From a virus: 64,000 bases of DNA. The notes beneath the pieces were generated by a model. The model worked only from the letters and a program-made list of their open reading frames with translations, searched no databases and was not told the origin of the DNA. Numbering within the stretch: position 1 is the first letter of the stretch; each line of letters begins with the position of its first letter. The DNA lies in IMG/VR virus record IMGVR_UViG_3300028831_000484, positions 5,398 to 69,397 of that record, one strand, 5' to 3'. Position numbers and translations under genes: made by a program. Positions 1 through 64,000 of the stretch are shown one piece after another.

Positions 1-633
1 GCGCTTTACGACACTCTGAAGGACGCTTCGTTGGAGGAAATGATCATTGAAGCAGCCGAGAAAGTGAACACCACGCCGGAGTTGTTAACGGCGCTCATGC
101 GCGACAAGACTGGCAACCCGGTGATGACAGGCGAAGCCCTGCGTAAAGCAATGGCGCGTTGTCCGTGGAACGCGAGGTTCAAGACGGCGTGTTGGAAGTG
201 CAGCGATATGTTCGTGAAGTTCTCTGGCCGTGACGACTGCTTCTACGGAGCAATCTACAAGAAGCGCAAGGCGCAGGAGATCGCTTACAACTCTCAGAAA
301 AAGTTCGCAGACCAAGCCGCTCAGAAGTTGAAGGACTTCAAGATCGGCAAGAGCACCGATGCTTACAAAGCCTACATCCAAGGGTATCTGCCGGATGCGC
401 ACTTGCACGCTAGGGCCATGAGATACACGGTCAAAGTTTTGCTGAGTCATTGGCAATTGGTGGCCTATTGGTGCCACTTCAAGACCTTGCCGCCAGCACC
501 GTATGCACTCGTATATCTCAAGCCACTGGGCCACACACACCTTATTAAACCACCGAATCTGGAGCTGTTCGAGGAGTTCAAGCCGCTCATTGAAAAGTTG
601 AAGGCTGAATGGCCGGAGTGGTGGGTGGATTAG
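1..633 (+). CDS. Tas-like Nop-domain (IS110-related) RNA-binding protein, 5'-truncated
   Basis: Frame is open back to base 1 (ALYDTLKDAS...), so the start lies outside the window. Motifs PWNARFKTACWK, FYGAIYKKRKAQE, YLPDAHLHARAMRYTVKVLLSH and PPAPY match my recollection of the phage IS110/Nop-like family. A dual-repeat array begins at its stop codon. Confidence 0.8.
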   Translation, partial: ALYDTLKDASLEEMIIEAAEKVNTTPELLTALMRDKTGNPVMTGEALRKAMARCPWNARFKTACWKCSDMFVKFSGRDDCFYGAIYKKRKAQEIAYNSQKKFADQAAQKLKDFKIGKSTDAYKAYIQGYLPDAHLHARAMRYTVKVLLSHWQLVAYWCHFKTLPPAPYALVYLKPLGHTHLIKPPNLELFEEFKPLIEKLKAEWPEWWVD

Positions 634-1033
634 TCATGTCACGAGATAGCAACAAAAGTCACGCACGTCAGTCATGACGTTCGCTCGCAACAACAACCAT
701 GCACGCCAGCCATCGTCCGGATTAGCAACAAGCCGTACGTGCAGCCACGAGAAAAGCTGGCAACATACGAATAGTTAAAGTCACATCATGTAATCGCAAC
801 AATGCCACTGAACGAGTCCTGTGATGCAATAGCAACAAGTTCGTTGAACGATCAGTTACGCTGCTCAATGGCAACAAGGAACTTGAGCGAGGCCAAGAAC
901 CGCGATAGCAACATAGCTTGCGAGCAGCCAACGTGTTCAATAGCAACAATTACGCCGAGCAGCCAAGCGTGCCAGTTGCAACAAAAGGAATGAACAAGCC
1001 AGGCATGCAGATTGCAACAGAGCGCATAATCGT
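632..1033 (+). repeat. TIGR-like dual-repeat guide array 1 (11 units)
   Basis: GCAACA loop motif at 649,687,725,760,796,832,871,908,943,978,1014 (35-39 nt period). Each is preceded by AG(C/T)CA-like + 10 nt + 2 nt and followed by ~9 variable nt. Confidence 0.88.
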
Positions 1034-1405
1034 ATGAGAATTACGTTCTGGTCGAAAGCGGAAAACCTCCCGCCGTGTCTGGTTCGAATGCTGGCGCGGC
1101 GGAGAGGTTCCCGGTTGATGACCGATGAAGAGATTGCCTCCGAATCCGGTCTGCCTTGCCAGTTGGTGAGGGCGTTATCGCAACTCACTGACTGGACGGG
1201 GGTGGACATCTGGACGATGCAAAAGTTCTTGGAGGGATGCAAGGTAGACTTTGAGGACTACAAAGAAATGCACAGAATTTCGGAATACCTACGCAGGGAA
1301 CCGAACTGGGGTCACCTCAAAAGGGATCCCGAATGGCAGACCAGGTGGTTGCCACTCATTGAACGATGGACAAAACAAATACATGGTAGTAGTAACGAAA
1401 GGTAG
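1034..1405 (+). CDS. small putative HTH DNA-binding protein
   Basis: MTDEEIASESGLPCQLVRAL resembles a helix-turn-helix; lies directly upstream of the integrase. Confidence 0.5.
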   Translation: MRITFWSKAENLPPCLVRMLARRRGSRLMTDEEIASESGLPCQLVRALSQLTDWTGVDIWTMQKFLEGCKVDFEDYKEMHRISEYLRREPNWGHLKRDPEWQTRWLPLIERWTKQIHGSSNER

Positions 1406-1407
1406 TA

Positions 1408-2577
1408 ATGAAGATAGAGAAAAACGCGGCCGGAATTTTTGTCGCCCGCGTCATAACAAGCAACGGTAAGCGGACAATCAATCTGCGAACCACAAACCTA
1501 GCCGAAGCCAAGGAAATTGCGGCAGAGGCAAACATTGAAAAGGCCGAATTGATTGCGAAGATCGGAGTCATAAAGCGGGACGTGATCGCACAGGTCGTAC
1601 TGGCCCAGCGCATGTCGATGAAGGAATCCCTCAAGGAATGGGTTGACTGGCTGAAGCTGCACTCGTCACCCAAGCACGTCCTCAACATGGAGCAGGTGAT
1701 GCGAGGGTGGATCAGGAAGATGAAGCTGGAGCAGCGCGCCGTCCATGAAATGACGGCACTGGACGTGGACCGGTGGATCAATACGGAGAACACCAACAAA
1801 GCGTCAACCAGGGAATTGAAGTTATCCTGCCTCCGTGGGTTCTTCCACTTCTGCGAAGGCCGTAACTACTGCGTTGGTAATCCGTGCCGGGAGATCCGCG
1901 TTCGCATGGACAACCTGCTGCTTGAACAGAAGGAAACCAAGTCAGCGCAGCCTTTGACGCAAGACTTGGTGGACATCATCACGAAGGCTTACGATGCTGA
2001 GAGAGCGGAGCTGAAGGTCCTCAGCGAAAAGGCTTACGCTGCGCATGAGCTGGCGATCAAGGAAGGCACGTACCTTCCGGCGCATTTGGCAAAGCGAGAG
2101 CGTTTGAGGAAGCTGATTGCCGAGAACCTGTTCTGGAGGTGCGCCACGCAGTTGGCTTGGGAGACCGGCCTGCGGCTTGGTGACATCTGCCAGTTGGAGT
2201 GGTCGTCAATCGCCGTGGCTGGCAAGCTGGTGGTCTGGACGGACAAGACCGATACCAGAGTGGAGCTGAAGATTAAACCGGGCCTGCAAGCGTTGCTGCG
2301 CACTGCGCCGAAGACCGGCTCGCCTTGGGTGTTCCCGGATATGCAGCAGTTGTATTCGGATCCATACAAGCGAACCGCCTTATTCCAAGCGTTCCGGCGC
2401 CACCTGAAGCGGCAGGGAATAGAAGGCTACACCTTCCACTCCCTGCGCCATAGTTACGCCACACGGTTAAGGGCGCGCAAGGTGCCGATGGAACACATCA
2501 GACAGCGACTCGGGCACGCTTCCGTCGAGATGACGGAGCATTACATCCACGACCCAATCCACGACCAGCACGGCTGA
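1408..2577 (+). CDS. int: tyrosine recombinase / phage integrase
   Basis: ETGLRLGDI (R), FHSLRHSYAT (HxxR), RLGHAS (H), EHY (Y) catalytic signature. Confidence 0.93.
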   Translation: MKIEKNAAGIFVARVITSNGKRTINLRTTNLAEAKEIAAEANIEKAELIAKIGVIKRDVIAQVVLAQRMSMKESLKEWVDWLKLHSSPKHVLNMEQVMRGWIRKMKLEQRAVHEMTALDVDRWINTENTNKASTRELKLSCLRGFFHFCEGRNYCVGNPCREIRVRMDNLLLEQKETKSAQPLTQDLVDIITKAYDAERAELKVLSEKAYAAHELAIKEGTYLPAHLAKRERLRKLIAENLFWRCATQLAWETGLRLGDICQLEWSSIAVAGKLVVWTDKTDTRVELKIKPGLQALLRTAPKTGSPWVFPDMQQLYSDPYKRTALFQAFRRHLKRQGIEGYTFHSLRHSYATRLRARKVPMEHIRQRLGHASVEMTEHYIHDPIHDQHG

Positions 2578-2776
2578 ACAACTTCGTGATTGGCCGTGTC
2601 ACCGAGTAGTTGTTGACGATGACGGAAGCAAGGAGATTGGCCAAGCCAAGCTCGCAATCCTTGCGGTTGTGATAACCTTCTCCCGAATCGCCAACGATAC
2701 GACCGCTGCGCTTCGCCCGCCATCTCCATTGCCGGTCGTCGTCCTTGTAGAACGTGAAGCGCGTTTTCGTATTCAT
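2498..2776 (-). CDS. DUF1508/YegP-family small protein
   Basis: FTFYKDDDRQWRWRAKRSGRIVGDSGEGYHNRKDC. The ATG at 2776 overlaps the upstream stop (ATGA). Confidence 0.75.
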   Translation of the reverse strand: MNTKTRFTFYKDDDRQWRWRAKRSGRIVGDSGEGYHNRKDCELGLANLLASVIVNNYSVTRPITKLFSRAGRGLGRGCNAPSSRRKRARVAV

Positions 2777-3159
2777 GGACTTGGTGGTTGAGGTTGTGGC
2801 TGATGCGGAACTACCGGGATGGTGCCCGGCAACGGTGGACTTGGCCGGACCCCGATGGGAAGTAACCCAAGGGGAGTGGACACAACGGAAGGCTGCGTCG
2901 GCGTCATCATGTCCGGCATCCATTGAACCGGCGTTTCAGAGATCAGTTGATGCGCGGCGTTGAACGTGCGCCGGAAGGTACCGATGTGGTCCTTGCGGTC
3001 ACTGTTGTAGATACTGCCATCTGGCAGATGCGCATTAACGATTAGCACTTGGCGTTCGATGATGCAGGTTTCCTCGTAGTTGCCATTAGCCCAGCCTCCG
3101 GACGGCAGACAGTTGGTGTTGAAGATAACGGTGGCGAGGAGGAGGGTGTTGGTGATCAT
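2773..3159 (-). CDS. hypothetical protein, hydrophobic N-terminus, Pro-rich tail
   Basis: ORF chained by ATGA overlaps. Confidence 0.6.
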   Translation of the reverse strand: MITNTLLLATVIFNTNCLPSGGWANGNYEETCIIERQVLIVNAHLPDGSIYNSDRKDHIGTFRRTFNAAHQLISETPVQWMPDMMTPTQPSVVSTPLGLLPIGVRPSPPLPGTIPVVPHQPQPQPPSP

Positions 3160-3599
3160 GGTATGGCTTGGAGTTTAACGCGATAAAATGCAAACGTGTT
3201 GTTGTTGGTAAACGGCAGAAACAGCGTGGAAATGTTTTCAAACGGCCCGGCCAGTGACGGCGCCTGCTCAATCTCCGCTCGCAGGTTGATAATGATCGGA
3301 CCCGGTGGCGTTGGCGTAAGCGGGACAAGTTGTATAACCGGCGCGCTGAGCGGACTGGACTGCCACTGGTTGGTGCAGCTCATCGCGTAGGTATGGAATC
3401 CAGGCATCACGCTGACAAGGACCGCGCTGTTGGTAACGCCAACGTCCAGCTTCCGAACCCATGTCCCGTTCACCTGCTCAAAAATACAGTACCCTGCGAT
3501 GGCTTGGTTTGGATCATTCAACGGCCAGTTGAACACGACATCCATCGCGTAAACGTTGGTGACAATGAGAAGCAACAGGAATCCAATTAGATTCTTCAT
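3156..3599 (-). CDS. secreted FN3-like domain protein
   Basis: Signal peptide MKNLIGFLLLLIVTNVYA; W...GY...YAMSCTNQWQSSPLS pattern; C-terminal FYRV. Confidence 0.6.
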   Translation of the reverse strand: MKNLIGFLLLLIVTNVYAMDVVFNWPLNDPNQAIAGYCIFEQVNGTWVRKLDVGVTNSAVLVSVMPGFHTYAMSCTNQWQSSPLSAPVIQLVPLTPTPPGPIIINLRAEIEQAPSLAGPFENISTLFLPFTNNNTFAFYRVKLQAIP

Positions 3600-3606
3600 G
3601 GGATAA

Positions 3607-3939
3607 TTACGGGGTGAGGGTGGTGGTGAAGGTTGGTGCAGTTGGCGCGGCCGGGATAAAGCTTTCAAAGTCAACACTTGGGTCCGACTCTCCGTCAACG
3701 TTGACCGCCGTGACAATATAGTAATGGGTGCCAGCCGTCACGTTCGAAACGTAAGCCATGAGCTGTGGGTCTGCCGATGGCAAGACACTGAGAAGATAAG
3801 TATAGTTGGTGCCAGTCCGTTCGTAAACCTTGTACTCGGTTACCTGATCGGAGTCCGGGTTCGGCAGGAAATAAAACCATGTGTCCAGTGCAATGGCTGG
3901 AACAACAATGAGCAGGATGATGGCGAGAGCGCGGGTCAT
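3607..3939 (-). CDS. secreted FN3-like domain protein
   Basis: Signal peptide MTRALAIILLIVVPAIA; YKVY...HYYIVTAVNVDGESDPS is an FN3 C-terminal motif. Confidence 0.7.
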   Translation of the reverse strand: MTRALAIILLIVVPAIALDTWFYFLPNPDSDQVTEYKVYERTGTNYTYLLSVLPSADPQLMAYVSNVTAGTHYYIVTAVNVDGESDPSVDFESFIPAAPTAPTFTTTLTP

Positions 3940-4190
3940 TTCTTGTTTGTCCAAAAGCTGGTGTCGATGCCGCACTTTTTCATCAGTTCAATGACGGCAG
4001 ATGCGTCGGTGGCATACAAGTGACCAACGAATCCGCCAGCGCAATTGAGCAGGAACCCAACGAAAGCAGTCCACCAAAGCACCCGGTTTGGAGCGCCGCC
4101 AGCCAGCATCGGCAGCATGCCAACGCCCATCAATGCCGTGCCAAGCGTTCCAATGGCGCCTCCCAGTGTGGTTCTCCAGTTCGGTGGCAT
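3936..4190 (-). CDS. holin-like two-TM membrane protein
   Basis: NWRTTLGGAIG, two hydrophobic helices, basic C-terminus; at the end of the late operon. Confidence 0.55.
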   Translation of the reverse strand: MPPNWRTTLGGAIGTLGTALMGVGMLPMLAGGAPNRVLWWTAFVGFLLNCAGGFVGHLYATDASAVIELMKKCGIDTSFWTNKK

Positions 4191-4357
4191 CAGTTAGCCT
4201 TGTTGTTTTTCAAAAGTTTCTCCAGCTCTTCGTTCGCCTGCCATTCATAATCAAAGCACCGCTCAACCTCATACCCGTACTTGTTGTCAATCTTTCCTCG
4301 CACACACCACTTTCGCTTTTGCTCATCCCAGCGCACCGTGTAGCGAATTATCCCCAT
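4190..4357 (-). CDS. small hypothetical protein (start uncertain)
   Basis: MGIIRYTVRWDEQ...; fills the gap between the receiver-domain gene and the holin-like gene. Confidence 0.35.
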   Translation of the reverse strand: MGIIRYTVRWDEQKRKWCVRGKIDNKYGYEVERCFDYEWQANEELEKLLKNNKAN

Positions 4358-4398
4358 AGTCCATACCAAGGACCATACCCCTGCCCCATAACTGACAA

Positions 4399-4818
4399 TC
4401 ACAATTCGATCTTGTGTGCTTTGAATACCTCTCCGAGGTTCGTATGTGTCAGCGGCTTTTCGATGATGCCAACGTACCCGATCTTCATGGCATCCTGCAA
4501 ATCCTCGCTGCGCGCATGACCGGTGACGATGACTACCGGAACATTCGGACACACCTGCTTGGCGGCTTTGAGCACGTCAACGCCGCTTCTGTTTTGCAGT
4601 TTCAAATCAAGGAACATCAGGTCAACGGCGTCGGTGGCGCTTCGCAGAAATCCAACCGCGTCATCCACGGACTTATGCCAGAACACCGTGCATCCCTGGT
4701 TTGACAATGCTATTTTGGACAGTTCGCCCTCCTCCGCTTCGTCCTCCACCAGCAACACCTTTGGCGATCTGGCCAGTGTAGCCGCTAGTTTCTGCACGTA
4801 TTTCAGCATTCTATCCAT
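4399..4818 (-). CDS. stand-alone response-regulator receiver (CheY-like) protein
   Basis: KVLLVEDE...DLMFLDLKL..RSGVDVL...PVVIVTG...IIEKP: acidic pocket, phospho-Asp, Thr and Lys-Pro all present. Start chosen at MDRML. Confidence 0.88.
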   Translation of the reverse strand: MDRMLKYVQKLAATLARSPKVLLVEDEAEEGELSKIALSNQGCTVFWHKSVDDAVGFLRSATDAVDLMFLDLKLQNRSGVDVLKAAKQVCPNVPVVIVTGHARSEDLQDAMKIGYVGIIEKPLTHTNLGEVFKAHKIEL

Positions 4819-4823
4819 TTCGA

Positions 4824-5183
4824 CTAATGCTTGAGCCAGTTCTCTATGACTTTGCTTACTATGACCGGAAGTCCCAGCAGTGCGAGATAGGCCGGTATCG
4901 ACCATTTGCTTACTAGCAGTGACCGCCATCTTTCCTGTTTCCATAGTCTGTACTCCAGTGTTCGCACCTGCTTGTTCAACAGGAGCATTTGCGCCGTGTT
5001 GAAATCCGACTGCTGAGCCATCATGTCCAGCGTCGCAACGACTTCACGCTCGCGCCGAGTGAGGTTCGGTGAATCCAAAAGGTCTGGTGGGATCCGTGGT
5101 TGAAACGCAGGCCGCTCCACAGCCGGAAACTGGGAGCGCTCAAACAGGTCTGTGTCTCCTTCCGGTTCACGTTCGTTGCTCAT
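4824..5183 (-). CDS. coiled-coil protein with C-terminal TM helix
   Basis: Hydrophobic WSIPAYLALLGLPVIV near the C-terminus. Confidence 0.55.
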   Translation of the reverse strand: MSNEREPEGDTDLFERSQFPAVERPAFQPRIPPDLLDSPNLTRREREVVATLDMMAQQSDFNTAQMLLLNKQVRTLEYRLWKQERWRSLLVSKWSIPAYLALLGLPVIVSKVIENWLKH

Positions 5184-5202
5184 TTGTTAACGCCATGATC
5201 GT

Positions 5203-6609
5203 TCAGTTCGTTGTCACCGTAGCACCGCGTGTTACTAACGCCGCCGCATCAGTTAATCCCTGGCCGGTTGGCTGCGCATTAGTTCCGCCGTTGAGCAGCA
5301 CCGTCTCGCCAGTTGTGCCCCATGTTGGTGTAGCTATCAAGAAGGCAAGGATGGCATTCACACTAGCTGCATTTAGCGAATTGCCAGTGAAATCATAATT
5401 GACACCGGCAGTTGCCACGTAGTTAGCCAGAGTGAGGGTGGTTAGCAACACGTTGGACTTTATGGTTATGCCACCAGTTGCGGCAACCAGGAGCGGAAGA
5501 TTGACGGTCGTAAGCAGGGTATTGTTTTGAAAAGTCAAAGCCGTGCAGGTGGTTAAACTGGCCAGAACGGTTGAGTCAATTGTCGTTAAGTTGGTGGCCT
5601 CAATCGTCAGCGCGTTGCAGGTCTCCAACAACGGAATTGATAATGCCGATACAGCCGAAATGCTTATCTGTCCACCAGTGTTAATCGTCGTCAGCGCTGG
5701 CAATGAAAGCGAAGGATGAACTGACCCGGCTGGCTGAAAAATAAACGCGCCACACGTCTCCAGCAACGGGACGGACAACGTCGTAAGCGATGGGCAATTG
5801 CTGACCTCCACTGCTCCGTCCGTAGCTGTACCAAGCGATGGCAGTAATATCTGCTCCAGTAATGCGGCACCTGCAAAAGACATCCCATGACACGTTGTAA
5901 GCTCCGGGAAATTAAGCTCCGTGAGAGAATCACAAGTAATAACATTGAAATTGCCGCCGATCACTTTCAACGCGGGGAAAAGCAGTGAAGCCAAAAGCGG
6001 GCAAATACGAAGATAAAAATAACTGCTTGCTTCAAGCGTCGTTAACAGCGGGAATGAAAGGCTGAGCAATTGGTTCATGCTCTCAAAGTCGTAGCCTTGC
6101 TTAGCTGACACATGGTTTATCACCAAGTCAGTAATGTCATTGTCATCAGCTTGATAAACGAATAAGCCAAGGTTGCCAGCCTTGTCCGATGGTGTAACAA
6201 CAACGTCAGCGCCACCTGTACCATCAGCGGGCAGGTACAATTTCGTGCCATGCAAATTATCCAACATCGGCCCGCCCTGCACATTCAACTCAACCTTCTT
6301 CTTACGCCACATCTCGCAGGTCAACGAAATGGCGTCGTCCGTTGTGGCTTCGGCCGATGAACCCGGCACACGAATTACGAATGTATCCGTGTCTGTGACG
6401 ATGGCCGCTTCTCCTTTTGGCGTGTTGAACTCGTCCTCCTTTGCTCCAGAAATGTAAACCCTCGTTCCGTTTTGCAGGTTGTGATCACCATCCGTGGTGA
6501 CCACAACTTTCTGCGTATCACCAACTCGCTCCATGCTGGTGATGCCGATGGTGGTTAAGCGATCCGGCGTGGACCCGCCAACCGAAAGTGTTAGAAATCC
6601 GTTTCGCAT
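5203..6609 (-). CDS. leucine-rich repeat (L-domain-like) protein, probable virion adhesin
   Basis: Repeated LxLPxLxT units; N-terminal H-x-L..V.ISGA..FN domain; paralogue of 6611-7870. Confidence 0.7.
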   Translation of the reverse strand: MRNGFLTLSVGGSTPDRLTTIGITSMERVGDTQKVVVTTDGDHNLQNGTRVYISGAKEDEFNTPKGEAAIVTDTDTFVIRVPGSSAEATTDDAISLTCEMWRKKKVELNVQGGPMLDNLHGTKLYLPADGTGGADVVVTPSDKAGNLGLFVYQADDNDITDLVINHVSAKQGYDFESMNQLLSLSFPLLTTLEASSYFYLRICPLLASLLFPALKVIGGNFNVITCDSLTELNFPELTTCHGMSFAGAALLEQILLPSLGTATDGAVEVSNCPSLTTLSVPLLETCGAFIFQPAGSVHPSLSLPALTTINTGGQISISAVSALSIPLLETCNALTIEATNLTTIDSTVLASLTTCTALTFQNNTLLTTVNLPLLVAATGGITIKSNVLLTTLTLANYVATAGVNYDFTGNSLNAASVNAILAFLIATPTWGTTGETVLLNGGTNAQPTGQGLTDAAALVTRGATVTTN

Positions 6610-6610
6610 A

Positions 6611-7870
6611 TTAGTTCGTGGTTACCGTAACTCCGCGTCCAATGAGTGTGGCCTTGTCCGCTGCGCCAGTAACGCTCGGTGGTGCGCTTGTTCCGCCAGC
6701 CAAGTTGACAGTTCCAGAAACATAAGCAGCGTTAGCCACGCAGCGAGCCAGGATTCCGTCAACGCTCTCCTCGTTCAACGCGCAATTATCGAACACAATC
6801 GGTTTCCCATTCACAGGAACAAGCGATGGAAAGTGAACCTCAACCAACGCAGTGCAGTCCTGGTAGTTAATGCCATCAGGCCCGCTGACGCTCACCAATG
6901 ACGGATAGTAAACTTCCGTCAGCGCTGGATTACCTGCTCCAGCCAAGTTGCCGCCGATTGTAGCAAGCAATGGCGCATATATTTTCAGAAGCGTTGGACT
7001 TAACTGGTTGTAATAAATGAAGTCTAGTGTGACGGACGTTAAGAGCGGCAGATTAACAGCGCAAAGCTGGTTAGCATTCAATCTCAACGAGCTAGTAATC
7101 GCTGTCAGCGCTGGAAGGTACAATCCACGAAGCTTCGGGCTTCCAGTAATTTCCAGCGCACCACTTGCAAATACATCAAGTCCCACATAAGCCAAGTTTG
7201 GATTGCTATTAAACACAATCCCATTAGCGCTGGTACTGGTCAGATTCGGAAAATCAATTACGGCCAAGTCCGGCTCGTCGTGTATGTAAAATGCCAGTCC
7301 GGGTCCCGTAAGGGTAACATCAGATACAACCGTGCTCCCGATCTTTGTCGTAACCACATTTTCAGCGGGGCCTCTTGACTGATAAGTAACATCGACAAGC
7401 GCTCCAGCCGCTAACCCAGCCGCCTGCCCATCAGAATAACCCGTGGCATACGTTGGCAGCACGTCCACTTCCGGCAGGAACAAAAGCTTCCCATCCAAGT
7501 CGTCCAATGGCTTTGTTCCCTCCACCGAAACCTCCAGCTTTTTCTTGTGCCAAATGTCGCGCAGGCAAACGATGGTCCCGCTTGCCGATGCCGTGTCGCC
7601 ACGCAGGCGCATGGAGAACGTGTCTGGTCCGGTTACAATAACCTCTTCTCCATACATCCGGTGCATTGCCTCGCCGCCCGTATTGAACTCCGGTTCTACA
7701 GCGCCGGAGATGAACACCCGATCAAACGGGGTTTGAAGTCCATGAATGCCATCGGTTACGACAAGGACCTCATCGGTGCCAACAACACGATCCATGCTTA
7801 CAACACCAATGGGACTTAACCTTGCCGGTGTGTCTCCGCCGAACGTTAACGAAAGAAATATGTTGCTCAT
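6611..7870 (-). CDS. leucine-rich repeat (L-domain-like) protein, paralogue
   Basis: Same architecture; shared C-terminus ...RGxTVTTN. Confidence 0.7.
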   Translation of the reverse strand: MSNIFLSLTFGGDTPARLSPIGVVSMDRVVGTDEVLVVTDGIHGLQTPFDRVFISGAVEPEFNTGGEAMHRMYGEEVIVTGPDTFSMRLRGDTASASGTIVCLRDIWHKKKLEVSVEGTKPLDDLDGKLLFLPEVDVLPTYATGYSDGQAAGLAAGALVDVTYQSRGPAENVVTTKIGSTVVSDVTLTGPGLAFYIHDEPDLAVIDFPNLTSTSANGIVFNSNPNLAYVGLDVFASGALEITGSPKLRGLYLPALTAITSSLRLNANQLCAVNLPLLTSVTLDFIYYNQLSPTLLKIYAPLLATIGGNLAGAGNPALTEVYYPSLVSVSGPDGINYQDCTALVEVHFPSLVPVNGKPIVFDNCALNEESVDGILARCVANAAYVSGTVNLAGGTSAPPSVTGAADKATLIGRGVTVTTN

Positions 7871-7902
7871 AAATTAAAAACCGTCCCGGCGGGCATGGTG
7901 TC

Positions 7903-7924
7903 GTCACCCTAAACGAAGGGTGAC
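7903..7924. promoter_or_regulatory. 22-bp palindrome GTCACCCT-N6-AGGGTGAC
   Basis: gtcaccct-aaacga-agggtgac, perfect arms, ~33 nt upstream of the 7870 start. Confidence 0.65.
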
Positions 7925-7936
7925 AGAACGCAATAA

Positions 7937-10900
7937 TTAAAACGACAGCGCGTTCTGAAGGCTGAAAACCTCACCAGCCTGGCGCCGCAACAACTCCGTA
8001 CGATCCGGCCGCAGCGACGACGTTGGTTGCCCTGTAAACGGGGCGATGCCAAGACGTTCCCCGTACCGGTTGAACAGCCTTATTGATTCCGTAACTGCCT
8101 GCTGGCCATTATCTGGCAGCGCCCTCAGCAAGGAATGATAATCTTTTGAGGAGGGCGGCGTTTGAAAAACAGAGCGCAGCGGATGTTGAAACGAGAAGGC
8201 ACGACGAACGTAATCCTTCGCATCCACCCGCCCGTCTTCCTTCGCCGCAGCAATGGCATCGGCGTACGCTTCGGCAAAAGCTCCGCTGTCGTTGGCCAGC
8301 GCGGACAGCATCATCTCTCGGATATAAGGCGTCGTTCGGTTGGGAACGTAATCCCCTGATGCGCTTGCCCCTTTGCGCACCGGGAGCTGTTCTGCGCGCC
8401 CGGCAACTCGTAACCAATTGTTCACGTTTAACCGGGCCGTGACGCGTGCCTCTGCGTTGTCGAATCCGAAGATACCGTTCAGCGCGTCCAACCATTGCAA
8501 GGCCCCGCTGCCACCCATCGCAGCGAACAATGGACGGTACACGGTGGCGTATGTGCCCGGCCCGCCCTGGTGGAATATCCATCCACCCATGGTGTCCATG
8601 ATGGAAGTCAGCGAGTTGACGAAGAACACCCGAGAATCAACCGTGAACGGCCTGGCCGTCGATTGATTGATGTAGGCGTTAGCCGCGTCACCGATGATGC
8701 CAAGGGATCCAACTGTGGCCACCCGGTCCAACATCGCCATCGCCAAGTTGTCTCCCCATAACGACATGCGGTTGGCCTTCTTCTTCAGCACGTCTTCATC
8801 CCACCGGTCTGCCAACAGGGAATACGCCAGTGCCACGCCAACGAGGGGCAACGCAGCGAACAGTCCACGTTGCAGCGTCAGCCACATGCCGTGCCGCTCG
8901 CCGGTAATCTGGTCCCGATAGATGGTGTCCAACGATGCCATCTGGCCAATCGCCCAGCCGGTCAATGGCGCCAGCACACCGAAGTAAGCGGAGGACGCAA
9001 GGGCAGACGGCCGTGTGGCGATGGAAGACTCACCGGTAATCTCTGTCGGGCCGATGACCAAGAGATGCTGGTATTGCTCCTTCGTCAGCACCTGCCCAGT
9101 CGTGCCACGACCAATGTAATCCTTGGCCATGTCCTCCAGCGTAAGGCCACCGTGCTGTTCCAACATGGCGATGTACCGCTCAAACTCACGCTGGCCCAAG
9201 TTGAACAACCTTGCGTGCGAACCATCGAACTGGAACGTCGGATCATTTAACGTGCCGGGCGGAGCTTGGTTCTCTATCCACTTCGCCGCCCGCGTCACCA
9301 GCCGTTCCGTCATGCTCCACACGGCGCGCACCGAAGCGGCATGGGCAATAGACGACTCCAAGTTGAACAAGGCAAACTTCAGCTTCGTAAACTTCGAACC
9401 CTTTGCAGGAGTTGGAACCGGGCTGCTGATTATTTCCCGGGACACGCGGCTTAAAATTGACACACCACGTCCAACCTTTTGAAGAATCGTTGCCGCATCA
9501 TCGGCTGGGTATGCGAGCGCGGCTGCAAGGATACGGTCCTTCAACCTTGTAACGTCGGCGTGCGGTTGCTGGTTAAGCTCATGCCACATGGCAATATGCT
9601 CAGCCTCCCAGTTCATGGTGATGTTGAACGCCTGAAGGAAACTGCCGATGGCTTCCTTTCCAAAACCAATAACACTTTTCGCAGTCTGCTCCCAGCCGAG
9701 TTTAGAAAAGCCGCCGTAGATTTGCAGCGGTTTGAACATCGCCGTCGTATCAAAGAATGCAGTCTTTGGCCCCTGCAACACGGCCGTAGTCATGGTCTGC
9801 ATCGCCTCCGCGAACGGCCGGAAATCCACCAGCACACCGCCGCGCAACTTCACCCAGTTCAGAAAGTTTTTCTCCTCCTTCGTAATGGAATGCAGGATGC
9901 GCGCAGCGTCGTTGAGCTGAGCCAACGTGAACCCTTCGGCCAGTGCCTGTGCTTCAATGTATGCCTTCTCGTCCTTCTTCGTTATCGTTCCCGCCGCAAT
10001 AGCTTCTTCCGCTCTCCTGCGGACCATGCCAAGCTTTTCGGATCGAATGCTGAAGTGATCCTTTGCGAGCTGGAATTCCTTTAACGCAACTTCCATGTTC
10101 CGCCCGAAGGCCAAGTGCAAGGCGAGCTGCGAGGATAACGCACGCGTTCCTTGGATGTCGTACCTGTGGTAACGCACCCATTCCTTTGGCAACTCATTCA
10201 TCTTGCGTGCATCCATCATGAGATGCTGCACCGGCACCACCGTTTTTCCGACAGCGTTGGCCTGATCGGACATCGCTCCGTGAATTGAGTCGTAGTAGGT
10301 TTGTATGGTGCCCAGCGTCTTCGCCACGAACGCAGCTCTCTCTGGCGGAAACGTAGGACCAGCCGGTGCCGTGGCATCAAACAGGTTCTCAGCGAACTTC
10401 AACACGTCACCAACCGGCGCATTATTGAAGGCATCCGTGACCTGCTGAACGGTTGCCAAGTGCGTGAACCCGGTATGGTCCGGCACAGCGTCGAATGCTG
10501 CTTGCCCTGGACGCCGGGCCAACGGTGCAAGGAACCGGTCCCAAACGTTCTTCGTAAACAACGGTGCCAGCTTCGCCGCCAGTGCTGGACGGTTTTCGTA
10601 TTCGCTGGCCAGCGTCTTAACGTCCATCGGTGACGTGGCCCACGCGCCCTTCTCGATGCCGTTGCCGTGCTGCATCTCCGTGTAGATACCGTGCAGCAAC
10701 GCAGAGAACGTTCTGCCGACTTCGCTCCGCAGTCCACGGAACGAGCGAAAAAAGTTTAAGTCATCATCCTTAATCTTCCCGCCGTTCTCTTGAATGAACG
10801 TGACGTATTCCTTATTGATGTCGAACGTGGTCCGCAGAAGGTTCTCCAGCGCTGCCCACTGGTGACCGGGCAGATTGAAGAAGGTCCGAACCGCAGCCAG

Positions 10901-13900
10901 TTGCCGGTTAACGATTGTATCCTCTGTTTCTCCGGCAGGACCAACCATCAAGTCGGCACGGCGACTGATATAGTCCAAGGCTGCATCGTAGTATTGTTCC
11001 AAGAACCGTTCGAAATGTTTCCGGCTGAAACCGGGGAACGCTTTGATGGCCTTGTTCAACGCGGTTGACCACTTCACCGCCCTGACTTGATCAGCTTCCC
11101 TCGTCAGGAAATGATTGCGCACCCAGTCACGGAGCTGGCGAGCAAACGCCTTCATCTCCGGAAGGCCGGTCATGTCCAGCACCTTGGCCATGTTCCCAAA
11201 GTTACGCTGCATGAAAGAAGTCACGCCACGATCCATCTGCGACTGCACCTTGTTCTCCCTCAGCTTGGCAATCTGTGTCGCCAACCGATTGTAGACTGCG
11301 CTTCCGTACTCAGGCGTGCCAGGGCCGTGCGCATCAATCCACTCCTTCATGAGTTGCAGACTTCGTTTTAGCTGATCGTTCTCCGCGCCGTCACGTTGAA
11401 CCTGATATTTCTGGCGCGGGTTAACAACCATGATGGTGCGCAGGTCATCGTTTTTAGTAACGACCGTAAGCATCTCAGAGCCGGGCAGTGCTTCGAAGTG
11501 TTCGTCCACCGCGCCAATCTCCCGCTCGTATGGCGCCAGGTATTCGTTAACCTTCTCACCAAGGCCAACCTGTGGCGCACCCGGAGGACCATAGTAAAAG
11601 CTTAACAAGTTCTTGGCCCTTTCAACGGTGGCCATGTCCTCGTACTGTTGCTTTTTGTAAGCCTCCAGCTTGTCCAACAAACGACGCGCTTTAATCTGTG
11701 CGCGGTTCTGCTTGGTCAACATGTTTCGAGCCATGCGGAAAGCTTCCTTCTGATCGCTCAGCGCCACCTTCAATGCGGCGTTAATCTCCAACTTGTCCTC
11801 GTAGTTCTGTTCCGCCGACAATCCCAGCATCTGCACAGCAAGGTCGTTGCGTTTTAGGAACAACGTTACGATAGACAGCAACGCCTTTCCGTCCTCCGTA
11901 TCAGCGCGCAGCTCGTCAATCATCGGAGCATTCGGGTTGATGGCGCCGTTGAGCGTGTCGCGCAACGTATCCTTAATCTCCTTCACGCTCATGTCGGACC
12001 AGACAAAATTCGGGTTATCAGCAAGGTAGCGTATTAAGCTAATGAAGCTCTCCTGCTTAACCCCGGTGAACGCCCTCGCCAATCTATCCATCGCCGTTGC
12101 GTAGGCACCGGCAATCGGCTGATCCAACTTGCCCTCGATGACTTCGATAACTCCTGCAATTTGTTCTTCTTTCGCGGCCAGCTTTGCTGCGTTGCCAGCG
12201 TTCGTTCGCAGCCATTTAATCCACGTCAGCACGTCCTTCTTCAAATCAGCAAACGCCAAATGCGCATCCTGATACCGCTGCGTGGCATCGTTTATTTTAC
12301 TTACGTTCCTGATGACCCTTTGAGCCGCCCCGCTCTGGTTAACGTCAACGTCAGCGCGGGCTTCGTTAACCTTCGCAAAGAAATTGCCAATCCACTTGCT
12401 GATCTTACCAGCCGCTTGAATTGCCACCTCGCGGCGTGTTGCTTCGTTCAACGTGGCCATGCGCTGGTTGGCCGGTGGCGGAGTTTGGCCTAGGTTCGCA
12501 ACGCCCTGACGCAGCGTGGCAATCATCGCAACCGGTTCATCCATGTGCGACGGCATGTGCTCCGCTTTAAAATCATCGAAGGTTTGGCCAGCAATGTTGT
12601 TGCCCTGCGCATTGTAGTCGGCAAACGCCTTCGTTATGAAATCGTTGAACTCGTTATTAGCAGCTATGGCTGTCGTAACGATGGCTGGCGTCACGTCGGC
12701 GGATGGTTGGCCCGGCTGGTTCCTGGTGCGTGGCGCGTGATACCGTATCGTAGCGTTCTCCAAGTTCTGGAACACTGCTGCCGCTGTGTCCGGGTCTGCT
12801 TCCTGCACTTCGATACCGCCACTTCGCGGATTGTAGAACCACGTCAACGCAGAGAATCCGTTCGCATGGTTACCACGTCCCCACTCCGTGCGATCCGTTA
12901 TCTTCGGCGCAGGCCCACCCATGAACGACGTGAACGACAACGGGCTAACATTCCCGGCCAAGAACGACTCAACGCGATTTTGTAAGTACGCAGTTGCCAG
13001 TTCCGCACCACGTTGCCCCATGTCCTTGCCGAACCACGCTCGCTGCATGGCCAACGCAGCACGGTAGTAAATGTTTTTCAGGAACCGCCAGAACGCCTGC
13101 GCAAGCCCACGCGCACGAGCCGGATTAAACCCAGCCGCAGTGATACGCTTGGCCACGGTATCAACGAGCCGTTCCTCTTGCTGCACGGCGGAACGTTGTT
13201 CGGCTGGGACACCCTTCGACAATGGAAGTTCCGCCGTGATGCCAAGGAAATCATCGGTGGCGCCTTTAATTGCATCCTGCAACAACGCTTGTTCACCCGC
13301 CGGTAATTGCGCGAACACTGCATGGGAGACTTCCGCGTTAAGATGGTATAGGTTAGTTAATGTCGGTTCCGTTACGTTGCTTAACACCATCGTCACCGTC
13401 TGCGTTGCGTTATCAATGGCGCCCATCTCCTGCACCATGCCTGCCGCTTCCTGGTGAACGATGGTTACGTTGTAACCTGCGTTGGCTAACGAGTTGACGG
13501 TGGCGTTGAAGGCGGATGTGACTTCGTTGGATGTGGCGCGGTTAGGTTCGATGGTGCCGCGATGCCCACGCACCTCACCACCACCAGCACGCCGAAGAAT
13601 GTCCCCCGCCTTGACCTGAATTGTCACTCGTGGTTCACCGGGTATTCCAGTTGAGTATGAAATCTCAACGTTGTTTGTTAACACGGCCTCCACTCTGCCA
13701 ACAAAACTCCCGCCACCTTTGGCGTTTTTAACCTCCACGAAATCGCCCGGTTTCAGTGCAGTTGGAGCTGCCGGTTCTTCCTCACCCATCCCCAACGCCT
13801 TCTTCAGCTCCTCCAGCTTAGCGGCTTTTTGCTCCGGGGTTAATGCTTGGGCGGAGGTTGTCTGCCCCCCTGCTGCTCCGCCTGCTCCAGACTGAGCAGT

Positions 13901-16900
13901 TTGTCCTGCCACTCCTGCTGCCCCAGGTTTTGCTCCGGTAGTACTACCGGAAACTGACCCACTGGTTGTTGTGGTGGCGGCGGTCTTTTGAGCGCGTCCG
14001 GTACTGCTCCAAAAGCCCTCAAAGTTTCGAGCAGCTTCTTCCCTGATTGCTGATGTGAGATGTTTCGCAAACTCTTCCTTGCTTCCTCCAGCCTTTGTTT
14101 TCGAGTCCACAATGAAGACGCGGAGTGCTGCGACGATTTGCTCTTCAGTTTTTGCGCCATGAGTAGTGAAAAGGGTTACGATTTTTTGGAGTGCGACACG
14201 CACATCTTCGTCAGAGTGCGCCTGCTTGGTGATGTTAACAATTGGATCACCGGTTTTTCTAACTGACCAAAACAATGAACTGGCTTCATCCTCTGTGAAA
14301 CCTTCTTTGGCAAGCAACTCATCGGCTGGCGTCGTTGGCTCAACCGGTGTCACCGTCTTCTGCTCGCCTTCGCCGCCCTCAACGGTGGTCTTTTCACCTT
14401 CAACCGCTGCGGTCTTCGCCGCCTCTGTGCCGAGGATTTCTTCCGCAGACTTAGCGTACTCTTCGAATGCCGCTTGGTCCTTGAAGACGATGCCGTGCTG
14501 ATCGTTGGTTGAGTCAACCGCTTTGTTTGCTGCCAACGTCACAGCGCCGAGCACCGTATAACGTGGAGCACCGGCCGTTTCCTTTGCCAGGAAGTTGCCC
14601 AGTTGACTTCCCTTTGCATCACCCTGCAACCTGCCAACGTAAACCTTTCCGGCAGTCTTGTAGGTGCCAAGCCCAAACACACGACCGGTGATGTTGTCCA
14701 AGAAGAACGTGAGCTGTCGCGTCAACGATTTCTTTTGAACATTCGCCCCGGCTGCATTCGCCGTGAGCCGTTCGCCAAGCTTCTTAACGTCCTTGGCTTC
14801 CTCCGGGGTGACACGGAAGAAAGCCGGTTCCTTTGTGATGCCATGCTTTTGTTCCTGCCACGGATGACCAGCAAAGTCCGTTTGATCAAAGACGGCTTGC
14901 GGCGTGGAGAACGAAGGAGGAGCCGCAAGTTCAAGAGTAGGACCATGCGCTTTGCCACCGAACTCTTTTGTTAGTTCTTCTAAAGCTTTCTCCAAACCAA
15001 ACTCTGGTCTTAGCTGATGCTCTGTCAATGGTTGCGCTTGTCCACGCAAAATGTTGTCTTGGAGTGTGGCTCTGGTGCCGTCGTCATTTACCGCGAAGAG
15101 CGTCTTCGATACCCACCTTCCAGCATCTTGCAGAAAAATGTTTGTTGACGTTAAAACGAACGGTTTCCCGGCTACCGCTCCGACCTTGGCGCCTTTGAAA
15201 AACCGCTTCCAGTTTGGTGGACGAGCTTCATGCTTGTTCCATTCCTCAGACCAGGGCTTATGGGGGTTTGCCTCTTCATCAGCAGTTACAACTCCTTTTT
15301 GGAAATCGAATTTTCCACCCGGCGCCTTGGCCTCCGCCTCAAGCTCAGCAAGGTGCTGTTTTAACGCTGGATTTCTCTCGGCCTCAGCGGCAATAGACTC
15401 AGGGTGTGGCGCCGTAGTTGTTGAAACCGCAGCCGGAGCGGTCGTGGTCGCTGGCGACGGGCTTTCAGGGGGTGCGGGCGTACCCGTCGGTGCAGCCGCC
15501 GTGGCGCCCGGCTGCGGAGATGGTGGTGCTGTTACTTGGTTGACCTGGTCACTGGGCGTTGTCCCGGTTTGCGCTGCGAGTTGTAGATCCGGGCTGCTGA
15601 CCGCTTGGCCGCTTTGAGCGGGAACCCCTCCCGGTGTAGCTTGTCCCGTATCGCTTCGTACTTCTTCGGCATTTGTAACACCCCCTTCCGTGGTTGTAGT
15701 TGTAGTTGTTGGTGCTGCTGGTGCTGCCGGTGGCACTGGTTGCGCGGCAGTTGTAGCCGTCACACCGGCAACTGGTGGCGTGGCGCCGGTATCGGTTACT
15801 GCCGTAGTCGTAGGAGCCGCCGCTGCCTGCGCCTGCTTTTGTTGTTTTAAAATCCCATACGCGGTCTGCACATCTGGTGGCATCTGCGCCAACAGCGTTT
15901 GAATCTCCAGTGGCAACGTCCCGGCAATGTCTTGACTTGCCCACTCCGCCAATCTGGATTGCGTATCCTCGTTAACGTTCCCGGTGTACTGCCCGAGGAT
16001 CCCGGTGGTTGGCAGGGCGGGCGTTGATCCGGGTGTTACGGTTGTCGTTGTCGCAGTCGTTGCCGTTGTCGTCGTTGCAGGAGGAGACGCGGCAGCGCCT
16101 CCCGCCGCGCCTCCGGGTGGTGGGATGGTTCCCTTAGCAGACTCAGCCTCCTTTTGTGAAGCAGTGGGGGGAGTAGGGGTCTTAACGCCTTTCGCTTTGC
16201 CTAAGGCATGGGTAACGACCGAAAACAAAAACCCAGTAAGAACGCCGCCCGCCGCGTTCTCTGCAAGTTCATCGCGCAGGTCACGGTCCTTGTCGTACGT
16301 TTCTTTTGCTACGACGTTTTGCAGGAGCTGTTGCCCGGCTTCCTGCACTCCGTTCTCAAAGGATTCCTTCGCACCTTCAATAAGGGCTTTCGTAAACCCT
16401 CCACCGGAAATCCCGTCCAACCGCTTCAACATGTTCGTCAGCGGAATGATTTCCGTGGCGCCGATGGGCAGGTTCCAAAGGAAGTTTTGCACTGCCTGAT
16501 CGTGCGTTGCGCCCTTCGATAACGCTTCCTCGTACGCTGAGACTCCCTGAGCCGTCGAACCAAGCGCGGCAATCGGCGCGTTATCCGCCACCCAGCTCTT
16601 CAACTTCAAAGCCTTTGGCGCGGCCTTGTAAGCCAGCTCCTTCAGCGTGTCATCCGCCGCAACTTCTGCCGCCGTTTTAACGACACCTTCTTCAATCAGC
16701 TTCTTCGTCCCGGCTTCAAGGGCAAGGTTGGCAAACTTTCCGGCCCCGGTTACCAACCTGCCACCGATACCACCGGCAATAAACCCGGCCGCTGAACCAA
16801 CGTAGGAAGGCAGTTTATTTGCCCAGAAGGATCCCTCCAATTCCGGGACTGGTTCAGGTGTGACTTTCGCGGCAAGTTCGTCAATGCCCTGGCCGATTTT

Positions 16901-17236
16901 GTAGGACAACGTTTCCCGTGCATCCTCCGGTTCACCGAACGGAATGCCGGTTGCCTTGGCCAACGCGGAGGCGCCAACGCCGATGGCTTTGAAAGGAGAA
17001 GCTAAAACGTCGGCTGCGCTGCGCACCGTTGAACCAAGGATCTCCTTTGTGTATTCCGGTATGCCGGGCTTGTACGCTTCGGCAATCGTGGCGCTTAACG
17101 AATTGTAGTCTGCTGCAAAATCCGGGGCAGCTTGAAGAAGTTCAGGGTACTTGCTGCCGAGGTCCAACGTGATTGCTTCGTCGGATCTTGGATCGTTGTT
17201 CTGCGAACGATAGTATTGTAGAACGCTGTTAGGCAC
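7937..17236 (-). CDS. giant internal virion / DNA-ejection (polyvalent-type) protein, 3099 aa
   Basis: Last of the GNAT/ejection cluster; Ala/Thr/Pro linkers; degenerate zincin-like segment. No RNA polymerase motif recognised. Confidence 0.7.
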   Translation of the reverse strand: MPNSVLQYYRSQNNDPRSDEAITLDLGSKYPELLQAAPDFAADYNSLSATIAEAYKPGIPEYTKEILGSTVRSAADVLASPFKAIGVGASALAKATGIPFGEPEDARETLSYKIGQGIDELAAKVTPEPVPELEGSFWANKLPSYVGSAAGFIAGGIGGRLVTGAGKFANLALEAGTKKLIEEGVVKTAAEVAADDTLKELAYKAAPKALKLKSWVADNAPIAALGSTAQGVSAYEEALSKGATHDQAVQNFLWNLPIGATEIIPLTNMLKRLDGISGGGFTKALIEGAKESFENGVQEAGQQLLQNVVAKETYDKDRDLRDELAENAAGGVLTGFLFSVVTHALGKAKGVKTPTPPTASQKEAESAKGTIPPPGGAAGGAAASPPATTTTATTATTTTVTPGSTPALPTTGILGQYTGNVNEDTQSRLAEWASQDIAGTLPLEIQTLLAQMPPDVQTAYGILKQQKQAQAAAAPTTTAVTDTGATPPVAGVTATTAAQPVPPAAPAAPTTTTTTTEGGVTNAEEVRSDTGQATPGGVPAQSGQAVSSPDLQLAAQTGTTPSDQVNQVTAPPSPQPGATAAAPTGTPAPPESPSPATTTAPAAVSTTTAPHPESIAAEAERNPALKQHLAELEAEAKAPGGKFDFQKGVVTADEEANPHKPWSEEWNKHEARPPNWKRFFKGAKVGAVAGKPFVLTSTNIFLQDAGRWVSKTLFAVNDDGTRATLQDNILRGQAQPLTEHQLRPEFGLEKALEELTKEFGGKAHGPTLELAAPPSFSTPQAVFDQTDFAGHPWQEQKHGITKEPAFFRVTPEEAKDVKKLGERLTANAAGANVQKKSLTRQLTFFLDNITGRVFGLGTYKTAGKVYVGRLQGDAKGSQLGNFLAKETAGAPRYTVLGAVTLAANKAVDSTNDQHGIVFKDQAAFEEYAKSAEEILGTEAAKTAAVEGEKTTVEGGEGEQKTVTPVEPTTPADELLAKEGFTEDEASSLFWSVRKTGDPIVNITKQAHSDEDVRVALQKIVTLFTTHGAKTEEQIVAALRVFIVDSKTKAGGSKEEFAKHLTSAIREEAARNFEGFWSSTGRAQKTAATTTTSGSVSGSTTGAKPGAAGVAGQTAQSGAGGAAGGQTTSAQALTPEQKAAKLEELKKALGMGEEEPAAPTALKPGDFVEVKNAKGGGSFVGRVEAVLTNNVEISYSTGIPGEPRVTIQVKAGDILRRAGGGEVRGHRGTIEPNRATSNEVTSAFNATVNSLANAGYNVTIVHQEAAGMVQEMGAIDNATQTVTMVLSNVTEPTLTNLYHLNAEVSHAVFAQLPAGEQALLQDAIKGATDDFLGITAELPLSKGVPAEQRSAVQQEERLVDTVAKRITAAGFNPARARGLAQAFWRFLKNIYYRAALAMQRAWFGKDMGQRGAELATAYLQNRVESFLAGNVSPLSFTSFMGGPAPKITDRTEWGRGNHANGFSALTWFYNPRSGGIEVQEADPDTAAAVFQNLENATIRYHAPRTRNQPGQPSADVTPAIVTTAIAANNEFNDFITKAFADYNAQGNNIAGQTFDDFKAEHMPSHMDEPVAMIATLRQGVANLGQTPPPANQRMATLNEATRREVAIQAAGKISKWIGNFFAKVNEARADVDVNQSGAAQRVIRNVSKINDATQRYQDAHLAFADLKKDVLTWIKWLRTNAGNAAKLAAKEEQIAGVIEVIEGKLDQPIAGAYATAMDRLARAFTGVKQESFISLIRYLADNPNFVWSDMSVKEIKDTLRDTLNGAINPNAPMIDELRADTEDGKALLSIVTLFLKRNDLAVQMLGLSAEQNYEDKLEINAALKVALSDQKEAFRMARNMLTKQNRAQIKARRLLDKLEAYKKQQYEDMATVERAKNLLSFYYGPPGAPQVGLGEKVNEYLAPYEREIGAVDEHFEALPGSEMLTVVTKNDDLRTIMVVNPRQKYQVQRDGAENDQLKRSLQLMKEWIDAHGPGTPEYGSAVYNRLATQIAKLRENKVQSQMDRGVTSFMQRNFGNMAKVLDMTGLPEMKAFARQLRDWVRNHFLTREADQVRAVKWSTALNKAIKAFPGFSRKHFERFLEQYYDAALDYISRRADLMVGPAGETEDTIVNRQLAAVRTFFNLPGHQWAALENLLRTTFDINKEYVTFIQENGGKIKDDDLNFFRSFRGLRSEVGRTFSALLHGIYTEMQHGNGIEKGAWATSPMDVKTLASEYENRPALAAKLAPLFTKNVWDRFLAPLARRPGQAAFDAVPDHTGFTHLATVQQVTDAFNNAPVGDVLKFAENLFDATAPAGPTFPPERAAFVAKTLGTIQTYYDSIHGAMSDQANAVGKTVVPVQHLMMDARKMNELPKEWVRYHRYDIQGTRALSSQLALHLAFGRNMEVALKEFQLAKDHFSIRSEKLGMVRRRAEEAIAAGTITKKDEKAYIEAQALAEGFTLAQLNDAARILHSITKEEKNFLNWVKLRGGVLVDFRPFAEAMQTMTTAVLQGPKTAFFDTTAMFKPLQIYGGFSKLGWEQTAKSVIGFGKEAIGSFLQAFNITMNWEAEHIAMWHELNQQPHADVTRLKDRILAAALAYPADDAATILQKVGRGVSILSRVSREIISSPVPTPAKGSKFTKLKFALFNLESSIAHAASVRAVWSMTERLVTRAAKWIENQAPPGTLNDPTFQFDGSHARLFNLGQREFERYIAMLEQHGGLTLEDMAKDYIGRGTTGQVLTKEQYQHLLVIGPTEITGESSIATRPSALASSAYFGVLAPLTGWAIGQMASLDTIYRDQITGERHGMWLTLQRGLFAALPLVGVALAYSLLADRWDEDVLKKKANRMSLWGDNLAMAMLDRVATVGSLGIIGDAANAYINQSTARPFTVDSRVFFVNSLTSIMDTMGGWIFHQGGPGTYATVYRPLFAAMGGSGALQWLDALNGIFGFDNAEARVTARLNVNNWLRVAGRAEQLPVRKGASASGDYVPNRTTPYIREMMLSALANDSGAFAEAYADAIAAAKEDGRVDAKDYVRRAFSFQHPLRSVFQTPPSSKDYHSLLRALPDNGQQAVTESIRLFNRYGERLGIAPFTGQPTSSLRPDRTELLRRQAGEVFSLQNALSF

Positions 17237-17245
17237 ATTATCTCA

Positions 17246-19042
17246 TTAGCGTTGCCACGGGTCGCGGCCAAAGTTTTCAATCGCCTTGCCTACATCGTAT
17301 GGATTTCCCTGAGTCCCTTCTTGATAAGGAGCAATGTAAGATTCCGCACGGTGCATGTTACCCATACCAACCTTGGGTGCCTGCGGACCCTGAGCGCGCA
17401 ACCAGTTCAACACATTGGCCACCCGCTGTTGAGCAGTTGGATCGCCACCCAGCGCTGCGTTGAACGTTTGGGTCTGTTCGTCTTCGCTGATGCCGTTCGC
17501 GTCAGAAAACTTCTTTGCTGCCGACAGCAACGACGGCGCATCCGGCCCCCATATCCGAGCAGCCATATACGCAACCTGTGGCGTCGTGCGCTCCGGGATC
17601 GCCCGCGAAGGACTTGGGCCGGTATCCGGAACAGCACCCGCGAACAGGTTTTGCATTACAATCCCCGGCATGGACGGGCTTGGAGCAGCCGGATAGGGCG
17701 CGGCTGGCGCTGGCATTGGACCGGCTTGGCCAGGTCCTTGAAACGGAGCAGGACGACCGGGGCGCACGGGCGGAGGTGGCGCTCCCTGCCACCCGCCCAG
17801 CACGGCGTTCGCACCCGCGTCAAACGCAGTGTCACCAGCTTGAGCAAGCACGCCCGGTAGTTCGCTGATGGTTGGCCCTGCACCGTGCGGACCAACGCCA
17901 ATTCCACCAATACCGGAAAGTATTCGTTGAATCCAATTTGCTTGTGGAGAGAACGGACCAACAGCCGTGCCCGGTGCAGCCGGTTCAGCCGCATCCGCAG
18001 CACCACCAGCGCCCGGCGCCACAGCGGTCTTTGCTCCACCAGCACCCGGAGGAGCCGCGCCTCCGCCTCCGCCACCAAGTATCCGCGCAATCGCAGCCGT
18101 GTTGCCTCCGCCGCCCGGCGCGACAAGTGGCGCGAGCGAACTACGAGCGGCTTCTTCGCTGTCGAAGGCAGCGCCACTGCCCGGCCGACCAGCCGGGGGA
18201 ACTTGCAATGCGTCACCGAAATTAACTTTGTCCATGCCGAGGAAACCCGGCTGACGAACTATGTCCTGAACGTACTGGTGCTTCTGCGCGATCTCGTTCG
18301 TCAACGTGTCAATGCGCGCCTTTAACGTCGGGTCCTGCGGGATGACATGTTGCTTCGTCTGCGGGTCGATGTCGTTAAGGTTTTTGTCCGTCAGCGATTG
18401 ATAGGTCCGCGCAATAAGGTTGGCGTCCGCATCACGCTTGCTCTTCTTCAATTGCTCAACGATGGCGTCAATTGGTGTGTTCGTGGCCAACAGCTTCTTC
18501 GCCGCACTGCTGACATTCTTAATCACCTCCGGGTCAACGCGCACATCACCCGCTGCACGAGCGGCAGATGCTGCCATGCGTTGATCATTGTCCTGCTGTA
18601 GCAACTTTCGCTGCTCATTGTGCAAGGATTCAATTTGACGCACCAATCCATTGACCGGCTTTGCCTGCTCCGCACCAACGCGATCATGCCAGTCCTCATC
18701 GGATTCACCTGGCTTGCGCGGGTGCAATGCCTCAAGTTTCGCCTTCTCCGCTGCCGTCAGTGCCGCGATATGCGCCTTGTTCATTGACTCCTGCTTCGCC
18801 AGTTCATTCTGCCGATTCAACTCGTTCTGGCGTTCCAGGAATTTCTCTTGTTGCGCCTGAAGTTCCTTGGCCGTGTCGGCGTGGATCTTTCCTTCCTCGC
18901 GGAGTAGGTCAAGTTTTTCGCTGTAACGACGGCTCTCCTCTTCCCGCTTCAAACGTTCGTCGGCCAGCGTCACGAGTGCGCCAAGCGGGTGTTCGAGGCT
19001 TTGAAAAGTTAAATTGTTTACAAAATCCTCTATCTTAGGCAT
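17246..19042 (-). CDS. putative internal virion / ejection protein
   Basis: Coiled-coil N-terminus, Gly/Pro/Ala-rich C-terminus; inferred from synteny. Confidence 0.6.
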   Translation of the reverse strand: MPKIEDFVNNLTFQSLEHPLGALVTLADERLKREEESRRYSEKLDLLREEGKIHADTAKELQAQQEKFLERQNELNRQNELAKQESMNKAHIAALTAAEKAKLEALHPRKPGESDEDWHDRVGAEQAKPVNGLVRQIESLHNEQRKLLQQDNDQRMAASAARAAGDVRVDPEVIKNVSSAAKKLLATNTPIDAIVEQLKKSKRDADANLIARTYQSLTDKNLNDIDPQTKQHVIPQDPTLKARIDTLTNEIAQKHQYVQDIVRQPGFLGMDKVNFGDALQVPPAGRPGSGAAFDSEEAARSSLAPLVAPGGGGNTAAIARILGGGGGGAAPPGAGGAKTAVAPGAGGAADAAEPAAPGTAVGPFSPQANWIQRILSGIGGIGVGPHGAGPTISELPGVLAQAGDTAFDAGANAVLGGWQGAPPPPVRPGRPAPFQGPGQAGPMPAPAAPYPAAPSPSMPGIVMQNLFAGAVPDTGPSPSRAIPERTTPQVAYMAARIWGPDAPSLLSAAKKFSDANGISEDEQTQTFNAALGGDPTAQQRVANVLNWLRAQGPQAPKVGMGNMHRAESYIAPYQEGTQGNPYDVGKAIENFGRDPWQR

Positions 19043-19799
19043 TTACACCTTTCAGCTTCGGATTGAATCGAGCGTAATGTGGATCAACCTTCGCATGGCA
19101 CTTGGCGCACAATGTCACGCCGTTGCTCACGTCGTAGCGCAACTCCGGATGTGAGCGCCACGGCTTGATGTGGTGTACCATCACCTTCAATCCAGGTTCC
19201 TTGCAATCAGTGCAGGTCTTGTTGTCGCGGGCGAACACCGCCTCACGCCAAATGTCATACCCACATTGATTAAGTGCGCGTGTTGGTCTCTTGCCGTTGT
19301 GCGGAACGGTTGCGAAACGCGCCATGTGAATTGCTGACAACTTTCGCCTGTGTTCCAATGAACGCTTCTTTCCACGATTTGCTGCGGCAATCTTTTCTAC
19401 AGTGGCTGCATCAATAACGCGCCCTACACCTTTGCCTTTTCTGGCGGCAGACATCCTGGCGCGCACCTCCGCAGAATTCTTCCTACCACGGTTGGCCGCT
19501 ACAGTTTTGATAACAGCTTCCACTGGCTGTTTTTTGCCTTTGTTTACGGCACTAAGCTTCGCTCGCGTTTCCGGCGTGGGATGATAACCGCCTTTCGCCG
19601 CCATCGTCGCACGACGTTTGGCCACGGTCTCCGGTGCGATCTTCTTTCCTGTGCTGGCCGCACTAATCTTATCGCCCCATGTAATCACGCGGCCCTTCAA
19701 TCTGGCGCTCATCTTGGCACGGTATTCCGGTGATTTAACAACAGCGAGCAGTCGTTCTTTACGCAGTGCTTCCTTTTGTGGGTCTGACAGGGTAGGCAT
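19035..19799 (-). CDS. HNH endonuclease with NUMOD3-like repeats
   Basis: Repeats ETRAKLSAVNKGKK / EVRARMSAARKGK / EHRRKLSAIH; C-terminal CTDC...VHHIKPW...SNGVTLCAKCH. Confidence 0.85.
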   Translation of the reverse strand: MPTLSDPQKEALRKERLLAVVKSPEYRAKMSARLKGRVITWGDKISAASTGKKIAPETVAKRRATMAAKGGYHPTPETRAKLSAVNKGKKQPVEAVIKTVAANRGRKNSAEVRARMSAARKGKGVGRVIDAATVEKIAAANRGKKRSLEHRRKLSAIHMARFATVPHNGKRPTRALNQCGYDIWREAVFARDNKTCTDCKEPGLKVMVHHIKPWRSHPELRYDVSNGVTLCAKCHAKVDPHYARFNPKLKGVNA

Positions 19800-19808
19800 G
19801 GTGCTGTT

Positions 19809-19817
19809 ATTATAGCA
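19809..19817 (-). promoter_or_regulatory. extended -10 element (TGcTATAAT) upstream of the HNH gene
   Basis: Minus strand reads tgctataat-aacagcacc-ATG. Confidence 0.45.
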
Positions 19818-19825
19818 CATAGGCA

Positions 19826-21013
19826 TCAATACTCCCACAGTGCCGCAGTTTGCTCATCCGCTGCCGCTCCAGCAGCAGCTCCAGCTCCGCCGTAACTACC
19901 ATAGCTCCCAACGCTTGGTGTATCGGCAAATGATGTAGAGCCAGTTGCTCCGCCCTCCCAAGCCGATGGATCCTTGCCAATAGCTCCCTCCGCTGCCGCT
20001 TTCGCCGCCGCACTGCTATACCCACCATATTGACTGGATGGCGTGAACAGTCCCTTCGCCCAAGCATTAGCCAAGTCACCTCCGGCGCGTCCGGTTGTTG
20101 CCGACAGGATTTGCCATGGAGAAGTTTTAACGCCGGGCGTTGGCAATGGCGTAACCTGAAACGGATTTTGGCCAGTCCTGAAAAACTGGAACGGTTGCAA
20201 CCTGCGATTGAACGCCGTGTTGACCTGTTCGGCTGGTTGCTCCTGAAGGTTTAAAATGTTCTGAGCCTGCGCCGTTGGCAGGTTCAGCGATCCTAACTTC
20301 AAGTTACGACCAGACGCTTGGATGCCTTGCACTTCCTGCGCATTGGCCAAGTTCGCGCCAGCCACGTCCATCGCGTTTTGACCAAGGATGCCCCTTGTAG
20401 CATCCAACTGTATGCGCTGATTGGCCAATGAGTCTCCGGTGTAACCACGGCGCGCTTGAATCGCCCTTGTATCGTTGAGGATCTTTTGAAGGGCTTCCAA
20501 CCCCGATTCCTTGCGCGCACCGGCCAGCGCCAGCCGCGCATCTGCAACCGGCCCGGCTTCCGCCAGTGCCTGGTTCGTCAACGTGTTGTCGTAGATCCCG
20601 CGCACCACATCGCCGCCCGCCTCCGCCGTTGGAAGGTAAGCGTTGACGACTGCTTGTGCGCGAGCGGCCTGTTCCTCCGGCGTCCCGAGAACGTTGCCCG
20701 TCGCCGTAAATGTTCTCCCCGCCTCGTCTGCAATTGCGCGCTCCTGATCGCCAAAATAATAAGGAAGGAACGCGGATTCCCGGCCGACCACGTCACTTGG
20801 CACCTGCACGGCGCCAACGCGAGACGGCAACGCCGCGCCACGGGAAGCCAGTTGAAATAACAGGTTGGCCTGACGATCCTGCAACGCAGACTTTCTCTGA
20901 CGTTCGGAGGCTTTATCCTGCGCTGCGGATCCCAGAACTGCGGCAAGCGTACCCGAAAGCACCGTGCCCAGCATTGGCAACACCGCGAAACCAGCTAGTA
21001 GTTCCAATATCAT
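19826..21013 (-). CDS. putative ejection (pilot) protein
   Basis: Hydrophobic Gly/Ala N-terminus, Ala/Gln-rich; lies between the GNAT gene and the giant protein. Confidence 0.6.
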   Translation of the reverse strand: MILELLAGFAVLPMLGTVLSGTLAAVLGSAAQDKASERQRKSALQDRQANLLFQLASRGAALPSRVGAVQVPSDVVGRESAFLPYYFGDQERAIADEAGRTFTATGNVLGTPEEQAARAQAVVNAYLPTAEAGGDVVRGIYDNTLTNQALAEAGPVADARLALAGARKESGLEALQKILNDTRAIQARRGYTGDSLANQRIQLDATRGILGQNAMDVAGANLANAQEVQGIQASGRNLKLGSLNLPTAQAQNILNLQEQPAEQVNTAFNRRLQPFQFFRTGQNPFQVTPLPTPGVKTSPWQILSATTGRAGGDLANAWAKGLFTPSSQYGGYSSAAAKAAAEGAIGKDPSAWEGGATGSTSFADTPSVGSYGSYGGAGAAAGAAADEQTAALWEY

Positions 21014-21405
21014 TTCAGGATTAGTTTTCTCCCAGTCGGCGGTTCTTCAATGGGAACACGAGTCAAACCATCCTTCGATGCGGGCTTGGTAGTTACTGGG
21101 GCCGGAGCGGGCGGAGGGCCGGGCGTCTCTGCTAACTCCTGAAGTCCCTTCAGGAACTTCATTAACGCGGTCTCCTGCTGTTCCTTTGTGGGGCCATGGG
21201 GCAGCGGTTTCCAGTGATCGGGTGGCGGGTCGTAAGGATTCGCAGGATCATAAACGAAGTCTGTATGGTCCGAGGTGTACGGATGAACCCCCGCGTACCC
21301 ATCCAACGGGCCACAAGTCCCAGCGCCAATCGCGCCACCGATGCCGGGATCGCCAAACACCGATGGGTATTGTTGGATAGCCAGTGGTTGAAAAAGGTTG
21401 CTCAT
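21010..21405 (-). CDS. hypothetical Pro-rich virion-module protein
   Basis: ATG at 21405 overlaps the GNAT stop (ATGA). Confidence 0.55.
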   Translation of the reverse strand: MSNLFQPLAIQQYPSVFGDPGIGGAIGAGTCGPLDGYAGVHPYTSDHTDFVYDPANPYDPPPDHWKPLPHGPTKEQQETALMKFLKGLQELAETPGPPPAPAPVTTKPASKDGLTRVPIEEPPTGRKLILK

Positions 21406-21845
21406 AACTCTTTCATGTAGTGGTGCTCGATACATTTGTAACCGCACCGTTCATAAAACGCACCCAGCTTTTCCGGCTGCAACGACATCAGGTGCGTCAT
21501 CCCAACGAACTTTGCGCCTCGCTGCCGGGCGTGCCGTTCAAACGCTTCCAACAATGCCAACCCGTAACCCCTGTGCTCCGGCAACACGTACCACAACAAC
21601 TCTGTAGCCACCGATTGACCGGTGAAGAAGTCCGGCGCAATTGCGTAACCAAGCGCACCAAGGATATTGCCTTCATCATCGAATACCCCGAGGATTGCAC
21701 CATCCGCGTGCGTGATGAGCCGTTCCCATTGATTGCAAAAGTGCGCCTTGTTGAACTTGCCGGGCAAGTTCCCTTCTGCGAAAAACCGTTCCCCGCCTTC
21801 CACACAGGCTTCGAGTTCCCATACGTTAAGAGCGCGAATGATTAT
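21402..21845 (-). CDS. GNAT-family N-acetyltransferase
   Basis: ELLWYVLPEHRGYGLALLEAFERHARQRGA acetyl-CoA motif. The frame extends to an ATA at 21845; the first GTG is at 21803. Confidence 0.82.
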   Translation of the reverse strand: MIIRALNVWELEACVEGGERFFAEGNLPGKFNKAHFCNQWERLITHADGAILGVFDDEGNILGALGYAIAPDFFTGQSVATELLWYVLPEHRGYGLALLEAFERHARQRGAKFVGMTHLMSLQPEKLGAFYERCGYKCIEHHYMKEL

Positions 21846-22384
21846 GCTGACGGCCTTTCCCTGTATTGTTTGATGGCGATCTCGTGCGTCTCATCAATTG
21901 CGTCACCCTGCCAGTCCAGCTCCACGGACTTCGGCTCGCCGTTCAGCCAGTTTTGAACTACCAGGAATGCCCCGCCTCGCGGACCAACGGAAAAGCTGTG
22001 AGGCGCACCCGGTGGAATGCGCCACATCATACCGTTCGTGTTAACGGTGCCATCCTCCCGTTCAACAAGCATGGTCTCATCAACCACGGTTTTGCCGTGA
22101 ATACACACGTTCAAATCGCCGGAGATGTAAACGCCAATGCCGTCAACGTGCGGATGGGAATGCTCGCCTACAACCATACCGGGTGCGCAAATCCAAAGTT
22201 GCACCTGAAAGGGAGCCTGCCGGAACAGGACAATCCCCGTCGCGTCCCCCACCTTGGAGAGGCCATCGTATAACGAGCGCGGCACCCCAAAGCCAGGTTG
22301 ATGAACGTACCATGTGGCAAAAGCCATGAGCGGGTCGTAGGCCGGTGCAGATACGGGCGTTGCTTGTTTCGGTTTATCGCTCAT
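21842..22384 (-). CDS. cupin-domain protein
   Basis: GEHSHPHVDG...IPPGAPHSF cupin motifs. Confidence 0.78.
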   Translation of the reverse strand: MSDKPKQATPVSAPAYDPLMAFATWYVHQPGFGVPRSLYDGLSKVGDATGIVLFRQAPFQVQLWICAPGMVVGEHSHPHVDGIGVYISGDLNVCIHGKTVVDETMLVEREDGTVNTNGMMWRIPPGAPHSFSVGPRGGAFLVVQNWLNGEPKSVELDWQGDAIDETHEIAIKQYRERPSA

Positions 22385-23505
22385 ACAACCCTTGTGGCAG
22401 AAACTGCCAGGTCAAAATCTTGGGACAAATCCGTGAGGTTCAGGGTAGCGTGCGTCAGGGTATCGCGTCGAAGAATGGCCCCAACGTTCTCAATCAGCAT
22501 GTCCAGCTCCGTGCTGGTCGTTAACGGAATGAACACGTCGTACACGTCGGCGCTGTAAAAAATTGCACGTAAGTCAACACGGTCACCAACCGCGTATTCA
22601 TGGGCTATTCCAGAGGCGTTGCCCTTGTTCACCAGCCACCACTGCACAGAGTCAGGTAATCCGCCAAGCCCATGGGTCAACGCTGCGGCCAGCTTTGAAG
22701 TCGTTGATGTTGGGATGGCGATGCCGGTGCTCCGATAAATCAAAGTTGTTCCAGCCGACACCGGGTTGGCTACTAGCCAGTACGTGCCATCGTAGGTTAA
22801 CTCGTAGATTCCACCATTTACCAGCTCCCCGCCCACCAGCGCTGCCCCGGAATACTTCCGGACTTCAGCAAAACCGAGGTCAATGGCCGGGTCCGTGACC
22901 GCAATCTTCAAACGTGGAACACCGGTATTGGTGGCGCTGAGCTTAACCAAGACCGTATAACCAGCGTAGTACGTCTCCGGCACTTCAAAGCCCTGAGAGG
23001 CCAAGGAGGCAACCGTGGCCGTGTAGTCGTTGCCGGAGTTGGAAGCCGCCGCGTAGTTAACCTGTGAGTTTGAACCAGGATTCAAAAGAAGGAAGGAGGC
23101 GCTGACTGGATCGTACACCAGGGCCGCAATCCCAGGCTTCAAATCCCCGGAAACCAAAGCCAACCCGCCGGTTTTTTTAATGCCCGTGGCCGAAAACGAA
23201 TTGATGGCAATGGTCGCCGGTCCTGTGTTGGCCACGTCAACCTTGATGAGGATTACACGACCGGCAAAATCAGTGATGGCGCCGAACGTACCGGCAATTG
23301 AAATTGCGTAGGCGTCTGTGCCAGATGCAGTTGTTGCGTACGGAACCTTTTGATCCCTCACGCTGCCGTCAGCGTTAATGGACACGTCCAGCCGGGTCTC
23401 CAAGCCGTTGACGAAGTTTTCGATTGTTGTAAGGTTGCCGTCCCCCTCTGCTGGAGTTAATCTCGATCCCTTGATCAATCTCTTTGTCAATGTGCCAATT
23501 GGCAT
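22381..23505 (-). CDS. tail fibre-like protein
   Basis: Two copies of an ANTG..T....IKK..G..L..G.L..G module; beta-rich. Confidence 0.65.
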   Translation of the reverse strand: MPIGTLTKRLIKGSRLTPAEGDGNLTTIENFVNGLETRLDVSINADGSVRDQKVPYATTASGTDAYAISIAGTFGAITDFAGRVILIKVDVANTGPATIAINSFSATGIKKTGGLALVSGDLKPGIAALVYDPVSASFLLLNPGSNSQVNYAAASNSGNDYTATVASLASQGFEVPETYYAGYTVLVKLSATNTGVPRLKIAVTDPAIDLGFAEVRKYSGAALVGGELVNGGIYELTYDGTYWLVANPVSAGTTLIYRSTGIAIPTSTTSKLAAALTHGLGGLPDSVQWWLVNKGNASGIAHEYAVGDRVDLRAIFYSADVYDVFIPLTTSTELDMLIENVGAILRRDTLTHATLNLTDLSQDFDLAVSATRVV

Positions 23506-23517
23506 GATCTTGTTTCC

Positions 23518-24174
23518 TTATTTTGGGTTCGGAATCAATTGTTTCTTCGGAGTAAAAAACGCCGACTCAGCACCCCAGCCGTAATTCAACCGGTCCCGCA
23601 CGATGGCTGTGGATACACCGAACTTCTCAGAGAGTGCAGCGAGGCATCCTGTGACCCCACGCACAGTCACGATGCGATTGTTGCGCTTGTTTCGGTTTTG
23701 TTCCTTAGTCGTCGCCCAGCGACAGTTCCCAGGCTCGTAATCCTTGTTATTGTCGATTCGTTCAATCGTCATGCCTTGCGGCTTCTCTCCCATGTCGGCG
23801 AGAAAGTTTTCAAAATTTAGCCAGCGTTCACAAACCGCAATGCCCCGCCCGCCGTAAATCGGAAAGTGATGATCTTTAGGATTAAAACAGCGCGCCTTGA
23901 TGTGCGCCCAGCAAATGTATGTTCTGGTTGGCTTCCCCCTCGGCGAGTGCCCGTGCGTCACTTCAGCTAGGGTATCCCGCAAGAAGCATCCACACGATTT
24001 CGTGTCCCCGGTGCGTAATTCTTGGTTGCACACCAGAACCACGGCACCGCAGTCGCACACGCACTTTGAACGCGTGCGGTAATTCCTCCCAGGATTAGTG
24101 CGAATCGACTGCGCGTCATCAACAACTAAAAGCCTCCCGAATCTTTTCCCGATGAGACAGATTTTGACAGGCAT
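23518..24174 (-). CDS. HNH homing endonuclease (YGGRGIxVCxRW family)
   Basis: GKRFGRL..., YGGRGIAVCERW, TIERIDNNKDYEPGNCRWAT. Confidence 0.88.
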   Translation of the reverse strand: MPVKICLIGKRFGRLLVVDDAQSIRTNPGRNYRTRSKCVCDCGAVVLVCNQELRTGDTKSCGCFLRDTLAEVTHGHSPRGKPTRTYICWAHIKARCFNPKDHHFPIYGGRGIAVCERWLNFENFLADMGEKPQGMTIERIDNNKDYEPGNCRWATTKEQNRNKRNNRIVTVRGVTGCLAALSEKFGVSTAIVRDRLNYGWGAESAFFTPKKQLIPNPK

Positions 24175-24238
24175 ACGCGTTGTTCCCCTAAAATTAGGTT
24201 GACATTTAAACCTCCACACCCTCATCGTCAACAACGAA

Positions 24239-24574
24239 ATGTCACTGTGGGCCAGCAAAGCCGACTTAAACGAAACCGAACGGATCCTCAAGTCATCCAT
24301 TCACAACGCAAGGGACACCATTATGGAAGCAATCACCTCATTCGCAAACCGCGTCAACACTGCCTTCGATAAGTTGGGAACGGCCGTCGATGGCGTTGCC
24401 TCAGACGTGGATTTCCTGAAACAACAAATCGCCACGCTGCAAAATTCACCGGGAACCCTTTCGGTGGAAGACCAAGCCACGCTGGACGCCATCCAATCCC
24501 GTGCGGAAACGTTGTCCGACAAGGTGGACGCGCTGGACAAGGCCACCGAACAGCCCCCGGTGCCAACTTCGTAA
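24239..24574 (+). CDS. small coiled-coil protein, antisense to the tail operon (start may be 24323)
   Basis: Heptad-rich AFDKLGTAVDGVASDVDFLKQQIATLQ; followed by a terminator. Confidence 0.65.
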   Translation: MSLWASKADLNETERILKSSIHNARDTIMEAITSFANRVNTAFDKLGTAVDGVASDVDFLKQQIATLQNSPGTLSVEDQATLDAIQSRAETLSDKVDALDKATEQPPVPTS

Positions 24575-24588
24575 GCTGGCTTTCCTTT

Positions 24589-24619
24589 AAAGCCGGGGAT
24601 ACACCATCCCCGGCTTTTT
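24589..24619. terminator. intrinsic terminator, probably bidirectional
   Basis: aaagccggggat-acacc-atcccggcttttt between convergent genes. Confidence 0.7.
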
Positions 24620-25158
24620 CATTGCCTGCATGTCACCGCCCACGCAAATCTCGTGGCCGGGATCCCACCCTGCGTAGTGATTTTAACCCCGACTTCAACT
24701 CCCGGCAAAATCAGAATTGCGTGTGTCGTGTTCGTGCCGCGCATCTCGGTAGCACCAGCAACACTTGTTTTTAAACCCGTTGGCAATCCGTTCGTCATCA
24801 ATTCCAGGGTGTTGGTATGAAGCGAGCCGGGCGGAACACTGCATACGAAATACAAATTCGTGAAAGCCGTGGCCACGGTGATGATGTTGGCTGTGACCGT
24901 AGAAGAGTAAACGGTCTGGTTGTTTGGCCCGATGTTCCATAGCGGCCAGTATGTCGTGCTGCCTGCTGCCGGTGTATTGTTCCCGGTGTTGGCCCCTTGC
25001 GTGATACCAAAGGACAACACGGCGCCATTCGTATTCCAAAAGGATTTAAACCCATCTGTGACGAGCGCTGCGCCAAGAACTGGCGGGCCTTGCGGATCAG
25101 ACTGCGCGTTCATGCAAAGGGGCAGCACCAGAAACAGCAAAAGAAATATCGTTCTCAT
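24619..25158 (-). CDS. signal-peptide-bearing beta-rich protein
   Basis: MRTIFLLLFLVLPLCMNAQ; ATGA overlap with the upstream stop. Confidence 0.6.
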   Translation of the reverse strand: MRTIFLLLFLVLPLCMNAQSDPQGPPVLGAALVTDGFKSFWNTNGAVLSFGITQGANTGNNTPAAGSTTYWPLWNIGPNNQTVYSSTVTANIITVATAFTNLYFVCSVPPGSLHTNTLELMTNGLPTGLKTSVAGATEMRGTNTTHAILILPGVEVGVKITTQGGIPATRFAWAVTCRQ

Positions 25159-27398
25159 TTTAACAACCAATTCGCTGACAAGATCGTCACGCTTGCCCCA
25201 ACGCCGCTGAGATCGTTGAAAGAATACACTTCGTTCGGTCCCACATCAGGGATGACCATTTGCAGCGTGACCGTAGCAGTCAAACCGAATTGAACGTTAT
25301 TCGTAAAACACCGGCCAGAGGTGCTGTTTGTCCAGTACCACGCCGGGTCGCCGGTCGCAGCATCGGCGTATTTTATGGACAACTCAATGTCGGCTCTCGC
25401 ACCAAGATCGTTTGTTCCACTCTTCCCAATCGTCACAGCATGAAGGTTGGCCGGGGCAACAACCGTAATCGGAGCTGTATTACTTGGCATGTGGACGTAG
25501 CTCTGATTCGTCAAGCTATTCGGAACAGTGACGCTATGGTTGGTGTTAATCTGAAGGTCCGCAGACGTTCCATTCGCGCCCAATGCCAGCGGCCTTGCTG
25601 TGCCGTTTGAACTTCCCTTCTGAGCGCGCAGGAAGAACCAAGATTGTGCGCCGTCATAACCGTATTCCATCCATTCGGCGTTGGTCATTCCACTGACAGT
25701 AATCGTGCCTGTCGAGGTGCCAAAAATGCGGTTGGTGACAGCCTTTGTCGCTGAATTGGCGTTGTAGATATCGAAGACGCCGCTGATGTCTCTGATTAGC
25801 GTAATGTCGTCATTGACGAGGCCGTTTCCTCCAAACAAAGGAACCGTTCCGAGATGCATTCCGGTTGAGTTTATGCGAACAAACTCAAAACCATTGCAGG
25901 AAATTCCGACTGCATTTGCAGCCGACCTAAACAGCCCCGTCCCACCCCCATCATCATCTGCCGTCCAGCCGATTGCCGGGAACGACGCGCTGCCGGATTG
26001 GAACGTCACGTTGCCCACGCCGTTGGTATTGATGAGGATGTTTGCGTTCGTCCCGATGCCGATGGCCAAGGGCTGGTTGGTGGCGTTGAGGATGCCGGTC
26101 TGATTGGTGTTGCTCCGCAGGAAATACCAGTTGAACGTGTTGTCGTAGCCGAGTTCCAGAAAGTGGGCGTTGGTGGGGTTGATAACACTGTTGAATCTTC
26201 CGAATCCGTAAATGCGATTTGTCACAGCGTCGTCCACCCAGCCGGACGCGCCGCCTCCTCTAGCCATGTGGATGACACCGGAGCCGGGACCGTAAATCGC
26301 CGCTCCAGGCGTGTTGCCGATAACGCTGTTCCAGCTGATGCCGTAAGTGTTGAGGAGCTGCAACCCACTACCACCAACTGACGTGAATGCCGCCCTCTCC
26401 GTTCCATTTACAGCAAAGTCAATTTCCGGCGTGCTGGCGCTCGCGATAAAGTACAGCCCGGTATTGTCCTGGTTCGTGCCTCCGACGGCGACCTGCGAAA
26501 CGGAGCCGTTGGGAAGCCTCAGTACACCATTGCTCTTAATCGTCGCCTGCACGTTGCCGTTGGTGTCCTTGACCTCGAACAGGTTCGTCACCATGCCGGT
26601 GATTCCTTGCACGGTGATCGGCACTGCCGTAATCGCTCCCGTCGTGTTCGTCGCGTTGATCAGCGTCGTGTTCGTCCCGCGACCGCTCTGGTTGTCGATT
26701 TTGTTGGTCAACCCGTTGATCGTGGTCGTGTACACCGCGTTGCTAACCGTCATGCCGAACGCCACGCAGGCATTGCTCACTGCCGCGTCGGCTGCGATGT
26801 AAGCGGTGACAAGCGCGTTGCTCGTCGTGGTATCAAATGATACCATCGTTGAATACAGTAGGTTACTCAAAGACACCGAAAACGCAGCCAAGTCGTTGCT
26901 GACACTGAGCATGTTGGCCGTAAGGAGAAGGTCCAAAGAGTTGGAAGCTGTCAGCGTGAATAACGTCGATGCCGAGTAAACCCCGTTCGAAGTCGTCGTG
27001 TCCCGAGCTGTCAATAAAGCCACCAACGCATTCGAAACCACCAAGTCCCCGGAAACGATCTCCGCTTCCAATGAGTTGGAAGCAGTCATAGTAAATGCGA
27101 TTGCGCCATTGCTCACTGCGTTATCGCCGGTCACCATCAACGTAGCCAATCCGTTGGAGCTAATGTTAACGTAGGAGATGGTTGCAAGACCATTTGTTGA
27201 CGAGCCTCCCGCCGAAATACGAATGCCCCATGAACCAACGGACAGCGTGATGTTTGTCCCGGCAACGAAGTTGTTTGTTCCGAAGAACGTGGTTGGGGAA
27301 GTAACCTTACCAGCCGTGTTGACCGTTACGGTTCTGACTTGTCCAAACGCCGGTAAAACAAGAAGGAAGAGGAGGGCAATCCTGCCCAGAAAGTTCAT
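25155..27398 (-). CDS. fibre/adhesin-like protein with signal-peptide-like N-terminus
   Basis: MNFLGRIALLFLLVLPAFGQ; Thr/Asn-rich; internal duplicated module VTNRIYG..ELGYD vs VTNRIFG..EYGYD. Confidence 0.65.
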   Translation of the reverse strand: MNFLGRIALLFLLVLPAFGQVRTVTVNTAGKVTSPTTFFGTNNFVAGTNITLSVGSWGIRISAGGSSTNGLATISYVNISSNGLATLMVTGDNAVSNGAIAFTMTASNSLEAEIVSGDLVVSNALVALLTARDTTTSNGVYSASTLFTLTASNSLDLLLTANMLSVSNDLAAFSVSLSNLLYSTMVSFDTTTSNALVTAYIAADAAVSNACVAFGMTVSNAVYTTTINGLTNKIDNQSGRGTNTTLINATNTTGAITAVPITVQGITGMVTNLFEVKDTNGNVQATIKSNGVLRLPNGSVSQVAVGGTNQDNTGLYFIASASTPEIDFAVNGTERAAFTSVGGSGLQLLNTYGISWNSVIGNTPGAAIYGPGSGVIHMARGGGASGWVDDAVTNRIYGFGRFNSVINPTNAHFLELGYDNTFNWYFLRSNTNQTGILNATNQPLAIGIGTNANILINTNGVGNVTFQSGSASFPAIGWTADDDGGGTGLFRSAANAVGISCNGFEFVRINSTGMHLGTVPLFGGNGLVNDDITLIRDISGVFDIYNANSATKAVTNRIFGTSTGTITVSGMTNAEWMEYGYDGAQSWFFLRAQKGSSNGTARPLALGANGTSADLQINTNHSVTVPNSLTNQSYVHMPSNTAPITVVAPANLHAVTIGKSGTNDLGARADIELSIKYADAATGDPAWYWTNSTSGRCFTNNVQFGLTATVTLQMVIPDVGPNEVYSFNDLSGVGASVTILSANWLLK

Positions 27399-27829
27399 GT
27401 CGTTGCATCTCCAATGTTGAATTGTTCCATGCCTGCACCACCTACAATCGTGATTCTATGCCACTTACCGGTGTCAGCGTTCTGCACTTCAAGTACGTTG
27501 TTTATCAAACGCACCCGTGACCCGTTGAGACCAGTCACGTAATCCGGCGTCGTTGCTTCGGTTGGCGTTGCCGCTGGCGTCGTGGTGGTTGTCGTTGTGC
27601 TGGAGCTTTGAGCCGATAAGTCGGAAACGGCCACGGAGACAGAAGTAAACCGTTTGCGCAGCGCATCCTTCAACTTCATCCAATTGTCCCTGGCTTCCTT
27701 CAACCAATCATCCAGATGCGGGAATCGTTCCAACACCTCCGGTGGAAGCTGCGGGTACAGTTCATCGGGCAGATCCTCAACCCCCGGCGAGACCTTTGAC
27801 GGCGGCGCGGTTTTCCTAGTAATCGCCAT
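27395..27829 (-). CDS. hypothetical virion-module protein
   Basis: Chained ORF with a Thr-rich linker. Confidence 0.6.
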   Translation of the reverse strand: MAITRKTAPPSKVSPGVEDLPDELYPQLPPEVLERFPHLDDWLKEARDNWMKLKDALRKRFTSVSVAVSDLSAQSSSTTTTTTTPAATPTEATTPDYVTGLNGSRVRLINNVLEVQNADTGKWHRITIVGGAGMEQFNIGDATT

Positions 27830-27957
27830 TAAAACAAATGACTACCCGCGAAGAAGGCAAGGCCAGCCGCAATCCACGAAACGCCGCCAATTTGTCCAAC
27901 CCCACATGCGGCCAGAACGAACATGACAATCGACGTGATGATGAGTGCTTTTTTCAT
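27829..27957 (-). CDS. 42-aa membrane peptide (not in the ORF track)
   Basis: MKKALIITSIVMFVLAACGVGQIGGVSWIAAGLAFFAGSHLF; TAATG overlap with the next start. Confidence 0.6.
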   Translation of the reverse strand: MKKALIITSIVMFVLAACGVGQIGGVSWIAAGLAFFAGSHLF

Positions 27958-27966
27958 AAGTTATGA

Positions 27967-27995
27967 TTGACCGGCGCCTTTTATGTTGCTATAAA
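27967..27995 (+). promoter_or_regulatory. sigma70-like promoter of the antisense HNH gene
   Basis: TTGACC-17 nt-TATAAA, 22 nt before the ATG at 28018. Confidence 0.6.
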
Positions 27996-28017
27996 AACCA
28001 ACATTCCACCTGCAATT

Positions 28018-28833
28018 ATGAGCACGAAAATTGATCTTACCGGCCAAACGTTTGGAAGACTTACGGTGATAGCTGAAGTTAATAAACTTAACACGGGTGG
28101 AAGACGTAGGATTGCTTGGCAATGCAGATGTTCGTGCGGCAATTTGCGCGTCTTCACATTGGATACGCTGCGTCGAGGAATGACCAAGTCCTGTGGCTGT
28201 TATCGCTACGAACTGCTTGCAGCCGGTCGCGCCGTAATGCGTAGCCATCGTGGACCGCATATTGATCTCACTGGCCGACAGTTCACATATCTTACTGTCA
28301 TTGAAAAAAGCCACATTGATAAACATGGATGCGTTTGCTACAAATGCCGTTGTAAATGCGGTAACATCCACGTAGCAAAGGGGCACAACCTCACTCGCGG
28401 GACTGTAAAATCCTGCGGATGCTACCGCAGCACGCTGGCAATAGAAAGAACAAGGAACAAACTTGGCATTAACTCTCCAGCTTGGAAAGGCGGGAAAACC
28501 ACCAATGCTGACGGATACGTGATGGTATATGCCCCAAACCACACAAACGCTACGGCAAATGGAAGAGTGATGGAACACAGGCTTGTAATGGAAAAAATCA
28601 TTGGCCGTGCGCTCAAGAAGAATGAAACTGTACATCACAGGAATGGAAACCGAGCAGATAATCGACCGGAAAATCTTGAACTGTGGGCAAAGATAACGCA
28701 TCCATACGGCCAGCGCGTGACCGATCTTGTTAACGTGGCTAAAGAAATTTTGAAACAATATGGTCATCTATGCAATTCCGATGCTTTTGGTCTGCCCACG
28801 ACTGAGCACTTTCGAGAAGCAAACGGTTCGTGA
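28018..28833 (+). CDS. HNH endonuclease (HNH_3-like) with repeated N-terminal DNA-binding modules
   Basis: IDLTGQTFGRL / IDLTGRQFTYL repeats; EHRLVMEK...VHHRNGNRADNRPENLELW. Confidence 0.88.
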   Translation: MSTKIDLTGQTFGRLTVIAEVNKLNTGGRRRIAWQCRCSCGNLRVFTLDTLRRGMTKSCGCYRYELLAAGRAVMRSHRGPHIDLTGRQFTYLTVIEKSHIDKHGCVCYKCRCKCGNIHVAKGHNLTRGTVKSCGCYRSTLAIERTRNKLGINSPAWKGGKTTNADGYVMVYAPNHTNATANGRVMEHRLVMEKIIGRALKKNETVHHRNGNRADNRPENLELWAKITHPYGQRVTDLVNVAKEILKQYGHLCNSDAFGLPTTEHFREANGS

Positions 28834-31800
28834 TGCCAGTCGAAATGGATTATTCTGACCAATTACGATCAGCTCATCTTGGAAGTACCCCGCTCGAAGC
28901 CAGCACGGCACCAAGTTCTCCAACTGCGGCTGCGGCAACTCAACGCTCGCAAGCAGGGTTGGCGGCTGACGCACGGAGTTTGAGTAGCCGTACAAGTTCA
29001 AAGTGTAAGCAGTAGTATTCGGGAAACCCTGCGAACCCAGCTCCGCCATCCACTCTGACATGTTCGTTTCAAAGAAATGATCGCCATACAACCCGGACTT
29101 CAACCGCGAGGTATAGCCACTGCCCAAGCGGGAATACAGCGCCCTTACTCCGCCCCAAGCGTCCTCCGGCAAGTCCGAACGACCATACCTCATAATCGTT
29201 CCAGTCATGTCGCCCATGATGCACCAATCCTGAATGACACCAACGGCCAAGCTGCTCATCGGTTTTTTGATGGAAGCCATGGCCGTGAACCAAGCTGACG
29301 TGGTTGACACGGTTCCCCAGCGCAGGTCCAAGCACAACGCTCTAACGTCCGTGTCGGACGGGAAGCAAACGAATATCTCCTCCGTGGCAGAGTTCATGGC
29401 GGAGAAGATAAGGTTCGTCAGTGCAAGATTTGCTTGTTCGTAGAACAAGTCACTGCATCCTTCGGTGATTGCATCAAGGCGTGGAACTTCGTTCTCCAGC
29501 GCGAACCGATAAAACCCAAGCCTTCCTGCGTACAAGTGGAATTGTCCACTCACGTTGATCAACGTGTTCCGATAATACAACGCGCAGGATTCAAGCGACG
29601 GAGTTTTCCGGAATTCAAACGGGTCTGTCGCACGCGCCGTGTACCGCCCAAGGAAGATTGCCGAACCGGTGTAAATGACCAGCGTGCCGCGAAGGTCCAT
29701 CATTTTGATAATGGAGGAACCGTCATCCTGCAAATCGTCGTAGCCGACAATCGAACCATTCGCGTCCGAACGCGCAATGAGTTGATCAATGGCCGTCGCC
29801 TCCGCCTGCATGTCCAAGAACATCGTTTGATGGTCCGGATGCACGTAAAGAATCGTTGCTTGCAAGTTCCCGCCATCCAACCCGGCGCCAAGCACGGTAA
29901 TCAAATCGCCTGCGTTGAACGACCGAGCTTGATATTTCAACTTCAAGAATCGAGATCCGGCAAACATCGTGCCCGGCGTGGCGGCGGCAAATCGAAGCGG
30001 TTCATCCGGTGAAGACCACAGCGTTCGGAACTGAACCCGGTCGTACAAGGCCGGGTTGGTGATGCGGTCGTAGGCCGTGATGTTTTCCAGCTTGAACACC
30101 TGCGACGGCACGGACACGTAGTAATCGGTGGCGACGATGCGCGGCGAAACATAACCGGTGATGAGGCGCCAAGCCAAGTTGTCGAAGAAAATCTTGCGCC
30201 CAACCATCGACGGCTTGAAGTAATCGGTATCAGCCAGAACGTACGTGTCCGGCAACTGCTTTGCCGACTGGCCCGTTGCCGAGCCTACAAAAGCCGCTAT
30301 AACGACCAGTGCCGTGTCGCTCGTGATTGTGCCCACCTGCCGAACTTCGTCGCCCTCAGTGTCACCAGGCACGAGGATGGACGCTCCAGGATACAACTCC
30401 GAAGTGAACGCCGTGCCGCTGCCAGTGACAGCCGTTGTCCCCGCCTTGTCCACCAGTCCGGTCAAGTTGATTACGTTATCGTTAATCACTTGGAAAAGGG
30501 CGTCCGTGAATACCGTTGGCTCATCATCAACTTGGATGCGAACCGGACTCGTAATGGCGACAATCTTCGTTCGAAAGCCGTTGAGGAGGAAGATGTCTTT
30601 TCCGACCATCCCGTTATAGTTAAAGGCGGCTGTGCCAAAAAGCGCACGCTGCATCACCGGGGCGCCTGTATCGGGACTGGCTGGAGTGCCCGACACCGCG
30701 TACGTAAACGTCAACGCATCAATCACCGTAACAGTGAATAAGCCATTGTATGCCGCGTCGTCCGCGCCGGAGATGTTCACCAAGTCCCCGGTCGTAAGCT
30801 GGTGCGCCCTTACGCACACGAATGTAGCCGTGCCGGTTGCAGAAGTCAGACCGTTTGCAGTTGCTGCAACCGACGTGACATCCACGTAATTGTTTCCGGA
30901 ATCAATAACCGGGATGCCGGTAAAGGGGTAAGAGAAGAACGGGCCGTGCTGACGAAGCTCCAGCGTCCCGCCGTCCTCGTGCGCGAAGTTCGGCTCGATC
31001 TGATCCTGTTTCAACGCGGCGATGTCTCCACACATCAGGATGCCACCAAACTCTGCGATGGTCCCCACCAGCGCAACGCCCGCCTCGCGCAATTCGTAGT
31101 TCGGTTTGACCACGTCCTCTTCCACGCGATAAGTCTGCACCAAGTCTGAGCCATTGTTGAAAAGGCTGTAACCGTTGATATTGACTGCCTCCCATCTTTG
31201 TCCGTCAGAGTCGTAACCAAGGCCAACGACTCCCCATCGGCCAGGCTCGTCGTCGTAGTAATCGTCAATGTAAACGGTGTCTCCGATGTACTCGTAGTAA
31301 TCGTCAATGTAATCGTCTTCCGTGGTGTAATACCCTTCGTCCTCTACCGGCTCATAATACTGGCCATCATCGAAAGCATAGTAACGATAAAGATGAGTCG
31401 CCGTGCCAGCGATTACCGCTTGGTTTCCATTCGGGCGCTTAGCCTGACCGATTAAAACAATCGGCAGGTTTCGAGCTTCACGCTCCTCCAAAAACAAACT
31501 ATCAAATTCCGCAGTGCCGGTGGTGACGCTGGATGCCAGCTTGCCATAGAACCGTAACTTCCCGTAGACCGCATCGAACGGAACAACGACATCGTAGGAT
31601 ACATCCTCCCACGTCGTTGGATTGCCGGATGCCGAGTCTAGCAGTGTCTCGATGGACAATTGATTCAACTCTCCATCGAACCAAATAATTTCAACAAGCA
31701 ATGCCAGGGCTGCATCGCTCACCTGGTAGGAAAACTCAACATGCCACGAACGGCCGCGTGTTGCCTTCAAGTAGTAGGAAGACTCCACATATTGCTCCGC

Positions 31801-31842
31801 AGTCGCAGAGCTACTTACAATTGTTATTTCTGCGGTTGGCAT
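28768..31842 (-). CDS. putative tail tubular / head-stabilisation protein with inserted domains
   Basis: 1024 aa, beta-propeller-like; position after the adaptor; contains the AHQLTTGDLVNISGA module. Confidence 0.6.
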   Translation of the reverse strand: MPTAEITIVSSSATAEQYVESSYYLKATRGRSWHVEFSYQVSDAALALLVEIIWFDGELNQLSIETLLDSASGNPTTWEDVSYDVVVPFDAVYGKLRFYGKLASSVTTGTAEFDSLFLEEREARNLPIVLIGQAKRPNGNQAVIAGTATHLYRYYAFDDGQYYEPVEDEGYYTTEDDYIDDYYEYIGDTVYIDDYYDDEPGRWGVVGLGYDSDGQRWEAVNINGYSLFNNGSDLVQTYRVEEDVVKPNYELREAGVALVGTIAEFGGILMCGDIAALKQDQIEPNFAHEDGGTLELRQHGPFFSYPFTGIPVIDSGNNYVDVTSVAATANGLTSATGTATFVCVRAHQLTTGDLVNISGADDAAYNGLFTVTVIDALTFTYAVSGTPASPDTGAPVMQRALFGTAAFNYNGMVGKDIFLLNGFRTKIVAITSPVRIQVDDEPTVFTDALFQVINDNVINLTGLVDKAGTTAVTGSGTAFTSELYPGASILVPGDTEGDEVRQVGTITSDTALVVIAAFVGSATGQSAKQLPDTYVLADTDYFKPSMVGRKIFFDNLAWRLITGYVSPRIVATDYYVSVPSQVFKLENITAYDRITNPALYDRVQFRTLWSSPDEPLRFAAATPGTMFAGSRFLKLKYQARSFNAGDLITVLGAGLDGGNLQATILYVHPDHQTMFLDMQAEATAIDQLIARSDANGSIVGYDDLQDDGSSIIKMMDLRGTLVIYTGSAIFLGRYTARATDPFEFRKTPSLESCALYYRNTLINVSGQFHLYAGRLGFYRFALENEVPRLDAITEGCSDLFYEQANLALTNLIFSAMNSATEEIFVCFPSDTDVRALCLDLRWGTVSTTSAWFTAMASIKKPMSSLAVGVIQDWCIMGDMTGTIMRYGRSDLPEDAWGGVRALYSRLGSGYTSRLKSGLYGDHFFETNMSEWMAELGSQGFPNTTAYTLNLYGYSNSVRQPPTLLASVELPQPQLENLVPCWLRAGYFQDELIVIGQNNPFRLASRTVCFSKVLSRGQTKSIGIA

Positions 31843-32823
31843 TTATGTACCTGGATAACCCGGACCAAATGCAAGCCCAGCGCCCGCGTTGTAGATGGCC
31901 GTTGCATCGCTGTCCGAAAGAATGCCGTTGAATATAGCAATTTCGTCGTAGTTCATCGACGTATTGAGACTCGCCTTCACAAAGGCAATAACACAATGAT
32001 CCCAAGCCGGTAACGGCAAAACAGGAGAAGCGTCCACGCTTGTTGCGGTCCCGTTGTTAAGGCTGAACCAAAGCAAGCTTGTGCTTGGGTCAAACCAAAT
32101 TCGGAAGAAATTCCAGACCCCGTTTGTGCTGGCCAACGGAATGTCTACCGATGTCGAAAGCACGGCATTCTCCATGAACAATGTGCTTAGCCCATTGCCA
32201 ATTTGAAGGTAAACCATCCATGCCTCGAAATTCGATGCGTCATCAAATTCAAATTGAACATCTCCAAACTGCGCAGTGCTGTCGTTTTTATACCATCCGC
32301 AAATGCTAAAACCGGCTTCGCTTGGCCCAACTGGCGGGTTCCATGTTGCAGGGTCTAGCCCAGCACCACCAGCATTAGTGGCTGACGCAATGTTCAAAGC
32401 ATTCCCAACCACGCCAGCCACAGCGGAGAGAACGCCAGAGCCACCGACATGCGACAAGTCGTTGCCGTTTACAGAATCAACCCTGGTTGTAAAGTTGCCA
32501 GCTTCCTCCAATGCCCAGTAAGAAACCAATTCAAACACAGGTTCCTCTCCGCCGCCCTCATCGGTCGTTATGACATCGGTTAAGTTACGAAATCCAGCAA
32601 GCGGGTACGATTGTCGTTCCGGGTATGGTTGATTGCCAATGGGGATGTCGAGGTTCGGATGAAACCAATCATGTCCCTCCCTGCGAATTTCTTGGTCGTA
32701 GTCGCGCCGAAAGTCCTGCTTCGCTACGTAGTTCGGGAATGCAGCGACTTCTCCGGTTGCCCTCGAAAGCAGTTTGCCACCGTCCTTCGGTGTGACCGTG
32801 ACTGGTTTGTTGACGTTGGGCAT
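31843..32823 (-). CDS. virion protein with LamG/ConA-like domain
   Basis: VSYWALEE...SICGWYK...YDEIAIFNGILSDSDATAIYNAG. Confidence 0.7.
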   Translation of the reverse strand: MPNVNKPVTVTPKDGGKLLSRATGEVAAFPNYVAKQDFRRDYDQEIRREGHDWFHPNLDIPIGNQPYPERQSYPLAGFRNLTDVITTDEGGGEEPVFELVSYWALEEAGNFTTRVDSVNGNDLSHVGGSGVLSAVAGVVGNALNIASATNAGGAGLDPATWNPPVGPSEAGFSICGWYKNDSTAQFGDVQFEFDDASNFEAWMVYLQIGNGLSTLFMENAVLSTSVDIPLASTNGVWNFFRIWFDPSTSLLWFSLNNGTATSVDASPVLPLPAWDHCVIAFVKASLNTSMNYDEIAIFNGILSDSDATAIYNAGAGLAFGPGYPGT

Positions 32824-32830
32824 TGCAGCA

Positions 32831-33772
32831 TTACCGTTTCAAGTAGGTGGCTCGCCGGTTGGTGAGATAAAGGTCCGTGCGCTTTGAGCGAAACATTGCC
32901 TCCGCAGCCTGCGCTTGTTTTAAATCCTGATCAACGTGACGCTTGAACCATTCCGTGACGTACTCCGCCACTGCCTCTGCGGCCTGCTCATCAAACGGCG
33001 TCTCATCGGCATCTGCCCATTCCAGCTTAACGCCGTCCCAGTTGAGTTCGAAAGACCACAAAAACCCATCCGCGTCTAAACCGACTGGAAGCACCGGGGA
33101 AATGAGGAACGCGGAACCGTTCGGGTCCAGTGCTATGGCAGCTTCACCGTTCGCCAAACAGTTGCCACCGTGCGTCAAGTCGTACCGATACTTCCAATCG
33201 ATCTGCCTGCAAAGAAACCTGGCCACCGCATAATCCATCGTCGTGGTGCCTGTCCCTGCGCTCGTAATATCAACGACGCCTGTATTATTCAAAGCACCGG
33301 TTGCCGTGGTGTGCAGCGACAGCGTGTTGCCGTCCACCACACGAATCCAATACGTGTGATTGCTGGCCAATCCGCCCGGCAAAGAACCACCAGTATTGGC
33401 GAGCTGCCCGTTGAAAATCTCCGCCAATGAAGTGGCAATCGGAATGCCGTGCGCCGTGCTGGTCAACGTGTCGCTCGTGGCGTCAACGGCGGAAACGGTG
33501 ATGGTCTTCTTGCGGACAACGTAGCAATCACGCGGCTCGCAGCGTTCGGGCAATTCACCAGTGCTGGCGAAACCGTCAGCCGTCAAAGACGAGTTAATCG
33601 TTCCATCATCAACGTAGATGTCTTGGTGACCAGTCCGATATTTGGAAATGCTTTCCTGAAGCTTCATCGCCCCGCAGCGAATCTTTACCTCCTTGCCAGC
33701 AGTGGTTCCAAGGCGCACGGCATCCGTGAGGAGCAGTGCGTTTACGGCCGCTTTGAAGTCCTGCCAAATCAT
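32831..33772 (-). CDS. putative head-tail adaptor with inserted beta domain
   Basis: Position after the capsid gene; insert GGSLPGGLASNHTYWIRVVDGNTLSL. Confidence 0.55.
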   Translation of the reverse strand: MIWQDFKAAVNALLLTDAVRLGTTAGKEVKIRCGAMKLQESISKYRTGHQDIYVDDGTINSSLTADGFASTGELPERCEPRDCYVVRKKTITVSAVDATSDTLTSTAHGIPIATSLAEIFNGQLANTGGSLPGGLASNHTYWIRVVDGNTLSLHTTATGALNNTGVVDITSAGTGTTTMDYAVARFLCRQIDWKYRYDLTHGGNCLANGEAAIALDPNGSAFLISPVLPVGLDADGFLWSFELNWDGVKLEWADADETPFDEQAAEAVAEYVTEWFKRHVDQDLKQAQAAEAMFRSKRTDLYLTNRRATYLKR

Positions 33773-33775
33773 GGT

Positions 33776-34276
33776 TTACCTGTCCAGTGGTGGACGAGCG
33801 GCACGCAGCCGTTCTTCCAAGGTTGAACGCTTCTTTCGCTGGCGCGGGCCTGCCGGTGCAGCTTCAACCTTCAAGGCTTCCGCAACGCTGGCCACCGGTT
33901 CCGTGCTTACCGGTGGTTCGACTTCCGGAGCATCGGGATTACCCGCCGCCCTGACCGCAGCACCCTGGCCCTTTATTGCCGCGAGCGGAGCGCCGGTTCT
34001 CGTTGTAGGCGTGACCGGCTGAATAGGCCGCTTCCAAGCTGGCGACCCTGGAGAACTTTGGGTTTTTTTTTGAACCATCAGGTTGTAGTCATCCTGCGTG
34101 ATCTCCTTCAACCCGGCGCGTGGATCCTTCATCGCCTCCAATATGGATGCAATCACCGCCTCGTCCTCTGTCGCGTAAACCCCGTAGAGTATGCCGCTGA
34201 GTGTGTCAACCGGATCGAAGTAAAGCTTGCCCACCGGTTTGTTGGCTGGGGCCTTTGAAAAGTAACGTTTGCTCAT
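33776..34276 (-). CDS. hypothetical protein
   Basis: ORF downstream of the capsid terminator. Confidence 0.6.
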   Translation of the reverse strand: MSKRYFSKAPANKPVGKLYFDPVDTLSGILYGVYATEDEAVIASILEAMKDPRAGLKEITQDDYNLMVQKKTQSSPGSPAWKRPIQPVTPTTRTGAPLAAIKGQGAAVRAAGNPDAPEVEPPVSTEPVASVAEALKVEAAPAGPRQRKKRSTLEERLRAARPPLDR

Positions 34277-34313
34277 GGTCGTCACCTTAGATTTTACCTG
34301 CCGCGTTTCAATG

Positions 34314-34342
34314 AAAAACGGGCGGAAGTTGCCCTCCGCCCG
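34314..34342 (-). terminator. intrinsic terminator after the major capsid gene
   Basis: Minus strand cgggcggagg-gcaa-cttccgcccg-ttttt. Confidence 0.78.
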
Positions 34343-34381
34343 CCTACCATGCCCACCGGACTGGCCGACGGGAAGGAATTG

Positions 34382-36049
34382 TTAACCCTCGCTGGTGCCA
34401 GAGCAGACGTTGTCCGTGGCGAGCACAGGGCAATCACCCGAGAAGTTCTTCAGCACATAGTGCCGGAGCGGGTCTTCGATGATCGAAGTCCACTTCTTGC
34501 TCTTCAGGATGTAAGTGTTCTGCACCGCTTTGATGACGCAGTTATACAACCGATCCGTAGCCGGGTCAGGACTGACGCGCTGCACCGAGTTGGAGTCAGC
34601 AATGCCGAGCTGAATGTCCGACCAGTCCAGCGCCCACATCGTGCGCTGCCGGTTAATCTGATCGGCGTCCGTGCCAGCCGCCAGCAACTTGTCGGAGAAG
34701 TAGTCATCGTGCCAGATGACCAGTTCGAATCCGCCGAATTCGGCAGGGATTTCGTACAAGTCGTAGTTCAACATGACCTGCTTCTCGAAGGTCAGCTTCT
34801 CGTTCGGCTTGTAGAACCTGGTGTTGTCAACCCCGTAGTACGCCTTGAAGAAGTTGAGCATCGTCGTGAAGATGCGGCCAGCGTTCGTCCGGTTCGTGGC
34901 CCATTCGATACGGTCAATCGTCCCACCGGATGCTTCACGCGCACGCTTCATGTCGTAGGACAGGTCGAACAAATCGGCCAAGTCCAGCGGGTTCCCGGCG
35001 AGATCGCCGTAACGGCCGCAGTCAATGAGCTGCTGCTCGAACCCGAGCGCGTTGGCCTTGTATTCCAACGTGCAGTCGGTGGCGTTCGGGTCAACCACCG
35101 TGGGCAGGTTGGTGTAGTTGTTGACATCCTGATTCTCGTTGATGCGCTGCCCGAAGAACACCGAGTTGAGCCAAGCTTTGTAAGCCTGCGCCTGCTGCTG
35201 CACCTTCTGCTGTGCCAGCGGAAGCTGCTTGAACTGCTTCCAATACCCGGAAGTCAACGCTGCATTCAGCGCCATCAGGTACTCCGTGTTGACACAGGAA
35301 GTTTCCCGGCTGGTTTGCAACCAATAGCATAGCAACATGTTGGGGTTATCGGACGGATCGTTGTAGCACCAGGACTCGTAGTCCGAGACCGAGTTCGCCA
35401 AGTTGAGGAGCAAGCCAGCCGTGGGTTGCCAAGCTTTCTTTTGATCGCTCGTCAGGCCACTCCATCCCGCATCGGAGTAGTTCGGTTCCAACGTCAGCGT
35501 GGCATCGCTGCCATCGTTAACAGAGGCGATGATCTTGAACTGCATCGCATAGGCAGCTTTCGTGGAGGCGTCCACCGTTTCGATGAGAACGTAACGGCCC
35601 GGCAGGAAAAATCGTTCGATGTTCGTTAACGGCGTCCCATACTTGGATGGGTTGTTCGACACCGTGACATCCCAAGCCCCAGAATGCAGACCTTCGCCAT
35701 CATTGTCCTCGCCAGCGGTCACCAACCAGTAGTTGGAGTTGATGTTGCGCTTCTGCCTTCGGTAGATGTAGGGCAGGATGATGGACTCGTTTTTGATGGG
35801 CGCCCGCGCCAGTTCGCCCTTGATGGGAACCATGCGGGAGTTCAGCAACGACTCCAAAAATTTCTCCTGGTAACCGGCCACCACCGCTTCAGCAGCGGAA
35901 GAGATGACGCGGTCCATATAGACTTCGGTTGCCCCCTGCGCTTCGAACGTGTCAGGCGTCATGCCAACGATCGAGGCCCGCGTGAGAGCACAACCACACG
36001 AAGCGTCAACGGCGACGTACCGCGATCCACAATTGGATGGGAAACTCAT
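34382..36049 (-). CDS. probable major capsid protein
   Basis: 555 aa; follows portal and scaffold; followed by a strong terminator. Assigned from synteny. Confidence 0.72.
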   Translation of the reverse strand: MSFPSNCGSRYVAVDASCGCALTRASIVGMTPDTFEAQGATEVYMDRVISSAAEAVVAGYQEKFLESLLNSRMVPIKGELARAPIKNESIILPYIYRRQKRNINSNYWLVTAGEDNDGEGLHSGAWDVTVSNNPSKYGTPLTNIERFFLPGRYVLIETVDASTKAAYAMQFKIIASVNDGSDATLTLEPNYSDAGWSGLTSDQKKAWQPTAGLLLNLANSVSDYESWCYNDPSDNPNMLLCYWLQTSRETSCVNTEYLMALNAALTSGYWKQFKQLPLAQQKVQQQAQAYKAWLNSVFFGQRINENQDVNNYTNLPTVVDPNATDCTLEYKANALGFEQQLIDCGRYGDLAGNPLDLADLFDLSYDMKRAREASGGTIDRIEWATNRTNAGRIFTTMLNFFKAYYGVDNTRFYKPNEKLTFEKQVMLNYDLYEIPAEFGGFELVIWHDDYFSDKLLAAGTDADQINRQRTMWALDWSDIQLGIADSNSVQRVSPDPATDRLYNCVIKAVQNTYILKSKKWTSIIEDPLRHYVLKNFSGDCPVLATDNVCSGTSEG

Positions 36050-36078
36050 AGATTTTGTCGTTAATTATTTTGTGTCCT

Positions 36079-36100
36079 GTCACCCTAATTTTCGGCTGAC
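36079..36100. promoter_or_regulatory. 22-bp palindrome copy upstream of the capsid gene
   Basis: gtcaccct-aatttt-cggctgac (second arm 6/8). Confidence 0.6.
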
Positions 36101-36194
36101 ATTTCCAGGAACCAATTAAAATCTAAAAAAGAGGCTAAAAACTCCAATCCAGTGCAGGCTTGAAAAACTGTGCGGATTAACGCACCATGCTGCC

Positions 36195-36821
36195 ATGAAT
36201 CAAGGAGCGTGCCGGTGGTGCCGAAAACGAGACAAATGGGCTAGGGGACTATGCAGTGCCTGCTATGGCAAGTTGTGGAGGCGAGAAAATCCAACGGGTT
36301 GGGAAAAGATACGCGCCAAGCAACGACGCTACTACCAATCAAATAGGTATTGGATCCTGGAAAAACAGAAGCAATACCTGCAACGCCACAAGGCAGAGCG
36401 ACGCAGATATATCAAACGATGGAATAGAAGGAACAAGCACCGATTGAATGGATACACGGTTGCATACCGCAATCGCCACAGGAAGGCCGCGCCACAGGCT
36501 TTCCTTTTAATGAGAAGACGACGGTACTGGCGGCGAGTCGATCACTACCGGATGAAAAGTCGGGATTACGCCCATGTAAGGTACGCCCGCTTGCGAAACT
36601 CAAGCTTTCAGTTTTTTAGCTCTCTGGAGATTTTTGAGCGCGATGGATGGCGCTGCTGGATTTGCGGCAAACCAACCAGAAAGAAAGCGCGTTTCAGACA
36701 AGATCCACTTTCGGCTTCAATCGACCATGTTATTCCAGTTTCCAAGGGAGGCGCCCACACAAAAAGAAACGTGCGCTGTGCGCACCTTTTCTGCAACAAG
36801 AAGCGCAGCAACGCACTGTAA
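36195..36821 (+). CDS. HNH endonuclease, antisense, between scaffold and capsid
   Basis: FERDGWRCWICGK...SIDHVIPVSKGGAHTKRNVRCAHLFCN. Confidence 0.85.
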   Translation: MNQGACRWCRKRDKWARGLCSACYGKLWRRENPTGWEKIRAKQRRYYQSNRYWILEKQKQYLQRHKAERRRYIKRWNRRNKHRLNGYTVAYRNRHRKAAPQAFLLMRRRRYWRRVDHYRMKSRDYAHVRYARLRNSSFQFFSSLEIFERDGWRCWICGKPTRKKARFRQDPLSASIDHVIPVSKGGAHTKRNVRCAHLFCNKKRSNAL

Positions 36822-36844
36822 ATGTTCCATGTGGCACGTTACCG

Positions 36845-38476
36845 TTAACTTAGACCGAGCAACTTACTGGCCCCAGGCGCAATCGTTTCCAAAAATTTGA
36901 GATTGGGGTTCGGTGCCGGTGCGTTGCTTGCCGCTCCCGGTGCTATTGAAACCCCGCCCCTTGGTGAGGCGGCAGGCAGCGCAGCGGGAGGTTGTGCTGC
37001 TTGACCGTTTTGTGCGGCGGCTGGCACAGCGGGCGCCGGGCGGGCGGGTGCAGCGGGCGGAGGTGCAGCCGGAGCACCCGGTTTTTGATACCCAAGCTGT
37101 TCGGCTTGGCGGGCAATTTCCTCGTAACGCTGCGTTATCAGGAGCTGAGCGTTCCCCTCCAATCGTTCAAGGATGAATTCCGGATCCGTTCCTACCGCCC
37201 AATACTTGGCCTTTGTTCCCTCTGCGTCCTTTGCCATCAAGGCATTGTATTGGGTAGCGGGAAGCCAATGTTTACCGTGGCGCACGCGGTCCTTCACCGG
37301 CAGCGCAGTCATCTGCTGCTCCGTATAAAACAGGAAGTTGGACAAGTCCTGATGCATCCGGTTGTTCTGGTCATGCTTGGAGACCCCGTAGGCCAAGCGA
37401 AGAAACTCACCGGCCAGGTTGCGATGGTCATGCAAGATTCTTGCTTCGATTGCGAACTTCGTCTGGTCGAAGTTGCTGTTGATTATCTCTTTAGCCTTCG
37501 CCGGGTCCAACCGTTTGGCGGCTTGTTCCGGCGCCACCGGTTTCGTGAAACGATCCACGAACTCATCGGTGAGCTTGCGGAGGTGTGGCGTCATCTCCAT
37601 CTCATACTGCTTTTCGATGACGGGCTTTAACCGTTCCTCGGTTTCCCGAAGAATCTCCGCCCGAGCTTCGTTCTTTGCGTCCGTGATTAACTTCTCCCGG
37701 TTCAGCTTACGAATTAAGGCGTCGGACAATTGCGGCTTGTTGCGCGTTTGGAATTCCGCCAGTGCATCCTCATCCGGATTGGTGGCGTTGAATTCATCCA
37801 ATCGTCGCAGGTAGGCAACCTGTTCGGCAGCTTTGCCCTTCAACTCCGGCCGTGTTCCTTCAGCCCATGTGAGCAAGTCGATTAACTCGCGGTTCTCTTC
37901 CGGCAACGTTTTAACATATTCCGCGTTTGGATCAGGCGGCGGCGGAGGCGGCGGAGCAGGCGTCGTAAGGCCCGAAAGCTTCGCTTGGATGTCACGTTGA
38001 ATCTCCAGGATTTCCTGAGTGCTGCTACGGCGCACGGTGAGTGGTGGCGCAGGCGGCGTGGACGGTGCAGGCGGCGCGGCAGAAGGAGCAGCGCCGGGCG
38101 CGGCGGCGGGAGCAGCGGGCGCGGCGGGAGGCGCAGGTGTGGCTGCGGGTGCTGGTACAGCGGCAGGGGCGGCGGGAGCGGCTGGAGGGACGGGTGGTTG
38201 CACAGGTCCCGGAGGAAGAGGAGGGGATCCATTGTTGGTGGGGTTCGGTGGTTTGCTTGCTGCGATGGCGGCGGCACGTTCACCGACAGTCTCTCCCGGA
38301 TCAAAGCGCGGAGGTGGTGGAGGAGGAGCATTGGGATCTGCTGGCGGTTCGGGCGCCAGCGGTTTCAGCGTGAGTTGATCGTCAAGGGTGGCGTTTAAAA
38401 GTGATTTTGTTAAACGTTGCATCCACGGATCGACCTTCGGTTTCGGTGGCGGGGTAGGAGGAGCTTGTTCGGGCAT
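36845..38476 (-). CDS. putative scaffolding protein
   Basis: Pro/Ala-rich ends, helical core; lies between portal and capsid. Confidence 0.6.
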   Translation of the reverse strand: MPEQAPPTPPPKPKVDPWMQRLTKSLLNATLDDQLTLKPLAPEPPADPNAPPPPPPRFDPGETVGERAAAIAASKPPNPTNNGSPPLPPGPVQPPVPPAAPAAPAAVPAPAATPAPPAAPAAPAAAPGAAPSAAPPAPSTPPAPPLTVRRSSTQEILEIQRDIQAKLSGLTTPAPPPPPPPDPNAEYVKTLPEENRELIDLLTWAEGTRPELKGKAAEQVAYLRRLDEFNATNPDEDALAEFQTRNKPQLSDALIRKLNREKLITDAKNEARAEILRETEERLKPVIEKQYEMEMTPHLRKLTDEFVDRFTKPVAPEQAAKRLDPAKAKEIINSNFDQTKFAIEARILHDHRNLAGEFLRLAYGVSKHDQNNRMHQDLSNFLFYTEQQMTALPVKDRVRHGKHWLPATQYNALMAKDAEGTKAKYWAVGTDPEFILERLEGNAQLLITQRYEEIARQAEQLGYQKPGAPAAPPPAAPARPAPAVPAAAQNGQAAQPPAALPAASPRGGVSIAPGAASNAPAPNPNLKFLETIAPGASKLLGLS

Positions 38477-38485
38477 GGTAGGTAG

Positions 38486-41095
38486 TTATTTTGGTGCGCC
38501 ATTGCGCTTTGTTTCTAAAGCGATTTTTTCTTCAAGGTAGGTTGGTTGCTGCGGAGCAGTGTAACCAGCGCGTGCCTCAAGCTGACGGCGAACTTCTTCG
38601 GGCGCGTCCGTGTAGGGGATGTCGATAGGCTTCGGCTTCTTATCCAGCGCATCAACTCGATTGTGGAGCGAGTTAATATCCATTGCGCTGCGCTGCATCA
38701 CACGGGCCGCATCCATAAGTCCCTTGAGCATGTCCTCCTGCTTTGCGTTGACGGCTTCCTGCTGCTGCAATTCCTGAGCCGATTGTTGAATCTGCCCGGC
38801 CATTTGTTGCATTGCCTGTTGAAGAGCCTGTAGGGTCTGACCCATCTTCTGAATCTCGTCTTCTCCGAATGTCTGTCCATCGCCTTCCTGTAACTCCAAG
38901 TTAAGATCGACACCAGTGCCGGAAAGCCGGAAGATTTCATTGAAAATCTCGTAAATCTTTTCCTTACCAATCGCCTCCAAGACGGGCGGCACTTGCAACA
39001 CAACCTGCATTAGCTGTGTCAGCGTGTTAGCCCCCTGCGTGTTTACCGGACGCTCAGCGCCATCGCGGCTAGAAAAAACAAGATCATGCCGTAGATACTG
39101 TTTGCTTCCTACTAATGTCACGCGCTGCGGCCGATTCGTTTCGTCTTCCCTGGTCTCATCCTGTATGGCAAAGCCTGCGGCTTGAATCGTCTTCCGCGAG
39201 TACCTGGAGACGACCGGAACTTCCACCTTGCCCTCCTTGCAGCAGCACGCGCTTTCATAAATGATTCTCTTTTTTGCTGCCCGATACTCGTCAATAGCAT
39301 CGGAGATGAAATCGTACACGTTTTGGGTCGTTGACGAAATCTGCACCACCTCAGTTGCGCTTATCTCCCTTGGCGCTGGTTGTCCTTGCTCAGCAGGAGA
39401 AAGAGCAGTTAGTCGCTCGAAGATAGCCACCACCTGCGTCATGGCTTTGAAAATAACTTCTACGCTTTGGCCTTGCCTTGTCTCACCGAGCTTAAAGACC
39501 GCGTCCAACTTAATGTCCAGTTCATCCGCCACTTGTTTAACGGAGAACGGAATGACGAGCGGCCCACGCGCAGACCAATCACGACCGCTGAGCCGGTCCA
39601 TGATCTTTTTAATCTCTTCCGGAGGGACAAGGTCTTGGTTAATGCCGAGCACCTTGAACAGCTCACCCTCTACGGCAAGCATGAGCTGGGTAATGAGATT
39701 GGATAACAAATCCTGTATCCATAGAGCGTCATGTGCCATTGATGGATTAATTTGCCGTCCATCTGCTTGATTAATTCCAAGGTAAGCAGCCGGTGCGGAC
39801 GGCAATGGCTCAGCGAAGATGACCGTTGAATCTGATGCAACAACGAACCGGATCCAAATCGGGAACGGATAGCTGCCCATGCGATGATCGGCCGGAATAA
39901 GTTTTCGGAAGTATTCGCATTTGAACATGGCTGCTTGCGGCACGTCGGAACCGTACAAAGCAATGTTGCTTCTCCTATCATTTGCTCCACCGGGATCAGC
40001 CACGCTGGCGGGCGATGCGGAGGTGGGCGCGCAGGAATCGGGAACCGGCGTTGGAGAAAACGCGGATGGCGGAGGCGTGATATTACAAAAGTACTGCGAG
40101 AAGTAAGGCGTATACTGTGTGTACAACTGCCACAGGCCCTGCCCATACGTAATTGCGTTCCTGTTGAAATACATGGGGTTATTGGCCACGTCAGCGTAGC
40201 GAACAACATCCCAATAACCTATCCACTTTGGCCCCACATCATCGTTAATCGCACTGATCGGTTCACTGTTGTCTAAGATGAGCCGTGTGGGGTGCGGATT
40301 GATCCACGACAAGCCTTCCTTCGTAATGTAATCGCGCACCGGCAGGTCCTTCGGATCACCGGATTCGTAATTAACGAAGGCCGGGTCCTTCGGGTCAACC
40401 TCGTATTGCCGATAGCATTCCCAAGCGCAACGAACAAAGTCTATGGAATGACCATACAAGAAAGCATCCCGCATGACCTGACTATCATGGTGCCGATACC
40501 CAAAGCCATCTACCATGACTTCGGCTTCCTGCGACATCACGTCAGCTCGTAGTTTACCAACCTGCCCAGTGCTGCGAGATTCGTACTTGTAGTAAGGGTA
40601 AAGGTTTGAGTATTTAACGCTCTGCGCGGCATGGCGGCGGGTGATGTAGGAACGCACCATGTTGATGGACGTTTCAACGAACTTCGGCATGTCCACGGCG
40701 ATTGGAGAACCAGCCGCATCCTTTCGAACAAATTGATCAGAGCAACCAAGTGCCGACAACTGGTTGGAACAAGCTTGAATGTTAATCTTGCCCTGCGCAA
40801 AAAGGAGTAACGGAATCATTTCCTTCGTCACCGAAGGGGTGTCCCAAGCCACGTCGGCGGCGGCGAAGAATTGATAGTTCTTCAAACCCCAGGCCACGGA
40901 CTCTTGGAAGTTGGCGCTGATTTCAGCCTCCATGGCAATGCGCACCTTCTCATCGGCCAAGTAATCCCGATACTTCTGCTTCTCCTCTTCAGTGGCGTTC
41001 CTACCGGTGGGCATTTCACGCGGAACCTTTTCGAAGATTTCCCGGAGGCGGGAGCGGGTGCACCCAAAGCGTTCTAGTATCTTAGGCGAAATCAT
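38486..41095 (-). CDS. portal protein
   Basis: 869 aa after the terminase; PAEQGQPAPREISATEV resembles podovirus portal motifs; coiled-coil C-terminus. Confidence 0.72.
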   Translation of the reverse strand: MISPKILERFGCTRSRLREIFEKVPREMPTGRNATEEEKQKYRDYLADEKVRIAMEAEISANFQESVAWGLKNYQFFAAADVAWDTPSVTKEMIPLLLFAQGKINIQACSNQLSALGCSDQFVRKDAAGSPIAVDMPKFVETSINMVRSYITRRHAAQSVKYSNLYPYYKYESRSTGQVGKLRADVMSQEAEVMVDGFGYRHHDSQVMRDAFLYGHSIDFVRCAWECYRQYEVDPKDPAFVNYESGDPKDLPVRDYITKEGLSWINPHPTRLILDNSEPISAINDDVGPKWIGYWDVVRYADVANNPMYFNRNAITYGQGLWQLYTQYTPYFSQYFCNITPPPSAFSPTPVPDSCAPTSASPASVADPGGANDRRSNIALYGSDVPQAAMFKCEYFRKLIPADHRMGSYPFPIWIRFVVASDSTVIFAEPLPSAPAAYLGINQADGRQINPSMAHDALWIQDLLSNLITQLMLAVEGELFKVLGINQDLVPPEEIKKIMDRLSGRDWSARGPLVIPFSVKQVADELDIKLDAVFKLGETRQGQSVEVIFKAMTQVVAIFERLTALSPAEQGQPAPREISATEVVQISSTTQNVYDFISDAIDEYRAAKKRIIYESACCCKEGKVEVPVVSRYSRKTIQAAGFAIQDETREDETNRPQRVTLVGSKQYLRHDLVFSSRDGAERPVNTQGANTLTQLMQVVLQVPPVLEAIGKEKIYEIFNEIFRLSGTGVDLNLELQEGDGQTFGEDEIQKMGQTLQALQQAMQQMAGQIQQSAQELQQQEAVNAKQEDMLKGLMDAARVMQRSAMDINSLHNRVDALDKKPKPIDIPYTDAPEEVRRQLEARAGYTAPQQPTYLEEKIALETKRNGAPK

Positions 41096-41945
41096 ATTTG
41101 TCGTGCTTACTTAGGTTTTCAATAGCCCACATCGGTTGAAGGTTGGACAGCGCCCAACAAGACCTGAAACCGGGATCGCTTGCTGACGAGAATTGAAATT
41201 TGCTTTTCGGAATTTTATGATCAATGTGAATCTTACCAGCACGGAACAGTTCCCAGGACATTCCTCCCGTAAACTTTGACTCCAAATGCTTAACCAAATC
41301 ACTAAGCGTATAACCAACCAAAGACTGCCACGAACGCCACCCCTTTGTTCCGGCCAATGCGCTGCGAATTCCAACTGCCATCCTGACATTGACATTGTAA
41401 TTGCTGTTCGTCTTGTACAACCAGTTTTTCTTACGCGCATTCTTGGCGTTTATCTTGGTCCTATTCTTTTCAACCCAAGCTTTTTGCTTTGCGTACGCTT
41501 TATTTCCGCGCTTAGCACTCCAAGCGCGATGCCATGCGTTCACATGGGCGCGATTTTTAAGGCGCCACAGTCGCTTGGATCTGTTAATTTTCTCACGATT
41601 TGCTATCCTGTAAGCCCTGTCGGTGGTAGCTTTCTGCTCTTTGCGCTCAAGTCTATAACGCCTATCTCTGGCTAAAATTCGCACTCGATTGGCGACGTAG
41701 TAGGCGCGATCCTTTGGCTTTCTTCTACTTCGAAGAAGCCTTAGTTTTTTCTTATTTCGTAATCGCCAAAGCCTTCCTTGCGCTGCCACCTGAGCCTTGT
41801 GGGAAGCATTGTATGCACGACACCGAGCCAAAATGTGCTTCCTGTTCGCCCAATAATAAGCTTTCGAAGTTGACGGAAATCGGTTGTCCACGGCGGGGAT
41901 GCCAAAACCATAACCGATTAAGCCAACAAGTTCAATAGAAATCAT
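41082..41945 (-). CDS. HNH-type endonuclease with Arg/Lys-rich repeats
   Basis: HIDHKIPKSKF...CWALSNLQPMWAIENLSK; ATGA overlap at 41945. Confidence 0.78.
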   Translation of the reverse strand: MISIELVGLIGYGFGIPAVDNRFPSTSKAYYWANRKHILARCRAYNASHKAQVAAQGRLWRLRNKKKLRLLRSRRKPKDRAYYVANRVRILARDRRYRLERKEQKATTDRAYRIANREKINRSKRLWRLKNRAHVNAWHRAWSAKRGNKAYAKQKAWVEKNRTKINAKNARKKNWLYKTNSNYNVNVRMAVGIRSALAGTKGWRSWQSLVGYTLSDLVKHLESKFTGGMSWELFRAGKIHIDHKIPKSKFQFSSASDPGFRSCWALSNLQPMWAIENLSKHDKYDFA

Positions 41946-42370
41946 TTTGTTCCTTCGATAGCTTTCAACTCGGCTTCCCGTTTTTGTTTCGTGGCGGCAA
42001 ATGCCCACACCGGTATTAACGGCTTTGGCGGGTTACCCAACAACGATTGCTCCAGCGGATAGAAGTGCAGCACGTCCGATTGATGCACCTGTTGCTCTTG
42101 AAGCATCTGCCACCTGGTTGCATTGCCCATAAGGTACATCTGACAAAGTTCCTTCAACGTGCAACCAAGCATCTGGCACAGGTTATGAGCGCGACTCAGC
42201 GGCCACGGCTTAATCAAGCCAAGGTCCGAGTAGTGCCCTTCGATCAAGAGTTCGAAAGTATTCGGGACGAGAGTTTCGTTTAGATTGAAATACTCATCAT
42301 CGTGCCTGCCAAAGGGACCAACCGTCCGCTGCAATGGCACGAACGTTGGCGTTGGATCACGGTGCTTCAA
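41942..42370 (-). CDS. hypothetical protein
   Basis: Chained ORF. Confidence 0.6.
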   Translation of the reverse strand: MKHRDPTPTFVPLQRTVGPFGRHDDEYFNLNETLVPNTFELLIEGHYSDLGLIKPWPLSRAHNLCQMLGCTLKELCQMYLMGNATRWQMLQEQQVHQSDVLHFYPLEQSLLGNPPKPLIPVWAFAATKQKREAELKAIEGTK

Positions 42371-42647
42371 CGGGTGTTTTCTTTTTGGCTGGTCCTGTTA
42401 TCTCCATCGAAACTCCTTCGTCAGGAGCAGGCACAAGTTCGCCAGGTTCGCCCTCTTCCTCCGGTGGTTCGTAGCCGTCAAGGCCAATGGAGGTTATCGA
42501 ACACTCCACGAACTCATCGGTCATTACGACCTTGTCTCCGTCCACTTCAATGTGAAAACTTTCCCCGTCCGGTATCTTGGAGAAGTACTCTTTTAAACGA
42601 GGGTTTTGTTTTACATCGATCCTTAATTTGTTTTGCGGCGCATCCAT
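42357..42647 (-). CDS. small acidic hypothetical protein
   Basis: Start MDAPQNK directly follows the palindrome. Confidence 0.6.
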   Translation of the reverse strand: MDAPQNKLRIDVKQNPRLKEYFSKIPDGESFHIEVDGDKVVMTDEFVECSITSIGLDGYEPPEEEGEPGELVPAPDEGVSMEITGPAKKKTPVEAP

Positions 42648-42651
42648 GTCT

Positions 42652-42673
42652 GTCACCCTTATATTAGGGTGAC
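42652..42673. promoter_or_regulatory. 22-bp palindrome copy
   Basis: gtcaccct-tatatt-agggtgac, perfect arms, 4 nt before the ATG. Confidence 0.65.
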
Positions 42674-44370
42674 CCGGATGGCAAGGATGAAACGCCAGCA
42701 CCTGGAAGTTGCAAACCGGGGATGTTTGCCCGGACCCCCTGGCCCGCCCAAAAAACCCTTGGTCGTTCAACCTTCCCAACCTGCGCCCGGCCCGGCAAAA
42801 CGTGGTAACGCCATGGGGGGTACGTTAACGAATCCAAGGAGTGCAGGTGCGGAGACTTCTGGGGGCGAAGCCCAACAAAGGCGTCGTACTCATCGTCCTT
42901 CGGTTTTTTGGAAGGGAGACCCTGCAACATGTCGATGGTTTTTGACAAGCCTGCCGATACAAAAATCGTTTCGTACAACAACATATCAATCAACATTTGA
43001 ACGCGCTGCGGCTGGCTGTCGGCGCCTTTGGGGGCGGGCAACATTTTGAACGGGAAACCCTGTTCACGGCCGTAGTTTTGGATGTCCCGCGCATCAAAAG
43101 AACCGTTTGAATTCTTCGTCGTAAAGGCGGCTTCGTCGCAAACATGACGGAACACGTAGTTAAAACCTGCCGTTGGGTGATCCATCCAAAATCGCATCCG
43201 CTCAATCATTTCCTTAACGACGACGGGGTACGGTTTGTACAAGCCGACGAAATTCAGTTCGTCAAAGATTATCCAAATGATGGGTCTGTCCGGATCCTTC
43301 GTAGGGATGCGCTGCTCAAAATGAATCGAATAATTCTTCGGCCCAGGGTCGTGGCCAACAATGATTGGAAATCCACGGATCGGCACCAACCCGGTTTCCG
43401 CGATGGCATCACCCCGAACGTGAATTTCGGGAATGAAATACTCCTTGAACATCGCGTCCCCGGCCGGACGGTCAATCCATTCACCATCAATGAGTTGCCT
43501 GCGCTCGTAGGGGTCCCGCAACGTCATGTCCAGACGGCGAGTGTAATCAGGGGAGATGCGATGAAGATTCTCCGACAACGGGACGTGGTGAACGGAGATG
43601 TCCTTGTTGCCATCAATGGAGGGTTGAATGAGCGTTTGATACACCCAATGGCGCTGCCCCTTGGGGTTGCAGGAAGCCGTGAACTGCATCGGCGTATAAG
43701 TCCTCCTTCGACGGGACAACTGCAACGCCGGGTAAGTGTAGTATTCCGGCCCGCCGCAGTTCGTTAACTCATCCACGTAGACCAAGGACGGCGCCGGTCC
43801 TTTGATACGGTCCTCAACCTGGCCGGGGTGCGGGATGGATTTCAAAAGGACCTTGCTCCATCCGCCGTGCATGTTGGCAATCCACAGGTGACGGTCCTTC
43901 GAATTGGGATCCAACTTGGAATTCGTGTACTGCAACCCGATGCCGGAGTCCATGAGCTGCCCGGCCTTCGGGTGCTGCTTTCCGTCCAGCCAATCCGGGT
44001 ATCTGTTCCCGTCTCTCCACGAAGGAAGGACCAGGTCAACGAGGTCGTGCCACACGCCTTCGGCGCCAGCGGAAATGTAAACGGAAACGATAAGCCACAG
44101 CGCATTCCAGTTCTCGTAACAATGCCGAACCCCCTTCGTTAACATCCCGATAGACTTGCCAGAAGCCTTCTCCCCATAGGCCAGAACGACCATGTTCTGG
44201 TCTTCAAAAATCTTGCGCTGTGTCGGATTTAACGCCGGATACCAAGCTTGGTCATGCTTGATGGGCGGGACTTCCTGTTCGGGTGGTAACCACAGATTGG
44301 CGTCCTGGCCCGCGCCGTCCGCTTCATCCGCCAAGTGCTTCCAGTAATCAATGTCCTTGTCAACCCCCAT
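42664..44370 (-). CDS. terL: terminase large subunit
   Basis: Walker A AYGEKASGKS, Walker B LVYVDE, ASCNP motif, nuclease GHDPG...DEL...LDSLTY. Confidence 0.88.
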   Translation of the reverse strand: MGVDKDIDYWKHLADEADGAGQDANLWLPPEQEVPPIKHDQAWYPALNPTQRKIFEDQNMVVLAYGEKASGKSIGMLTKGVRHCYENWNALWLIVSVYISAGAEGVWHDLVDLVLPSWRDGNRYPDWLDGKQHPKAGQLMDSGIGLQYTNSKLDPNSKDRHLWIANMHGGWSKVLLKSIPHPGQVEDRIKGPAPSLVYVDELTNCGGPEYYTYPALQLSRRRRTYTPMQFTASCNPKGQRHWVYQTLIQPSIDGNKDISVHHVPLSENLHRISPDYTRRLDMTLRDPYERRQLIDGEWIDRPAGDAMFKEYFIPEIHVRGDAIAETGLVPIRGFPIIVGHDPGPKNYSIHFEQRIPTKDPDRPIIWIIFDELNFVGLYKPYPVVVKEMIERMRFWMDHPTAGFNYVFRHVCDEAAFTTKNSNGSFDARDIQNYGREQGFPFKMLPAPKGADSQPQRVQMLIDMLLYETIFVSAGLSKTIDMLQGLPSKKPKDDEYDAFVGLRPQKSPHLHSLDSLTYPPWRYHVLPGRAQVGKVERPRVFWAGQGVRANIPGLQLPGAGVSSLPSGSP

Positions 44371-44593
44371 GCGGTTTTTGTTCTTCGCCACTTCCGCCCA
44401 TGCACACATCGGCTAACATGGCGCGCAGGGCCAGTCGGGTTTTGGGAGTCCCGAAGTTGGTGATGATGATAGGCAGCTCGTCTCCGCCCGCGACGGCTGG
44501 CGTCAATGCAACCAGCACGTACCCGTCGTACAGTTCACTCAGGCGGCTTGAGGTCGCCTGCACCACCCGTTTCACCGTTTGTTCCGGATTCAT
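44360..44593 (-). CDS. small hypothetical protein
   Basis: ORF between putative TerS and TerL. Confidence 0.5.
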   Translation of the reverse strand: MNPEQTVKRVVQATSSRLSELYDGYVLVALTPAVAGGDELPIIITNFGTPKTRLALRAMLADVCMGGSGEEQKPHGG

Positions 44594-45314
44594 CCGTGAT
44601 CTCCTTGTGTTCTCCGTTGCCGTTGCCGTTCGTTATGGCCTTTTCCGCATTGTTACTATTAAACACGGCCGTTGCCCCCGTCTGCACGAGCACCTGCTGG
44701 CGCGCAGGCGGCGAAAAGCCTGGCTTGCCGTGCGACACCCCACCGTTCTGGTTCATCGAATCAAGTATCTGTTGAGACCGGGCACGCACGAGCATCATGG
44801 AGGCATACTCCGTGGAGCGGCGTCCGTATTCGCACTGCGCCCGCAGGACCATCTCATCGGCCAACCGCTTCCCGGAGCGCGCCAGCGTACCGTCAGGTCC
44901 AAATTCATCGGGATACGGTTCATTTTGCAACCGCTCCATCATGCTCAGCAACATCATCGACGCTTTAACCTGCCCGCCCGCCAACTGCGACAATGCTTGG
45001 ATGGAGTTTTTTAATTGGAACTGGTACAGCCGTGCGCCCAGCTCAGCTTCAGCGATGGAAACCTGCATGGATTGCAGGGCGGCTTTGTACTTCTCCCGGT
45101 CAACGGCGTCTTTAACCGTTGAAAGCGCGGCCTTATTCTTCAGCGCTGCCAAGTGCTTTTTGAGCTGGGGGACCTTTTTGCAGCGCAACTCCACGGTTTG
45201 TTTGGAGATCGCCAGGGATTCAGCGGCCACGCTGATGTTCCCGCCGCTGGCCGTTAACGCGAGCTGAATTGCGTAGTTTAACTCGTTGGCTTCCGGCTGT
45301 GTCATCTTTGACAT
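44535..45314 (-). CDS. putative terminase small subunit / HTH protein (start uncertain)
   Basis: ALTASGGNISVAAESLAISKQTV Fis-like HTH; first gene of the late module. Confidence 0.55.
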   Translation of the reverse strand: MSKMTQPEANELNYAIQLALTASGGNISVAAESLAISKQTVELRCKKVPQLKKHLAALKNKAALSTVKDAVDREKYKAALQSMQVSIAEAELGARLYQFQLKNSIQALSQLAGGQVKASMMLLSMMERLQNEPYPDEFGPDGTLARSGKRLADEMVLRAQCEYGRRSTEYASMMLVRARSQQILDSMNQNGGVSHGKPGFSPPARQQVLVQTGATAVFNSNNAEKAITNGNGNGEHKEITDESGTNGETGGAGDLKPPE

Positions 45315-45478
45315 TTCGTGCACTCCTATCATGTTGCCGTGTTGAAGGCTACCGAAAAAATAAGGCCGAAACGGATTTTCATTGACGAGTCCAAGCGGCT
45401 GGTAGTAAAAAAACCAGCACACCAGCGAGTCGGAAAAGCGTAGTCGCCTCCCGCCCCGCAGAAAAAAAGTGAACACCA

Positions 45479-46672
45479 ATGAACACCAGCACCACGCCAA
45501 GCAATAAGCCCGCACTCCTCAAAAAGGAGGCCCCAACACTGCCGGACCTGATTAAACAACCGCAGTACTCAGATCGTTTCAAAGAAGTCCTGCGCGAACG
45601 CGCTCCGCAATTCATGAGTTCAGTGATGCAGGCCGGGAATGCACTCGGGAAAGATTGCGATCCGAAATCAATCATCGCCTCCGCGATGACTGCCGCCATC
45701 CTTGACCTGCCAATTGATCGTAACTTGGGTTTCGCTTGGTTGGTTCCCTACAAGGCGGGAGGCACGAAATTTGCACAGTTTCAAATGGGCTACAAAGGAT
45801 ACATTCAACTGTCCCTTCGGACGGGTTCCTATCAACGCATGAACGCGCTGGCAGTGAACAAGGAAGTTATGACCGGCTACGATGAGGTAGGGGAACCCGT
45901 CCTTAACTGGAACGCATTCGATCCATCAAAGCCGGTCGTTGGTTACGCCTTCGCATGGAAGACGATTAACGGATTTCAAAAGATTTGTTTCTGGTCAAAG
46001 GCGAGGGTTGAAGAACACGCCAAGCGTTACTCGCAGTCGTATCGTTCCGGTGGAGAGTCGCCATGGAAAACGCACTTCGATGAGATGGGATTAAAAACTG
46101 TGATTGCCAACGAACTGCGACGTTGGGGCATGATGAGCGTGCAGATTCAACGCGCCATCGTAATGGATCAAGCCGTCCTGCGTGACTTGGACGCTGCTCC
46201 GGAATACATCGACGGGAGCGGAACCACCGTTGACATTGAACCTCCATCTAAGCCTGCCTTTGCTGAACCCGCGACGGATGTTGGTGCTCCATCCACGCAT
46301 GTAGAGGGCGCGAAGGCAGGCCCTCCCCCTACGAAGGCGCCAGAACAAGCCCCGGTGCAAGCCCAAGCACAACCACAACCGCAACCCGAAACAGCTCCCG
46401 CTGCGAAGGGACCGGATTCTACGACCGCGACACCTGCATCAACATCAACCCCCCAACAACCATCCGTCCAGGAGCAGGTGCGCGTGCGCATGGAAGCTGG
46501 CGGGGTAGCATACGAAGCCGCCGCCAAGTGGTTGAAAACGTCCGGACGCTGCGAGAACGCTTTAACGTTCAAGGGCTATGGCGAATGGCCGGATGAAGTT
46601 TGTAAGAAGCTGTTAACCGATAAGCGCGGCATAAATAGTGCCATTGTATTGCACGGAACAAAAGCACCGTGA
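45479..46672 (+). CDS. recT: RecT-family single-strand annealing protein
   Basis: CDPKSIIASAMTAAILDLP...LGFAWLVPY...QFQMGYKGYIQL. Confidence 0.9.
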   Translation: MNTSTTPSNKPALLKKEAPTLPDLIKQPQYSDRFKEVLRERAPQFMSSVMQAGNALGKDCDPKSIIASAMTAAILDLPIDRNLGFAWLVPYKAGGTKFAQFQMGYKGYIQLSLRTGSYQRMNALAVNKEVMTGYDEVGEPVLNWNAFDPSKPVVGYAFAWKTINGFQKICFWSKARVEEHAKRYSQSYRSGGESPWKTHFDEMGLKTVIANELRRWGMMSVQIQRAIVMDQAVLRDLDAAPEYIDGSGTTVDIEPPSKPAFAEPATDVGAPSTHVEGAKAGPPPTKAPEQAPVQAQAQPQPQPETAPAAKGPDSTTATPASTSTPQQPSVQEQVRVRMEAGGVAYEAAAKWLKTSGRCENALTFKGYGEWPDEVCKKLLTDKRGINSAIVLHGTKAP

Positions 46673-47153
46673 TTTTGTGGCAAGCGGCGAGGCACACCAT
46701 CAATATCGACATGGCCACAAACTTGGCGGTAAACCATCACCGACTTACAACTGCTGGAGCAACATGTTGAAACGGTGCGAGAATTCGAAGAACGACATGT
46801 TCCACAGGTACGGTGCTCGCGGAATTAAGGTCTGTAAACGCTGGCATGTTTTCAAAAACTTTCTCGATGACATGGGGCCAAAACCCAAAGGCAGAATGCT
46901 TGAACGCAAGGATAACAATGGCAACTACAACAAATCGAATTGCACTTGGGCAACCCCATTTGCTCAAGCCAATAACACCTCCAAGAACGTCCGAGTTGCG
47001 TACCTCGGCTATAATCTGACAATCAGCGAATGGGCCAGGGTTCTAGGTTTTAAGGTGGAAACACTTTGGGTTCGATTGTTCCAGTATAACTGGCCATTGA
47101 TTAGAGCGTTTGGCGAACCGATAAATTACGGAAGATGGCACAAGAAACCATGA
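46638..47153 (+). CDS. HNH homing endonuclease (YGGRG family)
   Basis: WSNMLKRC...YGARGIKVCKRW...LERKDNNGNY..SNCTWAT. Confidence 0.87.
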   Translation: MPLYCTEQKHRDFVASGEAHHQYRHGHKLGGKPSPTYNCWSNMLKRCENSKNDMFHRYGARGIKVCKRWHVFKNFLDDMGPKPKGRMLERKDNNGNYNKSNCTWATPFAQANNTSKNVRVAYLGYNLTISEWARVLGFKVETLWVRLFQYNWPLIRAFGEPINYGRWHKKP

Positions 47154-48289
47154 AGATCATAATTGATAAGGAACAATTCTCCGACGAACTCAGCGAACTT
47201 TCTTCAGTAGTGAAGGCTCGCACAACCCTCCCCGTTCTACGGTTCGCGCACTTGGAAGTTCAGGAAGGGCATTTGTTCATTACAGCCGATGATCTGGAGT
47301 GCCGGTTAACAAGATACGTAAAGGCTGTGGAGGGCACGGAATCAGTGGAAGGTGCATGCCTCCTGCCGTTCAAGCTGATTGGAGAATGGTTAAAGCAAGC
47401 CCAGGAAGGACCGCTTGTAATTGAAGGAACGGACAGCTCAGTTGCATTGAGGGCATCCGGGAACTTCAAGATACGTCTTCAGACTTGGGCACCAAAAGAT
47501 TTCCCGCCCGAACCGGAGGCCGGTACAACCAGCGTTCTACAAGCTGATTTGGCACCGTTGAAAACTGTTCGCTTGGCCGTTCATTCAAACGCTCAGGTTT
47601 CAAGACTCGAACTGCAAAGCGTCATCATTGAACGTGAAAAAGATCAGCTCATCGCCGTAGGCATGGACGGGAAGCGTCTATGCAGCCGAGTGTTCAATGG
47701 CGAATTAAAAACTGGATTTAATCGCTTGGAAATCCGACCGGAAGTTGTCGATATTGTTGCTGGCCTTGGCGAGGTTGCGGTGCAAGAAGGCGACAGAAAC
47801 TTCATCTTTACCGGCATCAAGAAACCCTTCCGACTGCTGGCACGCAAAACGGAAACCAAGGCGCCGGACTGGAGAAGAGTCGTGGACGGATGGAAGTATA
47901 TTGCCTATGCCAGCATGATGCGAGAGGACCTACTGGCGGCGATTACGAGCTGTCACTGCCTGCGCGGCTACGACGATGACCACGTTCGGTTCAACATTCA
48001 ATACAACGAGCCGGACGGAGGAGCAATCGTTATCAACGCAACGACGATGATGGGAGAAAGCGAAACAACCGTACCGGCCAAGGTTACCGATAAATTCCCG
48101 TCCGTGCTCCTGCCAACCGACCAAGTGCTGGAATTTTTGGAGCAGGAAAAAGACGAGGAACTTATTAAGCTAGCCTTCGTTGAGGACGGACGCATTGTGT
48201 CCTTCTTCGCGGGGAAGGATAAAAGCTATCACGTTTGCGGTTTCTTAACAACTCAACACCCGGATACGCATGCAGGAAAAAAACATTGA
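47135..48289 (+). CDS. dnaN: DNA polymerase III beta-clamp-like protein
   Basis: VVKARTTLPVLRFAHLEVQEGHLFITADDLE; VAGMDGKRL-like motif (AVGMDGKRL); PDWRRVV; ~380 aa. Confidence 0.78.
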   Translation: MAQETMKIIIDKEQFSDELSELSSVVKARTTLPVLRFAHLEVQEGHLFITADDLECRLTRYVKAVEGTESVEGACLLPFKLIGEWLKQAQEGPLVIEGTDSSVALRASGNFKIRLQTWAPKDFPPEPEAGTTSVLQADLAPLKTVRLAVHSNAQVSRLELQSVIIEREKDQLIAVGMDGKRLCSRVFNGELKTGFNRLEIRPEVVDIVAGLGEVAVQEGDRNFIFTGIKKPFRLLARKTETKAPDWRRVVDGWKYIAYASMMREDLLAAITSCHCLRGYDDDHVRFNIQYNEPDGGAIVINATTMMGESETTVPAKVTDKFPSVLLPTDQVLEFLEQEKDEELIKLAFVEDGRIVSFFAGKDKSYHVCGFLTTQHPDTHAGKKH

Positions 48290-49124
48290 ACTACTGCCGG
48301 TTGGAATTCATTACGACGTTCCGGAAACAGTGTACAGAGCGGATCCTGGACTCAACCAGTCATTGTTGAAGAAGTTCATGCAGGCTAATTCCCCTGCCCA
48401 CTTCCTTTGGGAGTCAACGCAACCCGATGAGCTGAAGGAAAAGGACTTCATTAAAATCGGGAATTTCGTGGATAACGAAGTGTTCCGGCCGGGAACCTCA
48501 AAGAATCGTTTCGTAGTATGGCCGGGCGAACGCAGGGGCAACGAATGGAAAGCATTCAAGGAAGCCAACAAGGACAAAGAAATCCTTAACGAAGACGAAA
48601 TGAATCGCGCCATTGGGGCCTACAACGCGTTGATGGCGCACACGGACGCCAAGCGATGGATTACGTCCTCCAAGCATCAAGTTGTCGTTATCGCCGTGCA
48701 CCCGGAGACCGGGATAAGGATGAAGGGACTGGTGGACCTGTTCCCGGATATTACGTATGGATGGATCGCGGATTTGAAAACCGCCGCCGATGCGAGCCTG
48801 CAATTCCATATTCAAGCGTTTAAAATGGGATATGCCATCCAAGCACGCTATTACATGGACCTGCTTCGGTTCAACGACGTGTTCATGAATAACTTCGCGT
48901 TTGTGGTTGTTGAGAATTCCCCATATCACGGCGTTCAGGTGCACCACTTCTCCTATGACCAGGAAGAAATTATTCGGGCCGGGAAGGACTACACAGCGGC
49001 CATGATTGCCTACGATGAGTGCCGTTCCACGAATACATGGCCGGGGTACAGCACGGCCTGGCAACGTATTACTTTTCCGCGATGGGCCTTGGCTGATCCT
49101 AAGCCGGTTGACGTGATCGAATAA
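48270..49124 (+). CDS. RecE/Exo VIII-like PD-(D/E)XK nuclease (DUF3799-like)
   Basis: YRADPGLNQSLLK, KGLVDL, IADLKT, GYAIQARYY; same operon as recT. Confidence 0.85.
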   Translation: MQEKNIELLPVGIHYDVPETVYRADPGLNQSLLKKFMQANSPAHFLWESTQPDELKEKDFIKIGNFVDNEVFRPGTSKNRFVVWPGERRGNEWKAFKEANKDKEILNEDEMNRAIGAYNALMAHTDAKRWITSSKHQVVVIAVHPETGIRMKGLVDLFPDITYGWIADLKTAADASLQFHIQAFKMGYAIQARYYMDLLRFNDVFMNNFAFVVVENSPYHGVQVHHFSYDQEEIIRAGKDYTAAMIAYDECRSTNTWPGYSTAWQRITFPRWALADPKPVDVIE

Positions 49125-49125
49125 C

Positions 49126-49752
49126 GTGAAAACCATTGCGCCAGGTGACAAATTCGGGCGATTAACAATCGTCTCAGTAATTCCAAGGAATAATGGAGAA
49201 AAGATTCTTTATCAACGATACTTGGCGCAGTGCGAGTGCGGAAGAACATCAAAGCCATTTCACTATGGTCTTTTGAGCGGGCAATCAAGAAGTTGTCGAT
49301 GCTTAGCCATTGATCGAAGCACAACTCATGGCATGACTCATTCCGTAGAATACAGAGTATGGGTGGACATGCACAAGCGATGCGGCAATCCAAGCTTATC
49401 ATATTTTAAGTATTACGGTGGACGCGGGATTAAGGTATGTAAACGATGGAAAAAATTTGAGAATTTTTTCGAAGACATGGGACCTCGGCCGTCACCAAAG
49501 CACCAACTTGAGCGAAACGACAACAGCGGAAATTACTGCAAGAAGAATTGCTGTTGGGCTACGAGCATCCAACAAGTCCAAAACAGAAGAACAACACTGC
49601 GCTTCACAAACGACGGTGTCACGTTAACACTGATGGAATGGTCGAAGAAAATCGGCATCGACTATCTTTGCTTATGGCATCGCATTACAAAATTGCACTG
49701 GAGTTTTGCAAAAGCGATCAATACGCCAGTTCGTAAGAAAGCCAAGCCATGA
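49126..49752 (+). CDS. HNH homing endonuclease (YGGRG family)
   Basis: YYGGRGIKVCKRW...LERNDNSGNYCKKNCCWAT. Confidence 0.87.
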   Translation: MKTIAPGDKFGRLTIVSVIPRNNGEKILYQRYLAQCECGRTSKPFHYGLLSGQSRSCRCLAIDRSTTHGMTHSVEYRVWVDMHKRCGNPSLSYFKYYGGRGIKVCKRWKKFENFFEDMGPRPSPKHQLERNDNSGNYCKKNCCWATSIQQVQNRRTTLRFTNDGVTLTLMEWSKKIGIDYLCLWHRITKLHWSFAKAINTPVRKKAKP

Positions 49753-50033
49753 TCCAAAAAGTCATCTGCATGACGTGCAACGAGACCAAGAAAGGGTTAT
49801 TCCCTGAAGACAGAGAATGCGGGTGGCGAGAGCGAATTGTTACAATTGAAATTAAAACACCCGAAACGTTTCCACTAGACAATGTCATGTGCGACGAGTG
49901 CAATGCGATACTACATGACGGGGTGCGAGCCAAGGGAATCACGAACTGGAACATCAACAAAGAAACACGACCTGGCAGATGGGAAGACATGTTCGGAGAA
50001 GTAATCTACGAAGACCATGAAGACGCTACATAA
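49749..50033 (+). CDS. hypothetical CxxC protein
   Basis: CMTC and CDEC motifs; ATGA overlap. Confidence 0.55.
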   Translation: MIQKVICMTCNETKKGLFPEDRECGWRERIVTIEIKTPETFPLDNVMCDECNAILHDGVRAKGITNWNINKETRPGRWEDMFGEVIYEDHEDAT

Positions 50034-50301
50034 CTCAACAGTAAGCGGAGCGAAGAAGAACGTGCCTGATTTAAAGGTTGTCGGCAACGGCGACACGTTT
50101 AAGCTGCTCTGCAAAGCTTATTCGCAGGATGAAGGCTGGATGAAATCGACAAAAGCAATGGAGATACCCGGCGTAGGGTGCGTTGTGCAGGTGACGACGC
50201 AACAGGGCGATAACGTAGCCGAGGCCGTCTGCTTTGTTCCCGGCGTTGAAATCCAGCAGGACATCAACGGCGGATGCAAGCTTGGCCAAATGACAAAATG
50301 A
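50017..50301 (+). CDS. conserved phage hypothetical protein
   Basis: FKLLCKAYSQDEGWMKSTKAMEIPGVGCVVQVTTQ, recalled from other phages. Confidence 0.65.
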   Translation: MKTLHNSTVSGAKKNVPDLKVVGNGDTFKLLCKAYSQDEGWMKSTKAMEIPGVGCVVQVTTQQGDNVAEAVCFVPGVEIQQDINGGCKLGQMTK

Positions 50302-50395
50302 CTTTTACAAGGCGAACGATGCCAATGTAAAAAGGAGCGGCGGCTGGTCCCGCTGATAGCCGTTGCTATACGGCGCCACGCCGCTCCCGCGATTT

Positions 50396-50953
50396 ATGAG
50401 TGATTACCTGGAAGTCCTAGTTGGAGCAGCGAAGTCTATTTCGGACATCTACAAAAAGCAGGCCGTCGTCATTCTATCATGGGACGAAGAGCACCAGGTG
50501 GTGCACACGACAACTTACGGGATTGAACTGGTTAATAAGTTTCGTGCTGCAAACTGGGGTGAAATTTGCACAACTGCCATTGTCGATCAACTTCGACATT
50601 TCAAACGAGAAATCGAAAATCTTCGCGCTGACGTGGATCGTTTTCACAAAGAACGCCAAGAGTTACGAACCATCCTTGGTGCGGGCGGCATGGACTTCGA
50701 AGGTGACAGCTTGTTGGTATCAGCGCAGAAAGCCATGGCGGAGATCATTAAACTTCGTTCCATGGAAACCAAGTGGAAGAAATCGTTGGACTGGTCTGAG
50801 CAGGCCAGGTTGGAATGGTTGAAGGAATTCGACGGTTACAGGAAACGCATTGCGGAGCTGGAAGGGTTCATGAACCGCGCACTGCATGACCAAACGCCCG
50901 GACTGCTGTGCAAACCAGACTGCCCGCGCTGTGCCTACGAGAAAACGAAATGA
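50396..50953 (+). CDS. coiled-coil hypothetical protein
   Basis: Heptad-rich; C-terminal CKPDCPRC. Confidence 0.6.
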   Translation: MSDYLEVLVGAAKSISDIYKKQAVVILSWDEEHQVVHTTTYGIELVNKFRAANWGEICTTAIVDQLRHFKREIENLRADVDRFHKERQELRTILGAGGMDFEGDSLLVSAQKAMAEIIKLRSMETKWKKSLDWSEQARLEWLKEFDGYRKRIAELEGFMNRALHDQTPGLLCKPDCPRCAYEKTK

Positions 50954-51243
50954 CTGAATACACCCACACCTGCTGCGTATGCGGACACGTTTGGGAGCAA
51001 CCGCCAAAAGACTGGAAAAAGACGCGCACTGCGGTCACGGTCAACAAGGACGGGCCGTATTGCGAAGGATGCAGAACCGGGATTGAGTTTTTGAGGATTG
51101 CAAGGGTAAGAAAAAAAGCACCGATTGTTTGGTTGAACGATCTAGCCGAAAGAGAACTGCTCAATGAATACGAATTTAAATACGAACAAGCTACGACCCG
51201 ATCTGCCACCATTGACACCACGGATAGCCAAGCTGCCGATTGA
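50950..51243 (+). CDS. hypothetical Zn-finger-like protein
   Basis: CCVCGH...YCEGC; ATGA overlap. Confidence 0.55.
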   Translation: MTEYTHTCCVCGHVWEQPPKDWKKTRTAVTVNKDGPYCEGCRTGIEFLRIARVRKKAPIVWLNDLAERELLNEYEFKYEQATTRSATIDTTDSQAAD

Positions 51244-51252
51244 TGAGCGATC

Positions 51253-51849
51253 ATGAGGGACGGCAGACAAAAACACCCACTCTACCAGACGTGGCGCGGG
51301 ATGCTAAGACGCTGTGAGAAGCCAACCGCAACCGGCTACAAAAACTACGGTGGACGTGGCATTGAGGTCTGTGAACGCTGGCACAACTTTTGGATGTTCA
51401 TTGAAGACATTGGACCGAAGCCAGGATCTGACTACCAGCTTGAACGAAAGAACAACGACGGCAATTACGAACCAGGCAACGTCAAGTGGGCGACAACTAA
51501 AGAGCAGACCAGGAACGCAAGATACAACAAACCAATGACAGTTGCCGGAACAACGAAGATCATGTCGGATTGGGCTAACGGCAATGGCATTCCGAAAAGC
51601 ACACTGTTCAATCGGCTGAAACGCGGACTGTCGCACGAGCAAGCCATCATGAAGCCAATACAATTCAAGGCCGAAGCCGGTTCAGTGGTTCCGCTCGGGG
51701 CGCGAGCGATTGCACTTGAACGAGGCATAAAAATTGAAACACTCCACAGCCGAATGCGCCGTGGATGGTCGTTGCACGATGCACTTAACGCGCCAGTAGG
51801 ACCACAACACGGAGGAAATTATGGAACAAAAATACAAAGTCAGAGCTGA
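51253..51849 (+). CDS. HNH homing endonuclease (YGGRG family)
   Basis: YGGRGIEVCERW...LERKNNDGNYEPGNVKWAT. Confidence 0.87.
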   Translation: MRDGRQKHPLYQTWRGMLRRCEKPTATGYKNYGGRGIEVCERWHNFWMFIEDIGPKPGSDYQLERKNNDGNYEPGNVKWATTKEQTRNARYNKPMTVAGTTKIMSDWANGNGIPKSTLFNRLKRGLSHEQAIMKPIQFKAEAGSVVPLGARAIALERGIKIETLHSRMRRGWSLHDALNAPVGPQHGGNYGTKIQSQS

Positions 51850-52474
51850 TCTACCACCAGCTCCGCCACGAATTGCAAAGCTACCAGTGGACGAACGCGG
51901 GTTTTACATACCGTGGTTCGTGCCATTTATTAACGGTAAACCTGAATTCCGCATGGCCGATGCTGAGAAATGGATCGAAGCAATCCAAAAGCACCTGTGT
52001 TGGACATGTGGGCAACCGATGGGAAGGTTCAGTTCGTTTGTGCTCGGTCCTATGTGTTCCATCACCCGCACCACATCCGAACCGCCCCTGCACCAGGAGT
52101 GCGCGCAGTGGACCGTTAAGGGATGTCCGTTCCTGTCGAAGCCGCAAATGGTGCGCCGGGAGGACGCGTTGACGGAAGCCAACAAGGGCAACGTGGCCGG
52201 TGAAATGATTGAGCGCAACCCCGGCGCCACGGCAATATGGACGACAAGGGAGTTCAAACTTTTTAGCGACAACAAGAGAAAGCCATTGATTCGGGTTGGT
52301 GAACCAACCGAAGTAACCTGGTGGCGGCTGGGCAGAGAAGCAACACGGGAAGAAGTGCTCGAAAGCGTTAACTCCGGCTATCCGATACTGGCTGCAACAT
52401 GCAAGGGGGATCCGGAATGTTTAAGTGATTTACACGAGGCTCGGCAACGTGCGATTAAATATCTACCTAAATGA
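51821..52474 (+). CDS. conserved phage Cys-rich protein
   Basis: PWFV..GKPEFR...LCWTCG...GPMC...EPPLHQECA...CPFL. Confidence 0.7.
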   Translation: MEQKYKVRADLPPAPPRIAKLPVDERGFYIPWFVPFINGKPEFRMADAEKWIEAIQKHLCWTCGQPMGRFSSFVLGPMCSITRTTSEPPLHQECAQWTVKGCPFLSKPQMVRREDALTEANKGNVAGEMIERNPGATAIWTTREFKLFSDNKRKPLIRVGEPTEVTWWRLGREATREEVLESVNSGYPILAATCKGDPECLSDLHEARQRAIKYLPK

Positions 52475-52668
52475 CAACCGTACCAGGCATTCAACAAATC
52501 GGTTGCAAGATATGGGCGGAGCGTCTTCCATCAGGCGATATTCAGCTCAACGCAGAGTTCGCTGACGATGGGACGTGGTGCAGGGACTATTTTCGGTTCC
52601 CGCGTATTTCAGCAGAAGATGCACACGAACTTGCCGAGTTTATTTGTAATACGGAAAGGATTGATTAA
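52471..52668 (+). CDS. small hypothetical protein
   Basis: Chained ORF. Confidence 0.55.
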   Translation: MTTVPGIQQIGCKIWAERLPSGDIQLNAEFADDGTWCRDYFRFPRISAEDAHELAEFICNTERID

Positions 52669-52670
52669 CT

Positions 52671-52928
52671 ATGGCAAAGTTATCACCAGAAGAAGAAGCA
52701 ACGCGCAGGTTCTGCAAAGCCTACTGGGCTTGGCTGCGAAGGGACCTTGTGGAGGAACCACTGCCGGTAGACTTCGGCGTTGACCCGCAGTTCGGTGAAG
52801 CAGTGGCCAGGCAGATTCACATAGAATTCGAAGATCGTGTTATGCAGAAGACTTTGGCTAACCTGCCTCAACGGCCAGTCAAGAGAAGCGCTAGCAACAA
52901 TTCAGACGAACGCAAACCGATGTTGTAG
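52671..52928 (+). CDS. small hypothetical protein
   Basis: Chained ORF; its 3' end overlaps a guide-like unit. Confidence 0.55.
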   Translation: MAKLSPEEEATRRFCKAYWAWLRRDLVEEPLPVDFGVDPQFGEAVARQIHIEFEDRVMQKTLANLPQRPVKRSASNNSDERKPML

Positions 52929-53151
52929 CATTCAAAATACAAGTTAGCAACATAGCCACAGTGAACAAGCACGAGCTACAGGAGGAATACCAGTATCGCT
53001 ACGACGAGCGGCTTGGTATCTTTTGCGGAAATAACGAACCTACCGTTGAACAAAAAGCCATTGCCACCGAAGAGGCAGAGCAATGGTTAGAGGAGGAGAT
53101 GGAACGAAGTCAAATGCCGGGATAGCAACAAACCTGTTATACGTCGCGCCA
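52877..53151 (+). repeat. TIGR-like mini-array 4 (3 dispersed units)
   Basis: agtca-N10-tagcaaca at 52877/52892 and 53108/53123; attca-N10-tagcaaca at 52930/52945. Confidence 0.65.
52961..53125 (+). CDS. 54-aa acidic hypothetical protein (not in the ORF track)
   Basis: GTG start; NKHELQEEYQYRYDERLGIFCG...; lies between guide-like units. Confidence 0.5.
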   Translation: MNKHELQEEYQYRYDERLGIFCGNNEPTVEQKAIATEEAEQWLEEEMERSQMPG

Positions 53152-53175
53152 TTAACTTGGCGCGTTTCTTTTACA

Positions 53176-53391
53176 TCACCCACCGGTTGCTGGCGGAGGA
53201 GGCCCGCCAAACGCTGAAGGAGGATTGTCCGCCATCCAATCATCGTAACTTTTATTGACCCGCGCACGCAACGCTTCCCAATCGGCCTGCGTTGGCTCGC
53301 CGCTGGCAAATAAAACCTTAAACTCGGCCACCAGCTCCGGCGCCAGCTTCAACGCAGCCTCGATGATCTGTAACGCCAAAATTGCATTCAT
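53176..53391 (-). CDS. small hypothetical protein
   Basis: ATGA overlap with the upstream gene. Confidence 0.6.
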   Translation of the reverse strand: MNAILALQIIEAALKLAPELVAEFKVLFASGEPTQADWEALRARVNKSYDDWMADNPPSAFGGPPPPATGG

Positions 53392-53768
53392 GGTTTTGAT
53401 TGGACGAAGGCTTTAATCACGGAGACCAGATCGGCCTGCGCGTTCATAACCAGCGTAATGGTGTTTTGAAGGCTGGATGTGTCGTTCGTTTTGACGCCAG
53501 CCTCGGCCAGGTCGATAAGCAGGTTCATCGACTTTTGATACTTACCGTAGGCACCCCGGACCTTGTCCTGTTGTTCAGGGGTTGCCTTGCCGGAGTCAAC
53601 GTAGGTCTTCCACAAGGTCATCGCCGCCTCCACGGACAACACGGCGGCTCCGGAAGTCTTGTAGCTCGTTTGTTGAAAGGATTTACAACCTTGTGGCGCC
53701 AGGCCCAGGAACCCAACGCAAAACAAAAGGAGCACCGATAGGACCACCGAACGAGCTTGAATCTTCAT
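53388..53768 (-). CDS. putative lipoprotein / exported helical protein
   Basis: Hydrophobic leader ending ..LAPQGC; preceded by the palindrome. Confidence 0.6.
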   Translation of the reverse strand: MKIQARSVVLSVLLLFCVGFLGLAPQGCKSFQQTSYKTSGAAVLSVEAAMTLWKTYVDSGKATPEQQDKVRGAYGKYQKSMNLLIDLAEAGVKTNDTSSLQNTITLVMNAQADLVSVIKAFVQSKP

Positions 53769-53773
53769 GCACT

Positions 53774-53795
53774 GTCACCCTAAACTTAGGGGATG
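53774..53795. promoter_or_regulatory. 22-bp palindrome copy (degenerate second arm)
   Basis: gtcaccct-aaactt-aggggatg, 5 nt before the ATG at 53768. Confidence 0.55.
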
Positions 53796-54098
53796 AACAG
53801 TGTCAATGTTAAAGCTTGGTGGCGGTTAATTTCAATAACCTGTCCGACTTGGAGGCAAAAGTTCAGGCTTTTTCTGCACATGATGAAGCGGGCGCGAGCC
53901 GGTTTCGTAACTCCAAGCATCAGACGGCAACGCCTGGCGGTCTGTGAACAATGCCCGATTTATTGCCCTGAACTCCAAAGTTGTGGCACAATCGAAAGCA
54001 AGCTTGGCTGCAAATGTTACGTGCCGATCCTGACTTGGTTCAAGGGCAGTTGCTGGGCGAAAACAGATTTCCCTGAATCGGAGCTGGGTTGGGATTGA
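53793..54098 (+). CDS. Cys-rich small phage protein
   Basis: RLAVCEQC...CG...GCKC...CW pattern. Confidence 0.55.
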   Translation: MNSVNVKAWWRLISITCPTWRQKFRLFLHMMKRARAGFVTPSIRRQRLAVCEQCPIYCPELQSCGTIESKLGCKCYVPILTWFKGSCWAKTDFPESELGWD

Positions 54099-54900
54099 TT
54101 TTCCAAGCCAACCCCCTGAGTATTCGACTAACGTTTCCGCCATTGTTGTTGAACCTTTTGGCAATAGCGTCAACAGTCCAACCGTCTTTTCTTAGTTGGT
54201 GCATCTGTCTAACGATTTCCACACTAAGCGCGGTTTTGCTTTGATTGTAGTTCTGTTCGGCACGAGTTGCAAAACGACAGTTGCCGGGTTCATAGTCCCC
54301 ATCGTTGTCAATCCTCTCGATTGTTAAGTCGGGCTTCCAGCCGTGATTTTTCGCCCAAGCGTAAAACACATCGAAGCTGCACGCCCACTGCTCGCAGACC
54401 TTTATTCCACGCAGATAATAATACTTTCGTTCGCCCTCATTTGCCTTTGAGGAACACCTTCTTAACATCCCTCGCCAGATCCGCTTTAACTTTTTGTAGT
54501 CAGGCAGGAGCACTGGCTTTGGTGGTTTTACTTCTGGAATCTTTTTGGGTCTCAACTCCCACGCTTTCTTTTGCGCGCAATTGAAGCATCTAACGCTGAC
54601 TTTCTTTGGACTAGAATATGTAACCAGTTTTTCCTTCCCACAATCAACACATCGAACAATATACGTCCAGTGCTTCCCAACTTGGTTGGCTCGCTGAACA
54701 CCATCAATGAAAATCCGCCTGTGTGACGAACTGCAAGCGTGCGAGCAGTAAAGTCGATGCCTGAAGTGTTCTATCGGTTCGATTCGTCCCGAAGATAATC
54801 GGCCGCGAGAAAAAGATTTGCCGCAATGCTGGCAAATTTTGTCAGGCAATGGAATTAGTGCTGACACTTGGCTGGGAGTAGGCGAATTCCATTTGGTCAT
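54040..54900 (-). CDS. HNH homing endonuclease (YGGRG-like) with N-terminal Zn fingers
   Basis: CQHCGK..YCSHAC; RGIKVCEQW; TIERIDNDGDYEPGNCRFAT. Confidence 0.85.
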   Translation of the reverse strand: MTKWNSPTPSQVSALIPLPDKICQHCGKSFSRGRLSSGRIEPIEHFRHRLYCSHACSSSHRRIFIDGVQRANQVGKHWTYIVRCVDCGKEKLVTYSSPKKVSVRCFNCAQKKAWELRPKKIPEVKPPKPVLLPDYKKLKRIWRGMLRRCSSKANEGERKYYYLRGIKVCEQWACSFDVFYAWAKNHGWKPDLTIERIDNDGDYEPGNCRFATRAEQNYNQSKTALSVEIVRQMHQLRKDGWTVDAIAKRFNNNGGNVSRILRGLAWKINPNPAPIQGNLFSPSNCP

Positions 54901-55222
54901 CCTTTTGGAACGAAGCGGCCGGGGAAGCTTTAAGGTTGGCTCCGTAGAGCGCGCCGAATTTGTTAACTCGACGTAGCAAGGTAGCCCTCCTTGCCCTCAT
55001 CACCTCCCCGGCCTTTTTCAGCTCACACCAGACGGGGTGTACAACCCGGCACCCTTCACAGTATTGAGCCGGATCTTCGAAGACCTGCCAGCAGTTCGGA
55101 TCGTTGGTGCACGGATGATCAGCGCGCAAGTCGTTCCTTTGTTTACGAAACGCGGAAACTTTTTCGTAAGCTTCCCCGAAGGCGATGCCCGCCTTGGCAA
55201 TGTTAATGAGTTCTTTGTTCAT
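54842..55222 (-). CDS. hypothetical protein
   Basis: Starts immediately after array 2. Confidence 0.55.
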   Translation of the reverse strand: MNKELINIAKAGIAFGEAYEKVSAFRKQRNDLRADHPCTNDPNCWQVFEDPAQYCEGCRVVHPVWCELKKAGEVMRARRATLLRRVNKFGALYGANLKASPAASFQKDDQMEFAYSQPSVSTNSIA

Positions 55223-55224
55223 GA

Positions 55225-56030
55225 TGACTACGCTCTGCCATTTTGTTGCGAATGCTGCTCCTGGCTATCGAACAACCATATTGTTGCTATCACTGTCTCT
55301 GTCTTTTAACTATTCATTCTTGGGCTTTGTTGCCATTTCCACTTGCGGCTGCGTGCTACGAGCTTGTTGCGATTTGCCGTTATAACTACTTCATTACCGT
55401 GTTGCTACTTGGTGCTGTGGTTACGAGCTTTCGCCTTGTTGCTATTCAGCATGATGCCTTCGTGCACACTGTTTGTTGCGAACTGGTTGTTTGACTGCGT
55501 TCGGGATTTTTGTTGCCATCTGCTGCTACGACTTCATACGACGTTCCGGTTGCAAACCTCTTCTGTGATTGCGTGCCTTCTCTCTGTTGCCATCGGGCTT
55601 AGTGACTTCATTCGCGGCAAATGTTGCCATCACAGTCTGCGGCTGCGTGCTCATTATATGTTGCCATCAGGATTCATGACTTCGTGCTCGGTGAACGTTG
55701 CTATCGACACCCTTAACTACGCTCTTCGGCATTGTCGCCATCATTATTCTTGGCTGCACTCGTCTGGTCTGTTGCGATTCAAGCGCGTGATTAACGCATG
55801 AGCTTTCTGTCGCTATTTGCTACGTTGGCTTCGTTCGCTCAGGGATCTTGTCGCTATCCAGCATATTGGCTGCGCGTGTAACGTTCTTGTTGCGATGCTC
55901 CTTCATGACTACGTTTTATGAACACGGCATTATTGTTGCGATTCCTCACCATGGCTACGCTTTGTGCTCCTGTTGCAATTTCCCATCGTAACTACGTTCG
56001 GCCAATTTGTTGCGATCTTGTGATGTGACT
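55225..56030 (-). repeat. TIGR-like dual-repeat guide array 2 (21 units)
   Basis: TGT(T/C)GC-type motif on + at 55244,55282,55328,55365,55400,55437,55474,55511,55548,55585,55622,55659,55696,55733,55770,55808,55849,55888,55934,55971,56008; mostly 37-nt period; same consensus as array 1. Confidence 0.9.
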
Positions 56031-56040
56031 GGGTTATGGG

Positions 56041-56412
56041 TTACGATGGAGGCTGACGTAAACGTTGCAGCCTGTCAATCTCCGCCGCGATTAAAGCTCC
56101 GGCTTTGATCAAGTTGTAAATCGGGTCTGGAGACGGTTTCCACCACTCAGACCCCCATGGCCAGGTTACCTGCTCTGGCTTGCATTCCGAATACTCCATC
56201 GGGTAACAATTCTCGTCTATGCCGCGTGCCGAATTGAGCGTGTGGAGAACATGCGTTCCGTCCGGTCCAAGCGCGTAACACGCAGCGGCAATGCGAAGCT
56301 GCCCGTCGAAGTGTTCGTTGTCGTGCTCCTCCGTCCATCCTTCGCCTCCATGGTCCTTCGGGGCCTTTTGGCGTTCTCGTTCTGCTGCGATGAGTTCGAT
56401 TCCAGTTTTCAT
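56041..56412 (-). CDS. conserved phage protein (IAAERxRQ..EGWT.EHD family)
   Basis: ELIAAERERQ...EGWTEEHDNEH..GQLRIAAACYA...LIKAGALIAAEIDRLQR. Confidence 0.75.
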   Translation of the reverse strand: MKTGIELIAAERERQKAPKDHGGEGWTEEHDNEHFDGQLRIAAACYALGPDGTHVLHTLNSARGIDENCYPMEYSECKPEQVTWPWGSEWWKPSPDPIYNLIKAGALIAAEIDRLQRLRQPPS

Positions 56413-56678
56413 AAAGCCGGTGGTTCGGGTTCTTGGGGGAACGGCAAAACGCCGCAATGCAGGATCCTGTCCTTGCCGAATTCGGCCAAGCCCAAACAGG
56501 CCATCGCTCCGCCGTGCCAATAGCAGGTGTGCGCGTTGCACCGGTCCCCCTTCTCATCCTCTGTCTCCCAGTCCAAAGCAATGAGCACATGCTCGAAGTG
56601 TTCGCCAAGCAGGGAAAAGGCTTTGCGGATCGCATCCCGCTGGGCAGGCGTCATGTCATCGGGGTATTTGGCGCTCAT
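56409..56678 (-). CDS. hypothetical protein
   Basis: ATGA-chained. Confidence 0.6.
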   Translation of the reverse strand: MSAKYPDDMTPAQRDAIRKAFSLLGEHFEHVLIALDWETEDEKGDRCNAHTCYWHGGAMACLGLAEFGKDRILHCGVLPFPQEPEPPAL

Positions 56679-56998
56679 GGCTCAGCCCAAGATTCTCCAC
56701 GAACTGCCTTGTCGAACAGTTCTTCAGCCCGCGCAAGAAGAACCGGCGCTTTGGCGTATTTACCATATTCAGTATGGCCCGCTAATATCTCGCGCTCAGG
56801 TAGTTGGCTGCCGTCTGGAAAGGTTCTGGCTTTTGCAATGCGAATCTTGTGCACCTCGTAATACTTCACCGGCCCTTCAATGCTTTCGTAGATGACCGCC
56901 TTTCGGCAGGCAGAAATCTTCAATAGCCTGAGCCGATATTTGCCATTCAAGAATTCCAGTGGGACTTTCGTTTTATCGACCTGGTTCGTTGTTCTCAT
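56675..56998 (-). CDS. hypothetical protein
   Basis: ATGA-chained; YEV...FPDG...E..GKYA pattern. Confidence 0.6.
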   Translation of the reverse strand: MRTTNQVDKTKVPLEFLNGKYRLRLLKISACRKAVIYESIEGPVKYYEVHKIRIAKARTFPDGSQLPEREILAGHTEYGKYAKAPVLLARAEELFDKAVRGESWAEP

Positions 56999-57024
56999 AA
57001 AAACGCTAAAAACGCTAAAAACGC
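56998..57024. repeat. 3 x 9-bp tandem repeat TAAAAACGC
   Basis: Exact copies at 56998, 57007, 57016, abutting a start codon. Confidence 0.8.
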
Positions 57025-57141
57025 ATTAGAGGGTTGGAGGAGCGATCCTGATTTGTGGTGCGCCCCTTTTTACCAATCGGGCGGCAAACGCATTTACGGG
57101 TACCTGCCTCGTGACGCATTGCATGGTTCTGGCACTGTTCT

Positions 57142-57591
57142 TCATGGCGGCACGTCCTTGTAATCCCAGCCTCCATCTGCCCCACGTCTGACCATCCGAA
57201 ACTTGATCATGGGGTACATCCGGGCCACCACCTTGACCTTGACCCATGAATCTTCCCACATATGCGCCCCCTTCACCTCGTATCCCAACCAGTTCCCCAG
57301 CTCGTCTATGCAGATGAAATCGCAAGTGTACCGGCACTTGTCCGCAAGCTTCAACGTAACCGATTGCACGTAAATCTTCGGATACCCCTGCTGCAACAAA
57401 TGCAGGTAAAACGCCCGCTCCAGCTTGTTCAACCCGTCCACGTCCTTCGATTGGCGAACGAGCAGCTTTTGCAGTTCCCGGCCGGGCGCCGGGTTGTCCA
57501 GCACGTAACGGCTCATCGGCGTGCTCTCCGGGTTCAAGGCCGGGTTCTTGGCCAGGAACTTGCGATACTGCTCGTCCGTCCATCGTGGCAT
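57142..57591 (-). CDS. PD-(D/E)XK endonuclease (DUF1064 / resolvase-like)
   Basis: NKLERAFY...RYTCDF...YEVKG. Confidence 0.75.
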   Translation of the reverse strand: MPRWTDEQYRKFLAKNPALNPESTPMSRYVLDNPAPGRELQKLLVRQSKDVDGLNKLERAFYLHLLQQGYPKIYVQSVTLKLADKCRYTCDFICIDELGNWLGYEVKGAHMWEDSWVKVKVVARMYPMIKFRMVRRGADGGWDYKDVPP

Positions 57592-57617
57592 GTAAGTTGT
57601 TGACGTTTAACTACTTA

Positions 57618-57875
57618 TCAAAAAGGTACATCGTCACTGTCATCCATCGGCGGAGGCGCAGGTTTGTTTACGGCCGGTGCGCTGCGTTCCTTGGGCAATT
57701 GCAGGTTCAGGGTCATGAACTTCTTCCCGTTCTGACTTTCCTTGATCCATCCGGCCATGCGATATTCCACGCCTTTGACCGTCATTTTGCCCGTATAATC
57801 AGGCCGTTTATCGCCCGGTTCCTTCTCCTCGTTTCTGAAGAGGATCCCGCTCATGTCGTAGGTTTTTTCTGCCAT
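57618..57875 (-). CDS. small SSB-like protein
   Basis: GILFRNEEK...RPDYTG...AGWIKE; acidic DDSDDVPF tail. Confidence 0.72.
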   Translation of the reverse strand: MAEKTYDMSGILFRNEEKEPGDKRPDYTGKMTVKGVEYRMAGWIKESQNGKKFMTLNLQLPKERSAPAVNKPAPPPMDDSDDVPF

Positions 57876-57899
57876 AGTTCCTTCCTTTTTTGTTCCTTT

Positions 57900-58172
57900 T
57901 TAATGGAATTTTATCCTGCCATCCGCAATGAAATCAATGAGTTCCTGAACCGTCATCGCCCCGGTGCACTCCTTCTCCAGCCAAATGTCGTCAATTTCAC
58001 AGTTCAAGGAGTCCTCAAGCTCCAACGAGAAATCAATCCGCTCCAACGAGTCGAACTTCAACTCCGCAATCGTCGTTTGCAGCGATACCCCAGCCGCCAG
58101 CTCTGAGTTGTTGCGCAGGATTTCAAGAACCACGTCGTGCAGCAGGTTGTATTGGGCGGTTGTGGGCTTCAT
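57900..58172 (-). CDS. acyl carrier protein-like
   Basis: ELKFDSLERIDFSLELED...TVQELIDFI; DSL phosphopantetheine motif; acidic, 90 aa. Confidence 0.8.
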   Translation of the reverse strand: MKPTTAQYNLLHDVVLEILRNNSELAAGVSLQTTIAELKFDSLERIDFSLELEDSLNCEIDDIWLEKECTGAMTVQELIDFIADGRIKFH

Positions 58173-60049
58173 AGATCGAAGGGAGGTGGCGGTTCAGGCG
58201 CGGGCGGCTCCAAAGGCCCTGGTTCAGGTGGAGGAGGTGGCGTAAAGTCAAGAAGTGGGTCAATTTTTGGATCCGCAACCGGTCCAACCTTGCAGTAGCG
58301 CATGACATCAGCAAAAAACCAGAAGCCAAACGTGCCTTCCACGCCCGTATCCCGCTGCTTGTCGCATTTGACCAGCGCATCCGCCGAATGATCGTGAGGA
58401 TCATCGTTATTTTTCTTCTTGTTCCTCCAAATCACCATGACGTTGTCGGCTTGGTTCGTTAAATCGCCGCTCCCTTTGACATCCTGCTTCGTAGCCGAGG
58501 TAAACTCATCAGTTTTTTTACGACTGTGAACCACCAGGTGCACATGCGCGTCATAAAGCTGAGCGTGAGCCGACAATTCATTCGAAAAAGCACGTTGCCC
58601 GTCCAAGTCATCACCCGCCAAATCAATTTTCATGAGCGAATCGACCACGAAATGATCGATGCCATACCTGGCCGAGGCGTATTCCATCAACTCAAGAACT
58701 TCTGCGGTCTTAACGATGCCCTTCAAATCGAAAATCCACAGCTTGCCAGTCATCCATTCCAAAACCTGATCGATTTCTTCGTTGGTAACGCTCGTTTTAA
58801 CCAAAGCCTGACGTATCATGCGCCAAAGAGTTATCTTTCCGGGCATCTCCATCGAAGCTATAGCCACCGTTTGATCCGCTAGCATGGCGTGCAACATCAG
58901 CTCAGAAAGAAAAATTGATTTTCCGTGCCCAGAGAACCCCGTCCAAATCGTCATAGCGGCCGGTGCGAACTTAACCTTGTTATGCAACAGGTCCGGAATG
59001 AAGCCTTCAGGCTCGTTGCCGGTAGGATTAGCGACTTCATGAATTTCATCGGAGAATTCAATGGGTCGTTTAATGCCAGCAGGAACAAAAGGCTGCGCAT
59101 TCAACAGTGCCTTTCCAAAAAACTCCCGCTCGCATCCGTGTTGCAAGGCTTCGTTCGCATCCTTGAAGCCTTCCAGCACCACGCGAAAGCAACGATGCCG
59201 CCCCAGCCGCTTGGCTACACCCTCCGCTGCTTCCATGCCCGCCTTGTCGGAATCGAAAGACAAAAAGATTTTATCGAACGCCTGCAAGTTCTCCCATTCG
59301 AAATCAATCCATGAACGATCCGATGCACCCTGCGGAACCGACAACGCAGGGAACCCAACCTCCGCCCACGTTAACGCATCGATCTCTCCCTCCGTGATGA
59401 CTACCTCACGACACTTCGCCGGAAAAGCCTGCCAACCGAACAGGGAGGGTGGCGTGCCAGTGCCTTCTTTGCGTATAAGTTTCTTCCCGTCCGGTCCACG
59501 CTTCACGTTCAGATATTTCATCGCCAGCAACTCATCGTTCGGGGAATAATACGGGAAGGCGATTTCCGCCCGCGCACCCGGTCCTTCACCGGTCATCAAC
59601 TCTTTCATTCGAAACGCACGCAGCGTTTCAAACGACAACGCCCGTTGACCCGTCAGATATTCGCAGACCGGGGATACGAAACGAACAAGGACCGCAGAAG
59701 CAGGCTCAGCGATCTTTGACCACTTCCGTTCTCCAAACGTAGACTGCGGTTCCTTGATGTGTAGAAACTCCCGCGCCATAGCAAGAGCTTTAACCAACTT
59801 CACGCCCTTCGATGCTACAATCAAATCCAACAAGTCGCCGGAGGAGCTACTACCACCCGCCGCGAAATCACACCACACCCCGGCTTTATCACCAATCAAA
59901 TGAACTTTTAACGACGAGCCGCTACCCCCGTTGACGTTGCTCGCTTCATACTCGTTTCCAACTCGTTTCCCACCGGGTAACAACCAGTGGGCCACCGCTT
60001 CAGCTCGTTGAGCCAATAACCTGGACAAATCTTTAGCATCGTATTTCAT
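58169..60049 (-). CDS. bifunctional primase-helicase (TOPRIM + SF4, T7 gp4/Twinkle-like)
   Basis: VITEGEIDAL, FDSDKAG (TOPRIM); TGFSGHGKS, FVVDSL, VVHSRK, KGSGDLTNQADNV (SF4). Confidence 0.9.
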   Translation of the reverse strand: MKYDAKDLSRLLAQRAEAVAHWLLPGGKRVGNEYEASNVNGGSGSSLKVHLIGDKAGVWCDFAAGGSSSSGDLLDLIVASKGVKLVKALAMAREFLHIKEPQSTFGERKWSKIAEPASAVLVRFVSPVCEYLTGQRALSFETLRAFRMKELMTGEGPGARAEIAFPYYSPNDELLAMKYLNVKRGPDGKKLIRKEGTGTPPSLFGWQAFPAKCREVVITEGEIDALTWAEVGFPALSVPQGASDRSWIDFEWENLQAFDKIFLSFDSDKAGMEAAEGVAKRLGRHRCFRVVLEGFKDANEALQHGCEREFFGKALLNAQPFVPAGIKRPIEFSDEIHEVANPTGNEPEGFIPDLLHNKVKFAPAAMTIWTGFSGHGKSIFLSELMLHAMLADQTVAIASMEMPGKITLWRMIRQALVKTSVTNEEIDQVLEWMTGKLWIFDLKGIVKTAEVLELMEYASARYGIDHFVVDSLMKIDLAGDDLDGQRAFSNELSAHAQLYDAHVHLVVHSRKKTDEFTSATKQDVKGSGDLTNQADNVMVIWRNKKKNNDDPHDHSADALVKCDKQRDTGVEGTFGFWFFADVMRYCKVGPVADPKIDPLLDFTPPPPPEPGPLEPPAPEPPPPFDL

Positions 60050-60069
60050 AAGTTACCTTTCTGCGCGCC

Positions 60070-60277
60070 CGGCCGCATCGCATCGGTTGTTGCAATTCCC
60101 GTGCTTGTCTTGGCCGGGCGCGCTTCAATGTATTGGTTGTCGCTACTGCCTACGTTGATTACTCGAACAAGGTGTTTGTCGCTATCCCGTCGAATGTTTG
60201 AACGAACTGTCTGGTTGTTGCCATCTCGTCTCATGACTGAACGAACGCCAAGTGTGTTGCTATTGAGCTTTCTGTCT
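60070..60277 (-). repeat. TIGR-like dual-repeat guide array 3 (5 units)
   Basis: Loop motif on + at 60088,60138,60177,60216,60255 (spacing 50,39,39,39); edge variant TTCGTTC. Confidence 0.85.
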
Positions 60278-60287
60278 CTCGTGAAAT

Positions 60288-61217
60288 TCATAGACTCGGC
60301 TTCCTCACCTGCGGCGGCGGATTTAAAACTCTCCTTCGCCTCGAAATCTCCCCATTCTCATCAAACCCCTCCAGCGTCGTCTGCTCACCCACGACCTTTC
60401 CAACCTCCTCCCGCATCACCGGCAAATCACGCGCCGAGTAATACGAATCAAACTTGGTTTTTGCGAACAACGTGATCGGCCGAAGGTATTCCTCCTGCGG
60501 CGTCCCTTTCCAACGGCTGACCTGCCGATTGATCATGACCCTACATCCCGCCTCCTCCACACCAGCCTCCGCCAGCCTCGCAGCAATTATCGAAAGATTG
60601 GACTCCACCTCCCGAAACGGCTTCCCAGTCGCCTGCGCCAAGTGTCCCAATAACCTGCGCGCCACCTCATAACGAACAATCTTCTCTGAATCACCGTTTG
60701 TGCTTGCCTTAGTAATCGCGCGCGCGGTACAAGGATCTCTTACAAGGTCCTTGTAAGAATTCTGAGTAAGATCCTGATCCTGATCCTTATCCTCATGGGA
60801 GGGGGCCTCCCATGCCACTGGGAGTGGGGGTGGGAGGGGGGCTACCAGGGGGACTGGGAGGGGGGCTACCACCCCATCGCTTCCTATCAAAAGCCCATGT
60901 TTCTTCAACAATGCCATCACTCGAACATGGTATTGGCATCGTCCTGATAGCTCTCCGTATTGAAACTTGATGAACTTCGGAATAAACCACTTCGCCTCCG
61001 CCAGCCTCCTCACCCTGTCCCCCAATAATCCCATGTCCGTTTCCTTAAAACCTCCCGCCCCTACTCCTGACTCGAAATTTACCCTGTCCCAATCTAACTC
61101 GATTACTCCTGCCCCATCACATTGATCGCAGATATACAACCACAACCACTGCAATCGCATTCCAAGCTGCCGGAACCATGGATCTCCCCACTTCCCACCT
61201 TCAGTAAATCGCTTCAT
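60288..61217 (-). CDS. phage replication initiator (Phg_2220_C-like C-terminus)
   Basis: MKRFTEGGKWGDPWFRQL N-terminus; YLRPITLFAKTKFDSY C-terminus; DKDQDQD linker. Confidence 0.8.
   Translation of the reverse strand: MKRFTEGGKWGDPWFRQLGMRLQWLWLYICDQCDGAGVIELDWDRVNFESGVGAGGFKETDMGLLGDRVRRLAEAKWFIPKFIKFQYGELSGRCQYHVRVMALLKKHGLLIGSDGVVAPLPVPLVAPLPPPLPVAWEAPSHEDKDQDQDLTQNSYKDLVRDPCTARAITKASTNGDSEKIVRYEVARRLLGHLAQATGKPFREVESNLSIIAARLAEAGVEEAGCRVMINRQVSRWKGTPQEEYLRPITLFAKTKFDSYYSARDLPVMREEVGKVVGEQTTLEGFDENGEISRRRRVLNPPPQVRKPSL
60796..60871. repeat. iteron-like direct repeats inside the initiator gene (putative origin)
   Basis: TGGGAGGGGGGCTACCA at 60831 and 60855; partial copy at 60796. Confidence 0.5.
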
Positions 61218-61699
61218 CCGTGACTTTCCTTCCTGTAAAAAAATCGGGACCCCACCAGACTGAGCTTTCTTCGGAAGATACTGGCCGCTCGGCCGTTTCG
61301 AAGCAATCGGTGGAGTCCCAAACTTTAAATCTCGTTTCCAAAGAAAGCTGCCCGCTGTTCTACTCCCTCCACCATCCCCTGCAAGTCTTTTTTTCAACTC
61401 GCTCGTTTTTCCTCCCAATTCAATGAACCTTAATGAAATTGAAATTGTCAGAAAGTTGAGAGAAGGGCCATTGTGCGCCGCCCCGGCCTGGCCCCCTCGC
61501 CCCCGGATCACCCCGGATACTCGAAATCCTGGCGTTTCTCCTCATTTGCAAGGAGTTACGCGTTTCACAACCTCAATCGCCGTATGATCAAGCAAGTCGC
61601 CCGTTTCGGGATTTCTCCAATTCCTTCAAACGACTTGCGGATCAAACGGAAACACAGCTTAGCTGATAGACCTTGACGCGTTCAACGGATTTGACCGTA

Positions 61700-62515
61700 T
61701 GGAAAGGGAGAAAGCAAGTAACGGTAAACGAGACAAGCCACACGGTCCGCTTCAAAGGGTTAGCCCCTAGACTGCTGGCGACACCATTTCGGTTTCAAAT
61801 CTCTGCTATCGTGAACAGCGCGGTTTCCATAGACGCAGATTGCGAGCGTAACTCGCAAGGTTCACGAACCTACAATCGTAGCACGGTCTAAGCCGTGACG
61901 TTGTAAGCCCAGTATGTCAGACGTGAGTAGACGGGCAGTTCAAACTGAGGTGCGAACTGAGACACGTTTACCGAATAGGTGAGTAACACCTTAGAACGGG
62001 GCGAGCTAAAGCGGGAAGTCGACGGGACAAGCCCAAGCAAGCTTTCGAGTGAGACGCGCGATAAACAGCGTCTACGCCATGGAGAAACGCAAGATACTCC
62101 GTAGGTAGGTAGGCACGTAGATAAAGCCTACAATGCCCGATGAGGGCGGACTAAAGCCAGTCCGTAATCCGTGAAGAACGGAGCGAGACTGGCAAGCAAT
62201 ACTTTATGCGGTAGTGAGGAACTACCGGGCAGGGAAAGCAATCCTGCAATCCGTTGAACCAAGTAGCAAGGTAGGCAAGGAGTGAAGATTAGGATCTGGC
62301 TTACAATACCCATTGCGAAAGGTTGAGACGGTCAAAAGCAAGTTGTGCCGATGCTATCAATAACACAGTATCGGAAACTAACACGACAACGTAGCAGCGT
62401 CCGTTAGACGCTGGGAATAACACTTAACAAGCGGGAAGAGTAGAAGACAGGGGAAGACAATCAAAGGTAGTTGAAACGGGCAGGTGAGAGAGAAACAACT
62501 CACCTGCCCTTTGTG
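61700..62515 (+). ncRNA. candidate large structured non-coding RNA (boundaries approximate)
   Basis: No convincing ORF; perfect stems at 61840-58, 62156-93, 62209-27, 62395-413; ends at an 11-bp hairpin. Confidence 0.55.
62478..62515 (+). terminator. terminator-like hairpin
   Basis: gggcaggtgag-N10-ctcacctgccc-tttgtgtt. Confidence 0.55.
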
Positions 62516-62618
62516 TTGAGCCTACAATGTCGTAGGTTCAAACCAAGGGGCAATGTCCAATTGGTTCAGGTAACAAAAACAAATGCCCCAATAGGGGCGA
62601 AAGGTAGTTAAGGTAAGT

Positions 62619-63119
62619 ATGAAAGTAAGCAAGTTGACAGTGGAACAGCTCAAGGCTGAGTTGATCAAGGCGAATGAAGCAAGGGCCAACGGGACAATCA
62701 CCGTTGAGAATTCACGGGGTGAAACCCGTACGCTGTCATTCACGAGTGTCAGTCATACGGGCGGATTCGCTCTTAACAAAGACGTTGAGGCGAACAAGCC
62801 GGCATTTCTGGAATACTTGGCGATCAGCACAATGGCGTTGAGTCAGACACAGAAGGCTAGCAGTGGCGGACACGTTGCGCGTTCGTCCGCGACACATAAC
62901 CAAAAGAAGGACGTGGCGAGTCTTTCCACCCGCATTGCGGGATTGGTGCCGAAGACGGTTCCGGCGGTTATCGCATTGGCGCAAGCGCAAGCTGCGGCCA
63001 AGTTGGTGAAACAGATCGAGAATGAAATTGCGGATCGTGAAGCGATTGCCAAGAAGTTGGCGAAGGCAGCGGCGAAGCGGGCGGAGAAGGCAGCGGCTTT
63101 GAAGCAGAATGCGGCCTAG
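62619..63119 (+). CDS. hypothetical protein with Lys/Ala-rich C-terminus
   Basis: 166-aa ORF followed by a terminator. Confidence 0.7.
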   Translation: MKVSKLTVEQLKAELIKANEARANGTITVENSRGETRTLSFTSVSHTGGFALNKDVEANKPAFLEYLAISTMALSQTQKASSGGHVARSSATHNQKKDVASLSTRIAGLVPKTVPAVIALAQAQAAAKLVKQIENEIADREAIAKKLAKAAAKRAEKAAALKQNAA

Positions 63120-63147
63120 TCCTGGCAAGTAGGTTTGGTTCAAAATC

Positions 63148-63184
63148 AGGCGAGATTGAGCGAAGGTTCTGTCTCGCCTTTTTT
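63148..63184 (+). terminator. probable intrinsic terminator
   Basis: aggcgaga...tctcgcct followed by a T-run. Confidence 0.55.
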
Positions 63185-63209
63185 GCATCAAAATGGATAC
63201 AATGGTGGC

Positions 63210-63671
63210 ATGAAGCAGGCGCACGGTTATGCTGGGAAGGTGAAGCATCCGCTTTATCTAGTGCGGATGGCGATGCTGGAAAGGTGTTACAACAAAAAGC
63301 ATCACGATTACAACCGGTATGGTGGTCGCGGGGTGATAGTTTGCAAGCAGTGGATTAACGATCCTGTGGCTTTTATTAAATGGGGATTATCACATGGATG
63401 GGCACCGGGGTTAACGATTGATCGGAAGAACAACGACGGGCCGTATTCACCTGGCAACTGTCGATTCAGCACTCGATTGCAGCAGGCTCGTAATCGGTCG
63501 GACAACGTGTTGACGGCCGCAGACGTGGTGTGGATTCGCAAATTGTTCAATGAGCTTGCGGTGCCCTACGGGGACAGGGTGTGGTTCGACAGGGAAGTTG
63601 CGGCCGTGTTTGGAGTAGCGCACAACACAGTTCGAAACGTACGGCTGGGCAGAACATGGAAACAGCTTTGA
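63210..63671 (+). CDS. HNH homing endonuclease (YGGRG family)
   Basis: YGGRGVIVCKQW...TIDRKNNDGPYSPGNCRFST. Confidence 0.86.
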   Translation: MKQAHGYAGKVKHPLYLVRMAMLERCYNKKHHDYNRYGGRGVIVCKQWINDPVAFIKWGLSHGWAPGLTIDRKNNDGPYSPGNCRFSTRLQQARNRSDNVLTAADVVWIRKLFNELAVPYGDRVWFDREVAAVFGVAHNTVRNVRLGRTWKQL

Positions 63672-63760
63672 TGACAAGTCTGAGGGCATTAGTAGGGACT
63701 AATGCCTTCAAGCATGTCATTAACGTAATGGCAGTAGAAACAACGAAAGAAAGGTAGTCT

Positions 63761-64000
63761 ATGCAGATTGAAGTAAAGGAGAACATTACGATTATCACGC
63801 TGGCAAGTGGTGTTCAGCTCGAAGTTCATCCCCGTGACAGCTTGACGATTAACACGCCGGGCGGGAGAACGTCGTGGAACATTGGTTTGAACCAGGACGG
63901 GGAAATGATGCTTGACGGGTGGAGCATTGATGCGTTGGTCACTGCGGAGGTGCAGCGTCAGCAGTCCAAGGGAATTACGCAGTGGTTGGAGAATACGCCT
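63761..64000 (+). CDS. hypothetical protein, 3'-truncated
   Basis: AAAGG then ATG; MQIEVKENITII... open to the window end. Confidence 0.55.
   Translation, partial: MQIEVKENITIITLASGVQLEVHPRDSLTINTPGGRTSWNIGLNQDGEMMLDGWSIDALVTAEVQRQQSKGITQWLENTP

Follow-up and report, generated by a model that had tools for sequence, protein, structure and literature searches.

Positions 61218–62618 of the phage DNA analyzed here form a gene-free gap of 1.4 kb. The explanation that we favor, with about even confidence, is that this stretch specifies a long, modular and fast-evolving plus-strand leader RNA, which gates an early operon at an intrinsic terminator. The leader family is new and uncatalogued, and its kind, the control region made of a leader and a terminator, is already known. 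From comparisons of sequence and predicted folding, we infer transcription of the stretch, the start of the transcript and its gating role.

The analyzed window, 64 kb long, comes from an IMG/VR record of a soil phage (77.6 kb), and all positions refer to this window. The gap is wider than the segment 61700–62515 that was first described. It reaches left to position 61218 because the true ATG of the adjacent replication initiator is located at 61217 and not at 61511. The initiator ORF (60288–61511, minus strand) is over-extended: its alignment with the nearest relative (P0005) begins at ORF residue 99 (MKRFTEGG...), and the ATG at 61217 has a ribosome-binding site (GGAAGGAAAG). The first 98 codons of the ORF are of low complexity and probably non-coding. 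To the left of the gap, the minus strand encodes this Phg_2220_C replication initiator and a primase-helicase. To the right, a series of small plus-strand genes begins with an orphan gene for a 166-aa protein (62619–63119), which has its own terminator at 63148–63185, and extends to the end of the record and then across the arbitrary record break to a TasA gene. The left margin of the gap (61218–61448, minus strand; fold z = −2.7) belongs to the divergent replication operon as its leader. It includes a long imperfect hairpin at 61247–61320 (GGGAC-CCACC ... GGTGG-GTCCC in the plus-strand reading), which is found immediately upstream of the initiator's ribosome-binding site and is a possible leader structure of that operon.

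Two HNH endonuclease genes in this part of the genome follow the same small cassette, located at 63148–63210 and at the record equivalent of window positions 64940–65013. The cassette comprises a strong terminator hairpin, a T-run and the motif TTGCAT, after which the start codon follows within 25–40 nt, with little or no Shine-Dalgarno sequence. These cassettes look like mobile units, with mRNAs that may lack a leader.

The sequence-only reading, which preceded this analysis, had characterized the stretch as ORF-poor and purine-rich, and both descriptions hold. Each of the six frames is rich in all three stop codons (TAA, TAG and TGA); thus no reassignment of a stop codon opens any frame, and a recoded genetic code is ruled out. 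Hidden small proteins were rejected as well, since the ten small ORFs of the gap had no Pfam or PHROG match at E values up to 1. Purines account for 58% of the plus strand over positions 61512–62618. The GC and AT skews become positive at ~61600–61750, and a purine loading that resembles the downstream plus-strand genes sets in at ~61650. Internal repeats in the gap are limited to short matches of two to three copies, and a self-comparison retrieved no significant direct repeat, so that neither an internal duplication nor iterons were retained as an explanation.

The predicted RNA structure is stronger than that of shuffled sequences, a comparison that the same reading had asked for. The 816-nt stretch first described gave z-scores of −5.36 on the plus and −4.66 on the minus strand. 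Across the delimitations of the stretch, the scores ranged from −5.4 to −7.7 on the plus strand (−6.48 for 61660–62520) and were weaker on the minus strand, compared to +1.6 to −4.8 for 20 size-matched control windows/strands of this phage. The stretch contains 14 perfect hairpins versus 4.4 ± 2.1 in 300 shuffles and ranks second among 385 genome windows in this respect. Local structure is focused in 62100–62260 and 62400–62700, and across 62000–62700 the local z-scores are stronger on the plus than on the minus strand; positions 61650–62000 are unremarkable in 200-nt windows. The plus-strand window 62404–62603 has the lowest score (z = −9.1) of all 1034 200-nt genome windows/strands. Elsewhere in the genome, the second most extreme local fold was found at 57454–57653 on both strands (z = −6.7 and −6.4), pointing to a strong palindrome or hairpin close to where the ORF at 57026–57583 ends. 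Across the genome, perfect short hairpins are densest at ~34600–36000 (15–17 per 800 nt; genome-wide mean 6.6), inside or beside a 555-aa ORF (34382–36049, minus strand).

All stems named in the sequence-only reading are present in the sequence where it had placed them. From left to right on the plus strand, a perfect 12-nt complement (61680–61691 with 62248–62259) is predicted to form a long-range helix in both the minimum free energy and the centroid fold. This helix would close a multi-branch domain of ~570 nt and is, taken alone, only marginally beyond chance. Inside this domain, a nested hairpin at 61813–61866 consists of an outer GTGAAC/GTTCAC stem and an inner stem-loop TTGCGAG-CGTAA-CTCGCAA (61840–61858), followed by the hairpin CACGG-TCTAAG-CCGTG at 61882–61897, which is located inside CTACAA/TTGTAAG. 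The stem GCCAGTC/GACTGGC at 62156–62193, which encloses TCCGT-GAAGA-ACGGA (62168–62182), belongs to a stretch at 62100–62300 with a z-score of about −4 on the plus strand, and a further perfect stem, CGGTAGT-GAGGA-ACTACCG, is found at 62209–62227. No counterpart of either of these two mid-region hairpins was seen in the relatives described below. Farther downstream lie the hairpin CCGATGCT/AGTATCGG at 62348–62374 and the perfect stem CAGCGTC-CGTTA-GACGCTG at 62395–62413. The former contains a G62353-U62369 wobble, and one of the two natural variants inside the gap, C62348>T in the near-identical copy L083, changes its C-G pair to U-G; in both cases, pairing is kept only in plus-strand RNA.

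The last of the named stems, the “closing 11-bp hairpin” at 62478–62509, is real and turned out to be the stem of a predicted intrinsic terminator (62478–62518, plus strand), which is situated ~100 nt before the 166-aa gene. Eight of its 11 base pairs are G-C, and the stem is followed by TTTGTGTTG. With −22.3 kcal/mol and a z-score of −4.5, this G+C-rich hairpin with its U-rich tract has the sequence anatomy of an intrinsic terminator, is oriented with the plus-strand genes and is among the few strongest terminator-like sites of the genome. The spacer between it and the gene (62516–62618; z = −4.0) is short and structured, with hairpins at 62516–62541 and 62585–62598 and the Shine-Dalgarno region at 62602–62615.

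An exhaustive HMMER protein search retrieved 13 distant homologues of the 166-aa protein with 25–35% identity. Its AlphaFold model (pLDDT 90) shows two units of a helix plus a beta-hairpin and then a C-terminal helix of 50 residues, many of them Ala and Lys; a fold search with this model gave nothing significant in the PDB or BFVD. Every homologue whose contig extends upstream is preceded by 446–1894 bp without a called gene: 446 bp in L228, 961 bp in L097, 991 bp in L229, 1656 bp in L096 and 1894 bp in L225, as well as at least 876 bp in L224 and at least 1400 bp in L226 and L227, where the contigs end. A hairpin of −22 to −35 kcal/mol with a U tract is located 60–110 nt before the start codon in all eight lineages, and the relatives also show a second hairpin downstream of the terminator. 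The terminator stems are largely unrelated in sequence, which is why MAFFT/RNAalifold analysis of the terminator regions yielded no consensus across the lineages. In the last 780–900 nt before the gene, the plus strand folds better than the minus strand in seven of seven lineages, with z-scores of −5.9 to −7.7 in four lineages and −1.5 to −1.8 in the other three (L096, L226 and L229); these are rough values based on 10 shuffles each.

The left neighbors of the gap vary between the contigs of the relatives (that of L096 is unrelated to the initiator), and the gap stays with the 166-aa gene. We conclude that the element belongs to this gene and the early operon and not to replication. The proposal that the RNA is transcribed divergently from the replication operon is supported insofar as the element is oriented away from that operon, has a plus strand-biased fold and ends in a terminator, but the link to replication is incidental. 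Searches that started from the DNA or from the replication genes were less productive. Apart from two near-identical copies (L082 and L083; 99.8–99.9% identity), no DNA homologues of the gap were found in GenBank phages, in 80 IMG/VR loci around relatives of the initiator or in four loci from genome contigs. The closest initiator relative (L084, 37% identity) has no gap, and no IMG/VR relatives were found for the primase-helicase and the 166-aa protein. The sequence occurs in four sequencing runs, all of them DNA runs from one soil study with no RNA run listed, and the only variants across these runs are 62305 A>G and 62647 A>G.

Short sequence blocks, collinear with the window, are shared between the lineages. 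Block A (GAAAGTTGAGAGAAGGG; 61451–61467, plus strand) occurs once in the window, where the non-coding unit has its upstream edge. Its sequence is invariant in the window, L225, L097 and L229 and diverged in L096; the leader may have its start or promoter region here, or the block may be a DNA site. In the four lineages with the invariant block, Block B (CCCCCGGATCACC; 61500–61512) follows at a distance of 50 nt. A C-rich tract separates the two blocks, and such a tract is present in L096, L097 and L226. This tract, which ends in Block B (61468–61516), corresponds to four or more G-runs on the minus strand and has a G-quadruplex-like look. Three independent contigs (L224, L226 and L227) start at or just after it, which could reflect either a physical genome end or a break in sequencing or assembly. 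Block F (61833–61861) aligns with L224 and L225 and is part of the nested hairpin at 61813–61866; in L225, the inner stem reads TTGCC/GGCAA, with one G-C pair changed to C-G. By nhmmer, positions 61408–61906 of the window aligned with L225 (E = 5e-6). Block D (about 62225–62247), which contains the hairpin GCAGG-loop-CCTGC (62229–62247), has 21 of 24 positions in common with L226 and L227, with a 2-nt indel in the loop. In the L226 sequence, the closing G-C pair reads G-U, which fits plus-strand RNA. Block C (GGTTGAGACGGTCAAAAGCAAG; 62321–62342), located upstream of the terminator, is the best-conserved block. Its 17-mer is identical in L096, matches at 16 of 17 positions in L226, L227 and L228 and occurs as a variant in L225, and its distance to the terminator ranges from 15 to 135 nt. 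A scan of viral and metagenome contigs with this 17-mer retrieved chance matches only, with uninformative flanks, and the combined pattern of Blocks A and B had no match in IMG/VR.

Covariation could be assessed in two pairs of relatives, L097/L229 and L226/L096, as only these were alignable. For L097/L229 (64% identity), RNAalifold predicted 161 base pairs, 39 of which show compensatory changes. In a less biased test, one sequence was folded alone and its pairs were followed in the other. Pairing was kept in 25 of 40 double substitutions between L097 and L229 (15.7 ± 3.0 expected, p = 0.0025), but one-sided changes disrupt predicted pairing in 69 of 90 cases, and an equal signal was obtained on the minus strand. 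When L226 was folded and mapped onto L096, 25 of 36 double substitutions kept pairing (14.4 expected, p = 0.0005) on the plus strand only; the excess was not significant in the reverse mapping. Hence, the gathering of homologues that had been suggested did reveal an excess of compensatory changes in both alignable pairs, yet most predicted pairs are not conserved, and we conclude that some local hairpins are maintained without a conserved global architecture. A covariance model of a well-supported module of L097/L229 matched only its own two sequences, and a model of the best-folded domain of the window (62136–62262) found nothing in eight related loci. For the stems of the window itself, there are only two single observations of covariation because its lineage holds near-identical copies only.

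The gap also contains four TACAAT boxes on the plus strand (61871, 62129, 62302 and 62523, spanning 61871–62528; 0.2 expected), three of which occur as CCTACAAT. Five of the 15 plus-strand copies of this motif in the genome fall within 1.3 kb. The boxes may be −10 elements or RNA motifs. No −35 element common to them was seen, no consensus sigma-70 promoter was called in the gap, and a reading of the relatives' sequences showed none of the boxes. A pattern scan with three spaced TACAAT boxes gave six matches, which corresponds to chance level.

According to the sequence-only reading, the stretch could be an ornate RNA of ~800 nt that belongs to the GOLLD or ROOL class or to a new one. A scan with Rfam 15 gave no match at the gathering score in the 64-kb window and none in seven related loci, and a permissive scan of 61300–62800 (E up to 10) produced four noise matches (E = 1.8–7.2) far below the gathering scores. 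The stretch is therefore not a GOLLD or ROOL RNA, an intron, a riboswitch or a member of another catalogued class. Nor did the idea of a single ornate RNA with conserved architecture survive the comparison with the relatives, as only blocks of 12–22 nt cross lineages and the covariance model of the best domain found none of the eight loci. GOLLD (RF01998) and ROOL (RF03087) are large ornate RNAs of 600–800 nt or more with many helices that occur in phages (Weinberg et al. 2017, PMC5737381; cryo-EM in 10.1101/2024.12.08.627333). The stretch resembles them in its size class, its occurrence in a phage and its many helices, but it lacks a multi-helix core common to its relatives. In phages or prophages, GOLLD and ROOL genes often neighbor tRNA genes. 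Unlike in such a neighborhood, ARAGORN detected no tRNA or tmRNA in the window.

Since this phage carries a TasA gene and several dual-repeat arrays, and the gap contains variable palindromes, TIGR arrays were considered as another known class. In the stem-loop arrays of TIGR-Tas systems, variable palindromes follow one another and no repeats are obvious (Faure et al. 2025, PMC12045711), and each stem-loop unit requires two spacers of 8–12 nt with box C/D motifs inside (PMC12045711). The dual-repeat arrays show alternating edge and loop repeats, spacers of ~9 nt and a period of ~36–39 nt, none of which was found in the gap: it contains no tandem repeat, no regular period and only one GCRACA anchor. 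An nhmmer profile for which 35 TIGR units of this phage were used, and which recovers every known array of the phage, retrieved nothing in 61200–62700 at E values up to 1000. The hairpin loops in the gap (4–11 nt) are too short for two 8–12-nt spacers, and no recurring box C/D-like motif was recognized among its enriched words. Targeting of the gap by the phage's own TIGR spacers was rejected too, with a best match of 16 of 18 positions, which is chance level.

The closest known parallels are the control regions of phage early or late operons that combine a leader and a terminator. Lambda pR'-6S RNA-tR' with the Q protein and the put RNAs of HK022 exert such control through leaders of 70–200 nt. 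As in these systems, a non-coding leader would open the operon here, a predicted intrinsic terminator precedes the first gene, and downstream expression would need read-through or antitermination. The proposed leader of 0.85–1.1 kb or more is, in contrast, hairpin-dense and exceeds theirs in length five- to tenfold. Elements that resemble put, nut or boxA were not identified in it, nor was an antiterminator protein. The E. coli consensus of boxA (GCTCTTTAACAA, up to three mismatches), a mark of rRNA-type (Nus factor) antitermination leaders, is absent from 61218–62618, and its count across the window equals chance. This absence is a weak negative, since boxA differs between phyla and the host's may not follow the E. 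coli consensus. Phage T7 has a gene-free left end of ~0.9 kb. In regions of that type, several host-type promoters precede the first gene without an intervening terminator. Here, the TACAAT boxes are enriched, and a strong terminator sits between three of them and the 166-aa gene. A replication origin with iterons was rejected, as there are no clustered direct repeats and no related initiator accompanies the element in the relatives. A 3099-aa ORF prompted the idea of a virion RNA polymerase with hairpin promoters as in N4, which was discarded: the hairpins lack a promoter-like consensus, and the ORF has no family match. This ORF (7937–17236, minus strand), which is located among the late genes, encodes a giant protein without a PHROG match at E = 1e-5, a Pfam match above noise or a PDB sequence match.

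In the leader model, a plus-strand transcript of ~0.85–1.1 kb would start between Block A (61451) and ~61700, fold as a string of mostly local hairpins and end at the terminator at 62478–62518. It would head the early operon of small plus-strand genes, the first being the 166-aa gene at 62619. Blocks A, B, F, D and C and the terminator would be the parts kept in distant relatives, and the rest would evolve fast. Early transcription would make the leader RNA and largely halt at the conserved terminator, and RNA polymerase would reach the first early gene by read-through or antitermination, or from a weak promoter in the 100-nt spacer. Block C, which precedes the terminator and is predicted to be single-stranded, is a candidate recognition site that possibly aids read-through, and the released RNA of ~1 kb may have a role of its own. 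As counterpoints, ~1 kb is unusually long for an attenuator, and Blocks A and B, together with the contig ends of the relatives, could point to a DNA-level role of the left part of the gap.

Alternatively, the region could be a stand-alone gene for a large, trans-acting structured RNA, ornate as the sequence-only reading meant it, with its own promoter and terminator, which perhaps acts with the 166-aa protein and does not regulate the downstream gene. The discrete 3' terminator in every lineage, the strong global fold including the predicted 12-bp closing helix and the strict adjacency of the RNA region and the 166-aa family would all suit such a gene, and the TACAAT box in the post-terminator spacer could serve the protein-coding gene separately. 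We nevertheless consider this fairly unlikely, as no Rfam family matches, a conserved core is missing from regions that vary in length from 0.84 to at least 1.6 kb and have only blocks of 12–22 nt in common, covariance models built on well-folded modules have no matches in other lineages, and most predicted pairs are lost between L097 and L229. Improbable in our view is a dedicated RNA-protein pair, in which the ~1-kb RNA and the 166-aa protein would be made first in infection and form, for example, a scaffold, a decoy or an anti-defence ribonucleoprotein. If this were true, the stretch would represent a new class of large phage RNA, and its fast-evolving hairpins would reflect an arms race and not a lack of function.

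A mainly DNA-level element, such as genome-end or entry DNA with a terminus, packaging site or origin (Block A, the C/G-rich tract and Block B) and tandem early promoters (the TACAAT boxes), would be similar to the left end of T7 and would treat the hairpins as incidental or as acting in DNA form. The plus strand-biased fold in seven of seven lineages is not what DNA hairpins would produce, and the conserved terminator would block transcription-driven functions; together with the lack of iterons or significant internal repeats, this makes such an element quite unlikely. Several observations speak for it, namely the conserved, single-copy Blocks A and B, the clustering of TACAAT boxes on the plus strand, the starts of three independent contigs at or just after the C-rich tract, the replication initiator that adjoins the gap in this phage and a gene order to its left that varies among relatives as at a genome junction. 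However, contigs ending at a G/C-run can be a sequencing artefact, the relatives have no replication initiator beside the gap, and the TACAAT boxes share no visible −35 element and were not seen in the relatives. Highly improbable, finally, is a non-functional spacer or a set of decayed genes with hairpins and composition as by-products. The very fast sequence turnover between lineages and the lack of counterparts for the mid-region hairpins of the window would be expected of a spacer, but all lineages examined keep 0.45–1.9 kb without genes ahead of this one gene family, in genomes with tight packing elsewhere. The conserved blocks and the terminator, the extreme fold z-scores, the excess of compensatory changes and the absence of any remnant protein similarity argue in the same direction.

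For the annotation of this phage, our results imply that the replication-initiator ORF should be shortened by ~98 codons and that the gap should not be counted with the TIGR guide arrays. Beyond this genome, at least seven lineages of uncultivated soil phages link such a stretch to an orphan gene family and to a terminator that is conserved. This gene-linked family provides a defined set of sequences with which to ask whether the leaders control entry into the early program or act as RNAs themselves.
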